Below, one piece after another: positions 1 through 64,000 of a DNA stretch of 64,000 bases. The notes beneath the pieces were generated by a model, which saw only the letters and a list, made by a program, of their open reading frames with translations, made no database searches and was not told the DNA's origin. Made by a program: the position numbers and the translations under genes. The DNA is taken from assembly GCF_016026235.1 (NCBI RefSeq), contig NZ_CP065613.1; one strand, given 5' to 3'. This stretch comes from Escherichia coli. GTDB lineage: Bacteria; Pseudomonadota; Gammaproteobacteria; Enterobacterales; Enterobacteriaceae. Positions within the stretch are counted from its first letter, which is position 1, and each line of letters begins with the position of its first letter.

Positions 1-716
1 AAACGAAAGGTGCGGGAACGACGTTCTGGATGTACACCGGCAAGGGCGATGCGTTTGCGAACCCTTTGTCGGACACTGACTGGCTGCGTCTTGCGATGGT
101 GAAGGATCTGCAACCTGGCGAAATGACCGCTGATGCAGAAGATGACACTTATCTCGATGATGAAGATGCAGACTGGAAAACGACAACCCAGGGGCAGAAA
201 TCCGTCGGTGATACTTTGGCGACGCTGGCCTGGCGTCCGGGTGACAGCGGGCAGAAAAAACTGGTTCAGTTGTTCGATTCCGGTGAAGTCTGCGCGTTTC
301 GTATCAAATACCCCAACGGTACGGTTGATGTTTTCCGTGGCTGGCTGAGTTCACTGGGTAAAACCATTACCTCAAAAGAGGTGATGACCCGTACTGTAAA
401 AATCAGCGGTGTGGGGCGTCCGTATCTGGCAGAGGAGGGCGCTGAAACCGTGGGTGTTACCGGACTGACGGTGGCACCGGCATCTGTCAGTGTCAAAGCG
501 GGAGCAACCACCACACTGACCTTTACAGTAAAACCTGACGGGGCCAGTGACAAAGCGATCAGTGTGCATTCGTCAGATCCTCAGACTGCTTCGGTGACCC
601 TGAGCGGGCTTGTGGCCACGGTGAAAGGCGTGAAGCAGGGCAGTGTCAGCATCGTGGGCATGACCTCTGACGGAGAGTTTGTGGCAGTGGCTGCGGTGAC
701 CGTCAGCGCACCATAA
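1..716 (+). CDS. V: Major tail protein V, 5'-partial (frame open to window start), with C-terminal Ig-like domain
   Basis: Translation matches lambda gpV (ANPLSD..DWLRLA..KDL.PGE...YLDDEDADW; C-terminal Big_2-like TVAPASVSVKAG...); no stop between position 3 and the listed ATG at 30. Confidence 0.9.
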   Translation, partial: TKGAGTTFWMYTGKGDAFANPLSDTDWLRLAMVKDLQPGEMTADAEDDTYLDDEDADWKTTTQGQKSVGDTLATLAWRPGDSGQKKLVQLFDSGEVCAFRIKYPNGTVDVFRGWLSSLGKTITSKEVMTRTVKISGVGRPYLAEEGAETVGVTGLTVAPASVSVKAGATTTLTFTVKPDGASDKAISVHSSDPQTASVTLSGLVATVKGVKQGSVSIVGMTSDGEFVAVAAVTVSAP

Positions 717-736
717 CAGGACGATACTCATCATTG

Positions 737-759
737 CCCCGGTTATCCGGGGCTTTTTG
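737..759 (+). terminator. GC hairpin (CCCCGG-TTAT-CCGGGG) followed by CTTTTT between V and G; possible partial terminator/attenuator
   Basis: Perfect 6-bp GC stem, 4-nt loop and T-run read directly from sequence. Confidence 0.4.
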
Positions 760-774
760 CATCCGGAGAACATG

Positions 775-1161
775 ATGTTTCTGAAACAGGATACGTTTAA
801 TTATGAAAAACAGTCCGTGGTGCTCAGTGAGCTGTCCGGGCTGCAGAGAATTGAATATCTGACGTTTGTTCAGCAGCGAACGGCAAAGTTTGATGCACAG
901 GAGGGAGAACTGCCGGAGGCTGAACGACAGATTGCTTTTCTGCGTATGGGAATGGATATCAATGCCTGGCTGGTTTCCCGCTCACTGTGGAATGCTGAGC
1001 AGTCTCAGGATGTTGAGACGCTTTGCGCATCCATTATGACAACATGGTCGTATGATGCGCTGGGCGCGGGGGCGGAGAGGGTTCTGTCGCTGAGCGGTAT
1101 GGGGACCATTGAGAATGCCGGGGATGATGATCATGAGGCGCTGACGCCGGAAAAGTCCTGA
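775..1161 (+). CDS. G: Tail assembly chaperone G
   Basis: MFLKQDTF..VVLSELSGLQRIEYL resembles lambda gpG; GGAG 6 nt upstream of ATG 775 (ATG 772 also possible). Confidence 0.85.
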   Translation: MFLKQDTFNYEKQSVVLSELSGLQRIEYLTFVQQRTAKFDAQEGELPEAERQIAFLRMGMDINAWLVSRSLWNAEQSQDVETLCASIMTTWSYDALGAGAERVLSLSGMGTIENAGDDDHEALTPEKS

Positions 1162-1499
1162 CGCGGGAAATGCAGTTTGTCATGCGGCTTGCCCGGGAGT
1201 TCCGGCGGGCAGACTGGCGGCGGATGCTGTCGGAAATGTCGGCCACTGAGCTTGGTGAGTGGGGCGATTATTTCCGGATGCAGAGCTTCAGTGATGTGTG
1301 GATGGATGCGCAGTTTGCCTCGCTGAAGGCATTGATCGTGAGAATGGTGTCCGGCAGCAGCGATGCTGCGGTGGCTGATTTCAGCCTTTTACCGGAAGAG
1401 AACGGGATACCGGAGCGAACGGACGAAGAACTGATGCATCTTGGGGAAGGTATTTCCGGAGGTGTGCGTTATGGACCAGATAGCCAACCTGGTCATTGA
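1137..1499 (+). CDS. T: T segment of tail assembly chaperone G-T; no own start, expected to be expressed by -1 ribosomal frameshift from G
   Basis: ORF in the -1 frame relative to G, open from 1137, overlapping the last 25 nt of G; same arrangement as lambda G/G-T; only A-run in the overlap is GGAAAAG at 1149-1155. Confidence 0.7.
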   Translation, partial: GADAGKVLTREMQFVMRLAREFRRADWRRMLSEMSATELGEWGDYFRMQSFSDVWMDAQFASLKALIVRMVSGSSDAAVADFSLLPEENGIPERTDEELMHLGEGISGGVRYGPDSQPGH

Positions 1500-4400
1500 T
1501 TTGGGGATTGATGCGGCAGAGTTTAAAAATGAAATTCCCCGTATCAAAAACCTTCTGAATGGTGCAGCCAGCGATGCAGAACGGTCTTCTGCCCGTATGC
1601 AGCGTTTTATGGAGCGTCAGACTCAGGCGGCCCGGCAGACAATGCAGGCGGCTTCTTCGGCTGCAACAGCAGCATCAGCCCATGCGCAGACGGTGGAAAA
1701 GAACGCACGGGCTCATGAACGCATGGCCCGTGAGGTGGAACAAACCCGTCTGCGCGTGGATGCCCTGAATCAGAAAATGCGCGAGGAACAGGCGCAGGCC
1801 AGGGCACTGGCGGAGGCGCAGGATAAAGCGGCTGCCGCCTTTTATCGCCAGATTGACAGTGTGAAACAGGCCGGTGCGGGGCTTCAGGAATTACAGCGTA
1901 TTCAGCAGCAGATCCGACAGGCCAGAAACAGTGGCGGGGTTGGTCAGCAGGATTATCTGGCGCTGATTTCGGAGATCACGGCGAAAACCCGTGCCCTGAC
2001 GCAGGCAGAGGAACAGGCCACCCGGCAGAAAGCGGCGTTTATCCGCCAGCTTAAAGAGCAGGCAACCCGCCAGAATCTGTCGTCTTCTGAGTTGCTTCGC
2101 GCCAGGGCGGCTCAGCTGGGGGTAAGCAGTGCTGCAGAAGTGTATATCCGCAAAATGGAGCGGGCAGGAAAAGCCACACATTCGCTGGGGCTGAAAAGTG
2201 CGGCAGCCCGGCGGGAGCTGGGGGTGTTAATCAGTCAGATGGCGCGCGGCAATTTTGGTGCGCTGAGGGGATCCGGGATAACGCTGGCTAACCGTGCCGG
2301 ATGGACAGGCGCACTGATGTCGCCGAAAGGCATGATGACTGGCGGCGTTATTGGCGGACTTGTCGCGGCGGTCCTGGGTCTGGGTAAAGCCTGGCATGAC
2401 GGCCGGAAGGAGGGCGAGGAATTTAACCGTCAGCTGGCGCTGACGGGACATTATGCCGGTGTCACTGTCGGGCAGTTGTGGAAACTCAGCCGGGCCATAT
2501 CCGGGAATGGTATCACGCAACATGCGGCAGCCGGTGCGCTGGCACAGGTGGTGGGCAGTGGGGCATTTCATGGAAACGATATTGGTATGGTGGCGAAAGC
2601 TGCCGCACAGATGGAGCGATCGGTTGGCCAGTCGGTCAGCGATACCATAAATCAGTTTAAGCGGCTGAAGGATGATCCTGTAAATGCCGCGAAGGCGCTG
2701 GACAATGCGTTGCATTTTTTGACTGCCACTCAGCTTGAGCAGATACGCGTCCTTGGGGAGCTGGGGCGGTCCAGTGATGCGGCCCGGATCGCCATGTCTG
2801 CGCTGGCAGAGGAAACCGGTAAACGCACATCTGATATTGATAATAATCTCAATGCGCTGGGTAGTACGCTGCAAACCTTGTCTGACTGGTGGAAGCAGTT
2901 CTGGGATGCGGCCATGAATATTGGTCGTGAAGACTCGCTGGATGCGCAGATTGATGCGTTACAGGAAAAAATTCAGCGCGCGAAAAAATATCCGTGGACA
3001 AACGCCTCCACACAGGTGGAGTACGATCAGCAGCGTCTTAACGATCTTCAGGAGAAAAAACGCCGGAAGGATTTGCAGGATGCAAAAGCGCAGGCAGAAC
3101 GGAATTACCAGGAGCAACAGAAACGCCGGAATGCTGAAAATGCCGCGCTGAACCGGATGAATGAAACGGAAGCTGCACGACATCAGCGGGAAATTGCGCG
3201 TATTAATGCCATGCAGTACGCCGACCAGGCTGTCAGGGATGCGGCGATACAGCGTGAAAATGAACGTTACGAAAAAGCCATTAAGAAAAATACACGGGCA
3301 ACCCGTAATGATGAGGCCACCCGGTTATTGCTGCAGTACAGTCAGCAGCAGGCACAGGTGGAAGGGCAGATTGCTGCTGCCAGACAGTCAGCAGGCATTG
3401 CCACTGAAAGGATGACTGAAGCGCATAAACAGCTTCTGGCCCTGCAGCAGCGCATCAGCGACCTGGACGGGAAAAAGCTGACGGCAGATGAAAAGAGTGT
3501 GCTGGCCCGTAAGAATGAGCTGATTCAGGCGCTGACGCTGCTGGATGTGAAACAGCAGGAGCTGCAGAAACAGACAGCGCTTAACGACCTGAGAAAAAAA
3601 ACGGTTCAGCTGACCAGCCAGCTGGCAGACAAAGAACGTGCACTGCGTGAGCAGCACAATCTGGATATTGCCACTGCAGGTATGGGGGATAAGCAGCGGC
3701 AGCGCTACCAGGCACAGTTGCGCATCCGGCAGGAATACCGGCAACAGTTGCAACAGCTTGAGAATGACAGTCGCCAGAAAGGCACTTACGGGACGGAGGA
3801 CTACCGGAGGGCTGAGGAGGTGCTGAAGGGGAGCCTGAAGCGACAACTGAATGAAAACAAACGCTACTGGCAGGAACTGGAAGTGGCGCAGGGCGACTGG
3901 AAAAACGGTGCCATGCGGGCGTTTCAGAATTTTACGGCGGATGCGGATAATGCGGCGGGAACGGCAGAACAGATGTTTACAGTGGCATTCAGCAGTGCCG
4001 GTAATGCACTGGCGACATTCTGTACCACCGGTAAGCTGAATTTTAAATCCTTCACCTCTTCCCTGTTGTCAGATATGGCCAGAATTATGGCACAGATGGC
4101 CATGATGCAGGCGGTAAAGGGCGTCGGTTCTTTATTCGGCTTCACGACTAATGCTGATGGCGGTGTTTACCAGTCTGCTGATTTGAGTCGCTACAGTGGC
4201 ATGGTGGTTAACCGTCCGACGTTTTTTGCTTTTGCAAAAGGCGCGGGTGTGATGGGGGAAGCGGGACCTGAAGCCATTCTGCCACTGCGTCGCGGTGCTG
4301 ATGGTAAGCTGGGGGTTGTGGCGGATACTGGTGGTTCAGGCATGGTGATGTTTGCCCCGCAGTACAACATTGAGATCAATAACGACGGCACGAACGGGCA

Positions 4401-4512
4401 GATAGGTCCGGCTGCCCTGAAGGTGGTTTATGACCTCGGGAAAAAAGCGGCCGCGGACTTTATGCAACAGCAGGCCCGTGATGGTGGCCGGTTAAGTGGA
4501 GCATACCGGTAA
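1471..4512 (+). CDS. H: Tail tape measure protein H
   Basis: N-terminus (MDQIANLVIDLGIDAAEF) and C-terminus (INNDGTNGQIGPAALK.VYD...RDGG) lambda gpH-like; long Q/A/R-rich coiled-coil centre; start assigned to ATG 1471, which overlaps the end of T. Confidence 0.9.
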   Translation: MDQIANLVIDLGIDAAEFKNEIPRIKNLLNGAASDAERSSARMQRFMERQTQAARQTMQAASSAATAASAHAQTVEKNARAHERMAREVEQTRLRVDALNQKMREEQAQARALAEAQDKAAAAFYRQIDSVKQAGAGLQELQRIQQQIRQARNSGGVGQQDYLALISEITAKTRALTQAEEQATRQKAAFIRQLKEQATRQNLSSSELLRARAAQLGVSSAAEVYIRKMERAGKATHSLGLKSAAARRELGVLISQMARGNFGALRGSGITLANRAGWTGALMSPKGMMTGGVIGGLVAAVLGLGKAWHDGRKEGEEFNRQLALTGHYAGVTVGQLWKLSRAISGNGITQHAAAGALAQVVGSGAFHGNDIGMVAKAAAQMERSVGQSVSDTINQFKRLKDDPVNAAKALDNALHFLTATQLEQIRVLGELGRSSDAARIAMSALAEETGKRTSDIDNNLNALGSTLQTLSDWWKQFWDAAMNIGREDSLDAQIDALQEKIQRAKKYPWTNASTQVEYDQQRLNDLQEKKRRKDLQDAKAQAERNYQEQQKRRNAENAALNRMNETEAARHQREIARINAMQYADQAVRDAAIQRENERYEKAIKKNTRATRNDEATRLLLQYSQQQAQVEGQIAAARQSAGIATERMTEAHKQLLALQQRISDLDGKKLTADEKSVLARKNELIQALTLLDVKQQELQKQTALNDLRKKTVQLTSQLADKERALREQHNLDIATAGMGDKQRQRYQAQLRIRQEYRQQLQQLENDSRQKGTYGTEDYRRAEEVLKGSLKRQLNENKRYWQELEVAQGDWKNGAMRAFQNFTADADNAAGTAEQMFTVAFSSAGNALATFCTTGKLNFKSFTSSLLSDMARIMAQMAMMQAVKGVGSLFGFTTNADGGVYQSADLSRYSGMVVNRPTFFAFAKGAGVMGEAGPEAILPLRRGADGKLGVVADTGGSGMVMFAPQYNIEINNDGTNGQIGPAALKVVYDLGKKAAADFMQQQARDGGRLSGAYR

Positions 4513-4841
4513 TGGAGACGTTTCACTGGAAAGTGCGCCCGGATATGAATGTGGTATCAGAGCCGAAAGTGGTGACAGTGAAGCTGGGCGATGGTTATGA
4601 ACAGCGTCGTGCGGCGGGACTGAATAACCAGTTGTCGACTTACAGCGTGACGATACGTGTTCGTAAAGGTGAACACCCATCTTTAAAAGCCTTTCTGGAA
4701 CGGCACGGTGGCGTCCGCGCATTTCAGTGGACGCCACCTTATGACTGGAAACTGATCAGGGTGGTTTGTCGTAAATGGTCGGCAAGCGTGGGGGCGTTAT
4801 GGGTGACTGTAACGGCCGATTTTGAACAGGTGGTGAACTGA
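4512..4841 (+). CDS. M: Minor tail protein M
   Basis: 109-aa ORF resembling lambda gpM; TAATG overlap with H stop. Confidence 0.9.
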   Translation: METFHWKVRPDMNVVSEPKVVTVKLGDGYEQRRAAGLNNQLSTYSVTIRVRKGEHPSLKAFLERHGGVRAFQWTPPYDWKLIRVVCRKWSASVGALWVTVTADFEQVVN

Positions 4842-5539
4842 TGCAGGATATCCGGCAGGAAACACTGAATGAATGCACCCGTGCGGAGCAGTCAGCCCGG
4901 GTGGAGCTCTGGGAAATCGATCTGACAGAGGTCGGTGGTGAGCGTTATTTTTTCTGTAATGAGCAGAACGAAAAAGGTGAGCCGGTCACCTGGCAGGGGC
5001 GGCAGTATCAGGCATACCCCATTCAGGGGTCGGGGTTTGAACTGAACGGCAGGGGCTGTGCTGCCCGTCCGACACTGACGGTCTCTAACCTGCACGGCAT
5101 GGTCACCGGTATGGCGGAAGATCTGCAGAGTCTGGTCGGCGGAACGGTGGTCCGGCGTAAGGTTTACGCCCGTTTTCTGGATGCGGTGAACTTCGTCAAC
5201 GGAAACAGCGACGCCGATCCGGAACAGGAGGTGATCAGCCGCTGGCGCATCGAGCAGTGCAGCGAACTGAGCGCGGTCAGTGCCTCTTTTGTGCTGGCCA
5301 CACCAACGGAGACGGATGGCGCGGTTTTCCCGGGGCGTATCATGCTGGCGAATACCTGTATGTGGACTTACCGTTCTGATGAGTGTGGTTACACGGGCAG
5401 GGCAGTGGCTGACGAGTTCGACAAACCAACGACGGATATCCGGAAGGACAAATGCAGCAAGTGTATGCGCGGGTGTGAGTTGCGCAACAATACCGGTAAT
5501 TTCGGCGGTTTCCTTTCCATCAATAAACTTTCTCAGTAA
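4841..5539 (+). CDS. L: Minor tail protein L
   Basis: 232-aa ORF resembling lambda gpL, Cys cluster near C-terminus; TGATG overlap with M. Confidence 0.9.
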   Translation: MQDIRQETLNECTRAEQSARVELWEIDLTEVGGERYFFCNEQNEKGEPVTWQGRQYQAYPIQGSGFELNGRGCAARPTLTVSNLHGMVTGMAEDLQSLVGGTVVRRKVYARFLDAVNFVNGNSDADPEQEVISRWRIEQCSELSAVSASFVLATPTETDGAVFPGRIMLANTCMWTYRSDECGYTGRAVADEFDKPTTDIRKDKCSKCMRGCELRNNTGNFGGFLSINKLSQ

Positions 5540-5543
5540 ATCC

Positions 5544-6287
5544 ATGACACAGACAGAATCAGCGATTCTGGCGCACGCCCGGCGATGTGCGCCAGCGGAG
5601 TTGTGCGGCTTCGTGGTGAGAACGCCGGAGGGGGAAAGATATTTTCCCTGCGTGAATATCTCCGGTGAGCCGGAGGCGTATTTCCGGATGTCGCCGGAGG
5701 ACTGGCTGCGGGCAGAGATGCAGGGTGAGATTGTGGCGCTGGTCCACAGCCACCCCGGTGGTCTGCCCTGGCTGAGTGAGGCTGACAGGCGGCTGCAGGT
5801 GCAGAGCGATTTGCCGTGGTGGCTGGTCTGCCGGGGTGAGATTCATAAATTCCGCTGTGTGCCGCATCTTACCGGGCGGCGCTTTGAGCACGGGGTGACG
5901 GACTGTTACACGCTGTTCCGGGATGCTTATCATCTGGCGGGGATTGAGATGCCGGATTTTCATCGCGGGGATGACTGGTGGCGTCACGGTCAGAATCTCT
6001 ATCTTGACAATATGGAGGTGACGGGTTTTTACCGTGTCGCACTGACAGAGGCACAGCCGGGCGATGTGCTGCTGTGCTGTTTTGGTTCATCGGTGCCGAA
6101 TCATGCCGCCATTTACTGCGGTGACGGCGGGCTGCTGCACCATATTCCTGAACAACTGAGCAAACGAGAGAGGTACACCGACAAATGGCAGCGACGCACA
6201 CACTCCCTCTGGCGTCACCGGGCATGGCGCGCATCTGCCTTTACGGGGATTTACAACGATTTGGTCGCCGCATCGACCTTCGTGTGA
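5544..6287 (+). CDS. K: Tail tip assembly protein K (JAB/MPN + NlpC/P60-like)
   Basis: MTQTESAILAHARRCAP...HSHPGG motif; start set at ATG 5544 directly after L stop, not at the upstream ORF-track start 5280. Confidence 0.85.
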   Translation: MTQTESAILAHARRCAPAELCGFVVRTPEGERYFPCVNISGEPEAYFRMSPEDWLRAEMQGEIVALVHSHPGGLPWLSEADRRLQVQSDLPWWLVCRGEIHKFRCVPHLTGRRFEHGVTDCYTLFRDAYHLAGIEMPDFHRGDDWWRHGQNLYLDNMEVTGFYRVALTEAQPGDVLLCCFGSSVPNHAAIYCGDGGLLHHIPEQLSKRERYTDKWQRRTHSLWRHRAWRASAFTGIYNDLVAASTFV

Positions 6288-6826
6288 AAACGGGGGCTGA
6301 AGCCATCCGGGCACTGGCCACACAGCTCCCGGCGTTTCGTCAGAAACTGAGTGACGGCTGGTATCAGGTGCGCATTGCCGGGCGTGATGCAGGTGAAACC
6401 GAATTGTCTGCCCGTCTTAATGAGCCGCTGGCAAATGGTGCAGTGATCCACATAGTACCGCGTCTGGTGGGAGCTAAAAGTGGCGGTGTGTTTCAGGCGG
6501 TGCTGGGGGCGGCTGTTATGGCGGTTGCTATATGGATGCCGGGGGTAGGAATTATGGCGAGTAATCTGCTGTTTTCTCTCGGTGCCAGTATGACGCTTGG
6601 CGGTGTTGCACAGATGCTGGCACCGAAAGCCAGAACTCCCCGTACACAGACAACGGATAACGGTAAGCAGAACACGTATTTCTCGTCACTGGATAACATG
6701 GTTGCCCAGGGCAATGTTCTGCCCGTTCTGTACGGTGAAATGCGCGTGGGGTCACGTGTGGTTTCTCAGGAGATCAGCACGGCAGACGAAGGGGATGGTG
6801 GTCAGGTTGTGGTGATTGGTCGCTGA
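6185..6826 (+). CDS. I: Tail tip assembly protein I
   Basis: MAATHTLPLASPGMARICLYGDLQRFG...; ubiquitin-like N-terminus and hydrophobic C-terminus typical of lambda gpI; overlaps K 3' end; alternative start at 6224. Confidence 0.8.
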   Translation: MAATHTLPLASPGMARICLYGDLQRFGRRIDLRVKTGAEAIRALATQLPAFRQKLSDGWYQVRIAGRDAGETELSARLNEPLANGAVIHIVPRLVGAKSGGVFQAVLGAAVMAVAIWMPGVGIMASNLLFSLGASMTLGGVAQMLAPKARTPRTQTTDNGKQNTYFSSLDNMVAQGNVLPVLYGEMRVGSRVVSQEISTADEGDGGQVVVIGR

Positions 6827-6886
6827 TGCAAAATGTTTTATGTGAAACCGCCTGCGGGCGGTTTTGTCGTTTATGGAGCGTGAGGA

Positions 6887-9800
6887 ATGGGTAAAGGCAG
6901 CAGTAAGGGGCATACCCCGCGCGAAGCGAAGGACAACCTGAAATCCACGCAGTTGCTGAGTGTGATTGATGCCATCAGCGAAGGGCCGGTTGAAGGTCCG
7001 GTGGATGGATTAAAAAGCGTGCTGCTGAACGGTACGCCGGTCCTGGACAGCGAGGGGAAGACAAACTTTTCCGGTGTTACGGTGGTGTTCCGCGCCGGCG
7101 AGCAGGAGCAGACACCGCCGGAGGGGTTTGAATCTTCCGGCTCAGAGACTGTGCTGGGTACGGAAGTGAAATACGACACGCCGATCACCCGGACCATCAC
7201 GTCGGCAAACATTGATCGTCTGCGCCTGACCTTCGGTGTGCAGGCACTGGTGGAAACCACCTCAAAGGGGGACCGGAATCCGTCGGAAGTCCGCCTGCTG
7301 GTTCAGATACAGCGTAACGGTGGCTGGGTGACGGAAAAAGACATCACCATTAAGGGCAAAACCACTTCGCAGTATCTGGCCTCGGTGGTGGTGGGTAACC
7401 TGCCGCCGCGCCCGTTTAATATCCGGATGCGCAGGATGACACCGGACAGCACCACAGACCAGCTGCAGAACAAAACGCTCTGGTCGTCGTACACCGAAAT
7501 CATCGATGTGAAACAGTGCTACCCGAACACGGCGCTGGTCGGCGTGCAGGTGGATTCAGAGCAGTTCGGTAACCAGCAGGTGAGTCGCAATTATCATCTT
7601 CGCGGGCGCATTCTGCAGGTGCCGTCGAACTATAACCCGCAGACGCGGCAATACAGCGGTATCTGGGACGGAACGCTTAAGCCAGCATACAGCAACAACA
7701 TGGCCTGGTGTCTGTGGGACATGCTCACTCATCCGCGCTACGGCATGGGGAAACGTCTTGGTGCGGCAGATGTGGACAAATGGGCGCTGTATGTCATCGG
7801 CCAGTACTGCGACCAGTCAGTGCCGGACGGATTTGGCGGCACGGAGCCGCGCATCACCTGTAACGCTTACCTGACCACACAGCGTAAGGCGTGGGATGTT
7901 CTCAGTGATTTCTGCTCGGCGATGCGCTGTATGCCGGTATGGAACGGGCAGACGCTGACGTTCGTGCAGGACCGACCGTCGGATAAGGTGTGGACCTATA
8001 ACCGCAGTAATGTGGTGATGCCGGATGATGGCGCGCCGTTCCGTTACAGCTTCAGCGCCCTGAAGGACCGCCATAATGCCGTTGAGGTGAACTGGATTGA
8101 TCCGGACAACGGTCATGAGACGGCGACAGAGCTTGTGGAGGACACGCAGGCCATTCTCCGTTACGGTCGTAACGTCACGAAGATGGATGCCTTTGGCTGT
8201 ACCAGCCGGGGACAGGCGCACCGCGCCGGGCTGTGGCTGATTAAAACAGAACTGCTGGAAACGCAGACCGTGGACTTCAGCGTGGGTGCTGAAGGGCTTC
8301 GCCATGTACCGGGCGATGTCATTGAAATCTGCGATGATGACTATGCCGGTATCAGCACCGGCGGGCGCGTGCTGGCGGTGAACAGCCAGACCCGGACGCT
8401 GACGCTCGACCGTGAAATCACGCTGCCATCCTCCGGTACCACGCTGATAAGCCTGGTTGACGGAAGTGGCAATCCGGTCAGCGTGGAGGTCCAGTCCGTC
8501 ACCGACGGCGTGAAGGTGAAAGTGAGCCGTATTCCTGACGGCGTTGCCGGATACAGCGTGTGGGGGCTGAAGCTGCCGACGCTGCACCAGCGCCTGTTCC
8601 GCTGTGTGAGTATCCGTGAGAACGACGACGGCACGTATGCCATCACCGCCGTGCAGCATGTGCCGGAAAAAGAGGCCATTGTGGATAACGGGGCACACTT
8701 TGACAGTGACCGGCGCGGCACGGTGAATGGTGTCACGCCGCCAGCAGTGCAGCACCTGACCGCAGAAGTCATCGCAGGCAGCGGGGAATATCAGGTGCTG
8801 GCGCGCTGGGACACGCCGAAGGTGGTGAAGGGGGTGAGCTTCCTGCTTCGCCTGACCGTGGCAGCGGATGACGGCAGTGAGCGGCTGGTCAGCACAGCCC
8901 GGACGACGGAAACCACATATCGTTTCACGCAGCTTGCGTTGGGGCGTTATACGCTGACAGTCCGGGCGGTAAATGCCCGGGGGCAGCAGGGCGATCCGGT
9001 GTCGGTATCGTTCCGGATTGCGGCACCGGCAGCGCCTGTCACTATTGAACTGATACCGGGGTATTTTCAGATAACGGCGGTCCCGAAACTGGCTGTATAT
9101 GACCCGACGGTGCAGTTTGAGTTCTGGTTTTCGGAAAAGCGGATTGCGGATATCAGGCAGGTTGAAACCACAGCCCGCTATCTTGGCACGGCGCTGTACT
9201 GGATAGCCGCCAGTATCAATATCAAACCGGGCCATGATTATTATTTTTACGTTCGCAGTGTGAACACCGTTGGCAAATCGGCATTTGTGGAGGCCGTCGG
9301 TCGGGCGAGCGATGATGCGGAAGGTTATCTGAGTTTTTATAAAGGGTTGATCAATAAAACGCATCTCGGCAAGGAGTTGTGGACGCAGATTGATAACGGT
9401 CAGCTTGCGCCGGACCTGACTGAAATCAGGACGTCCATTACGAATGTCAGCAATGAAATCACGCAAACCGTCAATAAAAAACTGGAAAATCAGAGTGCTG
9501 CAATCCAGCAGATACAGAAAGTTCAGGTTGATACAAATAATAACCTGAACAGCATGTGGGCTGTGAAGCTGCAACAGATGAAGGACGGACGCCTTTATAT
9601 TGCGGGTATCGGTGCCGGTATTGAGAATACGCCAGCAGGAATGCAGAGTCAGGTGCTGCTGGCGGCAGACAGGATTGCGATGATTAATCCTGCGAATGGC
9701 AACACAAAGCCGATGTTTGTTGGTCAGGGCGATCAGATATTCATGAACGACGTGTTCCTGAAACGCCTGACGGCTCCGACCATTACCAGCGGCGGTAATC

Positions 9801-10384
9801 CTCCGGCATTTTCCCTGACACCTGGCGGACGGCTGACGGCGAAAAATGCCGATATCAGCGGTAACGTGAACGCGAACTCCGGGACGCTCAACAACGTCAC
9901 GATTAACCAGAACTGTACGATTAAGGGCATGCTGGAGGCGACCCAGGTCAGAGGGGATTTCGTTAAAGCTGTATCAAAAGCCTTCCCGAAAAAAGTCGGT
10001 ACGTGGGGTAACACGGAAACACCAAACGGTACGGTTACAGTCACCATCAGCGATGATCATAACTTTGACCGCCAGATTATTATTCCGCCCATTATTTTTA
10101 ACGGTATAGCGTATGACGATCCGGGGAGCGGAAATAACCTAGGAGGCACGCGATACACGGGTTATGGTTTTGAAGTTCGCAAAAACGGCGTATTAATCGC
10201 ATCCAGAGAAACTAAAGGGGCCATTCCCGGTAGTTACAGTGCAGTTATTGATATGCCTAGTGGTGGTGGTAGCGTCACTCTGGAGTTTAAGATTTTCCAG
10301 AAAGGCAATCAGGGGGCAGGCAATATCACCGACTGTACGGTGATTGTGACCAAAAAAGCGGCTTCCGGCATCAGTATTCGTTGA
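6887..10384 (+). CDS. J: Host specificity (central tail fibre / tip attachment) protein J
   Basis: 1165-aa ORF, lambda gpJ-like N-terminal two thirds with FN3-like repeats, divergent C-terminus; GAGGA before ATG. Confidence 0.9.
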
Positions 10385-10404
10385 AATTGTTATAACCCAT
10401 ATAA

Positions 10405-10431
10405 GGGCACCAGAAATGGTGCCTTTTTTAT
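10405..10431 (+). terminator. Rho-independent terminator after J
   Basis: GGGCACC-AGAAAT-GGTGCC followed by TTTTTTATT. Confidence 0.6.
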
Positions 10432-10453
10432 TGCAGAAAAGCGAGAGGTAATT

Positions 10454-42594: not shown

Positions 42595-43077
42595 CTAATA
42601 CCAGATGGCAGGTTGTAGTACTGCTAGCGAAGTGAGTATTTCACGTAATGTCTCCCCATCAGGAAACACGAGTTCTGGGGCAATCTCAAACAGCGGCCAC
42701 AGCATAAAGCCGCGATTCTTCATATCGTAATGCGGGACGGTGAGTCGTTCGGTATTAATGGTTTCATTACCAAACAACATGATATCAAGATCGAGTGTGC
42801 GCGGTCCCCAGCGTTCTGCTTTACGAACGCGACCTTGCTGCAACTCTATTTGCTGTGTGTGATTAAGTAATTCTTCAGGCGCAAGTGTTGTTTCCAGCGC
42901 CACGGCTGCGTTTAAGTAATCGGGTTGATCTTGCGGCCCCAGCGGTGGGGTGCGGTAAAACGAAGAAACGGTAAGAATGTGGCTTTCAGGGATATCGCCT
43001 AATGCTTTCAGGGCAGCATTGACCTGCTCCAGCGGAGAGGCCAGATTGCTGCCTATGGCAATATACGCAACTGTCAT
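42595..43077 (-). CDS. folK: 2-amino-4-hydroxy-6-hydroxymethyldihydropteridine pyrophosphokinase
   Basis: 160-aa [22 protein letters not shown]...; 4-nt overlap with pcnB. Confidence 0.9.
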
Positions 43078-44471
43078 GCGGTACCCTCACGACGCGGTGC
43101 GCGTTTGCGTGGACGACGAGTACGGCGACGCGGTGACGGCTCTTCATCCAACTCGTTAAGCATCCCTTTTTGATCTGGTGGCGCGGAAACCTGGAACTCA
43201 CCCCACCATTTCACCAGACGCTGCAGTTCAGCGTTACGTTCAACTTCAGCTCGCAAGGCCAACAGGTCATAAGCCGCACGGAACTTAGGATGCTCCAGCA
43301 GTTTCCATGCGCGTTTACCCTGACGACGGGACATACGCAACTGCAACTGCCAGATATCGCGGGTTAACGTCGTCAGACGTTTCGGGATTGCCAGTGAACG
43401 GCAGGCTTCGTCCAGCACGTCGTTCATCGCCAGCGCGAAAGCGTCGTGATAGGTCAGGCCGCTTTCCTGGGCAATCTTCTGTGCCGTCTCCAGCAGTGGG
43501 TACCAGAACATGGCGGCAAACAGGAACGCCGGGTTCACGCGCATATCGTTATGGATACGCGTATCGGTATTCTTCAGCACCTGTTCAATGATCCGCTCCA
43601 TCGGGCTGTCGCCATTTTCCGTGAAGTAGCGGGTAATGGTCGGGAACAGCGGCTGGAACAGATGATATTCACACAACAGCTTATAGGTATCGTAACCGTA
43701 GCCCGCTTGTAGCAGTTTAAGCGATTCTTCAAACAGGCGTGCCGGTGGGATATCGTTCAACAGGGTAGCGAGGCGAGGGATCGGTTCTGCGGTTTCCGGG
43801 CTGATGCGCATACCCAATTTGGCGGCAAAACGTACCGCGCGCAGCATACGTACCGGATCTTCACGGTAGCGCGTTTCCGGGTTACCAATCAGACGGATAA
43901 CGCCGTCCTTCAGATCCTTCATACCGCCAACGTAATCACGGACGGTAAAATCCGCTACGCTGTAATAGAGGCTGTTGATAGTGAAATCGCGGCGCTGGGC
44001 GTCTTCTTCGATGGAGCCGAAAATGTTGTCGCGCAGCAACATGCCGTTTTGCCCGCGTTGGGAGGTCGTGCGGTCGCTGACGTTACCTTCGTGGTGTCCA
44101 CGGAAGGTCGCAACTTCGATAATCTCCGGGCCAAACATTACATGAGCCAGACGGAAACGGCGACCCACCAGGCGGCAGTTACGGAACAGTTTGCGCACCT
44201 GCTCAGGCGTGGCGTTAGTGGTTACGTCAAAATCTTTCGGCTTTTTGCCAAGTAACAGGTCGCGCACGCCGCCGCCAACCAGCCAGGCTTCGTATCCCGC
44301 TTTGTTGAGCCTGTACATTACCTTCAGGGCATTTTCACTGATATCTTTGCGGGAAATAGCATGCTGCTCACGCGGGATCACCGTCACCTGTGGACGGGCG
44401 ACTGCCTGTTCAGCCTCGCTTTCCTCGCGGCTTAGCACCTTGCGGCAAAAATTAGCGACTCGGGTAAAAAT
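43074..44471 (-). CDS. pcnB: Poly(A) polymerase I; start assigned to the ATT (AUU) codon at 44469-44471
   Basis: 465-aa product beginning (I/M)[16 protein letters not shown]...; matches the known non-canonical AUU initiation of E. coli pcnB; the ORF-track 472-aa form uses an upstream TTG. Confidence 0.88.
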
Positions 44472-44530
44472 AGTACACCTCGGTAGTGTCAAACATCATT
44501 CAGGACAAAAAAATAGCGGCTAATCATAGC

Positions 44531-45457
44531 TCAGCATGACGCATTTGAGAATGTTGAATTTACAATTGCCGACTCGGGCACGGCGGTCAGCGTCCAGTTT
44601 TTGACGGCTGACTGAAGGATTTGCTCGACGCTGAAATCCTGCCAGTGTGCTTCTGCCTGCTGCCCCAGAAATTGAAGTGCCGCGATTAGTACCGGGCGTG
44701 GATCGCCTTTCGGCAACGCAGGCGCATGATTCTGCTTGGAAAGTTTAGCGCCTTGTGGATTAAGCGCCAGCGGCAGATGAATGTAATCTGGCACTTTCCA
44801 GCCAAAAAGCTGGTACAGCGAGATTTGCCTTACTGTTGGTTCAATCAGATCAGCCCCACGCACTATTTCTGTAACGCCCTGGAAATGATCATCAACCACA
44901 ACAGCCAGGTTGTAGGCGAACAACCCATCACGGCGATGAATGATAAAATCTTCCCGTGCCAGTTTTTCGTCGGCGTGAATAATGCCGCGCAGCTGGTCAG
45001 TAAATTGCGTGACCGGATGCTGCTGGCGGATACGCACTGCGGCATTGTCTGGTCCATGATGCAACACCCGGCAATGACCGTCGTAAATACCGCCAATGCT
45101 TTGAATACGCGCACGCGTACAGGTGCAGTAATAACTTAGTCCTTGTTCATGTAACCAGGCGAGTGCTTCACGATAGGCGTCGTGACGTTGCGATTGCCAG
45201 AGAACATCGCCGTCCCAGTGCAGACCGTAATGTTCCAGCTGGCGCAGGATAGTTTCTGCGGCACCGGGAACTTCACGAGGCGGGTCGATATCTTCTATGC
45301 GTACCAGCCAGCGACCTTGCCGGGCGCGAGCCTGCAAATAGCTGCCGAGCGCGGCGATCAGAGAGCCAAAATGAAGCTCGCCGGAAGGAGAGGGGGCGAA
45401 GCGGCCAATATACTGTGTGTCTGTCATCTCTTTGAACAAAAAATAAGGCGGGAGCAT
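44531..45457 (-). CDS. gluQ: Glutamyl-Q tRNA(Asp) synthetase (YadB)
   Basis: GluRS catalytic-domain paralogue with class I motif (HFGS); start may instead be the ATG at 45427 ([16 protein letters not shown]). Confidence 0.85.
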
Positions 45458-45493
45458 TTCCCGCCTGTGGTAAACGTGATGGAACGGCTGTAA

Positions 45494-45949
45494 TTAGCCA
45501 GCCATCTGTTTTTCGCGAATTTCAGCCAGCGTTTTGCAGTCGATGCACAGATCGGCTGTCGGGCGCGCTTCCAGACGGCGAATACCAATTTCAACACCGC
45601 AGGATTCGCAGTAGCCGAAATCTTCGTCTTCCACTTTTTTCAGCGTCTTCTCGATCTTTTTGATCAGCTTACGCTCGCGATCGCGGTTACGCAGTTCGAG
45701 GCTGAACTCTTCTTCCTGGGCTGCACGGTCTACCGGGTCCGGGAAGTTGGCTGCTTCATCCTGCATATGTGTAACGGTGCGATCGACTTCATCCCTGAGT
45801 TGATTACGCCATGCTTCCAGAATACGACGGAAGTGCGCCAGCTGGGCTTCATTCATATACTCTTCGCCCGGCTTCTCCTGATATGGTTCCACCCCAGCGA
45901 TGGCGAGAATACTCAGGGACGATGTTTTACGGTTTTGCCCTTCTTGCAT
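45494..45949 (-). CDS. dksA: RNA polymerase-binding transcription factor DksA
   Basis: 151-aa product from [16 protein letters not shown]...; C4 zinc finger [25 protein letters not shown]. Confidence 0.95.
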
Positions 45950-46126
45950 GTTGCTTCTCCTTAACACGCACTATCGATCCCCATGTTCGGGGGAAAAATG
46001 AGGCCGCTATAAATAGCAGATGCTTTTCCGGATAGCAATTATCTAAACGTAACACTTGACAACTGTGTGAGGAAAAGCGTATTTGCGCACGCGACCAGAA
46101 TGTAAATTAACCAGTTACTTACTTTA

Positions 46127-47376
<1,250 letters not shown>

Positions 47377-47449
47377 GTGAGGCACTCGGTTATGAATTAC
47401 CGCGATGCTACAATGTGGCGCGAAGAATGTTAACCCTCTGGAGCGTTTT

Positions 47450-49879
47450 GTGTCGTCGTTGCCCGTTGCTGCCGTTTTACCTGAATTACTTACCGCTCTC
47501 GATTGTGCGCCGCAGGTATTATTAAGTGCGCCGACCGGGGCCGGGAAATCAACCTGGCTGCCGCTGCAACTGCTGGCGCATCCCGGCATTAACGGGAAAA
47601 TTATCCTGCTGGAGCCGCGTCGTCTGGCGGCGCGTAACGTCGCGCAACGACTGGCGGAGCTGCTTAACGAAAAGCCAGGCGATACCGTTGGCTACCGGAT
47701 GCGTGCGCAAAACTGCGTCGGGCCGAATACCCGCCTGGAAGTGGTTACCGAAGGCGTGCTGACGCGCATGATCCAGCGTGACCCGGAACTGAGCGGTGTT
47801 GGATTGGTGATCCTCGATGAATTTCATGAGCGCAGCTTGCAGGCGGATTTGGCGTTGGCGCTGTTACTCGATGTGCAACAAGGTCTGCGTGATGACCTTA
47901 AACTGCTGATTATGTCGGCTACGCTGGATAACGACCGCTTGCAGCAAATGCTGCCAGAAGCGCCCGTCGTCATCTCAGAAGGGCGCTCGTTTCCGGTTGA
48001 ACGCCATTATTTACCGCTGCCCGCGCATCAGCGTTTTGACGAAGCCGTTGCGGTAGCCACCGCCGAAATGCTGCGTCAGGAAAGCGGATCATTACTGTTA
48101 TTTTTACCTGGCGTCGGAGAAATTCAGCGTGTGCAGGAACAACTGGCTTCGCGCATCGGCAGTGATGTGTTGCTCTGCCCGCTGTATGGCGCGTTGTCGC
48201 TGAACGATCAGAGAAAAGCGATCCTCCCGGCACCGCAAGGGATGCGCAAAGTGGTGCTGGCGACCAATATTGCTGAAACCAGTTTAACCATTGAAGGTAT
48301 TCGTCTGGTGGTGGATTGTGCCCAGGAGCGTGTGGCGCGTTTTGATCCGCGCACGGGGCTTACGCGACTGATTACTCAACGCGTTAGCCAGGCATCCATG
48401 ACGCAGCGTGCCGGGCGCGCCGGGCGTCTGGAGCCGGGTATCAGCCTGCATTTAATCGCCAAAGAACAAGCAGAACGCGCCGCGGCGCAAAGTGAACCGG
48501 AGATCTTACAAAGCGATCTTTCCGGTTTGCTGATGGAATTACTGCAATGGGGATGCAGCGATCCGGCGCAGATGAGCTGGCTGGATCAACCGCCAGTAGT
48601 GAATCTACTGGCCGCGAAACGTCTGTTACAAATGCTGGGGGCACTGGAGGGTGAACGGCTTAGTGCGCAAGGGCAAAAAATGGCAGCGCTGGGTAACGAT
48701 CCGCGTTTAGCGGCAATGCTGGTTAGCGCGAAGAACGACGACGAAGCTGCTACCGCGGCAAAAATTGCCGCCATTCTCGAAGAGCCGCCACGGATGGGCA
48801 ATAGTGACCTGGGCGTGGCGTTTTCGCGCAATCAACCAGCCTGGCAGCAACGTAGTCAGCAACTGTTAAAACGCTTAAACGTACGCGGCGGTGAGGCAGA
48901 CAGTTCGCTTATCGCGCCGCTACTTGCCGGGGCGTTTGCCGATCGCATTGCTCATCGCCGTGGGCAAGATGGACGCTATCAACTGGCAAACGGCATGGGA
49001 GCGATGCTCGATGCCGACGACGCGCTAAGCCGCCACGAATGGTTGATCGCACCGTTATTATTGCAGGGCAGCGCCTCGCCGGATGCGCGGATTTTACTGG
49101 CGCTGCCGGTCGATATTGATGAGTTAGTACAACGCTGCCCGCAGCTGGTACAGCAGTCTGACACTGTGGAGTGGGATGACGCGCAAGGTACGCTGAAAGC
49201 CTGGCGTCGGCTGCAAATCGGTCTGCTGACGGTGAAAGTGCAGCCGCTGGCGAAACCCTCGGAAGACGAGTTGCATCAGGCGATGCTTAATGGCATTCGT
49301 GATAAAGGTTTAAGCATGCTCAACTGGACGGCGGAAGCGGAACAGCTACGCTTGCGTTTGTTATGCGCCGCAAAGTGGTTGCCGGAATATGACTGGCCTG
49401 CGGTTGATAATGAAAGTTTGTTGGCGACGCTGGAAACGTGGCTGCTGCCACATATGACCGGCGTGCATTCACTACGCGGCCTGAAATCACTCGACATTTA
49501 TCAGGCACTACGCGGATTACTTGATTGGGGAATGCAGCAACGTCTGGATAGTGAATTGCCTGCGCATTACACTGTGCCGACGGGAAGCCGGATCGCCATT
49601 CGTTATCATGAAGATAACCCGCCCGCGCTGGCGGTGAGAATGCAGGAGATGTTTGGTGAGGCCACCAATCCGACGATCGCCCAGGGGCGCGTGCCGCTGG
49701 TGCTGGAGTTGCTTTCCCCTGCCCAAAGGCCGCTGCAAATCACGCGTGATTTGGGGGCCTTCTGGAAAGGGGCGTATCGTGAGGTGCAAAAGGAGATGAA
49801 AGGGCGTTATCCCAAACACGTCTGGCCGGACGACCCGGCAAACACGGCACCGACGCGACGGACGAAAAAGTATTCGTAA
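47450..49879 (+). CDS. hrpB: ATP-dependent RNA helicase HrpB (DEAH-box)
   Basis: 809-aa product from GTG start (VSSLPVAAVLPELL); GAGKST Walker A, DEFHER motif. Confidence 0.9.
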   Translation: MSSLPVAAVLPELLTALDCAPQVLLSAPTGAGKSTWLPLQLLAHPGINGKIILLEPRRLAARNVAQRLAELLNEKPGDTVGYRMRAQNCVGPNTRLEVVTEGVLTRMIQRDPELSGVGLVILDEFHERSLQADLALALLLDVQQGLRDDLKLLIMSATLDNDRLQQMLPEAPVVISEGRSFPVERHYLPLPAHQRFDEAVAVATAEMLRQESGSLLLFLPGVGEIQRVQEQLASRIGSDVLLCPLYGALSLNDQRKAILPAPQGMRKVVLATNIAETSLTIEGIRLVVDCAQERVARFDPRTGLTRLITQRVSQASMTQRAGRAGRLEPGISLHLIAKEQAERAAAQSEPEILQSDLSGLLMELLQWGCSDPAQMSWLDQPPVVNLLAAKRLLQMLGALEGERLSAQGQKMAALGNDPRLAAMLVSAKNDDEAATAAKIAAILEEPPRMGNSDLGVAFSRNQPAWQQRSQQLLKRLNVRGGEADSSLIAPLLAGAFADRIAHRRGQDGRYQLANGMGAMLDADDALSRHEWLIAPLLLQGSASPDARILLALPVDIDELVQRCPQLVQQSDTVEWDDAQGTLKAWRRLQIGLLTVKVQPLAKPSEDELHQAMLNGIRDKGLSMLNWTAEAEQLRLRLLCAAKWLPEYDWPAVDNESLLATLETWLLPHMTGVHSLRGLKSLDIYQALRGLLDWGMQQRLDSELPAHYTVPTGSRIAIRYHEDNPPALAVRMQEMFGEATNPTIAQGRVPLVLELLSPAQRPLQITRDLGAFWKGAYREVQKEMKGRYPKHVWPDDPANTAPTRRTKKYS

Positions 49880-49884
49880 GGTTG

Positions 49885-49990
49885 GTTTTCTCCCTCTCCC
49901 TGTGGGAGAGGGCCGGGGTGAGGGCATCAGCGCGCACGTTCACCCTCACCCTAACCCTCTCCCTCAAGGGAGAGGGGACCGATCGAGCAC
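49885..49990. repeat. Cluster of three GC-rich palindromes (hairpins) in the hrpB-mrcB intergenic region
   Basis: CCCTCTCCC-TGT-GGGAGAGGG; GGTGAGGGC..(loop)..ACCCTCACC; CCCTCTCCC-TCAA-GGGAGAGGG. Confidence 0.5.
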
Positions 49991-50074
49991 AAATTTTGAG
50001 AGATATCTTCTTCTGTCTTGCAACAGAAGAACAGAAAATCGGGCTTTTGCGCCTGAATATTGCGGAGAAAAAGC

Positions 50075-52609
50075 ATGGCCGGGAATGACCGCGAGCCAAT
50101 TGGACGCAAAGGGAAACCGACGCGTCCGGTCAAACAAAAGGTAAGCCGTCGTCGTTACGAAGATGACGATGATTACGACGATTATGATGACTATGAGGAT
50201 GAAGAACCGATGCCGCGCAAAGGTAAGGGCAAAGGCAAAGGGCGTAAGCCTCGTGGCAAACGCGGCTGGCTATGGCTGCTGTTAAAACTGGCTATCGTTT
50301 TTGCCGTGCTGATCGCCATTTACGGCGTTTATCTCGATCAAAAAATTCGTAGCCGTATTGATGGCAAGGTCTGGCAACTGCCTGCGGCAGTTTATGGCCG
50401 AATGGTCAACCTTGAGCCAGACATGACCATCAGCAAGAACGAGATGGTGAAGCTGCTGGAGGCGACCCAGTATCGCCAGGTGTCGAAAATGACCCGTCCT
50501 GGCGAATTTACCGTGCAGGCCAACAGCATTGAGATGATCCGCCGTCCGTTTGATTTCCCGGACAGTAAAGAAGGGCAGGTGCGTGCGCGTCTGACCTTTG
50601 ATGGTGATCATCTGGCGACGATCGTCAATATGGAGAACAACCGTCAGTTCGGCTTTTTCCGTCTTGATCCGCGTCTGATCACCATGATCTCTTCGCCAAA
50701 CGGTGAGCAGCGTCTGTTTGTGCCGCGCAGTGGTTTCCCGGATTTGCTGGTGGATACTTTGCTGGCGACAGAAGACCGTCATTTTTACGAGCATGACGGC
50801 ATCAGCCTCTACTCCATCGGACGTGCGGTGCTGGCAAACCTGACCGCAGGTCGCACGGTACAGGGTGCGAGTACGCTGACGCAACAGCTGGTGAAAAACC
50901 TGTTCCTCTCCAGCGAGCGTTCTTACTGGCGTAAAGCGAACGAAGCTTACATGGCGCTGATCATGGACGCGCGTTACAGCAAAGACCGTATTCTTGAGCT
51001 GTATATGAACGAGGTGTATCTCGGTCAGAGCGGCGACAACGAAATCCGCGGCTTCCCGCTGGCAAGCTTGTATTACTTTGGTCGCCCGGTAGAAGAGCTA
51101 AGCCTCGACCAGCAGGCGCTGTTAGTCGGTATGGTGAAAGGGGCGTCCATCTACAACCCGTGGCGTAACCCAAAACTGGCGCTGGAGCGACGTAATCTGG
51201 TGCTGCGTCTGCTGCAACAGCAACAGATTATTGATCAAGAACTCTATGACATGTTGAGTGCCCGTCCGCTGGGGGTTCAGCCGCGCGGTGGGGTGATCTC
51301 TCCTCAGCCAGCCTTTATGCAACTGGTGCGTCAGGAGCTGCAGGCAAAACTGGGCGATAAGGTAAAAGATCTCTCCGGCGTGAAGATCTTCACTACCTTT
51401 GACTCGGTGGCCCAGGACGCGGCAGAAAAAGCCGCCGTGGAAGGCATTCCGGCACTGAAGAAACAGCGTAAGTTGAGCGATCTTGAAACTGCGATTGTGG
51501 TCGTCGACCGCTTTAGTGGTGAAGTTCGTGCGATGGTCGGAGGTTCTGAGCCGCAGTTTGCGGGCTACAACCGTGCGATGCAGGCGCGTCGTTCGATTGG
51601 TTCCCTTGCAAAACCAGCGACTTATCTGACGGCTTTAAGCCAGCCGAAAATCTATCGCCTGAACACGTGGATTGCCGATGCGCCAATCGCGCTGCGTCAG
51701 CCGAATGGCCAGGTCTGGTCACCGCAGAACGATGACCGTCGTTATAGCGAAAGCGGCAGAGTGATGCTGGTGGATGCGTTGACCCGTTCGATGAACGTGC
51801 CGACGGTAAATCTGGGGATGGCGCTGGGGCTGCCTGCAGTTACGGATACCTGGATCAAACTGGGCGTACCGAAAGATCAGCTGCATCCGGTTCCGGCGAT
51901 GCTGCTGGGGGCGTTGAACTTAACGCCAATCGAAGTGGCGCAGGCGTTCCAGACCATCGCCAGCGGTGGTAACCGTGCACCGCTTTCTGCACTGCGTTCG
52001 GTAATCGCGGAAGATGGCAAGGTGCTGTATCAGAGCTTCCCGCAGGCAGAACGCGCTGTTCCGGCGCAGGCGGCGTATCTGACACTATGGACCATGCAGC
52101 AGGTGGTACAACGTGGTACGGGTCGTCAGCTTGGGGCGAAATACCCGAACCTGCATCTGGCAGGGAAAACAGGGACTACCAACAATAACGTAGATACCTG
52201 GTTTGCAGGCATTGACGGCAGCACGGTGACCATCACCTGGGTAGGCCGTGATAACAACCAGCCGACCAAACTGTATGGAGCCAGCGGGGCAATGTCGATT
52301 TATCAGCGTTATCTGGCTAACCAGACGCCAACGCCGCTGAATCTTGTTCCGCCAGAAGATATTGCAGATATGGGCGTGGACTACGACGGCAACTTTGTTT
52401 GCAGCGGTGGCATGCGTGTCTTGCCGGTCTGGACCAGCGATCCGCAATCGCTGTGCCAGCAGAGTGAGATGCAGCAGCAGCCGTCAGGCAATCCGTTTGA
52501 TCAGTCTTCTCAGCCGCAGCAACAGCCGCAACAGCAACCTGCTCAGCAAGAGCAGAAAGACAGCGACGGTGTAGCCGGTTGGATCAAGGATATGTTTGGT
52601 AGTAATTAA
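50075..52609 (+). CDS. mrcB: Penicillin-binding protein 1B (bifunctional glycosyltransferase/transpeptidase)
   Basis: 844-aa product from [14 protein letters not shown]...; acidic [15 protein letters not shown] tract, TM helix, GT and TP motifs. Confidence 0.95.
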
Positions 52610-52757
52610 CATCTAAGCGTGAAATACCGGATGGCGAGTTGCCATCCGGTAAAATAACATCCCATCTAAGATATTAACCCTTTCTTTTCATCTGGTTGTT
52701 TATTAACCCTTCAGGAACGCTCAGATTGCGTACCGCTTGCGAACCCGCCAGCGTTTC

Positions 52758-52790
52758 GAATATTATCTTATCTTTATAATAATCATTCTC
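52758..52790 (+). promoter_or_regulatory. Fur-box-like sequence in fhuA promoter region
   Basis: GAATATTATCTTATCTTTATAATAATCATTCTC overlaps the Fur consensus GATAATGATAATCATTATC pattern, about 40-70 bp upstream of fhuA ATG. Confidence 0.55.
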
Positions 52791-52828
52791 GTTTACGTTA
52801 TCATTCACTTTACATCAGAGATATACCA

Positions 52829-55072
52829 ATGGCGCGTTCCAAAACTGCTCAGCCAAAACACTCACTGCGTAAAATCGCAGTTGTAGTAGCCACAGCGGTA
52901 AGCGGCATGTCTGTTTATGCACAGGCAGCGGTTGAACCGAAAGAAGACACTATCACCGTTACCGCTGCACCTGCGCCGCAAGAAAGCGCATGGGGGCCTG
53001 CTGCAACTATTGCGGCGCGACAGTCTGCTACCGGCACTAAAACCGATACGTCGATTCAAAAAGTGCCACAGTCTATTTCTGTTGTGACCGCCGAAGAGAT
53101 GGCGCTGCATCAGCCGAAGTCGGTAAAAGAAGCGCTTAGCTACACGCCGGGTGTCTCTGTTGGTACGCGTGGCGCATCCAACACCTATGACCACCTGATC
53201 ATTCGCGGCTTTGCGGCAGAAGGCCAAAGCCAGAATAACTATCTGAATGGCCTGAAGTTGCAGGGCAACTTCTATAACGATGCGGTCATTGACCCGTATA
53301 TGCTGGAACGCGCTGAAATTATGCGTGGCCCGGTTTCCGTGCTTTACGGTAAAAGCAGTCCTGGCGGCCTGTTGAATATGGTCAGCAAGCGTCCGACCAC
53401 CGAACCGCTGAAAGAAGTTCAGTTTAAAGCCGGTACTGACAGCCTGTTCCAGACTGGTTTTGACTTTAGCGATGCGTTGGATGATGACGGTGTTTACTCT
53501 TATCGCCTGACCGGTCTTGCGCGTTCTGCCAATGCCCAGCAGAAAGGGTCAGAAGAGCAGCGTTATGCTATTGCACCGGCGTTCACCTGGCGTCCGGATG
53601 ATAAAACCAATTTTACCTTCCTTTCTTACTTCCAGAACGAGCCGGAAACCGGTTATTACGGCTGGTTGCCGAAAGAGGGAACCGTTGAGCCGCTGCCGAA
53701 CGGTAAGCGTCTGCCGACAGACTTTAATGAAGGGGCGAAGAACAACACCTATTCTCGTAATGAGAAGATGGTCGGCTACAGCTTCGATCACGAATTTAAC
53801 GACACCTTTACTGTGCGTCAGAACCTGCGCTTTGCTGAAAACAAAACCTCGCAAAACAGCGTTTATGGTTACGGCGTCTGCTCCGATCCGGCGAATGCTT
53901 ACAGCAAACAGTGTGCGGCATTAGCGCCAGCGGATAAAGGCCATTATCTGGCACGTAAATACGTCGTTGATGATGAGAAGCTGCAAAACTTCTCCGTTGA
54001 TACCCAGTTGCAGAGCAAGTTTGCCACTGGCGATATCGACCACACCCTGCTGACCGGTGTCGACTTTATGCGTATGCGTAATGACATCAACGCCTGGTTT
54101 GGTTACGACGACTCTGTGCCACTGCTCAATCTGTACAATCCGGTGAATACCGATTTCGACTTCAATGCCAAAGATCCGGCAAACTCCGGCCCTTACCGCA
54201 TTCTGAATAAACAGAAACAAACGGGCGTTTATGTTCAGGATCAGGCGCAGTGGGATAAAGTGCTGGTCACCCTGGGCGGTCGTTATGACTGGGCAGATCA
54301 AGAATCTCTTAACCGCGTTGCTGGGACGACCGATAAACGTGATGACAAACAGTTTACCTGGCGTGGTGGTGTTAACTACCTGTTTGATAATGGTGTAACA
54401 CCTTACTTCAGCTATAGCGAATCGTTTGAACCTTCTTCGCAAGTTGGGAAGGATGGTAATATTTTCGCACCGTCTAAAGGTAAGCAGTATGAAGTCGGCG
54501 TGAAATATGTACCGGAAGATCGTCCGATTGTAGTTACTGGTGCCGTGTATAATCTCACTAAAACCAACAACCTGATGGCGGACCCTGAGGGTTCCTTCTT
54601 CTCGGTTGAAGGTGGCGAGATCCGCGCACGTGGCGTAGAAATCGAAGCGAAAGCGGCGCTGTCGGCGAGTGTTAACGTAGTCGGTTCTTATACTTACACC
54701 GATGCGGAATACACCACCGATACTACCTATAAAGGCAATACGCCTGCACAGGTGCCAAAACACATGGCTTCGCTGTGGGCTGACTATACCTTCTTTGACG
54801 GTCCGCTTTCAGGTCTGACGCTGGGCACCGGTGGTCGTTATACTGGCTCCAGCTATGGTGATCCGGCTAACTCCTTTAAAGTGGGAAGTTATACGGTCGT
54901 GGATGCGTTAGTGCGTTATGATCTGGCGCGAGTCGGCATGGCGGGCTCCAACGTGGCGCTGCATGTTAACAACCTGTTCGATCGTGAATACGTCGCCAGC
55001 TGCTTTAACACTTATGGCTGCTTCTGGGGCGCAGAACGTCAGGTCGTTGCAACCGCAACCTTCCGTTTCTAA
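52829..55072 (+). CDS. fhuA: Ferrichrome outer membrane transporter FhuA (TonB-dependent)
   Basis: 747-aa ORF with signal peptide, TonB box and C-terminal ...ATATFRF. Confidence 0.95.
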   Translation: MARSKTAQPKHSLRKIAVVVATAVSGMSVYAQAAVEPKEDTITVTAAPAPQESAWGPAATIAARQSATGTKTDTSIQKVPQSISVVTAEEMALHQPKSVKEALSYTPGVSVGTRGASNTYDHLIIRGFAAEGQSQNNYLNGLKLQGNFYNDAVIDPYMLERAEIMRGPVSVLYGKSSPGGLLNMVSKRPTTEPLKEVQFKAGTDSLFQTGFDFSDALDDDGVYSYRLTGLARSANAQQKGSEEQRYAIAPAFTWRPDDKTNFTFLSYFQNEPETGYYGWLPKEGTVEPLPNGKRLPTDFNEGAKNNTYSRNEKMVGYSFDHEFNDTFTVRQNLRFAENKTSQNSVYGYGVCSDPANAYSKQCAALAPADKGHYLARKYVVDDEKLQNFSVDTQLQSKFATGDIDHTLLTGVDFMRMRNDINAWFGYDDSVPLLNLYNPVNTDFDFNAKDPANSGPYRILNKQKQTGVYVQDQAQWDKVLVTLGGRYDWADQESLNRVAGTTDKRDDKQFTWRGGVNYLFDNGVTPYFSYSESFEPSSQVGKDGNIFAPSKGKQYEVGVKYVPEDRPIVVTGAVYNLTKTNNLMADPEGSFFSVEGGEIRARGVEIEAKAALSASVNVVGSYTYTDAEYTTDTTYKGNTPAQVPKHMASLWADYTFFDGPLSGLTLGTGGRYTGSSYGDPANSFKVGSYTVVDALVRYDLARVGMAGSNVALHVNNLFDREYVASCFNTYGCFWGAERQVVATATFRF

Positions 55073-55122
55073 TTTCTCTTTTGGGGCACGGATTTCCGTG
55101 CCCATTTCACAAGTTGGCTGTT

Positions 55123-64000: not shown

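Follow-up and report, generated by a model that had tools for sequence, protein, structure and literature searches.

A terminator-type hairpin after the major tail gene V of a lambdoid prophage and its possible role in virion mRNA dosage

Intrinsic terminators are common inside the antiterminated late operons of phages, and the authors of the phage L genome, who remarked that "their roles are not known", offered two options for them: partial termination, or the stopping of transcription that lacks antitermination (PMC8022706). Phage L, which is P22-like, itself has a predicted intrinsic terminator within a late operon that is read from a single promoter and is antiterminated. This terminator stands where the procapsid gene module ends and differs from the site described here in following head genes, in podoviruses that have no V-G junction. 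Another arrangement of this type is found in SPP1, where one predicted terminator spans positions 8775–8815, the capsid gene 13 ending at 8777, and another spans positions 11255–11304, the tail tube gene 17.1* ending at 11279 and the chaperone gene 17.5 starting at 11363 (PMC6316719). As in phage mEp460 and, for the tail tube gene, in the prophage analysed here, a hairpin with a U-run stands directly after the major capsid and tail tube genes (17.1/17.1*) and ahead of a chaperone pair of the G/GT type (17.5/17.5*). However, SPP1 is an unrelated Bacillus siphophage with unrelated sequence, its terminators are only predicted, and Q-type antitermination is not known from its late operons.

The balancing of expression by leaky terminators is documented for T7, and such terminators have also been seen in LUZ7 (10.1101/2022.03.18.484859). 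Those of the T7 T-phi type resemble the hairpin after V in standing behind the gene of the most abundant structural protein and in letting part of the transcription through, but T7 RNA polymerase is not modified for antitermination and termination has been demonstrated there. The T7 T-phi terminator lies after gene 10. A different mode of action is known from malE-malF: once an endonuclease has cut downstream, PNPase and RNase II are stopped by a 3′ hairpin, and the upstream cistron is stabilised (PMC5927463). In Clostridium, a similar process of selective RNA processing and stabilisation sets subunit stoichiometry (PMC4423207). Two publications, a transcriptomic study of Salmonella prophages (PMC7067206) and a re-analysis of lambda ribosome profiling (PMC5737525), contain nothing on the V-G junction. 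The sRNA-17 of E. coli K1 was discarded as a lead, since it comes from an mEp460-like prophage but from an intergenic region of more than 1 kb that is not the V-G spacer (PMC7719688).

The window, that is, the whole stretch of 64,000 nucleotides of Escherichia coli DNA that was analysed, starts within the tail operon of a lambdoid prophage, whose genes follow one another as V, G, T, H, M, L, K, I, J, lom, and side tail fibre. Its first 1.5 kb share about 95% identity with several phages, among them cdtI, mEp460, Ayreon, and Tritos, and about 1840 of the 5426 complete E. coli genomes have a copy that covers at least 80% of them. All the tail genes discussed here are on the plus strand. Of the major tail tube gene V, which the window edge truncates, the 3′ part is present (1–716; first in-window ATG at 30, stop TAA at 714–716); the frame 30–716 matches Pfam Phage_TTP_12 (E = 4e-65) and Big_2, and V is 95% identical at the DNA level to the V genes of mEp460, cdtI, and Ayreon. 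The tail assembly chaperone gene G (775–1161, with an alternative ATG at 772; Phage_TAC_2, E = 3e-40) aligns with lambda G starting at MFLK. It is preceded by a GGAG ribosome-binding site (765–768) that is conserved in the alignment of relatives. The T reading frame (1170–1499; Phage_tail_T) is −1 relative to G by frame arithmetic, giving a G-T fusion, and is followed by the tape measure gene H (1471–4512; TMP_2, TMP_4, and Tape_meas_lam_C). These matches agree with the gene assignments of the original prediction for V, G, T, and H. The 3′ end of G (1141–1161, plus strand) reads CTG ACG CCG GAA AAG TCC TGA, in which G GAA AAG is a candidate slippery heptamer, the equivalent in lambda being G GGA AAG.

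The closest genome labelled E. coli, FDAARGOS_943 (NZ_CP065615.1, 779415–781691), is 99.9% identical and has an IS1A inside the V-G-T stretch; the window lacks this insertion. Directly past the tail-fibre end of the prophage, and convergent with the tail operon, lies a gene for an IpaH-type effector of type III secretion, an E3 ubiquitin ligase with NEL and LRR_TTSS domains (13283–15046, minus strand). It identifies the host as one of the Shigella/EIEC type, and is itself probably prophage cargo. In such an ipaH-bearing genome, the prophage may be defective.

The spacer between V and G measures 55–58 bp (the V stop ends at 716 and the ATG of G is at 772 or 775), and not 40 bp as first stated. 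It starts with 19 nt (717–735) that are unstructured according to sequence and fold, continues with the hairpin GCCCCGG-TTAT-CCGGGGC (736–753, plus strand), which has seven G-C pairs and a tetraloop, and then with the U-tract TTTTT (754–758) followed by GCAT (up to 762). The end of the hairpin is 11 nt from the GGAG of G. The perfect CCCCGG/CCGGGG stem with a T-run that had been reported in this spacer is thus confirmed, and the stem is longer by one G-C pair. In a consensus scan of positions 1–12000, this is the top-ranked terminator-like site (7/7 G-C, loop of 4, tail TTTTTGCATC), and with a d'Aubenton-Carafa-type score of d = +32.6 it is also the strongest in the tail region. The hairpin has the anatomy of an intrinsic terminator: the G/C-rich stem and the loop are within the usual ranges (about 5–14 bp and 3–8 nt), the U-tract starts directly after the stem where 0–2 nt are usual, and the element is noncoding, 3′ of a stop codon, and co-oriented with the operon, 19 nt past the end of V. 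A gap of this length would probably let the hairpin form without hindrance from a ribosome on the stop codon.

Folded alone (733–760), the hairpin has a free energy of −16.2 kcal/mol, makes up 93% of the ensemble, and has a z score of −3.6 relative to shuffled sequences. The fold of a 91-nt segment around it has a z of only −0.9 because the flanks are unstructured, and given the value for the hairpin by itself we do not regard this as a negative result. We also searched both strands of the window under a strict definition (a stem of 7 bp or more without mismatch and with six or more G/C, a loop of 3–8, and five or more T within the next eight bases). This returned six sites, compared with a mean of 0.08 in 100 dinucleotide shuffles, and the chance expectation of such a motif in a single spacer of 58 nt is about 4e-5. 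On the minus strand the same palindrome lacks a T-run (AATGATGAG). The terminator signal is therefore unidirectional, which rules out a bidirectional terminator. The palindrome is single-copy in the 64 kb, even with up to three mismatches allowed, and hence is not a repeated extragenic palindrome of the REP/BIME type. A scan of the whole window against Rfam at gathering thresholds matched no family. Taken together with its conservation (see following), the sequence indicates that the hairpin is a genuine conserved element of the intrinsic-terminator type.

The orthologous hairpin is already annotated as a rho-independent terminator, in the interval between the genes for the major tail protein and the chaperone, in mEp460 (JQ182728, 8751–8774) and in Ayreon (MF807953, 8742–8782). 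The feature itself is therefore not new. The alignment is base for base and identifies these elements with the hairpin of the window; that of mEp460 has a single C-to-T change, by which the loop-closing G-C becomes G-U. The features of both phages are computational predictions and otherwise show no difference of substance from the window. Judged by its sequence, the V-G hairpin is an ordinary, already annotated, intra-operon hairpin of the terminator type.

A scan of IMG/VR with the G protein gave 48 loci. The V-G junction was examined in 47 of them, and the hairpin is present in all but one. The variants include C-to-T changes that yield G-U pairs, and one locus with 80% identity in G has the loop ACAT. 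Most copies are more than 90% identical, and conservation among these is therefore little informative. In a group with 65% identity in G, the hairpin reads ACCCCGG-TATG-CCGGGGT and is followed by six or seven T. There the loop has changed from TTAT to TATG, and the 18-nt stretch that leads from the V stop to the hairpin no longer aligns with that of the window, yet the stem is kept, with a double change from G-C to A-U at its base. Across the relatives, the gap between the V stop and the hairpin remains at 18–20 nt despite the divergence of its sequence, and the U-tract has 5–7 T, including in the 65% group and in Gifsy-2. In the latter the T-run persists, but the stem is in decay, with three G-U pairs and a free energy of −5.5 kcal/mol.

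Among the 11 distinct variants, 100% of the cells are standard pairs, versus 31–69% when the partner is slid; one pair has changed on both sides and four on one side only. The covariation score was reached by five of 500 shuffles, a proportion that, according to the warning of the tool, is not a probability. The covariation amounts to one double change (in two sequences, probably one event) plus G-U wobbles, and as evidence for the stem these substitutions appear supportive but thin. One IMG/VR locus in which the left arm is replaced (2558860274_000012, 1141–1728) was rejected as a natural variant, as it is the remnant of a deleted prophage. The deletion, whose joint falls within the loop of the V-G hairpin, has brought fragments of terminase and portal genes up against G, which is itself incomplete and runs on into gene L.

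The comparison with the lambda junction that had been suggested as a check gives a different picture: the lambda V-G spacer is 15 bp long (TCCGGAGAGTCAGCG) and has no hairpin. The same is true of phi80, mEp043, ev017, ev099, 4A7, CP-1639, PhiR12_2*, and an Stx2a phage, whose spacers are of 10–15 bp. In a scan of one genome per bacterial species, 37 loci were found in Enterobacterales, 36 of which have a recognisable V-G junction. The spacer has 6–23 bp in 26 of these prophages (6–13 bp in all but one of the 26), which leaves no room for a hairpin; the other 10 have longer spacers with hairpins. V-G junctions thus fall into two classes, of 6–23 nt without structure and of at least 36 nt with a hairpin. 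Four of the 10 hairpins (in Edwardsiella, Symbiopectobacterium, Serratia, and Entomohabitans) are canonical terminators of unrelated sequence, and six are G/C hairpins without a U-tract. Five of these six form, with phage mEp237, an N15-like group that shares CGGGGC-loop-GCCCCG; besides mEp237 it comprises prophages of Citrobacter, Kluyvera, Buttiauxella, and Atlantibacter. The stems of this group are nearly invariant and the loops are GAAA, TGTG, TTCG, TTCG, CTTG, and GTGA, that is, mostly known classes of hyperstable tetraloops (GAAA, GTGA, TTCG, CTTG) plus TGTG. Homology between this type and the hairpin of the window was considered and rejected, as the flanks cannot be aligned and the order of the arms is opposite (the 5′ arm is C-rich in the window and G-rich in the N15/mEp237 type).

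From these sequences, a hairpin after V is optional and yet has arisen several times independently, and in some lineages it cannot be a terminator. The U-less hairpins of the sister lineages argue that a hairpin alone is selected at this junction even where termination would be impossible. Since lambda and most relatives have none, any effect must be dispensable and is perhaps small. Hence, the hairpin cannot be needed for the ratio of V to G: functional relatives, lambda included, lack it, which is one of the outcomes that the original prediction had named as refuting it.

The late operon contains other hairpins of this type. In the window, scan and fold identify one past J and ahead of lom (10403–10432, plus strand) and one past lom (11080–11106, plus strand), the equivalents of which are annotated in mEp460. 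The two bracket lom (10454–11053), an outer-membrane-protein moron, as they do in the mEp460 annotation. A strong G/C hairpin, GGAGGCCCG-GGGG-CGGGCCTC (13219–13240, plus strand; about −19 kcal/mol), is followed by a T-rich run just 3′ of a DUF4376 gene of the tail-fibre region and probably marks the end of the late operon. Inside the T frame there is a weak hairpin, GGCTGA-TT-TCAGCC followed by TTTT (1372–1389, plus strand). It matches a feature within gene T of mEp460 (9389–9406) that bears the label of a rho-independent terminator, a call that is probably a prediction artefact. The late operon of mEp460 has five annotated terminators: after gene 005, after V, inside T (the weak one), and on each side of the lom moron. 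Gene 005 is a fusion of a ClpP protease and a capsid protein, hence the major head protein, and the terminator is directly 3′ of it. This site (6334–6390) contains GCCC-GTAA-GGGC followed by seven T, next to a second G/C hairpin, AGCCCC-TGAAC-GGGGCT, that has no T-run. The presence of terminators directly after the capsid gene and after V in mEp460 fits a role in stoichiometry.

Each lambda tail contains about 192 V subunits. G and G-T are chaperones that are not part of the virion, and their balance matters for assembly. Reportedly, Ray and Pearson (1974–75) described post-transcriptional control of the morphogenetic genes of lambda. The Q21 antiterminator is described as fitting the RNA exit channel with a nozzle that keeps terminator hairpins from forming almost without exception and that stays topologically locked on over tens of kilobases (10.1101/651190). 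A Q antiterminator is encoded by mEp460 (Pfam Antiterm, E = 1e-53); the Q gene and late promoter of the prophage studied here lie outside the window. A polymerase that started at the late promoter and arrives at V has passed the promoter-proximal terminator and should therefore be Q-loaded. As such a polymerase would be blind to the hairpin, the main route of action would be post-transcriptional.

We suggest that the V-G hairpin may be a dosage divider, which would define and protect the 3′ end of the late mRNA that contains V. The weakly translated G-T-H segment would be cut by an endonuclease, after which 3′-to-5′ exonucleases would chew back and halt at the −16 kcal/mol hairpin. The V message would then outlast or outnumber the message of G, G-T, H, and the genes beyond, and true termination at the site would concern mainly the polymerases without Q modification. 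What the sequences show is the motif and where it lies, its conservation with a compensatory change, its absence in many relatives, the parallel signal 3′ of the capsid gene, and the presence of Q in relatives; we infer all the steps of this model that involve RNA ends, decay, and protein ratios. Among the readings that we consider, one in which the hairpin acts mainly by protecting the 3′ end of the V mRNA is our preference, held tentatively and at somewhat less than even chance.

Several observations favour it. The motif is far beyond chance, and stem and U-tract are kept in the IMG/VR copies. A protective stem-loop is expected to be stable and to stand where the more heavily demanded cistron ends, which is the case after V. 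The likeness with malE-malF, where a stable stem-loop is 3′ of the more-needed cistron within one operon, is in this respect close, although malE-malF has a REP repeat that lacks a U-tract, and the hairpin of the window is single-copy and has a full terminator tail. Protection of this kind would work regardless of Q and would account for the U-less hairpins of the sister lineages. Finally, mEp460 and SPP1 show parallel terminators after the capsid and tail tube genes, and sites that follow the genes of the two most abundant virion proteins suggest stoichiometry as their role more than generic insulation. Against a dosage divider, one has that lambda and most relatives manage without the hairpin, and that real termination is a simpler explanation of a conserved U-tract than the blocking of exonucleases. 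The conservation of the U-tract is indeed the main argument for some real termination activity, which would operate at least on unmodified polymerase.

The idea can be extended to other phages. Hairpins after the major capsid and tail genes of Q-antiterminated operons, in which terminators would be unable to act as such, could be RNA-decay barriers that set the stoichiometry of virion mRNAs. At the V-G junction of Enterobacterales prophages they have several separate origins, some having U-tracts and others only hyperstable tetraloops (GAAA, UUCG, CUUG). The label "terminator" would then designate the wrong mechanism. This generalisation is possible but doubtful, more so than the dosage-divider reading of the single hairpin.

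Some doubt, slightly greater still, attaches to the first alternative, that of a leaky intrinsic terminator at which some of the late-operon polymerases would halt, so that fewer transcripts enter G, T, H, and the genes beyond. This is the partial terminator of the original prediction, which is supported in part: the terminator anatomy, the pairing-preserving conservation, the place after V, and the annotations speak for it. The anatomy is fully canonical (a stem of 7 bp of G/C, a loop of 4 nt, and five U directly after it), the score is the top of the tail region, and the U-tract is conserved across the lineage, even in Gifsy-2 with its decayed stem. The orthologs in mEp460 and Ayreon carry the rho-independent label, partial termination is one of the possible roles named by the phage L authors (PMC8022706), and leaky terminators have the precedents of T7 and LUZ7. 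As with T-phi, the site is right after the gene of an abundant virion protein (V), with the less-needed G, T, and H downstream. However, the polymerase that arrives at V should already be Q-loaded, and the Q nozzle would block the formation of the hairpin. As the late operons are read by Q-modified polymerase, the partial termination of late transcripts is the least secure step of this explanation, which must also accommodate the U-less hairpins at the same junction in sister lineages and the lack of any such site in lambda.

An insulator would be fully compatible with Q. Under this explanation, the hairpin would end Q-less transcription from spurious promoters or from promoters active in the lysogen, and so silence the distal tail genes and the cargo in the lysogen, being ignored in lytic growth. 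It explains hairpin and U-tract together, is the other option put forward for intra-operon terminators in the phage L genome paper (PMC8022706), and agrees with the terminators that flank the lom moron in the same operon. But it gives no reason for a placement after the major capsid and major tail genes, nor for the U-less hairpins of the sister lineages, and the promoter-like sites upstream within V do not exceed chance (six versus 6.5 expected over 12 kb). We consider it unlikely.

Even less likely, in our opinion, is that the hairpin is a neutral relic without present function, such as the terminator of an inserted gene that was then lost, or a passenger that hitch-hikes with V and G. One would expect a relic to be dispensable, as the hairpin is in most relatives, and to decay, as it does in Gifsy-2 with its three G-U pairs and −5.5 kcal/mol, and the near-identity of most copies (>90%) makes their conservation weak information on the matter. 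Yet stem, U-tract, and a compensatory change are kept in the 65% group while the spacer diverged beyond alignment, and unrelated hairpins arose independently at the V-G junction in several lineages. Highly improbable, finally, is a translational decoupler, in which the structured spacer of 55–58 nt would bar re-initiation on G after V and leave G to be translated only from its own weaker start, the lambda-type junctions of 10–15 nt permitting coupling: the two classes of junction and a hairpin that ends 11 nt ahead of GGAG, just beyond the usual 30S footprint, agree with it, but it is purely inferential, leaves the U-tract unexplained, and has to face the fact that lambda, for all its short spacer, still produces V and G in different amounts.

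For the annotation and engineering of lambdoid tail operons, these results call for caution, because a terminator call within the late operon is no sign that a transcription unit ends there, and the signal is dispensable, lambda being without it. If the hairpin, as a dosage divider or otherwise, sets the ratio of V to G/GT/H, it would show that virion stoichiometry is tuned inside one long antiterminated transcript, and would answer the question raised by annotators on the purpose of intra-operon terminators in Q-dependent late operons (PMC8022706).

Follow-up and report, generated by a model that had tools for sequence, protein, structure and literature searches.

Among the closest known relatives of the locus considered here is the gene pair G/T of phage lambda, where a programmed -1 frameshift gives rise to G and a G-T fusion (Levin, Hendrix, Casjens 1993; Xu, Hendrix, Duda 2004, 2013, 2014; cited in PMC5009743) at a G to GT ratio of about 30:1 (PMC5009743). 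For two further phages the slippery site is labelled in the sequence records. Positions 10027-10033 of N15 (GenBank AF064539) are annotated as 'slippery sequence for -1 translational frameshift', and positions 10194-10200 of phi80 (GenBank FN582354) carry the same label together with a joined gpG-T CDS. Both sites are GGAAAAG and both read GCG GAA AAG CCC. The records of Gifsy-1 and Gifsy-2 likewise present T as part of a frameshift product. In the open-access full-text literature, we found no paper on the GGAAAAG heptamer in phage tail genes. The heptamer does appear in work on a reconstituted E. coli system by Peng et al., where AUG GAA AAG gave mainly the 0-frame product, and where G GAA AAG served as the control in which 'only one tRNA can slip' and was much less slippery in vitro than G GGA AAG (PMC6924986).

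The window, i.e. the whole analysed stretch of 64,000 nt of Escherichia coli DNA, starts with the tail module of a lambdoid prophage (positions 1-5600; the features from V to H lie on the plus strand). The first gene is the 3' part of V, encoding the major tail tube protein (30-716; Pfam Phage_TTP_12, E 3.9e-65, and Big_2) and annotated as phage tail tube protein in an identical E. coli record. It is followed by gene G, a tail assembly chaperone of 128 aa in the 0 frame (775-1161; PF06894 Phage_TAC_2, E 2.7e-40), for which the identical record holds a PGAP gpG CDS with the same coordinates. The T segment used after the predicted shift lies in the -1 frame (1155-1499; PF06223 Phage_tail_T, E 5.1e-15). 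Tape measure gene H (1471-4512; Pfam TMP_2, TMP_4 and Tape_meas_lam_C, PGAP annotation) starts within the end of T (1471 versus 1499), and homologues of M, L and K come downstream of H. The overlapping G/T pair is therefore placed between V and H, as in G/GT systems of the lambda type. Between V and G, an element resembling an intrinsic terminator occupies 736-763 and consists of GCCCCGGTTATCCGGGGC and then TTTTTGCATC. The strong hairpin proper spans 736-753, with TTTTTGC directly after GCCCCGGTTATCCGGGGC. Both mEp460 and Ayreon have an annotated terminator at this position, and N15 has a putative terminator stem-loop there. This hairpin may leave G, T and H less transcribed than V.

The prophage that hosts the site is a cdtI/mEp460-type lambdoid prophage of E. 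coli. Region 720-1520 shows 100% identity with prophages of E. coli CFSAN029787 and other strains and 96-97% identity with phages cdtI, mEp460, Ayreon, Tritos and others, and it is present in 1846 of 5426 complete E. coli genomes. The CFSAN029787 prophage has some further features. A tRNA cluster (Ile, Arg, Thr, Gly) is located downstream of its Q antiterminator gene (L100 5505-5815), outside the window. A frameshifted pseudogene of an ipaH-type T3SS effector adjoins the tail fibre genes (L100 32544-34186, corresponding to about 13260-14910 of the window), and the chromosomal btsSR and yeh genes come after the prophage.

Positions 1149-1155 very probably represent the programmed -1 ribosomal frameshift site of the G/GT tail assembly chaperone pair. 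By direct reading and translation, the 3' end of G is GCG CTG ACG CCG GAA AAG TCC TGA, and the -1 frame reads TGA (1134-1136) GGC GCT GAC GCC GGA AAA GTC CTG ACG CGG GAA ATG and is open over 1137-1499. Since the -1 frame opens only after the TGA at 1134-1136, which is the upstream limit of the shift window, and G ends at its stop TGA (1159-1161, one codon past the heptamer), the overlap is exactly 1137-1161. The shift must fall within these 25 nt. These limits coincide with those of the original prediction, which had the T frame open from 1137 and had named G GAA AAG (1149-1155) as the only slippery candidate of the overlap. No other in-phase heptamer there can re-pair: G GCG CTG, G CTG ACG, G ACG CCG and G CCG GAA all fail. 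The heptamer is in the phase of G and encodes Glu-Lys in the 0 frame, with GGA AAA in the -1 frame. Its first three positions (G G A) break the canonical X XXY YYZ rule, but positions 4-6 (AAA) and position 7 (G) do fit it, and the tetramer A AAG in 0-frame phase at 1152-1155 is a Z_ZZN (A_AAG) site. GGAAAAG occurs in the window 11 times against 8.9 expected and is not rare, so its frequency alone is no evidence; what argues for the site is its in-phase conservation at the homologous codon in the sequences compared.

When set beside lambda, the locus has homologous genes (34% identity over the fusion) in the same position between V and H, a T frame at -1 lacking a conserved start, a predicted slip at the corresponding Lys codon towards the 3' end of G, and no conserved downstream structure. 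It differs in the heptamer, which is G GAA AAG here and G GGA AAG in lambda; the lambda form had been quoted correctly beforehand, as lambda shows GCG GGA AAG at the homologous position. It also differs in that the G stop follows after 1 codon rather than 5, and in that the overlap measures 25 nt rather than 64. Furthermore, the residues encoded at the site depend on the frame (Glu-Lys versus Gly-Lys), which is not so in lambda. The pairs gp14/gp15 of N15 and gpG/gpG-T of phi80 have the identical GGAAAAG at the corresponding codon and with the same phasing. They are unlike the window in the preceding codon (GCG, Ala, in place of CCG, Pro), in a 0-frame tail of 5 codons past the site (CCC TYG CCA GYG AGC TGA) and in a protein identity to the window of only about 36%.

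For comparison, 160 loci from IMG/VR and 18 annotated G/T junctions of phages or prophages were collected in addition to the window. Of the 92 loci in the first set, 90 have T in frame -1 relative to G, and the two exceptions carry an extra indel. In IMG/VR contig L025 (about 1575-1700), a 1-nt deletion inside T, past ...SATELGE, breaks the -1 rule. In the lambda-like contig L071 / L101, an indel upstream of G GGA AAG shifts the end of G out of phase. Both cases probably reflect prophage decay or faulty assembly. At the homologous Lys codon, the 90 analysable loci, a sample skewed towards relatives of the window, carry G GAA AAG (71), G GCA AAA (15), G GAA AAA (3) and G GGA AAG (1, lambda). 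Among close lambda relatives (at least 74% identity), G GGA AAG was present in 77 of 77 analysable loci. VT1-Sakai and Stx1 phages have A AAA AAG, and a Vibrio phage has C CCA AAA. Judging from these sequences, the type of heptamer follows clades. The clade of the window (cdtI, mEp460, Gifsy, Fels) is fixed for G GAA AAG, as are the clade of N15, phi80, mEp213, mEp237 and Eeyore (about 36% protein identity to the window) and several uncultivated clades. Within the clade of the window, cdtI, mEp460 and Ayreon on the one hand and the Salmonella prophages Gifsy-1, Gifsy-2 and Fels-1 (68-71% DNA identity) on the other share an identical CCGGAAAAG(T/C)CCTGA junction. The heptamer is invariant in all six despite variable flanks, the G tails upstream of the site differing by indels. 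The description of the heptamer as non-canonical thus stands against lambda and against the X XXY YYZ rule, but not otherwise, G GAA AAG being the commonest form among the sampled loci. As it is commonest in the sample and fixed in several deep clades, the novelty implied by that description is absent.

In 26 lineage representatives, the frame switch is located at the homologous heptamer. The Lys AAR codon is invariant (26/26), position 1 of the heptamer equals position 2 (26/26), the codon before the heptamer, which encodes Pro, Leu or Ala, ends in G (24/26), and the third positions neighbouring that codon vary freely. Wherever Glu is encoded at the site, the codon is GAA (18/18). Given the codon usage of the tail genes of this very phage (GAA 50% of Glu, AAG 29% of Lys and CCG 48% of Pro), the nucleotides at the site are held beyond the amino acids: the synonymous-codon probability of CCG-GAA-AAG is about 0.07 per lineage, and the triplet is fixed in all compared lineage representatives of the clade of the window. 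Protein conservation in the -1 frame begins at the heptamer (K in 26/26, E five codons later in 25/26), positions upstream of it include stops in that frame, and the alignment from the heptamer onward is gapless over 21 lineages. The 0 frame decays past the heptamer and ends 0-5 codons after the Lys codon in the 26 representatives; in most lineages of the subfamily of the window, the G stop comes 0-1 codon past it. Comparison with related lambdoid G/T junctions hence puts the frame switch at G GAA AAG across relatives, and this comparative evidence supports the proposed origin of the G-T fusion by a -1 shift in the 25-nt overlap. As an aside, in the uncultivated relative L088 (1365-1617) the open -1 frame reaches back 253 nt from the stop of G, compared with 25-85 nt elsewhere. 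L088 keeps GCG GAA AAG CGC TAA, and its long overlap looks incidental.

The T frame had been said to have no start codon of its own. This holds within the overlap, but ATG codons occur downstream at 1170-1172 and at 1182, and RefSeq/PGAP starts a separate T CDS at the first of them (WP_001161009.1, 1170-1499; L001 1951-2280). Hence a free T of 109 aa, translated from ATG 1170 by re-initiation after the G stop, or by initiation independent of G, and requiring no frameshift in this clade, has to be weighed. This ATG is located 8 nt past the TGA at 1159-1161, not only PGAP but also several phage records give T a separate CDS, and 1197 E. coli records agree to at least 99% over the 60-nt stretch in which the ATG lies. 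We nevertheless consider such a free T very unlikely. Outside the E. coli clade, ATG 1170 is not conserved: CTG, CTT or ATT stands in its place in Gifsy-1, Gifsy-2, Fels-1, N15, phi80, lambda and most other lineages, and no initiation codon for T is conserved across lineages, as in lambda. The sole SD-like element, GGGA at 1165-1168, is only 1 nt away from the ATG. Moreover, a start at 1170 would leave unexplained why the heptamer is conserved at the nucleotide level and why VLTRE, which the -1 frame encodes in the five codons from the heptamer to 1170, is kept as protein with synonymous third-base changes. From the work of Xu, Hendrix and Duda in 2013 and 2014, lambda T reportedly acts only when tethered to G.

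It is also conceivable that the heptamer is defective and that GT is not properly made, either because a decaying prophage has changed G to A in a G GGA AAG of the lambda type or because the sequence contains an error. The site is indeed one base off the lambda heptamer, and its low slipperiness in vitro, mentioned above, would agree with a defect. However, the identical heptamer is found in isolates that form plaques (cdtI, mEp460, Ayreon, Tritos, HannyBb and others), in N15, phi80 and mEp213 and, as counted above, in the large majority of analysable loci, and the prophage of the matching genome has a complete set of head and tail genes. We regard this explanation as extremely improbable. A decayed site is refuted by the conservation of the heptamer, and an error at the junction, which the original prediction had named as a possible refutation, is excluded by 1197 complete-genome E. 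coli records with at least 99% identity over the 60 nt at 1137-1196. Transcriptional slippage was rejected as well; it is implausible because the A run is only 4 nt long.

For the preferred reading, a programmed ribosomal -1 shift at 1149-1155, we infer the fusion product, its level and the choreography of the tRNAs as follows. Most ribosomes would end at the TGA at 1159 and yield the 128-aa G chaperone. A small fraction would move back by one base at G GAA AAG and read on in the T frame, producing a GT fusion of 241 aa (775-1155 plus 1155-1499) with the predicted junction ...ALTPEK followed by VLTREMQF... The predicted fusion aligns end to end with the fusions of lambda, N15, phi80, Gifsy and Fels. 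By analogy, its G part would bind the tape measure protein and its T part would recruit the tail tube protein. The driver of the slip would be the single tRNA-Lys of E. coli, weak on AAG and a perfect match for the AAA of the -1 frame. The P-site tRNA-Glu would shift along from GAA to GGA, keeping the first G:C and the third A:U pair. Since G GAA AAG replaces G GGA AAG, this P-site re-pairing would involve a G·U at the second position. Re-pairing from GAA to GGA via G·U has also been proposed for the mycobacteriophage site GGGGGAA (PMC10885494).

A possible, though less probable, variant predicts the same site and product but a slip of tRNA-Lys only, with peptidyl-tRNA-Lys in the P site moving from AAG to AAA. 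In this case, the A site (TCC) would be empty, tRNA-Glu would already have left and the next tRNA would read GTC. In favour of it, the Lys A AAR is the sole universal element of the junctions, the preceding codon being GAA, GGA, GCA, AAA or CCA, and Peng et al. class G GAA AAG as a one-tRNA site (PMC6924986). Natural A_AAG sites with a 5' codon that cannot re-pair also exist, namely A_CGA_AAG of B. subtilis cdd and G_CGA_AAG of IS1222 (PMC5009743). At these A_AAG / NNA_AAG sites, tRNA-Lys moves from AAG to AAA as would be the case here, the 5' codon is likewise no canonical XXY, and efficiency is low (PMC4066793, PMC5009743). They differ from our site in relying on flanking stimulators (upstream SD-like or downstream structure), none of which is evident here, and in the first heptamer base, which here still equals the second. 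In sister lineages, the Lys codon directly abuts the G stop, reading CTG GCA AAA TAG or CTG GAA AAA TAG. Such stop-adjacent sites (junction at about 1600-1640) occur in L059, L060, L069, L070, L072-L075, L082-L087 and L090, and also in L067, L091 and L092; by type, G GCA AAA TAG accounts for 15 and G GAA AAA TAG for 3 of the 90 loci. The re-pairing of GCA to GGC is poor, which favours the Lys-only slip at least in the G GCA AAA TAG lineages, and the presence of GCA, with its lack of -1 re-pairing, suggests a stop-adjacent single tRNA-Lys slip there. In L082-L087 and L090, we also noted an additional in-phase G GAA AAG four codons upstream.

The Lys-only slip does not, however, need position 1 of the heptamer to match position 2, a match kept in all 26 lineages. 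The G at this four-fold degenerate site is held through Pro/Ala/Leu changes, with the caveat that CCG, GCG and CTG are common codons (48%, 35% and 80% of their families). The next 0-frame codon (TCC, CCC, CGC or CCT) is not consistently rare or slow. Of all tetramers, A_AAG shifts most readily in E. coli; tetramers lacking a stimulator remain near background in vivo (0.147% versus 0.112%; PMC4066793). The fixed first G of the heptamer favours the slip of both tRNAs. Both slips, which the original prediction had offered as alternatives, fit the sequence, and the choice between them lies beyond sequence alone.

A further system for comparison is the E. coli dnaX site (A AAA AAG), which is alike in having tRNA-Lys on AAG in the A site. 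It is unlike our site in its perfect heptamer, proven SD stimulator, stem-loop and a shift of about 50-80%. In dnaX, the spacing between the SD and the heptamer is 10 nt, the same as that of an SD-like GAGG at 1135-1138 in the window. AGG, GAGG, AGGA or AAGGAGG can be found at the equivalent place in many relatives, and across lineages the affinity to the anti-SD peaks at a spacer of 6-11 nt. Nonetheless, resampling of synonymous codons reproduces this peak (observed -4.20, null -4.13, p = 0.44 for all lineages; p = 0.08 for the short-tail subfamily only). The SD-like enrichment appears to be explained by a conserved [K/Q/E]-[D/E] dipeptide rather than by a nucleotide-level signal, so a stimulatory role of the GAGG is not supported. 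Nor was a conserved hairpin comparable to that of dnaX found. The minimum free energies of 1156-1255 (z = -0.96) and 1100-1300 (z = -1.11) are unremarkable, and RNAalifold on 21 lineage representatives detected no conserved structure within 60 nt and no covariation, only an invariant helix of 4 bp about 60 nt downstream. These ordinary z-scores and the RNAalifold result lend no support to a downstream stimulatory RNA structure.

An RNA stimulator would apparently not be required at the G/GT site, and the efficiency of shifting is expected to be low. As no conserved stimulator was found, it may be well below that of lambda. A low, stimulator-independent shift would be adequate, because lambda itself needs only the ratio of G to GT given above. 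A bolder reading holds that G GAA AAG, the poorly slippery control of biochemists, has been fixed by selection in several deep lambdoid clades and works via means not described so far. We find this unlikely. Candidate means would be i) an unusual tolerance of the second-position G·U by the P-site tRNA-Glu (mnm5s2UUC), ii) stimulation by the conserved nascent peptide (T/S)-(P/A/L)-E-K or by the nearby stop codon, or iii) a deliberately lower GT:G ratio matching the longer tape measure proteins of these phages.

The feature is real and correctly located, and its original interpretation is right in outline. It is an ordinary programmed -1 frameshift site whose kind and heptamer were already known; in view of the GenBank labels on N15, phi80 and Gifsy, the finding amounts to a correct re-discovery. 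It adds little to phage biology, the G/GT frameshift being a textbook case and the heptamer being annotated in N15 and phi80. Two aspects are of practical use. The ribosomal-slippage join is missing from the T annotation of RefSeq/PGAP and of most phage records. As T is called as a free CDS with no such join, the 241-aa GT fusion is missing from predicted proteomes, a gap that concerns about 1800 E. coli genomes. In addition, since the two frames differ at the slip site, the junction peptide of GT could reveal the exact codon at which the shift takes place. In this clade, it would provide a codon resolution that is impossible from the lambda sequence, and it would probe the tolerance of a second-position G·U in the P site.

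Follow-up and report, generated by a model that had tools for sequence, protein, structure and literature searches.

A 1013-amino-acid homologue of lambda gpH in an Escherichia coli prophage and the position of its additional length

A long open reading frame (ORF) in a stretch of 64,000 nucleotides from Escherichia coli (assembly GCF_016026235.1, contig NZ_CP065613.1), hereafter the window, raises the question of whether a prophage protein that resembles gpH of bacteriophage lambda, but exceeds it in length, would also build a longer tail. The first-pass annotation, made from the sequence alone, described the product as a tape measure protein of 1023 aa with lambda-like termini and an expanded coiled-coil centre. 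The answer depends on where translation starts, on which part of the protein holds the additional residues and on how far tail length follows the length of this family of proteins.

Identity of the gene and its tail module

Positions 1471-4512 (+) form an uninterrupted ORF of 1013 codons plus the stop, and its product is almost certainly the homologue of lambda H, the tail length tape measure protein, in an E. coli prophage of lambda-like siphovirus type. The Pfam families TMP_2 (PF06791; 159.4 bits, cut-off 30.2, E = 1.3e-46), Tape_meas_lam_C (PF09718; 85.6 bits, cut-off 23, E = 2.5e-24) and TMP_4 (60.6 bits, cut-off 27), as well as TIGR01541 (276.2 bits, cut-off 104.75), were matched well above their cut-offs. 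The same was true of phrog_24, 'tail length tape measure protein' (1039 bits), which covered residues 1-1013 along profile positions 26-1056 and is also the family matched by lambda gpH. In addition, the lambda gpH chain of the PDB, 8iyk_H, was matched at E = 1.2e-42, and BLASTP against lambda gpH gave 1e-46 over residues 277-1013. The gpH-like identity proposed at first pass is thus confirmed, and no observation spoke against it. It must be noted that it was already known, since RefSeq annotates as tape measure a near-identical protein, WP_046881168.1 of the CFSAN029787 prophage, with 4 aa differences and 99.8% nucleotide identity. Proteins of this type were found in 1825 of 5426 complete E. 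coli genomes, about a third, at a coverage of at least 80%. As a routinely annotated tape measure protein, the finding is ordinary and matters very little.

The length of 1023 aa given at first pass did not hold: it corresponds to the maximal ORF, which opens with a TTG at 1441. The reading frame is indeed open from that position, but it is highly improbable that the true product is a 1023-aa protein initiated there. A GGAGG Shine-Dalgarno sequence (1458-1462) lies 8 nt upstream of the ATG at 1471, and the ATG equivalent to it is the annotated start in the RefSeq and phage records. The resulting N-terminus, MDQIANLVIDL, aligns with lambda MAEPVGDLVVDL and, at residues 1-3, with all homologues. 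The TTG was rejected on the basis of the Shine-Dalgarno site and this N-terminal alignment.

The window begins inside gene V, and the prophage genes for head, lysis and regulation lie outside it. The gene order V-G-T-H-M-L-K-I-J is that of lambda, and each gene matches the Pfam family of its lambda counterpart. From G onwards to J, all tail genes are intact ORFs, V being cut only by the window edge. All are encoded on the + strand. The major tail tube protein V (1-716, with about 18 codons missing at the 5' end) combines a lambda-type tube domain (Phage_TTP_12, 3.9e-65) with a C-terminal Ig-like domain (Big_2, 4.2e-11), and its position matches the 246-aa V gene of the CFSAN029787 prophage. 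It is followed by the tail assembly chaperone G (775-1161; Phage_TAC_2, 3.1e-40), whose RefSeq equivalent is a 387-nt gpG gene. The T reading frame (1149-1499; Phage_tail_T, 3.9e-15; annotated T ORF 1170-1499) lies at -1 with respect to the frame of G and is open from a candidate slip site, G GAA AAG (1149-1155), which differs from the canonical G GGA AAG of lambda. By analogy with lambda, T is presumably expressed as a G-T fusion through a -1 frameshift near 1149-1155.

Downstream of the tape measure gene lie the homologues of the distal tail protein M (4512-4841; Phage_min_tail, 1.3e-39), of the tail tip protein L (4841-5539; Phage_tail_L, 1.6e-96) and of K (5544-6287; JAB and NlpC/P60 domain matches). 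The I homologue (6284-6826; Lambda_tail_I, 8.3e-24), with its start taken from the RefSeq equivalent, corresponds to the partner of the tape measure C-terminal helix in lambda. The central tail fibre homologue J (6887-10384) is intact, with 1165 aa, six gpJ-specific Pfam domains and a general fn3 match.

This neighbourhood (V, G and T upstream; M, L, K, I and J downstream) was also found around WP_046881168.1 and around the tape measure genes of mEp460, cdtI, Ayreon, Tritos and phi458, which are propagated phages. The proteins of these five phages are about 87% identical to that of the window and collinear with it over the full length, about 13% of the residues being substituted; together with WP_046881168.1, they share its N-proximal helical segment and its C-terminus. 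Those of mEp460 and Tritos have 1021 aa; two indels, one near residue 606 (3 aa) and one near residue 892 (5 aa), make the protein of the window 8 aa shorter.

Domain layout and position of the additional residues

Lambda gpH (853 aa; PDB 8IYK, 8K35 and 9E7M) has TMP_2 and Tape_meas_lam_C in the same order and the same flanking genes, but is only 25% identical to the window protein over the alignable 737 aa. The correspondence begins with a conserved N-terminal motif, aa 1-57 (1471-1641, +), common to lambda residues 1-57 (18 of 55 positions identical, 33%; BLASTP 4e-08). It is followed by an N-proximal helical segment rich in Q, A, R and E, aa ~57-238 (1639-2184, +), which lambda gpH lacks. 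The TMP_2 domain, aa 228-426 (2152-2748, +), corresponds to lambda residues 54-256. Within it, a Gly-rich hydrophobic segment, aa 287-305 (2329-2385, +; GMMTGGVIGGLVAAVLGLG), reaches a Kyte-Doolittle 19-residue mean of 1.71 and aligns with lambda residues ~113-140; residues 116-140 of lambda gpH have been discussed as a possible transmembrane segment (PMC12617516).

The central helical region, aa 427-807 (2749-3891, +), delimited by Pfam matches, alignment and the DSSP assignment of an AlphaFold2 (AF2) model, includes TMP_4 (aa 613-690), which, unlike in the window protein, was not detected in lambda gpH at E ≤ 0.01. The Tape_meas_lam_C domain, aa 808-882 (3892-4116, +), is equivalent to lambda residues 627-701. 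The C-terminal helix, aa 978-1009 (4402-4497, +), is identical at 20 of 32 positions to lambda residues 818-849, which in the tail tip assemble into a trimeric coiled coil that gpI holds (PMC10721106, PMC12617516), and it matches PDB chains 9e7m_Ha (E = 5.8e-05) and 8iyk_H. Judged by its sequence, this stretch has the features of a gpI-bound C-terminal helix, an I homologue being encoded downstream as described above. Both termini are therefore lambda-like, as first proposed.

The excess over lambda is 160 aa, given the 853 aa of lambda gpH and the 1013 aa found here; the first-pass annotation was right about the length of lambda gpH and about the window protein being longer, but its figure of about 170 aa was too high. 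Pfam offsets and a 9-sequence alignment located this excess. Ahead of TMP_2 lie 227 aa in the window protein but 53 aa in lambda gpH (+174 aa), and the additional residues follow the conserved N-terminus of ~57 residues and precede TMP_2. Between TMP_2 and Tape_meas_lam_C the two proteins are nearly equal (381 and 370 aa, respectively; +11 aa), and the part after Tape_meas_lam_C is 21 aa shorter than in lambda. This last difference falls in the Gly-rich region that in lambda is the putative region of H to H* cleavage, the position of which has not been pinned down even in that phage (PMC12617516). In agreement with these offsets, the N-proximal segment occupies positions 88-244 of the phrog_24 profile, which lambda gpH enters only at 205 (205-1055). 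Thus, the N-proximal helical segment accounts for the whole length excess over lambda, and it is not the centre of the protein that is expanded.

Nor does 'expanded' describe the direction of the difference. The segment is carried by 8 of the 8 other homologues aligned (975-1077 aa) and by the phrog_24 profile, so the long form is the common one and lambda gpH is the short variant. Among the Salmonella prophages, the tape measure proteins of Gifsy-1 (1031 aa), Gifsy-2 and Fels-1 (1053 aa) are long forms with the same segment, 59-63% identical over the full length. That of phi80 (1045 aa) is also a long form with the same N-proximal helical segment, but aligns only over residues 3-866 (38.5%), its C-terminal module being different. 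The Fels-1 and phi80 proteins carry an extra central stretch of ~35 aa that is absent from the window protein.

An internal duplication was rejected as the source of the segment: when residues 57-238 were compared by BLASTP with the remainder of the protein, the best hit reached 25.4 bits, and shuffled controls averaged 26.3 ± 3.7. A similarity between the segment and lambda residues 576-612 (43 aa, E = 0.014) is weak and was taken as compositional.

The helical nature of the additional sequence was borne out at the level of prediction. An AF2 model was built from a 9-sequence alignment and used for its secondary structure alone, its confidence being low (mean pLDDT 49), so that the helicity of the segment is a prediction only. 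A tape measure protein modelled as a monomer can be expected to give confidence of this order. DSSP assigned helices at residues 18-153, 159-201, 205-215 and 219-238 near the N-terminus and, with short breaks, helical residues from 18 to 888; the protein is thus very long and predicted to be predominantly alpha-helical. The fraction of Q, A, R and E was 0.44-0.64 across residues 51-250 and 0.34-0.60 across residues 501-800. Heptad periodicity reached z = 2.1-5.4 in the N-proximal segment and was significant in residues 1-196 and 393-504.

Tail length: the ruler rule and the measured tails

By homology with lambda gpH, the tape measure protein would form, with the G and G-T chaperones, a mostly helical core around which hexameric rings of V would polymerise. 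Its C-terminal helix would be anchored to a trimer of I in the tip complex (M, L, I and J), and tube growth would end once the tape measure protein is covered. On infection, it would be ejected and add to a trans-envelope channel. We infer the ruler function, the G-T frameshifting, the anchoring at the tip and a tail longer than that of lambda. According to PMC1796659, tape measure length sets tail length (Katsura and Hendrix, 1984, as cited there), an established rule that was confirmed with deletion and duplication variants of lambda, TP901-1 and TM4. With the geometry of the lambda tube (32 rings of 42 Å), the expectation under this rule is about 6 V rings in addition to those of lambda, or ~24-25 nm.

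The longer tail proposed at first pass follows from this rule and is plausible, but the measured tails of relatives are ambiguous, and the only comparable data suggest a far smaller gain. Tritos, whose 1021-aa tape measure protein is 87% identical to that of the window, has a tail of 163.5 ± 2.4 nm by transmission electron microscopy (TEM), and Perceval, whose 853-aa protein is 99% identical to lambda gpH, one of 156.8 ± 5.3 nm. Both values come from a single study, the sole same-laboratory TEM comparison that we found. The difference is +6.7 nm, where ~25-26 nm would be expected from 168 extra residues. The ring rise of both phages should be similar, because their tube proteins share 56% identity and show no gaps when aligned. 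For Ayreon, a tail of ~120 nm has been reported, a rough figure. The literature provided nothing usable on the tail lengths of mEp460, Ev081, phi458, HannyBb, Gifsy and phi80.

These values favour the idea that the N-proximal segment of ~175 aa does not act, or acts only partly, as ruler length, the tails being about as long as that of lambda despite 160 more residues. In that case the segment might fold back on itself, be placed in the neck region close to the end of the DNA or, once ejected, have its main role in the trans-envelope channel. We consider this unlikely. The lengths of Tritos and Perceval come from negative stain with particle numbers unstated and, for Tritos, from a low-titre stock, and the Ayreon figure is approximate only; the rule itself was verified in lambda, TP901-1 and TM4, and the prediction for the segment is one of long unbroken helices with heptad periodicity, as in ruler sequence. 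A somewhat less remote alternative, although still an improbable one, is that the prophage is defective and the gene a decaying remnant from which no functional tail is made, in which case its length would have no phenotypic consequence. In the nearest sequenced copy, that of CFSAN029787, frameshifts affect J, lom, the tail fibre gene and ipaH, and the head, lysis and regulatory genes that would bear on this point are those beyond the window edge. Against it, in the window the genes from G to J are intact ORFs with full-length family matches, J, lom and the tail fibre gene are intact, and the tape measure protein differs from its nearest relative by 4 residues, with no stop or frameshift.

For the family, the published TEM of a close relative, in which the proportional lengthening predicted by the ruler rule does not appear, is a mildly interesting loose end. 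It is unlikely that the N-proximal module of the long forms adds little or no tail length and instead acts elsewhere, perhaps where the tube meets the head, near the DNA end, or in the trans-envelope channel after ejection; if it did, the simple rule that converts residues into nanometres would fail across natural variants within the family. What is useful here is a correction: the 853-aa gpH of lambda is short within its family, and the difference from the long forms is one N-proximal helical module.

Tape measure gene and its neighbourhood

The tape measure protein (TMP) is encoded by an unbroken plus-strand ORF with its stop at 4512. The maximal version of this ORF opens at TTG 1441 and has 1023 aa, the length reported in the first-pass annotation, whose own coordinates (1471–4512) give 1013 aa, 10 aa fewer. 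ATG 1471 is supported as the start codon because GGAGG lies at 1458–1462, 8 nt 5' of it, the N-terminus MDQIANLVIDL pairs position by position with those of lambda gpH and 7/8 other homologues (BLASTP and alignment A1, a nine-sequence TMP alignment including both proteins), and the RefSeq annotation has an identical 3042-nt gene. Since lambda gpH has 853 aa, the excess is 160 aa and not about 170.

The Pfam families TMP_2 (residues 228–426, 159 bits, cut-off 30.2), TMP_4 (613–690) and Tape_meas_lam_C (808–882, 85.6 bits, cut-off 23) were matched, as was NCBIfam TIGR01541 (276 bits, cut-off 104.75). The match to phrog_24 "tail length tape measure protein", to which lambda gpH is assigned as well, ran end to end with 1039 bits. 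Among structure chains, solved lambda gpH (8iyk_H, E = 1.2e-42) and the 32-residue gpH C-terminal chain of 9E7M (E = 5.8e-05) were found. The window opens about 18 codons into V, head genes being outside it, and the order V, G, T, H, M, L, K, I, J is that of lambda, with the lambda Pfam family found for each gene. The gene had been correctly recognised in the first-pass annotation; it is an ordinary tape measure gene whose annotation is already public. The candidate G-T −1 frameshift site (1149–1155) reads G GAA AAG versus the canonical G GGA AAG of lambda; downstream of it the reading frame of T stays open, and P-site re-pairing at the site would be imperfect.

All tail genes from G to J are intact, integrity being seen for the tail region within the window (head, lysis and immunity regions lie outside). 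Four genes within 6887–13103 are intact, encoding J (1165 aa), lom (199 aa), a tail fibre N-terminal-domain protein (484 aa) and a DUF4376 protein (207 aa). In the prophage of strain CFSAN029787, the nearest sequenced copy (99.8% identical), the first three of them are pseudogenes with frameshifts. The right end of the prophage carries as cargo an IpaH-family type III effector (13283–15046, minus strand, 587 aa; LRR_TTSS, LRR and NEL E3 ubiquitin ligase), intact here but a frameshifted pseudogene in CFSAN029787. This end meets the chromosome within yacH (DUF3300) at about 15527–15530. The prophage appears to be inserted inside yacH, because the ORF in the window (15507–16595, minus strand) has 362 aa versus 585 aa in FDAARGOS_943. 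None of 5426 complete E. coli RefSeq genomes searched for this junction covered at least 80% of window positions 10400–22000.

Location and nature of the additional residues

Segment lengths were bounded by the Pfam matches to both proteins. The segment before TMP_2 has 227 aa in the window TMP and 53 aa in lambda gpH (+174), followed by TMP_2 (199 and 203 aa, −4), the interval to Tape_meas_lam_C (381 and 370 aa, +11), Tape_meas_lam_C (75 aa in both, 0) and the C-terminal remainder (131 and 152 aa, −21), for a net 1013 versus 853 aa (+160). In BLASTP, residue 277 pairs with lambda residue 113 and the C-termini align together. In alignment A1 only lambda is without a block equivalent to residues ~57–238, which is also present in mEp460 (1021 aa), Gifsy-1 (1031), Fels-1 (1053), phi80 (1045), Providencia PSTCR8lys (1023), Salmonella SPF_0923 (1077) and Aeromonas pAEv1818 (975). 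The phrog_24 profile contains the block, the window TMP spanning positions 26–1056 and lambda 205–1055. Therefore, the centre is not expanded, contrary to what had been proposed, and the difference is one N-proximal module; the direction of the change was also misread, since on the sequences compared lambda gpH is the form without this module.

The Q/A/R/E fraction of the module is 0.44–0.64 per 50-residue window. AF2 on the nine-sequence alignment predicted helices at 18–153, 159–201, 205–215 and 219–238, with local pLDDT of about 35 to 67 and an overall mean of 49, so that secondary structure alone was taken from the model. Hydrophobic residues showed a 3.5-residue periodicity over residues 1–196 (z = 2.1–5.4). 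On these predictions, the extra length is not a non-helical insert. No duplicate of the module was detectable in the remainder of the protein.

Elsewhere, likeness to lambda gpH was found in the N-terminal ~57 residues (18/55 identical), in a Gly-rich hydrophobic segment (287–305, lambda ~113–140) and in the C-terminal helix (978–1009 versus lambda 818–849, 20/32 identical). In lambda this helix is a trimeric coiled coil gripped by gpI in the tip, and gpH* is ejected and adds to the trans-envelope channel (PMC10721106, PMC12617516).

Tail length

The ruler principle is established. According to PMC1796659 (citing Katsura & Hendrix 1984, Katsura 1987), tails change by about 0.15 nm per residue when tape measure sequence is deleted or duplicated, as seen for lambda H, TP901-1 and TM4. 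The lambda tail has 32 V rings with a rise of 42 Å (literature value), and 160 extra residues would therefore add about 24–25 nm, or ~6 rings. The measurements found for close relatives do not clearly agree with this prediction. In one TEM study, tails of Tritos (TMP of 1021 aa, 87% identical to the window TMP) measured 163.5 ± 2.4 nm and those of Perceval (lambda-type TMP of 853 aa, 99% identical to gpH) 156.8 ± 5.3 nm (PMC9928086), the tube proteins of both aligning gap-free with 56% identity; the Ayreon tail is about 120 nm (genome announcement). These lengths are negative-stain values of modest quality. The Tritos-Perceval difference of ~7 nm is far below the ~25 nm expected; that tails lengthen sub-proportionally to the TMP is a rival, less probable reading. 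Because of this gap and the quality of the measurements, the longer tail proposed in the first-pass annotation is plausible in direction, with its size unverified.

Distribution of the two forms and sequence variants in the family

The host of the prophage is E. coli. The gene showed 99.8% nucleotide identity to prophage genes of CFSAN029787 and of eight other genomes; 4 residues separate the window TMP from the CFSAN029787 protein, which carries the annotation "phage tail tape measure protein". In the phage collection, TMPs of mEp460, cdtI, Ayreon, Tritos, phi458 and others were ~87% identical over the full length, and those of Gifsy-1, Gifsy-2 and Fels-1 59–63%.

Two alternative sequence variants occur in the family at the start of TMP_2 (alignment A1 columns ~275–325, residues ~238–275). 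The lambda type, GxSxGQYxxAMRxLPxQxTD...QQGGQxKD, is found in lambda, PSTCR8lys and SPF_0923, and the other, GLKSAAARRELGVL...GALRGSGITLANRAGW, in the window TMP, mEp460, Gifsy-1, Fels-1, phi80 and pAEv1818. In alignment A1 the variant is independent of the presence of the N-proximal helical segment and, because it does not track that segment, the comparison indicates module shuffling inside the TMP gene. The long form was present in 1825 of 5426 complete E. coli genomes (at least 80% coverage) and the lambda form in 3694 of the same genomes; both are common in E. coli.

Follow-up and report, generated by a model that had tools for sequence, protein, structure and literature searches.

[quoted passage not shown] We analyzed the gene within a 64,000-nt stretch of DNA (contig NZ_CP065613.1 of assembly GCF_016026235.1), hereafter referred to as the window. 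Judging from sequence comparison, our observations are likely explained by a three-module J whose 434-type RBD forms one block with the J terminator and the adjacent lom gene, and which targets OmpC—as opposed to LamB—as its receptor.

An intact J gene of the lambda family

The window covers the right end of the prophage only, with its tail genes, its cargo, and the junction to the chromosome. Based on the order of open reading frames (ORFs) and on Pfam assignments for lom and stf, J lies between H-M-L-K-I on its 5′ side and the lom and stf genes on its 3′ side, matching the annotated order in E. coli VL7S7, lambda, and 434. The reading frames of the neighboring genes M, L, K, I, lom, and stf are uninterrupted, as is that of J itself. 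The J translation shares 81% amino acid identity with lambda J and 89% with 434 J; in the hub region (aa 1–600), identity to lambda J amounts to 97%. Six Pfam families—FNIII-A_GpJ, Phage-tail_3, Ig_J, Ig_J_second, Phage_Tail_Tip, and Ig_GpJ_C—scored above their curated cut-offs, in the order expected of the lambda gpJ series (hub, two Ig/FNIII domains, fiber, RBD). By its domain series, operon position, and hub identity, the protein is a member of the lambda gpJ family. The coordinates of J, its modules, and the features downstream are compiled in Table 1.

Two minus-strand ORFs (9733–10047 and 10193–10564) were regarded as spurious: they overlap, on the opposite strand, a J frame conserved at the protein level and under purifying selection. 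The second of these ORFs crosses the terminator and enters lom.

Table 1 Features of the J region, in positions of the window.
Feature	Position	Strand	Basis
Gene J (tip attachment protein/central tail fiber)	6887..10384	+	Intact ORF, 1165 aa plus stop; Pfam series
Module 1: hub domains and two FNIII/Ig domains, aa 1–800	6887..9286	+	Lambda/434-like
Module 2: alpha-helical shaft and upper beta-prism allele, aa ~801–950	9287..9736	+	Not lambda-like
Conserved lower-prism segment, aa 951–1000	9737..9886	+	Common to all alleles
Module 3: 434-type RBD, aa 1001–1165	9887..10384	+	Identity to 434, Pfam PF12421, fold
Intrinsic-terminator-like hairpin and T tract just 3′ of J	10403..10436	+	Consensus scan: 10-bp stem, T run
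lom (Ail/Lom outer-membrane protein), 434-type allele	10454..11053	+	Pfam Ail_Lom, E = 1.9e-120

Modular composition of J

Across the lambda/434-like module 1, nucleotide identity ranged from 83 to 98% per 150-nt bin; relative to lambda, amino acid identity over residues 601–815 was 91% and the dN/dS ratio of the module 0.11. The first-pass annotation had described the N-terminal and central parts of J as lambda-like. This description holds up to aa ~800–815, but not for aa ~801–950, which represent a different allele with 28 extra codons that we placed within 9395–9487. Nucleotide identity within this second module was 42–64% to lambda and 434, and 83–95% to phage Kati; residues 816–900 shared 42% amino acid identity with lambda, at the expense of 28 gap columns. 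Megablast matches to 434 and lambda-h434 were broken into two pieces at module 2, and those to Kati, PhiR34_1, mEp332, Ayreon, and cdtI aligned full length across it.

The J genes of Kati, PhiR34_1, PhiR68_2, mEp332, ev243, Ayreon, and cdtI have the same three-module layout as that in the window, with 92.8–93.7% nucleotide identity at 100% coverage. Kati J shares the long shaft allele, is 98.6% identical in its RBD at the amino acid level, and differs by 49 residues over the 1165 aa. Near-identical to the window in the RBD are also the J protein of phage 434 (UMO75286.1, OL657226) and the h434 allele of lambda h434 imm21 (OM418627). While the N-terminal 815 aa of 434 J are 92–97% identical to the window protein, its shaft and upper prism—unlike those in the window—are lambda-like and 28 aa shorter, with 44% identity over aa 816–900.

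The lower-prism segment was almost invariant in an alignment of eight RBD types, with nucleotide identities of 89%, 85%, and 88% to lambda, 434, and Kati, respectively. It probably serves as the 5′ homology arm for RBD exchange.

A receptor-binding domain of the 434 type

Within the RBD, 140 of 145 residues (96.6%) are identical to phage 434 J without a single gap, and the underlying DNA is 97–99% identical. Relative to lambda, identity over the last 145 aa was 39.6% with 17 gap columns (38–40% for the RBD overall), the indels clustering in four segments between predicted strands. In the bins from 9887 to 10384, nucleotide identity to lambda was 46–52%, that is, the DNA is essentially unalignable. 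High identity to lambda J aa ~990–1132 together with the contact loops, indicative of a lambda-type LamB-binding RBD, was absent. The GC content of module 3 is 0.476, as compared to 0.587 in module 1.

A block of ~200 aa at 9700–10384 had been annotated at first pass as divergent and as not resembling lambda. The divergence proved real, yet it is limited to ~165 aa (aa ~1001–1165), with aa 939–1000 conserved in lambda, and to deny any resemblance is too strong in light of the shared Pfam domain and gpJ fold described below.

When the C-terminal 149 aa were compared by tblastn with a set of 50,697 phage records, identities followed a bimodal distribution, with 74 records at ≥90% and 169 at ≤44%; lambda scored 35.7%. 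Because of this bimodality, the divergence between the lambda and window RBDs is not a matter of chance. In a pairwise RBD matrix, the window grouped with 434 and Kati (96.6–98.6%), and its identity to the lambda, A8/PhiR30_1, 2G7b, and Fels-1 types was 38–46%. Membership in the A8/PhiR30_1 type was not supported either, the window RBD being ~42% identical to those of PhiR30_1 and Stx2a_JNE082796 (the A8 RBD sequence was taken from the chain in PDB 9WCA, which the PhiR30_1 RBD matches). The window RBD is a 434-type (h434) allele within a discrete cluster apart from the other RBD alleles. It is under purifying selection, with a dN/dS ratio of 0.13 relative to Kati.

Pfam PF12421 (Ig_GpJ_C, the gpJ receptor-binding domain) matched aa 1029–1164 (nt 9971–10378; E = 6.7e-25). 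Structure prediction, proposed at first pass as a check on the tip domain, yielded a beta-sandwich: in an AF2 monomer model based on an 8-sequence alignment (pLDDT 74.9, moderate confidence), the four best PDB matches retrieved by Foldseek were the lambda gpJ fiber and the OmpC-bound A8 gpJ (8XCK/8XCJ and 9WCA/9WCB; TM 0.68–0.71), with E-values of about 1e-14 for 8XCK and 8XCJ. This Ig-like fold is common to all alleles and hence does not discriminate between receptors. A novel or non-homologous C-terminal domain is ruled out by the Ig_GpJ_C match, the gpJ fold, and the 434 identity.

Continuity with the J terminator and lom

Similarity to 434 extends past the end of J. The 434-like blastn segment spans 9553 to 11166, and bins downstream of J, terminator and lom included, showed 95–100% nucleotide identity to 434, as opposed to about 40–60% to lambda. 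The first 100 alignment columns past the J stop codon, which comprise the hairpin, are 100% identical to 434, and the 434 record has a terminator annotated after J. After about nt 11166, stf and tfa of 434 diverge from the window. The RBD probably arrived, or is maintained, with the J terminator and lom as one recombination block, whose 5′ bound is the lower-prism segment conserved in all alleles.

OmpC as the probable receptor

Phage 434 and a lambda hybrid with the 434 fiber use OmpC as their receptor (PMC11101478, PMC3509688; Hantke 1978, as cited in later work). Comparing lambda h434 imm21 with both parents, we located the switch from lambda to 434 inside J at about codon 711, the sequence being 434-like from there through the end of the gene. 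This hybrid alone cannot place OmpC use on the RBD, because it also carries the lom, stf, and tfa genes of 434. By homology to 434 and lambda h434, we infer OmpC to be the probable receptor of the window J. The expectation, voiced at first pass, that the RBD is not of the LamB type and probably targets a different receptor is thus supported by the sequence data; a close match to the C-terminus of lambda J, which would have refuted it, did not emerge from the alignment.

RBDs of several other lambdoid fibers provide a frame of reference. The lambda gpJ RBD (PDB 8XCJ, 8XCK, 8IYK) agrees with that in the window in family, domain order, Ig-like fold, and operon position, but differs in sequence and in its receptor, which is LamB and not OmpC (PMC11101478). 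The A8 gpJ chimera (PDB 9WCA; 9WCB with OmpC), with an RBD type found in PhiR30_1 and many Stx phages, binds OmpC, adopts the same fold as the window RBD, and shows the docking of such a domain on an OmpC trimer (PMC11338833), yet represents a separate allele of about 42% identity. For the tail fiber of the EHEC siphophage phi330, OmpC dependence was established by knockout and complementation (PMC12502783). Its lambdoid central fiber is, according to the authors, structurally akin to 434 and lambda J, but by their figures constitutes another allele, the RBDs of phi330, 434, and lambda being only 35–40% identical to one another (PMC12502783). OmpC binding arose in, or was kept by, several distinct RBD classes. 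A literature search for published receptors of the closest full-length relatives (mEp332, PhiR34/11/49, HannyBb, IdasGreatGrand) returned none, nor did a receptor assignment emerge for Kati and the other phages with its J layout.

As to the most likely mode of action, three J C-termini would, by homology, assemble into a trimeric tip, and its distal loops would dock on OmpC, itself a trimeric porin, rather than on LamB. Docking would then cause the RBDs to spread, the prism to twist, and the shaft to flip, and the tail tip would open for DNA ejection in a lambda-like manner—a triggering mechanism that we carry over, by analogy, from cryo-EM work on lambda and A8 gpJ.

Alternative explanations

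Neutral drift of a C-terminus that still targets LamB, as in lambda, is highly improbable. The Pfam domain and the fold are shared with the lambda RBD, but low amino acid identity with indels between predicted strands, DNA that is unalignable to lambda yet near-identical to 434, allele classes that are discrete rather than forming a continuum, and a 434 fiber that confers use of OmpC and not LamB all speak against it. We lend somewhat more credence, while still doubting it, to the idea of J as a relic in a defective prophage, in which a 434-type sequence persists without functional virions and its specificity has no present role. The prophage carries ipaH cargo (Pfam NEL plus LRR; annotated as ipaHa), and ipaH effector cargo is typical of domesticated prophage remnants in Shigella and EIEC. 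The window shows nothing of the prophage beyond its tail genes and cargo and the junction with the chromosome, and the J copy of E. coli VL7S7, 3 nt different, is a pseudogene with a premature stop at codon 231. However, neither J nor any other visible tail gene is disrupted in the window, and conservation at the codon level indicates purifying selection in the lineage. A relic would, moreover, concern the activity of the prophage rather than the identity of the domain, and is compatible with the OmpC explanation.

Rather unlikely, in our view, is a 434-type RBD retuned by loop-proximal substitutions and a longer shaft, such that it recognizes, instead of the OmpC of K-12, either only particular OmpC variants (e.g., from hosts of the Shigella/EIEC type) or a different general porin. 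The five substitutions that separate the window from 434 (N1046D, L1085P, I1135V, Q1137H, and G1143R, window to 434) could tune or change specificity: on the AF2 secondary structure, L1085 and G1143 lie within predicted loops, and N1046, I1135, and Q1137 occupy strand residues that flank loops. The RBD dN/dS ratio relative to 434 is 0.51, from only 8 changes. Only 7 E. coli records contain copies with ≥99% identity, CFSAN029787 and the VL strains from human stool among them; these same strains also have the identical ipaHa cargo. Selectivity of gpJ RBDs among OmpC variants is documented, with a 1A2 chimera delivering to the OmpC of EDL933 but not to that of MG1655 (PMC11338833). Against retuning, the RBD is 96.6–98.6% identical to those of 434, mEp332, PhiR34_1, and Ayreon, whose listed hosts are K-12 or related laboratory E. 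coli, and the porin switch in lambda needed several specific J mutations (PMC11101478); there is no sign of such a change here. Quite speculatively, and with little probability, the combination of a 434-type RBD (L1085 and G1143 in predicted loops; N1046, I1135, and Q1137 beside them), a shaft longer by 28 aa, and a 434-type lom might be a sub-allele fitted to the forms of OmpC found in invasive hosts of the E. coli/Shigella type, in which the longer shaft might alter the transmission from binding to tail opening.

Implications

The RBD in the window is the classical h434 allele of the textbooks, already known and widespread, and adds no new specificity. It will not surprise a specialist, because it is of this classical type and is present in about one in five complete E. 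coli genomes (about 21% carry the same combination of shaft and RBD). The finding is of little significance in itself and illustrates the swapping of receptor-binding cassettes among lambdoid prophages. It also allows a likely receptor, OmpC, to be named, which may be useful for host-range prediction or for the choice of gpJ chimeras as delivery vectors.

A lambdoid gene J with two divergent modules

The interval 9700-10384 forms the 3′ end of one unbroken ORF of 1165 codons plus stop. Its product carries the complete gpJ domain series, all above curated cut-offs (Pfam: FNIII-A_GpJ, Phage-tail_3, Ig_J, Ig_J_second, Phage_Tail_Tip and Ig_GpJ_C), with homologues of M, L, K and I encoded upstream. 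Domain content and gene order thus mark the ORF as the J gene of a lambdoid prophage, which the first-pass annotation had assumed, and the protein as a gpJ family member showing every defining feature examined. The prophage is represented in the window by its right end alone.

Features of the J region and of the adjoining prophage end
Feature	Position (nt)	Strand	Residues	Remarks
Gene J	6887-10384	+	1-1165	central tail fibre
J segment			1-600	97.0% identical to lambda J (MAFFT)
J segment			601-815	90.7% identical to lambda J (MAFFT)
J segment			816-900	42.1% identical to lambda J; longer by 28 residues (MAFFT)
J segment			901-1020	74.2% identical to lambda J (MAFFT)
J segment			1021-1165	39.6% identical to lambda J; 17 gap columns (MAFFT)
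Alpha-helical shaft and upper beta-prism	9287-9736		~801-950	allele neither lambda nor 434
Receptor-binding domain (RBD)	9887-10384		~1001-1165
Ig_GpJ_C			1029-1164	E = 6.7e-25; Pfam text 'Tip attachment protein J, C-terminal receptor binding domain'
Terminator-like hairpin	10403-10426			directly past J
Ail/Lom gene (lom)	10454-11053			downstream of J
Side-tail-fibre gene (stf)	11075-12529			prophage tail fibre N-terminal domain
DUF4376 protein	12480-13103			after stf
IpaH-type T3SS effector E3 ubiquitin ligase	13283-15046	-	587 aa	Pfam LRR_TTSS + NEL, E = 1e-76
ORF	15507-16595	-	362 aa	past GC dip
ORF	16797-19547	+	916 aa	next after 362-aa ORF

Overall, the protein is 81% identical to lambda J (NP_040600, from NC_001416; BLASTP). 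A three-way MAFFT alignment of the window, lambda and 434 J proteins yielded the regional identities in the table, and DNA identity was scored in 150-nt bins. Identity to lambda at the nucleotide level is 83-98% as far as nt 9286, drops to 42-64% over 9287-9736, returns to 89% at 9737-9886 and stays at 46-52% from 9887 to the J stop. The C-terminus had been described as unlike that of lambda over ~200 aa. The extreme C-terminus indeed differs in both protein and DNA, but the divergent stretch comprises the last ~165 aa and remains recognisably homologous to the lambda domain. The central part, described as lambda-like, is not so throughout: shaft and upper prism form another divergent module, distinct from the first and located 5′ of the interval 9700-10384 singled out at first.

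The receptor-binding domain belongs to the 434 allele class

Over its last 145 aa, window J is identical to the 434 central tail fibre (UMO75286.1 in OL657226) at 140/145 positions without gaps (96.6%; MAFFT), and the DNA from 9887 on is 97-99% identical to phage 434. When the last 149 aa were searched against 50,697 phage records (tblastn), identities were sharply bimodal: 74 records reached at least 90%, including 434, lambda h434 imm21, Kati, mEp460, cdtI and many Stx1/Stx2a/Stx2c phages, and 169 lay at or below 44%, with lambda itself at 35.7%. A pairwise matrix of representatives of each class (lambda; 434/Kati/window; A8/PhiR30_1/Stx; 2G7b/JLK-2012; Fels-1) also showed discrete alleles, the window RBD sharing 38-46% identity with all classes other than its own. 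Near-identity and discrete clustering place it in the 434 (h434) allele class. This allele is not new: its genetics are decades old, it has been sequenced in phage 434, and it is widespread in E. coli prophages. The original receptor assignment, phage 434 and protein Ib, is reportedly due to Hantke in 1978.

An AlphaFold2 model of aa 986-1165, computed from an 8-sequence alignment of allele classes (mean pLDDT 74.9, pTM 0.67), predicted an all-beta sandwich from aa ~1025 onward. The best Foldseek matches in the PDB were gpJ fibres, four entries standing far ahead of the others (E about 1e-14, TM 0.68-0.71): the lambda central fibre, closed and open (8XCK, 8XCJ), and the A8 gpJ fibre, closed (9WCA) and open with OmpC bound (9WCB). 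A PDB sequence search recovered the same four, and together these matches show that the scaffold is the conserved gpJ Ig-like RBD. Membership in the lambda LamB-binding class or in the A8 class would be compatible with this fold, which is common to both, and was rejected on identity. Presumably, window, lambda and A8 J have trimeric docking and triggering in common. Where the domain departs from the lambda RBD, it does so mostly in four stretches that carry indels and lie between predicted strands (about aa 1035-1045, 1073-1090, 1103-1113 and 1137-1148); these probably correspond to the receptor loops L1-L4 described for lambda gpJ (PMC11101478).

OmpC as the candidate receptor

Host specificity is set by the gpJ C-terminus; OmpC is the receptor of phage 434 itself, and lambda with the 434 fibre gene in place of J binds OmpC (PMC11101478, PMC3509688). 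We compared the hybrid lambda h434 imm21 (OM418627) at 624 lambda-versus-434 sites between record positions ~8000 and ~19000. Its sequence agrees with lambda as far as nt 17619, save for two isolated sites, and with 434 from nt 17637 (about J codon 711) to the J end, consistent with an h434 determinant in the 3′ portion of J. Because lom, stf and tfa of the hybrid are likewise those of 434, it leaves room, taken by itself, for a side-fibre contribution. Two fibres with other RBD alleles use OmpC as well: A8 gpJ, for which the complex has been solved (9WCB) and delivery measured (PMC11338833), and the phi330 central fibre, by knockout and complementation (PMC12502783). Given homology to the 434 fibre and OmpC use by other lambdoid fibres, we consider OmpC, with fairly high confidence, the most likely receptor of window J. 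The expectation of an outer-membrane receptor other than that of lambda thus finds support in homology, and a candidate can be named.

Between the window and 434 RBDs, 3 synonymous and 5 non-synonymous changes were counted (ratio 0.51, from numbers too small to interpret). Of the replacements (window to 434: N1046D, L1085P, I1135V, Q1137H, G1143R), those at 1085 and 1143 lie in predicted loops and those at 1046, 1135 and 1137 beside loops. Since OmpC-binding gpJ variants are able to tell OmpC variants apart, a specificity finely tuned relative to 434 is conceivable, if quite improbable. Codon comparisons gave dN/dS values of 0.11 (aa 1-815 versus lambda) and 0.13 (RBD versus Kati), which indicate purifying selection on J.

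The RBD of Escherichia phage PhiR30_1 (PV340558) matches the compared part of the engineered 'A8 gpJ 713' chain (9wca/9wcb; OmpC-bound structure released 2026), and the RBDs of many Stx1 and Stx2a phages are 98-99% identical to it. Through this match, these phages may provisionally be assigned to OmpC, too.

Distribution and prophage surroundings

Among 5,426 complete E. coli genomes searched by megablast with 9300-10384 (long shaft plus 434-type RBD), 1,163 (about 21%) contain a single place where at least 80% of the query aligns; as either module alone falls short of that share, both are present in these genomes. The nearest copies (at least 99%) comprise seven records, including VL strains, RMDEC strains, CFSAN029787 and FDAARGOS_943. 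J of E. coli VL7S7 (NZ_CM177009, 7588-11085) is 3 nt apart from window J; one of these changes introduces a stop at codon 231, and the gene is annotated as a pseudogene with an 'internal stop'. That copy adjoins potB, unlike the window site; the same allele is decaying in this related strain.

With about 470-484 aa, the side tail fibre is short; its N-terminal domain is conserved (PF08400), and the portion towards the C-terminus matched nothing in a Pfam search. Overlapping its gene by about 50 nt, the DUF4376 protein lies where a fibre assembly chaperone would be expected. Compared with lambda/434 stf and tfa, the pair shows no likeness past the N-terminus. Directly past the tail-fibre genes, the IpaH-type gene is carried as cargo. 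It is 99-99.9% identical to ipaHa-annotated loci of a few E. coli genomes (FDAARGOS_943, VL40, CFSAN029787, O121 201805972), which speaks for a background of Shigella or enteroinvasive E. coli. The prophage-chromosome junction, at ~15050-16700, is marked by a GC dip (0.394 at 15001-15500). Beyond it, the 362-aa ORF presumably resembles yacH, and the 916-aa ORF can be read as aconitase B (acnB). A single place covering at least 80% of 13100-16700 was found in none of the 5,426 genomes; the insertion context is therefore absent from them.

Mosaic structure of J and the tail operon

The 434-like block runs past the J stop codon. At the nucleotide level, hairpin and lom share 95-100% identity with 434 and about 40-60% with lambda, and the whole segment spans 9553-11166 (blastn); past about 11166, at the stf start, similarity to both 434 and Kati is lost. 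Because the block extends through hairpin and lom, the RBD and the lom allele move as a single unit. On the 5′ side, aa 951-1000 (9737-9886), kept across all alleles, may provide a homology arm for RBD exchange. GC steps from 0.587 in the hub and FNIII/Ig module (aa 1-800) through 0.51 in the shaft/prism module to 0.476 in the RBD fit cassettes of separate history.

Further upstream, 4374-9383 (M-L-K-I and the first ~830 J codons) is 88% identical to lambda and 434 DNA, and among the tube, chaperone and tape-measure genes left of 4374 the sole aligning portion is part of V (about 67%). A mosaic boundary hence lies within the tail operon, between 1-4373 and 4374-9383. At about 1013-1023 aa, the tape-measure ORF is longer than its lambda counterpart (853 aa).

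The shaft and upper-prism module, with 28 extra codons placed within 9395-9487, is 83-95% identical to Kati DNA and was found in phages matching J full length in a single piece (Kati, PhiR34_1, PhiR68_2, mEp332, ev243, Ayreon, cdtI and several Stx2 phages). As the corresponding lambda region undergoes a large rearrangement upon receptor binding (PMC11101478), variation in shaft length may have mechanical consequences.

Follow-up and report, generated by a model that had tools for sequence, protein, structure and literature searches.

In Escherichia coli, only two genes, infC and pcnB, are confirmed to start with AUU, as stated in several papers (bioRxiv 10.1101/063800, which is Hecht et al.; PMC5499595, PMC9410913 and PMC4245954). 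Both genes combine this codon with a good Shine-Dalgarno sequence that is conserved across species. However, the AUU of infC serves the autoregulation of the gene by its own product, the initiation factor IF3, through IF3 discrimination, whereas that of pcnB, which encodes poly(A) polymerase I (PAP I), is described simply as limiting expression. According to PMC2939334, PMC3561954, PMC9764084, PMC5499595, PMC4245954 and bioRxiv 10.1101/063800, all of them citing Binns & Masters 2002, translation of pcnB starts at AUU and the synthesis of PAP I is thereby limited, and AUU is also named as the start in PMC9410913. The experimental demonstration is credited to Binns & Masters 2002 (Mol Microbiol 44:1287) in PMC2939334, PMC3561954 and PMC9764084; both AUU initiation and its limiting effect on PAP I are thus supported by experimental proof that is taken here from the literature, second-hand. 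PMC3561954 is inconsistent on this point: its introduction gives UUG, whereas the discussion gives AUU. An earlier reading of the DNA under study, made from the letters alone (hereafter the sequence-only reading), had presented the AUU codon as a known device for limiting poly(A) polymerase I, and the passages of the papers citing Binns & Masters 2002 say the same. Meanwhile, a rare ATT start codon attenuating expression, as in pcnB, is described for ebpA of Enterococcus faecalis in PMC4447247, both the gene and the organism being unrelated to E. coli pcnB.

The window analysed here, a stretch of 64,000 nucleotides of E. coli DNA (contig NZ_CP065613.1), harbours folK, pcnB, gluQ (gluQRS) and dksA in this order of increasing coordinates, all on the minus strand, and the neighbourhood gluQ-pcnB-folK is arranged as in E. 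coli K-12. In more distant relatives the genes flanking pcnB also belong to the Pfam families tRNA-synt_1c (upstream) and HPPK (downstream). Counted from ATT, the coding sequence of pcnB occupies positions 43074..44471 of the minus strand and consists of 465 codons and a stop codon. Its identity as the gene of poly(A) polymerase I follows from the list of open reading frames and from the match of the 465-residue product to the NCBIfam equivalog NF008634, of which it is a member with a score of 996.4 bits (cut-off, 702). In this alignment, residues 1-464 are matched to positions 1-468 of the 469 positions of the profile, with position 1 falling on residue 1 of the form that starts at ATT.

A 401-bp query spanning the start of pcnB was recovered at 95% identity or above in 5424 of the 5426 complete E. 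coli genomes. Over this region the gene is closest to an O121-type strain, RM8352 (NZ_CP028110.1), with which it shares 100% identity. Compared with pcnB of E. coli K-12 (b0143), the sequence shows no nucleotide difference over the 3' end of gluQ, the leader, the Shine-Dalgarno sequence, the ATT and an initial ~26 codons; the gene order and the annotated start are shared as well, and the start site shows no difference. A PDB construct derived from K-12 differs from the PcnB of the window by one residue in the region compared, carrying E where the latter carries D at residue 261 (numbered on the 465-aa form). The PDB constructs of PAP I begin at residue 28, and the N-terminus lies outside them.

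Two observations concern the neighbouring genes. The stop codon of pcnB and the start codon of folK overlap by 4 nt (ATGA, 43074..43077, minus strand), an arrangement that suggests possible translational coupling of the two genes; the start codon of folK varies between ATG and GTG among other species. On the other side, gluQ (44531..45457, minus strand) is given 308 aa from an upstream ATG in the list of open reading frames, as in K-12 (927 nt). The RefSeq PGAP annotation of gluQRS in the O121 strain (897 nt, 298 aa, beginning with MTDTQY) disagrees with this start.

At positions 44469..44471 the plus strand reads AAT, that is, ATT on the minus strand (44471->44469), on which pcnB is encoded; the sequence-only reading had left the strand unstated. 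The reading frame of pcnB runs on this strand as TGA (44498-44496) TGT TTG (44492-44490) ACA CTA CCG AGG TGT ACT ATT (44471-44469), after which it continues with the codons TTT ACC CGA GTC GCT AAT TTT TGC CGC AAG GTG. The frame is closed by the in-frame TGA (44496..44498, minus strand), nine codons 5' of ATT, and from this stop codon to the conserved N-terminus the frame contains a single canonical start codon, TTG at 44492. No in-frame ATG occurs between the TGA and codon 52 (44318..44316), where the first one is met, in agreement with the claim of the sequence-only reading that a nearby ATG in this frame is lacking. The same reading had remarked that the list of open reading frames opens pcnB at the upstream TTG, at the price of 7 additional residues, and this is exact: the listed frame has 472 aa and contains the ATT as its eighth codon, versus 465 aa when translation is counted from the ATT itself.

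A lone ATT is uninformative, because isoleucine codons occur everywhere. The ATT at 44469..44471 (minus strand) acquires its significance because the start region is identical to that of K-12, because RefSeq annotates the gene from this codon, and because the ATT and its Shine-Dalgarno sequence are invariant in all 80 of the species compared below while the sequence upstream drifts. In RefSeq, pcnB extends over 1398 nt beginning with exactly this ATT in both E. coli K-12 MG1655 (b0143, NP_414685.4) and NZ_CP028110.1. Together with the direct reading of the frame, these data bear out the placement of the start at 44469-44471 by the sequence-only reading; the AUU start of pcnB is already known and already correctly annotated in RefSeq. 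The N-terminus proposed in that reading needs one amendment. The conserved sequence does begin at the ATT, but residue 1 is formylmethionine (MFTRVANF...) and not isoleucine. An AUU start codon is read by the initiator tRNA, which places fMet at residue 1. An entry for pcnB was absent from the two N-terminomics/riboproteogenomics supplements that were searched.

The pcnB locus was compared among 80 species-representative genomes of Enterobacteriaceae (L003-L082), in which the protein is 87-99% identical. The ATT initiation codon is invariant in 80 of 80 species. The Shine-Dalgarno sequence GAGGTG (44476..44481, minus strand), separated from it by 4 nt, is likewise present at fixed spacing, occupying positions -10..-5 in every species, and is preceded by C at position -11 in 78 of them. 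The pairing predicted with the 3' end of 16S rRNA amounts to -9.7 kcal/mol for the ATT; the other candidate starts give +0.4 (upstream TTG), +1.4 (GTG, codon 12) and -2.9 (ATG, codon 52). Farther upstream, beyond the Shine-Dalgarno sequence, the leader is free to vary in both sequence and length, with insertions and deletions. On the other side of the ATT, residues 2-13 do not differ among the 80 species, and the variable columns within codons 2-11, five in number, are all synonymous third positions; this stretch is therefore translated in the frame of pcnB. The Shine-Dalgarno sequence and the AUU constitute the only conserved initiation signal able to give the conserved N-terminus. Judged as a member of the class of AUU-initiated genes (infC/pcnB type), the locus has AUU at the initiating position, the E. 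coli TTG at codon -7 being present but devoid of a Shine-Dalgarno sequence, and it has a Shine-Dalgarno sequence at functional spacing (GAGGUG, 4-nt spacer).

We consider it very probable that pcnB of the window is initiated at the AUU at 44471..44469 to yield a protein of 465 residues, and that the poor start codon keeps PAP I scarce. In the proposed mechanism, ribosomes would be recruited by the perfectly conserved GAGGUG Shine-Dalgarno sequence, and translation would begin with fMet-tRNA at the AUU, which follows after 4 nt, to produce the 465-residue protein. As a poor initiation codon, AUU would be discriminated against by IF3, as it is in infC, so that translation would be inefficient. 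This would result in a very low copy number of PAP I and the toxicity of over-polyadenylation would be avoided. The TTG seven codons upstream would then belong to the untranslated leader and stand in frame by chance. According to published estimates, a cell contains a few dozen molecules of PAP I. That the AUU of pcnB is sensitive to IF3 discrimination is inferred by analogy with infC (PMC9410913).

Beyond the 80 species, the initiation region was followed into more distant relatives. In a homologue with 67% identity (L083, CP043324.1) the arrangement GAGGTG-TACC-ATT is kept, and the gene caller chose another upstream TTG, 13 codons away. In this entry (601..2098) pcnB is divided between two called genes of 316 aa and 150 aa, which may reflect a frameshift, a pseudogene or a sequencing error. 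A homologue with 62% identity, from a genome of 1.08 Mb (L084), is annotated from ATT, with GAGGTG before it. At 55% identity (L086), GAGGA is followed after 7 nt by ATT ATT ACA AAA GTC ATT AAT (IITKVIN...). At 54% identity (L088), the N-terminal peptide TIRRVIELCKKVI is found in frame after a TAG stop codon, and a canonical start is absent, only CTG or ATC being available. At 48% identity (L085) the situation is ambiguous, and the start may be either the GTG inside AGGTG or an ATC 6 nt downstream. Homologues with 44-48% identity retain a similar amphipathic, basic N-terminal peptide. As far as such sequences can tell, the distant relatives agree with a cited statement according to which pcnB is widely initiated at non-canonical codons, the evidence beyond Enterobacteriaceae being anecdotal.

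The degree of conservation around the start is unusual. Per-column conservation in the 80 species delineates an ultraconserved initiation region from -11 to +35 (44436..44482, minus strand), which includes the synonymous sites of codons 1-9. These codons (ATT TTT ACC CGA GTC GCT AAT TTT TGC) are essentially invariant, the rare CGA included; their mean synonymous entropy is 0.048 bit, whereas pcnB as a whole averages 0.95, and no 9-codon window of the gene has a lower value. In folK and gluQ of the same species, codons 2-10 display normal variation (0.95-0.98 bit). The constraint on the start region of pcnB thus appears to exceed the needs of coding, which hints at an additional cis-acting constraint. 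A second nucleotide-invariant patch, CGCAAAGATATCAGT, covers codons 41-45 (44337..44351, minus strand) and is predicted by RNAalifold to pair with codons 5-9. The predicted long-range helix comprises 13 bp between codons 5-9 and codons 41-46, with both arms invariant and no covariation. The duplex has an energy of -12.3 kcal/mol, which is matched by 1.5% of shuffles, and the same arm has stronger partners in other windows of pcnB; the helix is retained here as a lead. In addition, RNAalifold predicts a hairpin at 44462..44482 (minus strand), in which CGAGGUG would pair with UACCCG (codons 2-4), so that the Shine-Dalgarno sequence would be sequestered and the AUU placed in a 9-nt loop; the conservation of this hairpin follows from the invariance of the sequence, and it is not kept in the homologue with 55% identity (L086). 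Folding of the leader and the 5' coding region as a single sequence gave structures no more stable than those of shuffles (z = -0.76 and +0.74), and a scan of 44250..44600 against Rfam returned no family. RNA structure, a bound factor and fine tuning of the weak start are alternative candidate causes of the constraint from -11 to +35. That the AUU is embedded in a cis-regulatory RNA element, which we did not find described and in which initiation at the weak codon would be tuned by a structure or by a bound factor, is a tentative proposal that we regard as rather unlikely.

A different addition to the AUU-initiated protein would be a shorter isoform, translated from the first in-frame ATG, codon 52 (44316..44318, minus strand), on transcripts made from pS1, a sigma-S promoter situated downstream of the AUU. 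According to PMC2939334 (Nadratowska-Wesolowska et al. 2010), this model goes back to Liu & Parkinson 1989 and was revived there as a possibility, with pS1 found active in vitro as well as in vivo, the latter under special conditions, and with two anti-PAP I bands seen on western blots. The ATG is a candidate, by our own identification, for the start that Liu & Parkinson 1989 had first put forward, and it may give a minor truncated isoform; it is discussed as '+1(b)' in PMC2939334 and has a weak Shine-Dalgarno-like AAGG (-2.9 kcal/mol) in front of it. Synonymous variation is also suppressed in a patch of codons 35-50. However, the spacing of AAGG, 2 nt upstream of the ATG, is poor, and the consensus of the 80 species at codon 52 is CTC (Leu), the first and third positions being among the least conserved, so that the ATG is not kept. 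Furthermore, the authors of PMC2939334 themselves hold a short isoform to be unlikely under normal conditions. The codon-52 isoform is no competitor to the AUU as the main start, and even as a minor product it seems improbable.

In the 3' end of gluQ, a consensus scan detected one sigma-70 promoter-like site (TTCTCA, 17 nt, TATGAT; 44523..44551, minus strand), against 0.5 expected, which is a candidate for the published promoter pB. Its TATGAT, together with TAGCCGC, is kept in 69 of the 80 species, and the ATT lies 42-78 nt away from it, depending on the species, a pattern that fits a conserved promoter followed by a non-coding leader of variable length. Closer to the start, the hexamer TTGACA (44487..44492, minus strand), whose first half is the in-frame TTG, is a perfect -35 consensus, and TATTTT follows 14 nt downstream, overlapping the ATT. 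This pair is a candidate that may represent the published pS1 or Liu & Parkinson promoter, described as 'downstream of the AUU'. The start of pcnB is also overlapped by an out-of-frame sORF of 15 codons (ATGATG at 44499..44494, stop at 44452; minus strand), which has no Shine-Dalgarno sequence, retains its ATG in only 43 of the 80 species and is probably meaningless.

The start chosen in the list of open reading frames, the in-frame TTG at 44490..44492 (minus strand), would give a PcnB of 472 residues. As noted above, no other canonical start codon lies in frame between the TGA and the conserved N-terminus; forms of 472 aa are deposited for several genera, UUG is the codon named in the introduction of PMC3561954, and ATG stands at this position in Salmonella subspecies. 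Yet the TTG has no Shine-Dalgarno sequence (+0.4 kcal/mol), and RefSeq, the K-12 annotation and the literature all put the start at the AUU. Nor is the codon itself maintained: at the position aligned with it, TTG is present in 26 of the 80 species, ATG in 2 (the Salmonella subspecies) and CTG in 12, the rest carrying non-start or stop codons. In 43 of the 80, no in-frame ATG, GTG or TTG exists from the nearest upstream stop to the ATT, and in some of the species this stop is very close, 5 codons before the ATT in L051, L057 and L078 and 6 codons in L038. Ahead of the Shine-Dalgarno sequence, both the length and the composition of the DNA change in the manner of non-coding sequence. Translation of pcnB mainly from the TTG is thus highly improbable, and it is the AUU that is retained as the start. 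Some low-level initiation at codon -7 (TTG in E. coli and 25 other species, ATG in the Salmonella subspecies) is possible, judging from the codons present. The two Salmonella genomes concerned are those of Salmonella enterica subsp. diarizonae and arizonae (L022, L023), in which the in-frame ATG at codon -7 is accompanied by an intact ATT and Shine-Dalgarno sequence; Salmonella PcnB forms of 472 aa are found among the deposited proteins (P0013).

Translation from the GTG at codon 12 (44436..44438, minus strand), the type of call made by Prodigal and the start of some gene callers, which would turn the preceding conserved stretch into an untranslated leader, can practically be dismissed: the GTG is invariant in 80 of 80 species, many database entries of PcnB are 454 aa long, and the extreme nucleotide conservation from -11 to +35 could in principle mark a non-coding regulatory element, but the AAGG that abuts the GTG provides no Shine-Dalgarno sequence at a usable spacing, all 5 variable columns of codons 2-11 are synonymous third positions, distant relatives alter the residues before codon 12 conservatively and with the frame retained (e.g. 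IITKVINLYHRLF), the similar basic, amphipathic peptide persists down to 44-48% identity, and published work assigns the start to the AUU.

With the AUU retained as the start of pcnB, its consequences for databases can be seen in the lengths of deposited PcnB proteins from near-identical genes, which cluster at 472, 465, 454 and 447 aa (database entries P0001-P0120). The non-canonical start leads to systematic mis-annotation of pcnB by gene callers, the form of 465 aa being the correct one, and the lesson for annotation is that open reading frame finders and gene callers misplace the start of this gene.

For the biology of E. coli, the AUU start of pcnB as such brings nothing new: PAP I is toxic in excess, and its AUU is a textbook case of the choice of a start codon setting the level of expression. 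A possible exception is the constraint that acts on the start region at the nucleotide level in the Enterobacteriaceae compared. A cis-regulatory RNA element, if true, would explain why this constraint is far above that of an ordinary gene start.

Follow-up and report, generated by a model that had tools for sequence, protein, structure and literature searches.

Palindromes between hrpB and mrcB of Escherichia coli as an inverted BoxC/PIT/TMECO doublet and a possible link of this repeat family to YcjD-like DUF559 nuclease genes

BoxC is a classic intergenic repeat of Escherichia coli whose origin, mobilising enzyme and function have been unexplained since 1992. The repeat has been described as BoxC (Bergler, 1992), as PIT (Hoyne & Maher, 2000, 2002) and as TMECO, which have been treated as the same motif, CCCTCNCCC-N3-6-GGGNGAGGG-N3-GGGNGAGGG (Holder et al., 2015, PMC4666352); the names BoxC (Bachellier et al., 1999) and PIT (Hoyne et al., 2000) have been used for it elsewhere as well. 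As a single strand, the motif forms a stable purine-motif triplex in vitro; no triplex has been found in the duplex form or by in vivo DMS footprinting (Holder et al., 2015, PMC4666352). TMECO loci are far more variable among E. coli strains than control intergenic regions, and the motif has been reported from 262 proteobacterial genomes, as missing from Salmonella and, in E. coli, as not associated with phages (Holder et al., 2015, PMC4666352). Furthermore, Hoyne and Maher (2002), as cited in PMC4666352, found neither promoter nor terminator activity of the repeat, and a block of polymerase in vitro has been observed.

Equally, YcjD, a member of the DUF559 family, belongs to the widespread proteins with a nuclease fold and no known role. 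In a published survey, DUF559 is placed together with Vsr and the homing endonuclease of a group I intron (PDB 3r3p). The gene ycjD resides between sapF and fabI in place of the efflux operon eefRABCD in the phylogroups A, B1 and C, and its 3' end shows a 12-nt length variant in two sequence types (2026 paper, PMC12817139).

The window considered here is a stretch of E. coli DNA of 64,000 nucleotides, in which GC-rich palindromes occupy the spacer between hrpB and mrcB. By their sequence, these palindromes are one catalogued BoxC/PIT/TMECO locus of E. coli; both halves are letter for letter identical to TMECO 1 and TMECO 2 of the published catalogue, so the element was already known. Table 1 of PMC4666352 places TMECO 1, type B, at MG1655 164547-164580 on the plus strand and TMECO 2, type A, at 164631-164597 on the minus strand, and these coordinates map onto the two halves in the window via the K-12 annotation of hrpB and mrcB. 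The full family pattern matches once per strand (49892-49924, plus; 49943-49976, minus) with no match in 100 shuffles. Equally, the pattern of the small hairpin, CCCTCTCCC-N2-8-GGGAGAGGG, has two occurrences in the window against none in 100 shuffles, which bears out the two near-identical hairpins seen in the initial annotation. Three consecutive palindromes had been described there; the blocks are present as described, but the anatomy has to be revised, as the palindromes are nested and the order over 49892-49976 reads C-G-G, an 18-nt spacer and C-C-G, that is, two inverted copies of a tripartite motif whose third G block is needed by no hairpin.

Table. Features of the palindromic element between hrpB and mrcB and of its right-hand neighbour (positions in the window)
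Feature	Position	Strand	Basis
Left outer flank GGTTGGTTTTCT	49880..49891	+	matches part of GaGCACcGTTTTCT, the outer flank consensus of type B (8 K-12 type-B copies aligned)
BoxC/TMECO no. 1, type B: CCCTCTCCC-TGT-GGGAGAGGG-CCG-GGGTGAGGG-C	49892..49925	+	Table 1 entry 1 of the published catalogue and family pattern
Block CCCTCTCCC	49892-49900		sequence read
Block GGGAGAGGG	49904-49912		sequence read
Block GGGTGAGGG	49916-49924		sequence read
Central 18-nt spacer CATCAGCGCGCACGTTCA	49925..49942	.	loop of the long hairpin
BoxC/TMECO no. 2, type A: CCCTCTCCC-TTGA-GGGAGAGGG-TTA-GGGTGAGGG-T	49942..49976	-	Table 1 entry 2 of the published catalogue and family pattern
Block CCCTCACCC	49943-49951		sequence read
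Second block CCCTCTCCC	49955-49963		sequence read
Second block GGGAGAGGG	49968-49976		sequence read
Type-A outer tail, minus strand TTGTGCTCGATCGGTC, directly 5' of the core	49977..49992	-	PWM and alignment
Conserved mrcB upstream region, outside the repeat	49995..50074	+	conserved in E. coli, Salmonella and Citrobacter freundii

BoxC copies occur as type A with the loop TTA and as type B with the loop CCG, often joined into inverted A+B pairs, and the window holds one B copy on the plus and one A copy on the minus strand. All 23 K-12 copies were regained by a regular expression at their published positions, with every locus of the catalogue fetched, and each of them lies between annotated genes. 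When compared by BLAST with complete E. coli genomes, the 106-bp element matched at 55,051 places in 5,331 of 5,426 genomes (median 10, at most 25 places per genome), so that it is a dispersed repeat present in many strains rather than a sequence unique to one locus. The suggestion of a distinct intergenic repeat family was consequently right as to the separate family, which is, however, the one already catalogued. The family had also been set apart from REP correctly, as the palindromes at 24030-24135 are canonical REP of unrelated sequence and the window element does not contain the REP consensus palindrome of the type GCCGGATGCGGCG.../...GCCTGATGCGCTACGCTTATCAGGCCTAC. Open reading frames across the element (49882-50088 and 49902-50144 on the plus strand, 49740-50099 and 49517-49927 on the minus strand) derive only from a mechanical ORF list and were rightly regarded as spurious. 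The RefSeq annotation has no feature at this place, and with mechanical ORFs crossing it the element is in need of a correct label. Two of the 23 K-12 copies, TMECO 3 and TMECO 4, are situated within the annotated cryptic prophage CP4-6 (K-12 281000-290500), one of them adjoining yagA, a gene with an integrase core domain.

Conservation among copies extends beyond the core. When the K-12 type-A copies are aligned with their flanks, a common outer tail, …AAAAA.gtGCaC.gaaCGGTC, directly precedes the core, in some copies preceded itself by CTGATGACAAA, and a common inner flank, GAACAGGCCgGCA…, is seen; in the type-B copies GaGCACcGTTTTCT directly precedes the core. With a position weight matrix derived from the tails of the 14 other type-A copies in K-12, the tail in the window scores 16.1 bits, the top value among approximately 128,000 16-mers of the window. 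As judged by these alignments, the tail is part of the repeat unit although it lies outside the published core of 34-37 nt, and the BoxC repeat unit as such is larger than this core, with tails and inner flanks that are absent from the literature consulted. The central spacer has a small GCGC stem of its own and the inner flank CAGCGCGCA in common with other copies, while the left outer flank adjoins the end of the hrpB stop codon and is paired, when the RNA is folded, with 49977-49984.

Relative to the K-12 annotation, the element starts 12 nt 3' of the hrpB stop codon (TAA, 49877-49879) and ends 98 nt 5' of the mrcB start codon (ATG, 50075). The segment left of 49995 is not conserved among E. 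coli, Salmonella and Citrobacter freundii, so that the conserved region upstream of mrcB marks the right limit of a variable slot. This conserved region is probably the promoter or leader of mrcB; a sigma-70 consensus was not found in it. A hairpin, TTCTTCTGT...ACAGAAGAA, occupies 50008-50031 of these approximately 80, highly conserved nt, its outer arms kept and its inner part differing. Further downstream, the first codons of mrcB (50155-50196) contain a 9-nt periodic repeat, TTACGAAGATGACGATGA with variants, which codes for an acidic stretch rich in D and Y.

Polymorphism of the hrpB-mrcB spacer was assessed with a 501-bp query across the spacer, which matched 3,535 of 5,425 E. coli genomes at a coverage of at least 80%, and by even sampling of the ranked matches. 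In this sampling about 60% of the alleles carry the full doublet, about 5% a 64-bp deletion, and about a third are devoid of the element. Among the representatives aligned, the full allele is seen in this window and in K-12. In OkiPb01676, the 64 bp between two direct copies of CCCTCTCCC are deleted with one hairpin and both flanks left, and Z1323HEC0422 displays a 12-bp slippage deletion. Direct repeats within a palindrome favour slippage deletions, which would render the locus hypervariable between strains, and we infer that the deletions of the element arose by replication slippage. In CFT073 and other empty alleles, approximately 113 nt are replaced by 10 nt, and hrpB ends with TGA rather than TAA. 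The stop codon is TGA also in Salmonella and Citrobacter freundii, in which a REP-type palindrome (L145, 2970-3030; L146, 998-1050) directly 3' of the stop occupies the same slot and is followed by the same conserved mrcB leader of approximately 80 nt; in Klebsiella pneumoniae, mrcB is not adjacent to hrpB. The presence of REP in the same slot of the outgroups identifies the position 3' of hrpB as a tolerated landing place for palindromic repeats. By comparison of these sequences, the BoxC doublet after hrpB was probably gained within E. coli, where it would occupy the only place under little constraint between the end of hrpB and the conserved mrcB leader.

Other loci of the family vary in a similar manner. 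Between adk and hemH, a BoxC-bearing segment of approximately 160 nt (K-12) alternates with an unrelated segment of 55 nt, which makes this intergenic region an exchanged cassette and not an insertion; the unrelated 55-nt segment, which has a hairpin of its own, is present in about 46% of the E. coli genomes. The alleles between alx and sstT comprise the full doublet, a short form with one hairpin (Nissle) and an unrelated replacement of 370 nt (E. coli B). Target-site duplications were sought at hrpB-mrcB, adk-hemH and alx-sstT and none was found, the alleles differing by sequence replacement. A precise insertion at GGTC with a remnant of the tail in CFT073 was considered and rejected, as the CFT073 sequence scores -12.2 bits with the tail matrix versus 16.1 bits for the tail in the window. 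The replacement of resident sequence without target-site duplication leaves the mechanism of insertion unexplained, which counts against the reading preferred below.

The best fold of the single strand is one long hairpin in which the palindromes are combined, with -74 to -76 kcal/mol as RNA (z = -7.6) and approximately -34 kcal/mol as DNA, compared to -53.5 (RNA) and -29 (DNA) for three separate hairpins. Single strands, as in replicating DNA or in read-through hrpB RNA, would thus fold into a very stable long hairpin or into three small ones. Equally, when GGGTGAGGG is laid antiparallel on GGGAGAGGG, only G.G, T.A and A.A triads are formed; this composition is compatible with a purine-motif triplex, and each half might adopt such a structure within the strand, for which there is a precedent in vitro (Holder et al., 2015, PMC4666352).

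Stable folding at such a position raises the question of a role in the transcript. Repeats of the REP type located just after stop codons are reported to influence the fate of mRNAs, and a hairpin starting only 12 nt from the hrpB stop was counted against the absence of a local role. The element might accordingly stabilise the 3' end of the hrpB transcript, act as a partial attenuator or constitute a barrier to transcription between hrpB and mrcB, as REP in other operons; the position, the strength of the RNA hairpin (-75.8 kcal/mol, z = -7.6) and the occurrence of REP at the same position in Salmonella and Citrobacter are in agreement with such a role. However, GACCGATCG follows directly 3' of the hairpin without any run of U or T as characteristic for an intrinsic terminator, and a consensus scan of 49700-50200 gave no terminator-like site and no promoter consensus. 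A permissive Rfam search retrieved sub-threshold models of eukaryotic miRNA hairpins only (best 29 bits versus a gathering score of 74). Moreover, family copies are found in both orientations and in all gene contexts, neither terminator nor promoter activity was found by Hoyne and Maher (2002), as cited in PMC4666352, and about a third of the strains have hrpB and mrcB intact without the element. A transcript-stabilising structure, one of the functions initially considered, is thus unsupported, and a function at the RNA level is regarded as unlikely.

The window element is therefore very probably the known BoxC/PIT/TMECO inverted doublet, extended by its tail to 49992, as a non-coding, dispersed repeat without a dedicated role for hrpB or mrcB. 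We infer that the element is neutral or selfish and not regulatory.

The distribution of the motif beyond E. coli bears on this conclusion. Scanning one genome per species with the family pattern gave at least 120 loci. Among the matches listed, many copies were found in metagenome-assembled genomes (MAGs) assigned to Anaerolineales, Hydrogenophaga, Burkholderiaceae and Hyphomicrobiaceae, and fewer copies in MAGs of Planctomycetota, Melainabacteria, Moraniibacteriota and Dehalococcoidia, a distribution that, based on MAGs, is open to binning errors. The flanks of the motif are specific for the lineage. In the MAG JAUXWL01 of Anaerolineales, the motif lies inside a MITE of approximately 205 bp, which has the terminal inverted repeats GGGTCTGTAAA.../...TTTACGAACCC and is flanked on either side by TAA. 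The position of the motif in this MITE is internal, beside a CCCTTCCCC/GGGGAAGGG hairpin, and many contigs end at the MITE; that the copies at contig ends represent the termini of a large IS was rejected, since they equal the MITE of approximately 205 bp. The exact TMECO pattern is also common on predicted viral contigs of IMG/VR (at least 120 matches), with seven copies on one 43-kb contig.

Within the motif, the third G block, dispensable for every hairpin, keeps its sequence in very distant bacteria; its free position carried T or A, and never G or C, in all of 133 hits among the matches listed, and a G.A mismatch in the stem, present in 15 of the 23 K-12 copies, recurs in a Hydrogenophaga MAG. 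These shared features favour sequence-specific selection or recognition over neutral junk and thus weigh against the preferred reading. Another reading is a DNA structure that serves the host, a triplex or cruciform involved in replication pausing, nucleoid organisation or deliberate variation; a block 3 that is always compatible with purine triads (133 of 133 among the matches listed) and the hypervariability of the loci are in its favour. This idea is considered highly improbable, as no triplex has been observed by DMS footprinting in vivo or in duplex DNA (PMC4666352), the element is dispensable at hrpB-mrcB, and hypervariability is equally expected of a selfish, slippage-prone palindrome.

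A partner gene of the repeat was searched for among 1,065 ORFs located up to 1.2 kb from motifs, which were clustered, with only the recurrent clusters taken to Pfam. The recurrent neighbours across genomes consist of ABC ATPases, response regulators and one further cluster, DUF559 ORFs; a transposase or RAYT was not found among the recurrent clusters within this distance. In a gammaproteobacterial MAG, the ORF enclosed by two inverted motifs belongs to DUF559 (Pfam E = 2e-42), and a DUF559 ORF of a Moraniibacteriota MAG lies 22 nt from a motif. Among the matches listed, which cover approximately 2.2 Mb, all four DUF559 genes are located 23-107 nt from a motif, code for proteins 42-46% identical to YcjD and share one architecture, with a C-G-G motif on the strand of the gene, the ORF, and an inverted C-C-G motif at the 3' end of the ORF.

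When loci are approached from the protein instead, 10 of the 13 closest YcjD homologues, on viral contigs, have pyrimidine/purine hairpins on both sides. Such hairpins amount to 2.43 per kb within 300 nt of the gene versus 0.29 per kb farther off; the surroundings of 67 distant DUF559-like genes, 205 kb in all, contain none, and the 64-kb window contains three, two of which are the window element. The sole other one in the window, TCCTCTCC...GGAGAGGA at 29814-29842 followed by GTTTTGA, has the look of an intrinsic terminator, and its arms resemble variant hairpins beside some DUF559 genes (three loci). The sequence of the hairpin follows the lineage of the nuclease, being CCCTCTCCC/GGGAGAGGG, TCCTCTCC/GGAGAGGA, or TCTCCCCCC/GGGGGGAGA with the mirror block AGAGGGGGG.

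In enteric bacteria the connection is visible within the coding sequence itself. Enterobacter asburiae, Klebsiella oxytoca, Kluyvera, Phytobacter and Franconibacter have the DUF559 gene in differing neighbourhoods, and in each of these five genera the ORF terminates within an inverted type-B BoxC, its last codons reading …PSPRPSP and its stop codon lying in the loop of the hairpin, and a type-A copy follows. Equally, the minus strand over the type-B half of the window element (49930-49904) codes for LMPSPRPSP, the conserved C-terminus of enteric YcjD homologues (tblastn). In K-12, ycjD, whose product bears the annotation DUF559, is followed at a distance of 168 nt by the original BoxC, TMECO 9, and the 3' end of ycjD itself (…RSPSP, stop) is inside a degenerate BoxC hairpin. 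The combination of ycjD with TMECO 9 was found in 3,376 of 5,426 E. coli genomes. K-12 ycjD (L007, 5408-5761) further displays a perfect 16-nt inverted repeat, CACCTCATTCTGACAA...TTGTCAGAATGAGGTG, across its start codon.

YcjD is related to the Neisseria endonuclease-like protein 3hrl (E = 1e-27). As an out-of-sample prediction, own variants of the tripartite motif were expected beside the homologues of 3hrl, and the prediction held in N. meningitidis, Kingella and Uruburuella, with motif variants that have 2-nt loops. Flanks of three of the Neisseriaceae DUF559 loci contain repeated modules of two tripartite motifs, both of which are missed by the published TMECO pattern; these motifs may be the many G/C-rich triplex motifs counted in Neisseria by Holder et al. 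Taken together, of 24 loci, which derive from Enterobacteriaceae, Neisseriaceae, distant MAGs and viral contigs, 23 have a hairpin at up to 350 nt from the gene. The tripartite form is present in 18 of the 24 loci as counted by eye, since two automated detectors of the third block were unreliable, one of them missing the motifs of the window itself; the statistics use the hairpin detector only. The literature on DUF559 or YcjD, in incomplete coverage, provided no connection to BoxC. From genome comparison, the association between BoxC and YcjD-like genes is strong and apparently unreported.

These observations allow an extended reading, in which the BoxC/PIT/TMECO repeats would be cognate to a small selfish cassette of wide distribution with a YcjD-like DUF559 endonuclease (Vsr-fold, PD-(D/E)XK), and the doublet in the window a gene-less, non-autonomous derivative similar to a MITE or REPIN. 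This reading is an extension of the identification of the doublet as a known dispersed repeat and not a strict rival, and it is put forward tentatively, as a possibility somewhat less probable than its negation. In a full cassette, the gene would be preceded by a C-G-G motif and overlapped at its 3' end by an inverted C-C-G motif; removal of the gene would leave type A, a spacer and inverted type B, which is the order of the window element when read on its minus strand. The structured motif would be a site of recognition or cleavage for the nuclease, and repair that uses other copies would spread the repeat and replace local sequence. YcjD-like genes bracketed by motifs and enteric last codons that are type-B BoxC indicate that the doublet may be such a gene-less derivative. 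The identical order of motif, gene and motif, the flanking hairpins at 4 of 4 loci found by the motif, 10 of 13 found by the protein and 23 of 24 in total, the ORF ending in type-B BoxC in five enteric genera with differing neighbourhoods, the degenerate copy at the end of E. coli ycjD with TMECO 9 at 168 nt, the prediction that held in three genera of Neisseriaceae, the hairpin sequence following the nuclease lineage through Enterobacteriaceae, Neisseriaceae, Chloroflexota and CPR MAGs and viral contigs, and the homing endonuclease among the relatives of the same fold (PDB 3r3p) are in favour of it.

On the other hand, an action of the nuclease on the motif is suggested by genomic context, and the association could instead stem from a hairpin that serves the gene as terminator or regulator, or from insertion of repeats beside the gene. 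The enteric cassettes are devoid of the upstream motif, and the tripartite count (18 of 24) depends on reading by eye. Remnants of DUF559 pseudogenes were sought beside the K-12 BoxC copies and the window element and only the PSPRPSP encoded by the motif was found. The presence of ycjD and the number of BoxC copies show no simple relation, with O157:H7 keeping many copies without ycjD. The initial proposal of a protein-binding site is unsupported as such, with a YcjD-like nuclease as a candidate partner.

The genomic link merges two questions, on BoxC and on the role of YcjD/DUF559, into one that can be tested. If true, the action of the nuclease on the motif would underlie the spread of the repeat and the reported genomic instability, and the cassette would constitute a second partnership of repeat and enzyme like REP/RAYT, built on a PD-(D/E)XK nuclease. 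Equally, the link could explain BoxC loci as hotspots of intergenic replacement in E. coli, for example between sapF and fabI, where ycjD with BoxC alternates with eefRABCD.

Among the known systems, MITEs such as Correia, ERIC and the Anaerolineales element of approximately 205 bp are similarly small, palindromic, non-coding, multi-copy and polymorphic in presence and absence, whereas the BoxC alleles of E. coli have inverted repeats and show replacement, without a target-site duplication between filled and empty alleles at hrpB-mrcB, adk-hemH and alx-sstT. Vsr, I-Bth0305I (PDB 3r3p) and Neisseria 3hrl are fold relatives of YcjD and provide a precedent for a selfish nuclease of this fold; YcjD, a nuclease as predicted from its fold, differs from Vsr and I-Bth0305I in having neither an intron nor an adjacent methyltransferase. 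With REP, BIME and REPIN, BoxC has in common short GC-rich palindromes of two subtypes in inverted doublets, located between genes and often just 3' of stop codons, yet the sequences are not similar, and REP lacks the third G block that makes BoxC a mirror repeat. As in the REP/RAYT system, a small gene stands amid its own repeats, the candidate counterpart in BoxC being the YcjD-like DUF559 gene (23 of 24 loci); the gene of the REP system is a Y1 HUH tyrosine transposase, while the BoxC-flanked gene codes for a PD-(D/E)XK nuclease of the Vsr fold. Closest is BoxC/PIT/TMECO itself, of which the window element is a member with the same core sequence, A and B loops, inverted A+B pairing, intergenic site and strain variability; to a core without difference, the present analysis adds the conserved tails and inner flanks and the possible link to YcjD-like genes.

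Follow-up and report, generated by a model that had tools for sequence, protein, structure and literature searches.

The DNA analysed here, a stretch of 64,000 nucleotides from an Escherichia coli genome that we refer to as the window, carries the ferrichrome uptake operon fhuACDB between mrcB and hemL. The genes of the operon and the intergenic region that precedes them are:

52610-52828, mrcB-fhuA intergenic region, 219 bp, 39% G+C
52829-55072, + strand, fhuA coding sequence, specifying a ferrichrome outer-membrane transporter of 747 aa (open reading frame and RefSeq annotation)
55123-55920, + strand, fhuC, co-transcribed with fhuA
55920-56810, + strand, fhuD, co-transcribed with fhuA
56807-58789, + strand, fhuB, co-transcribed with fhuA

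The coordinates of fhuC, fhuD and fhuB were carried over from K-12, from which these genes diverge by 1.3-1.9% without indels. The ATG of fhuA at 52829 corresponds to K-12 position 167484, and 10 of the 2244 bases of the gene differ between the two strains. The genes that flank the mrcB-fhuA spacer diverge from their K-12 counterparts by 0.5-2%, and the window strain is therefore a non-K-12 strain, yet all 219 bp of the spacer are identical to those of K-12 MG1655. A 341-bp query round the Fur site described below found matches in 5421 of 5426 complete E. coli genomes, with mrcB and fhuA as the annotated features.

The spacer between fhuB and hemL (58790-58823) measures 34 bp in the window versus 157 bp in K-12, so that ~123 bp of the K-12 sequence are missing from the window strain. 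At the other side of the operon, directly 3' of the mrcB stop codon (52622-52648), lies an inverted repeat, CCGGATGGC-GAGTT-GCCATCCGG, that is not followed by a run of T residues and that may terminate mrcB transcription or form a REP-like hairpin; it was absent from the output of a terminator scan of the window.

Promoter and transcription start of the operon

The following promoter elements, of which the two hexamers come from a consensus scan, precede fhuA:

52737-52742, + strand, -35 hexamer TTGCGA of the sigma-70 promoter of fhuA
52761-52766, + strand, -10 hexamer TATTAT
52773, + strand, transcription start site (TSS) of fhuACDB, equivalent to K-12 167428 and 7 nt 3' of the -10 hexamer TATTAT

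The hexamers (9 of 12 matches to the consensus), the 18 nt that separate them and the mapped TSS agree in identifying this arrangement as a sigma-70 promoter. Start-site data for K-12 can be applied to the window because the intergenic regions are identical. By Cappable-seq, the K-12 + strand has a strong start at 167428 (score 31.4), the next one being a weak site at 167477. SMRT-Cappable-seq located the start at 167427 for the transcripts b0150, b0150-b0151 and b0150-b0152, with long reads that run from the fhuA TSS into fhuC and fhuD. A start has also been mapped for the fhuA gene of Klebsiella pneumoniae, 55 nt before the ATG and just downstream of the same TATTAT, which compares with a 5' untranslated region (UTR) of 56 nt in E. 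coli; the start-site table of Kim et al. (2012) contains a fhuA TSS for Klebsiella and none for E. coli.

Two other assignments of the fhuA promoter exist in the literature, one with a TSS equivalent to 52787 (PMC6397515) and one with a -10 near 52800 (Shultzaberger et al. 2007). The latter was predicted at 29 nt before the ATG and is not backed by the start-site data. On the strength of those data and of conservation across genera, we favour the TATTAT promoter over both. Either of the other assignments would alter the geometry of repression that is considered below, not the fact of repression.

The SMRT-Cappable-seq data also include "novel" start sites inside the 3' part of fhuA, at 54468 and 54559 (K-12 169123 and 169214), that belong to fhuC and fhuC-fhuD transcripts. 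Their existence suggests that fhuA contains internal promoters from which the ABC transporter genes could be transcribed without the promoter under Fur control.

Score, architecture and placement of the Fur site

A preliminary description, made from the sequence of the window, had called attention to a Fur-box-like sequence upstream of fhuA at 52758-52790 (GAATATTATCTTATCTTTATAATAATCATTCTC), with a proposal that it overlaps the promoter and mediates iron repression. We scored the window with a position weight matrix (PWM) trained on 17 published Fur targets from which fhuA was excluded. The training set was composed of footprinted regions and the strongest-site coordinates of Chen et al. (2007), extracted from NC_000913.3 and aligned by iterative refinement, and the 9-1-9 register of the matrix is the register of the single-dimer model of Chen et al. 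(2007). The elements recognized in this way are:

52775-52793, no strand assigned, core Fur site TATAATAATCATTCTCGTT, a 9-1-9 inverted repeat centred at 52784 (+3 to +21)
52769-52799, no strand assigned, Fur cluster of 31 bp, consisting of three overlapping 19-bp sites 6 bp apart
52782-52790, ATCATTCTC, inside the Fur core
ATAATAATCATTCTC, inside the fhuA Fur operator

The core scores 21.1 bits and ranks first among the ~64,000 positions of the window, where the runner-up scores 13.8 bits. When the 17 training sites, which had been footprinted or gel-shifted, were scored by leave-one-out, their median was 20.9 bits (range 8.9-28.1), so that by the PWM comparison that had been proposed as a check the fhuA core behaves as a Fur site of ordinary strength. 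The likeness to a Fur box that had been noted upstream of fhuA is thus upheld, as the best score in the 64 kb and one far above chance. The core differs from the ChIP-exo motif TGAnAATnATTcTCA by two mismatches. In the 9-1-9 register the three members of the cluster, with centres at 52778, 52784 and 52790, score 8.5, 21.1 and 4.2 bits, respectively, and the summed score of the cluster, 38.3, is the maximum of the window. Overlapping sites at intervals of 3 or 6 bp have been described for Fur clusters.

With the classical 19-bp register, two sites are recognized in this DNA, one at 52772-52790 (14.0 bits) and the other, 6 bp further on, at 52778-52796 (14.2 bits). As a pair with 6-bp spacing they score 14.0, the best value in the window (the next being 8.6). 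No such pair turned up in 200 dinucleotide-preserving shuffles of the window, and 2 of 5000 shuffles of the 219-bp intergenic region produced one; a single site of at least 14 bits was produced by 2% of the intergenic shuffles. The classical matrix, built on the seed GATAATGATAATCATTATC, was rejected as the main test. It gives only ~14 bits here, and since three unrelated window positions also reach this value, the Fur score varies with the register in which the model is built. We retained the classical register for the pair statistic, while noting that the 9-1-9 register discriminates far better. A plain count of mismatches to the classical box was likewise found too weak to be used alone, the site having 5 mismatches and 7 other places in the window doing as well.

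Elsewhere in the window the matrices find matches at 33201-33219, 15635-15653, 61770-61788 and 945-963, which reach 14-16 bits (classical register) and 13.8 bits (9-1-9 register). All of them lack a partner at 6 bp and probably reflect chance or coding sequence. A weak PWM site of 10.2 bits, AACAGAAATAATTCTCGAA, is found at 31816-31834 inside panD (K-12 146482-146500), where it overlaps a W3110 Fur ChIP-exo peak at 146495-146507; the coincidence of the two implies that Fur may bind within this coding sequence.

The interval of the preliminary description covered 16 of the 19 bases of the core but missed its 3' end, and the true site lies ~10 nt further 3'. The first ~10 bases of that interval (52758-52768) hold the -10 hexamer TATTAT and have no Fur score. 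With the TSS at 52773, the core extends from +3 to +21 and the cluster from -5 to +27, which places the core downstream of +1 and leaves only a weak flanking site to reach as far as -5. Fur thus covers the TSS and the DNA that is transcribed first, not the -10 and -35 elements, while still falling within the footprint of RNA polymerase. The proposed overlap with the promoter holds in the latter sense and not for the hexamers themselves.

A different geometry for the same Fur operator, which we regard as rather unlikely, would result from a promoter with TATAAT at 52775-52780 as its -10 and a TSS at ~52787. The Fur core would then lie on the -10 (about -12 to +7) and repression would take the form of classical -10 occlusion, as was assumed, after the promoter assignment by Huerta and Collado-Vides, in a study of the regulator HypT in Salmonella Typhimurium (PMC6397515; Jo et al. 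2019, PNAS 116:3740). In E. coli this TATAAT agrees perfectly with the -10 consensus, and the numbering used in that study for the DNase I footprints of HypT on Salmonella fhuA (+7 to +21 and -111 to -97) implies a TSS equivalent to 52787. Against this arrangement stand the Cappable-seq results, which include no TSS between 167428 and 167477, the SMRT-Cappable-seq start at 167427, and the 55-nt UTR of Klebsiella, which fits a start at 52773 and not one at 52787. In addition, T52775, with which the E. coli TATAAT begins, is replaced by C in ~70% of species, compared with a conservation of 95-98% for TATTAT and for TTGC in the -35 hexamer, and there is no acceptable -35 sequence 16-18 nt upstream of TATAAT, a promoter that the consensus scan did not report. 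A corollary of the start at 52773 is that the TSS of the Salmonella study, equivalent to K-12 167442 and derived from a computational promoter assignment, would lie 14 nt downstream of the Cappable-seq TSS, with Fur at +3 to +21 and not on the -10.

Conservation of the operator and the adjoining block

With FhuA as the query we collected 78 loci from contigs representing one genome per species, which encompass ~25 genera of Enterobacteriaceae together with Hafnia and Ewingella and encode proteins of 58-99% identity to the query. In 76 of the 77 usable loci no Fur site in the 250 nt that precede the gene outscores the orthologous sequence, ATAATAATnATTnTCGTT, which lies ~45 nt before the ATG; it scores at least 12 bits in those 76 loci and at least 15 bits in 72 of the 77. 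The site is kept although the identity of FhuA falls to 58%. The one exception, Enterobacter sp. BIGb0383 (locus L065, 1440-1475), is without the conserved promoter block. The upstream region of fhuA in this strain is unrelated to the others and has a Fur-like sequence of its own, GCGATAATAACTCTCATTC, ~40 nt before the ATG.

Across 72 distinct upstream regions the mean conservation is 0.95 for the -35 hexamer, 0.98 for the -10 hexamer, 0.96 for the Fur core and 0.97 for the block at 52793-52807 that follows it; outside these islands it is 0.69-0.76. A stretch of 33 bp in the initial transcribed region, 52776-52808, is almost invariant across the ~25 genera. Among the 5426 complete genomes of E. 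coli, a 56-bp query (52757-52812) was present as a single copy in 5420 and identical to the window in 4180.

About 10% of the complete E. coli genomes match the region 52610-52750 only in part. In two strains that were examined, genes for a fimbrial usher and a fimbrial protein replace mrcB upstream of fhuA; in these strains clear homology restarts just before the -35 hexamer, and neither of the promoter hexamers nor the Fur block is altered.

No RNA structure was predicted for the 5' UTR, the fold being no better than the folds of shuffled sequences (z = +0.77), and a search of Rfam yielded no significant match, its best result being a potC RNA (E = 0.44) located outside the UTR and far below the gathering score. 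An explanation of the conserved 5' UTR at the level of RNA was rejected as unlikely on these two grounds, and the conservation is for the same reasons better explained at the level of DNA.

The conservation extends beyond the Fur core into elements that can be compared with the HypT footprints of Salmonella:

about 52793-52808, no strand assigned, conserved block TTACGTTATCATTCAC, adjoining the Fur core; conservation 0.97 (72 regions), as high as that of the core
52800-52808, ATCATTCAC, in the conserved block; in phase with the core sequence ATCATTCTC at a distance of 18 bp
52676-52690, no strand assigned, AACCCTTTCTTTTCA, putative counterpart of the distal Salmonella HypT footprint, by homology only

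Three observations argue for a function of the block. The motif ATCATTCnC of the core is repeated 18 bp downstream of the core copy, within 52794-52808, and the MG1655 Fur ChIP-exo peak (52801-52811) falls on this DNA, which has no score as a complete Fur site. In addition, 52793-52807 (TTACGTTATCATTCA) is identical at 15 of 15 positions to the proximal Salmonella HypT footprint. The distal sequence at 52676-52690 matches its Salmonella equivalent, AACCCTTCCTTTTCA, at 14 of 15 positions, and 102 nt separate it from the proximal site in both genomes. Sequence identity and spacing both point to a candidate HypT operator, which shares only base 52793 with the Fur core. The block may represent an extension half-site for Fur, an operator for HypT, or both.

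We tentatively consider the possibility, for which we would give somewhat less than even odds, that the operator is larger than its Fur box, either through an in-phase Fur half-site that would serve for cooperative extension or as a composite operator that Fur and HypT would share. A composite operator of this kind, if real, would integrate the signals of iron and hypochlorite at a single promoter.

It is very improbable, in our estimation, that the block functions chiefly as an operator for a different regulator, be it the LysR-type hypochlorite sensor HypT or some other factor, and that the likeness to Fur sites is secondary. Such a reading would draw on the presence of the Salmonella footprint sequence at 52793-52807 and of the distal site at 52676-52690, and on a block as conserved as the Fur core. 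However, the HypT footprint adjoins the core, with a single base in common, and the core is a Fur site of median strength. Moreover, the gel shift of a fhuA oligonucleotide by Fur, the ChIP-exo results and the effects of a fur deletion, all described below, indicate direct control by Fur. The two regulators are in any event compatible with each other and not mutually exclusive.

Iron control of fhuACDB and comparison with known operators

The fhuA Fur site is already known, having been predicted, gel-shifted and mapped by ChIP before. The comparison with K-12 that had been proposed for the window leads to this published site. Chen et al. (2007, NAR 35:6762) list in their Table 4 a fhuA cluster at K-12 167439, which is 52784 in the window, with 19.5 bits, three walkers and a span of 31 bp, and report a positive gel shift for fhuA; the strongest of their walkers coincides with the core found here. 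In gel-shift experiments, Fur at 150 nM retarded an oligonucleotide based on the site predicted for fhuA. The papers examined included no DNase I footprint for Fur at this promoter, and Chen et al. (2007) mark fhuA with a "G" for gel shift and not with an "F" for footprint.

Fur ChIP-exo under iron-replete conditions gave a peak at 167456-167466 for MG1655 and one at 167456-167468 for W3110. The former (P3) corresponds to 52801-52811 of the window and is displaced from the PWM core by 8-18 bp in the 3' direction. As measured by RNA-seq, deletion of fur increased the expression of fhuA relative to the wild type by log2 +1.09 in MG1655, a modest derepression of ~2-fold, and by log2 +5.0 in W3110, and fhuC, fhuD and fhuB were also increased. 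Repression by Fur has furthermore been measured with a fhuA promoter-lacZ fusion, in which it was stronger anaerobically. The iron repression of fhuACDB that had been proposed for this sequence is thus borne out by the published fusion, by derepression in fur deletion strains and by ChIP-exo at the promoter. A report on a PfhuA expression vector (PMC3621691) concerns the fhuA promoter of Vibrio cholerae and was set aside as evidence for this reason.

Two further MG1655 ChIP-exo peaks, P2 and P4, correspond to window 52563-52599, in the 3' end of mrcB, and 52986-53017, in the 5' part of fhuA, ~200 bp from the promoter. No matching Fur PWM site was found at either (5.3 and -5.7 bits, respectively).

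We conclude, with a probability of about 95%, that 52769-52799 is the Fur operator of fhuACDB and mediates repression of the operon when iron is sufficient. The present analysis established where the site lies, how high it scores, how rarely it arises by chance, how it is built and how well it is conserved; Fur binding, Fur-dependent expression and the TSS are taken from published experiments. A chance likeness of an AT-rich promoter to the AT-rich Fur consensus might be suspected from the 39% G+C of the intergenic region, the three unrelated sites of about equal score in the classical register and the 2% of intergenic shuffles with at least 14 bits, but it is in practice refuted by the published gel shift and ChIP-exo data, and it is further opposed by the published expression data, by a 9-1-9 score 7 bits above that of any other window position, by the 6-bp pair that none of 200 window shuffles reproduced and by the conservation of the site across ~25 genera.

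From the geometry of the site and the general Fur model (Chen et al. 2007) we infer a steric mechanism of repression and the number of dimers that take part in it. When iron is sufficient, Fe2+-Fur dimers would bind to the 9-1-9 repeat at 52775-52793 and, more weakly, to the overlapping sites 6 bp to either side of it. The cluster (-5 to +27) would then be occupied within DNA that RNA polymerase requires at the promoter, with the consequence that polymerase binding or the formation of the open complex would be blocked. When iron is scarce, Fur would lose its metal and leave the DNA, and the ferrichrome uptake operon would be transcribed. The fhuA Fur site is a textbook example of how iron represses the operon of a siderophore receptor, and it matters little beyond its correct annotation. 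The by-products of its analysis are precise window coordinates for the promoter, the TSS and the Fur cluster, support for the TATTAT promoter and the recognition of the conserved adjoining block.

Three comparisons place the operator among known systems. The fhuA Fur cluster of K-12 (Chen et al. 2007; Shultzaberger et al. 2007, NAR 35:771, their Fig. 7b) has the same sequence, and its centre, its three sites and its 31-bp span were reproduced here with an independent PWM; the operator of the window strain shows no difference from that of K-12, and the two strains differ in the flanking genes only (0.5-2%). The fhuA promoter of Salmonella Typhimurium (Jo et al. 2019) is nearly identical to that of the window and has both HypT footprint sequences and their 102-nt spacing in common with it. 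The footprints were obtained on Salmonella DNA, and the two E. coli sequences are putative targets of HypT.

With the footprinted Fur operators of fepA-fes, entC, cir, fecA, fhuF and tonB, the fhuA operator shares the 9-1-9 or 7-1-7 inverted repeat and the overlapping sites at 6-bp intervals; like them it lies inside the RNA polymerase footprint and serves for repression by Fe2+-Fur. It differs from these operators in that its strong site is situated just downstream of +1 and not across the -35 and -10 hexamers.
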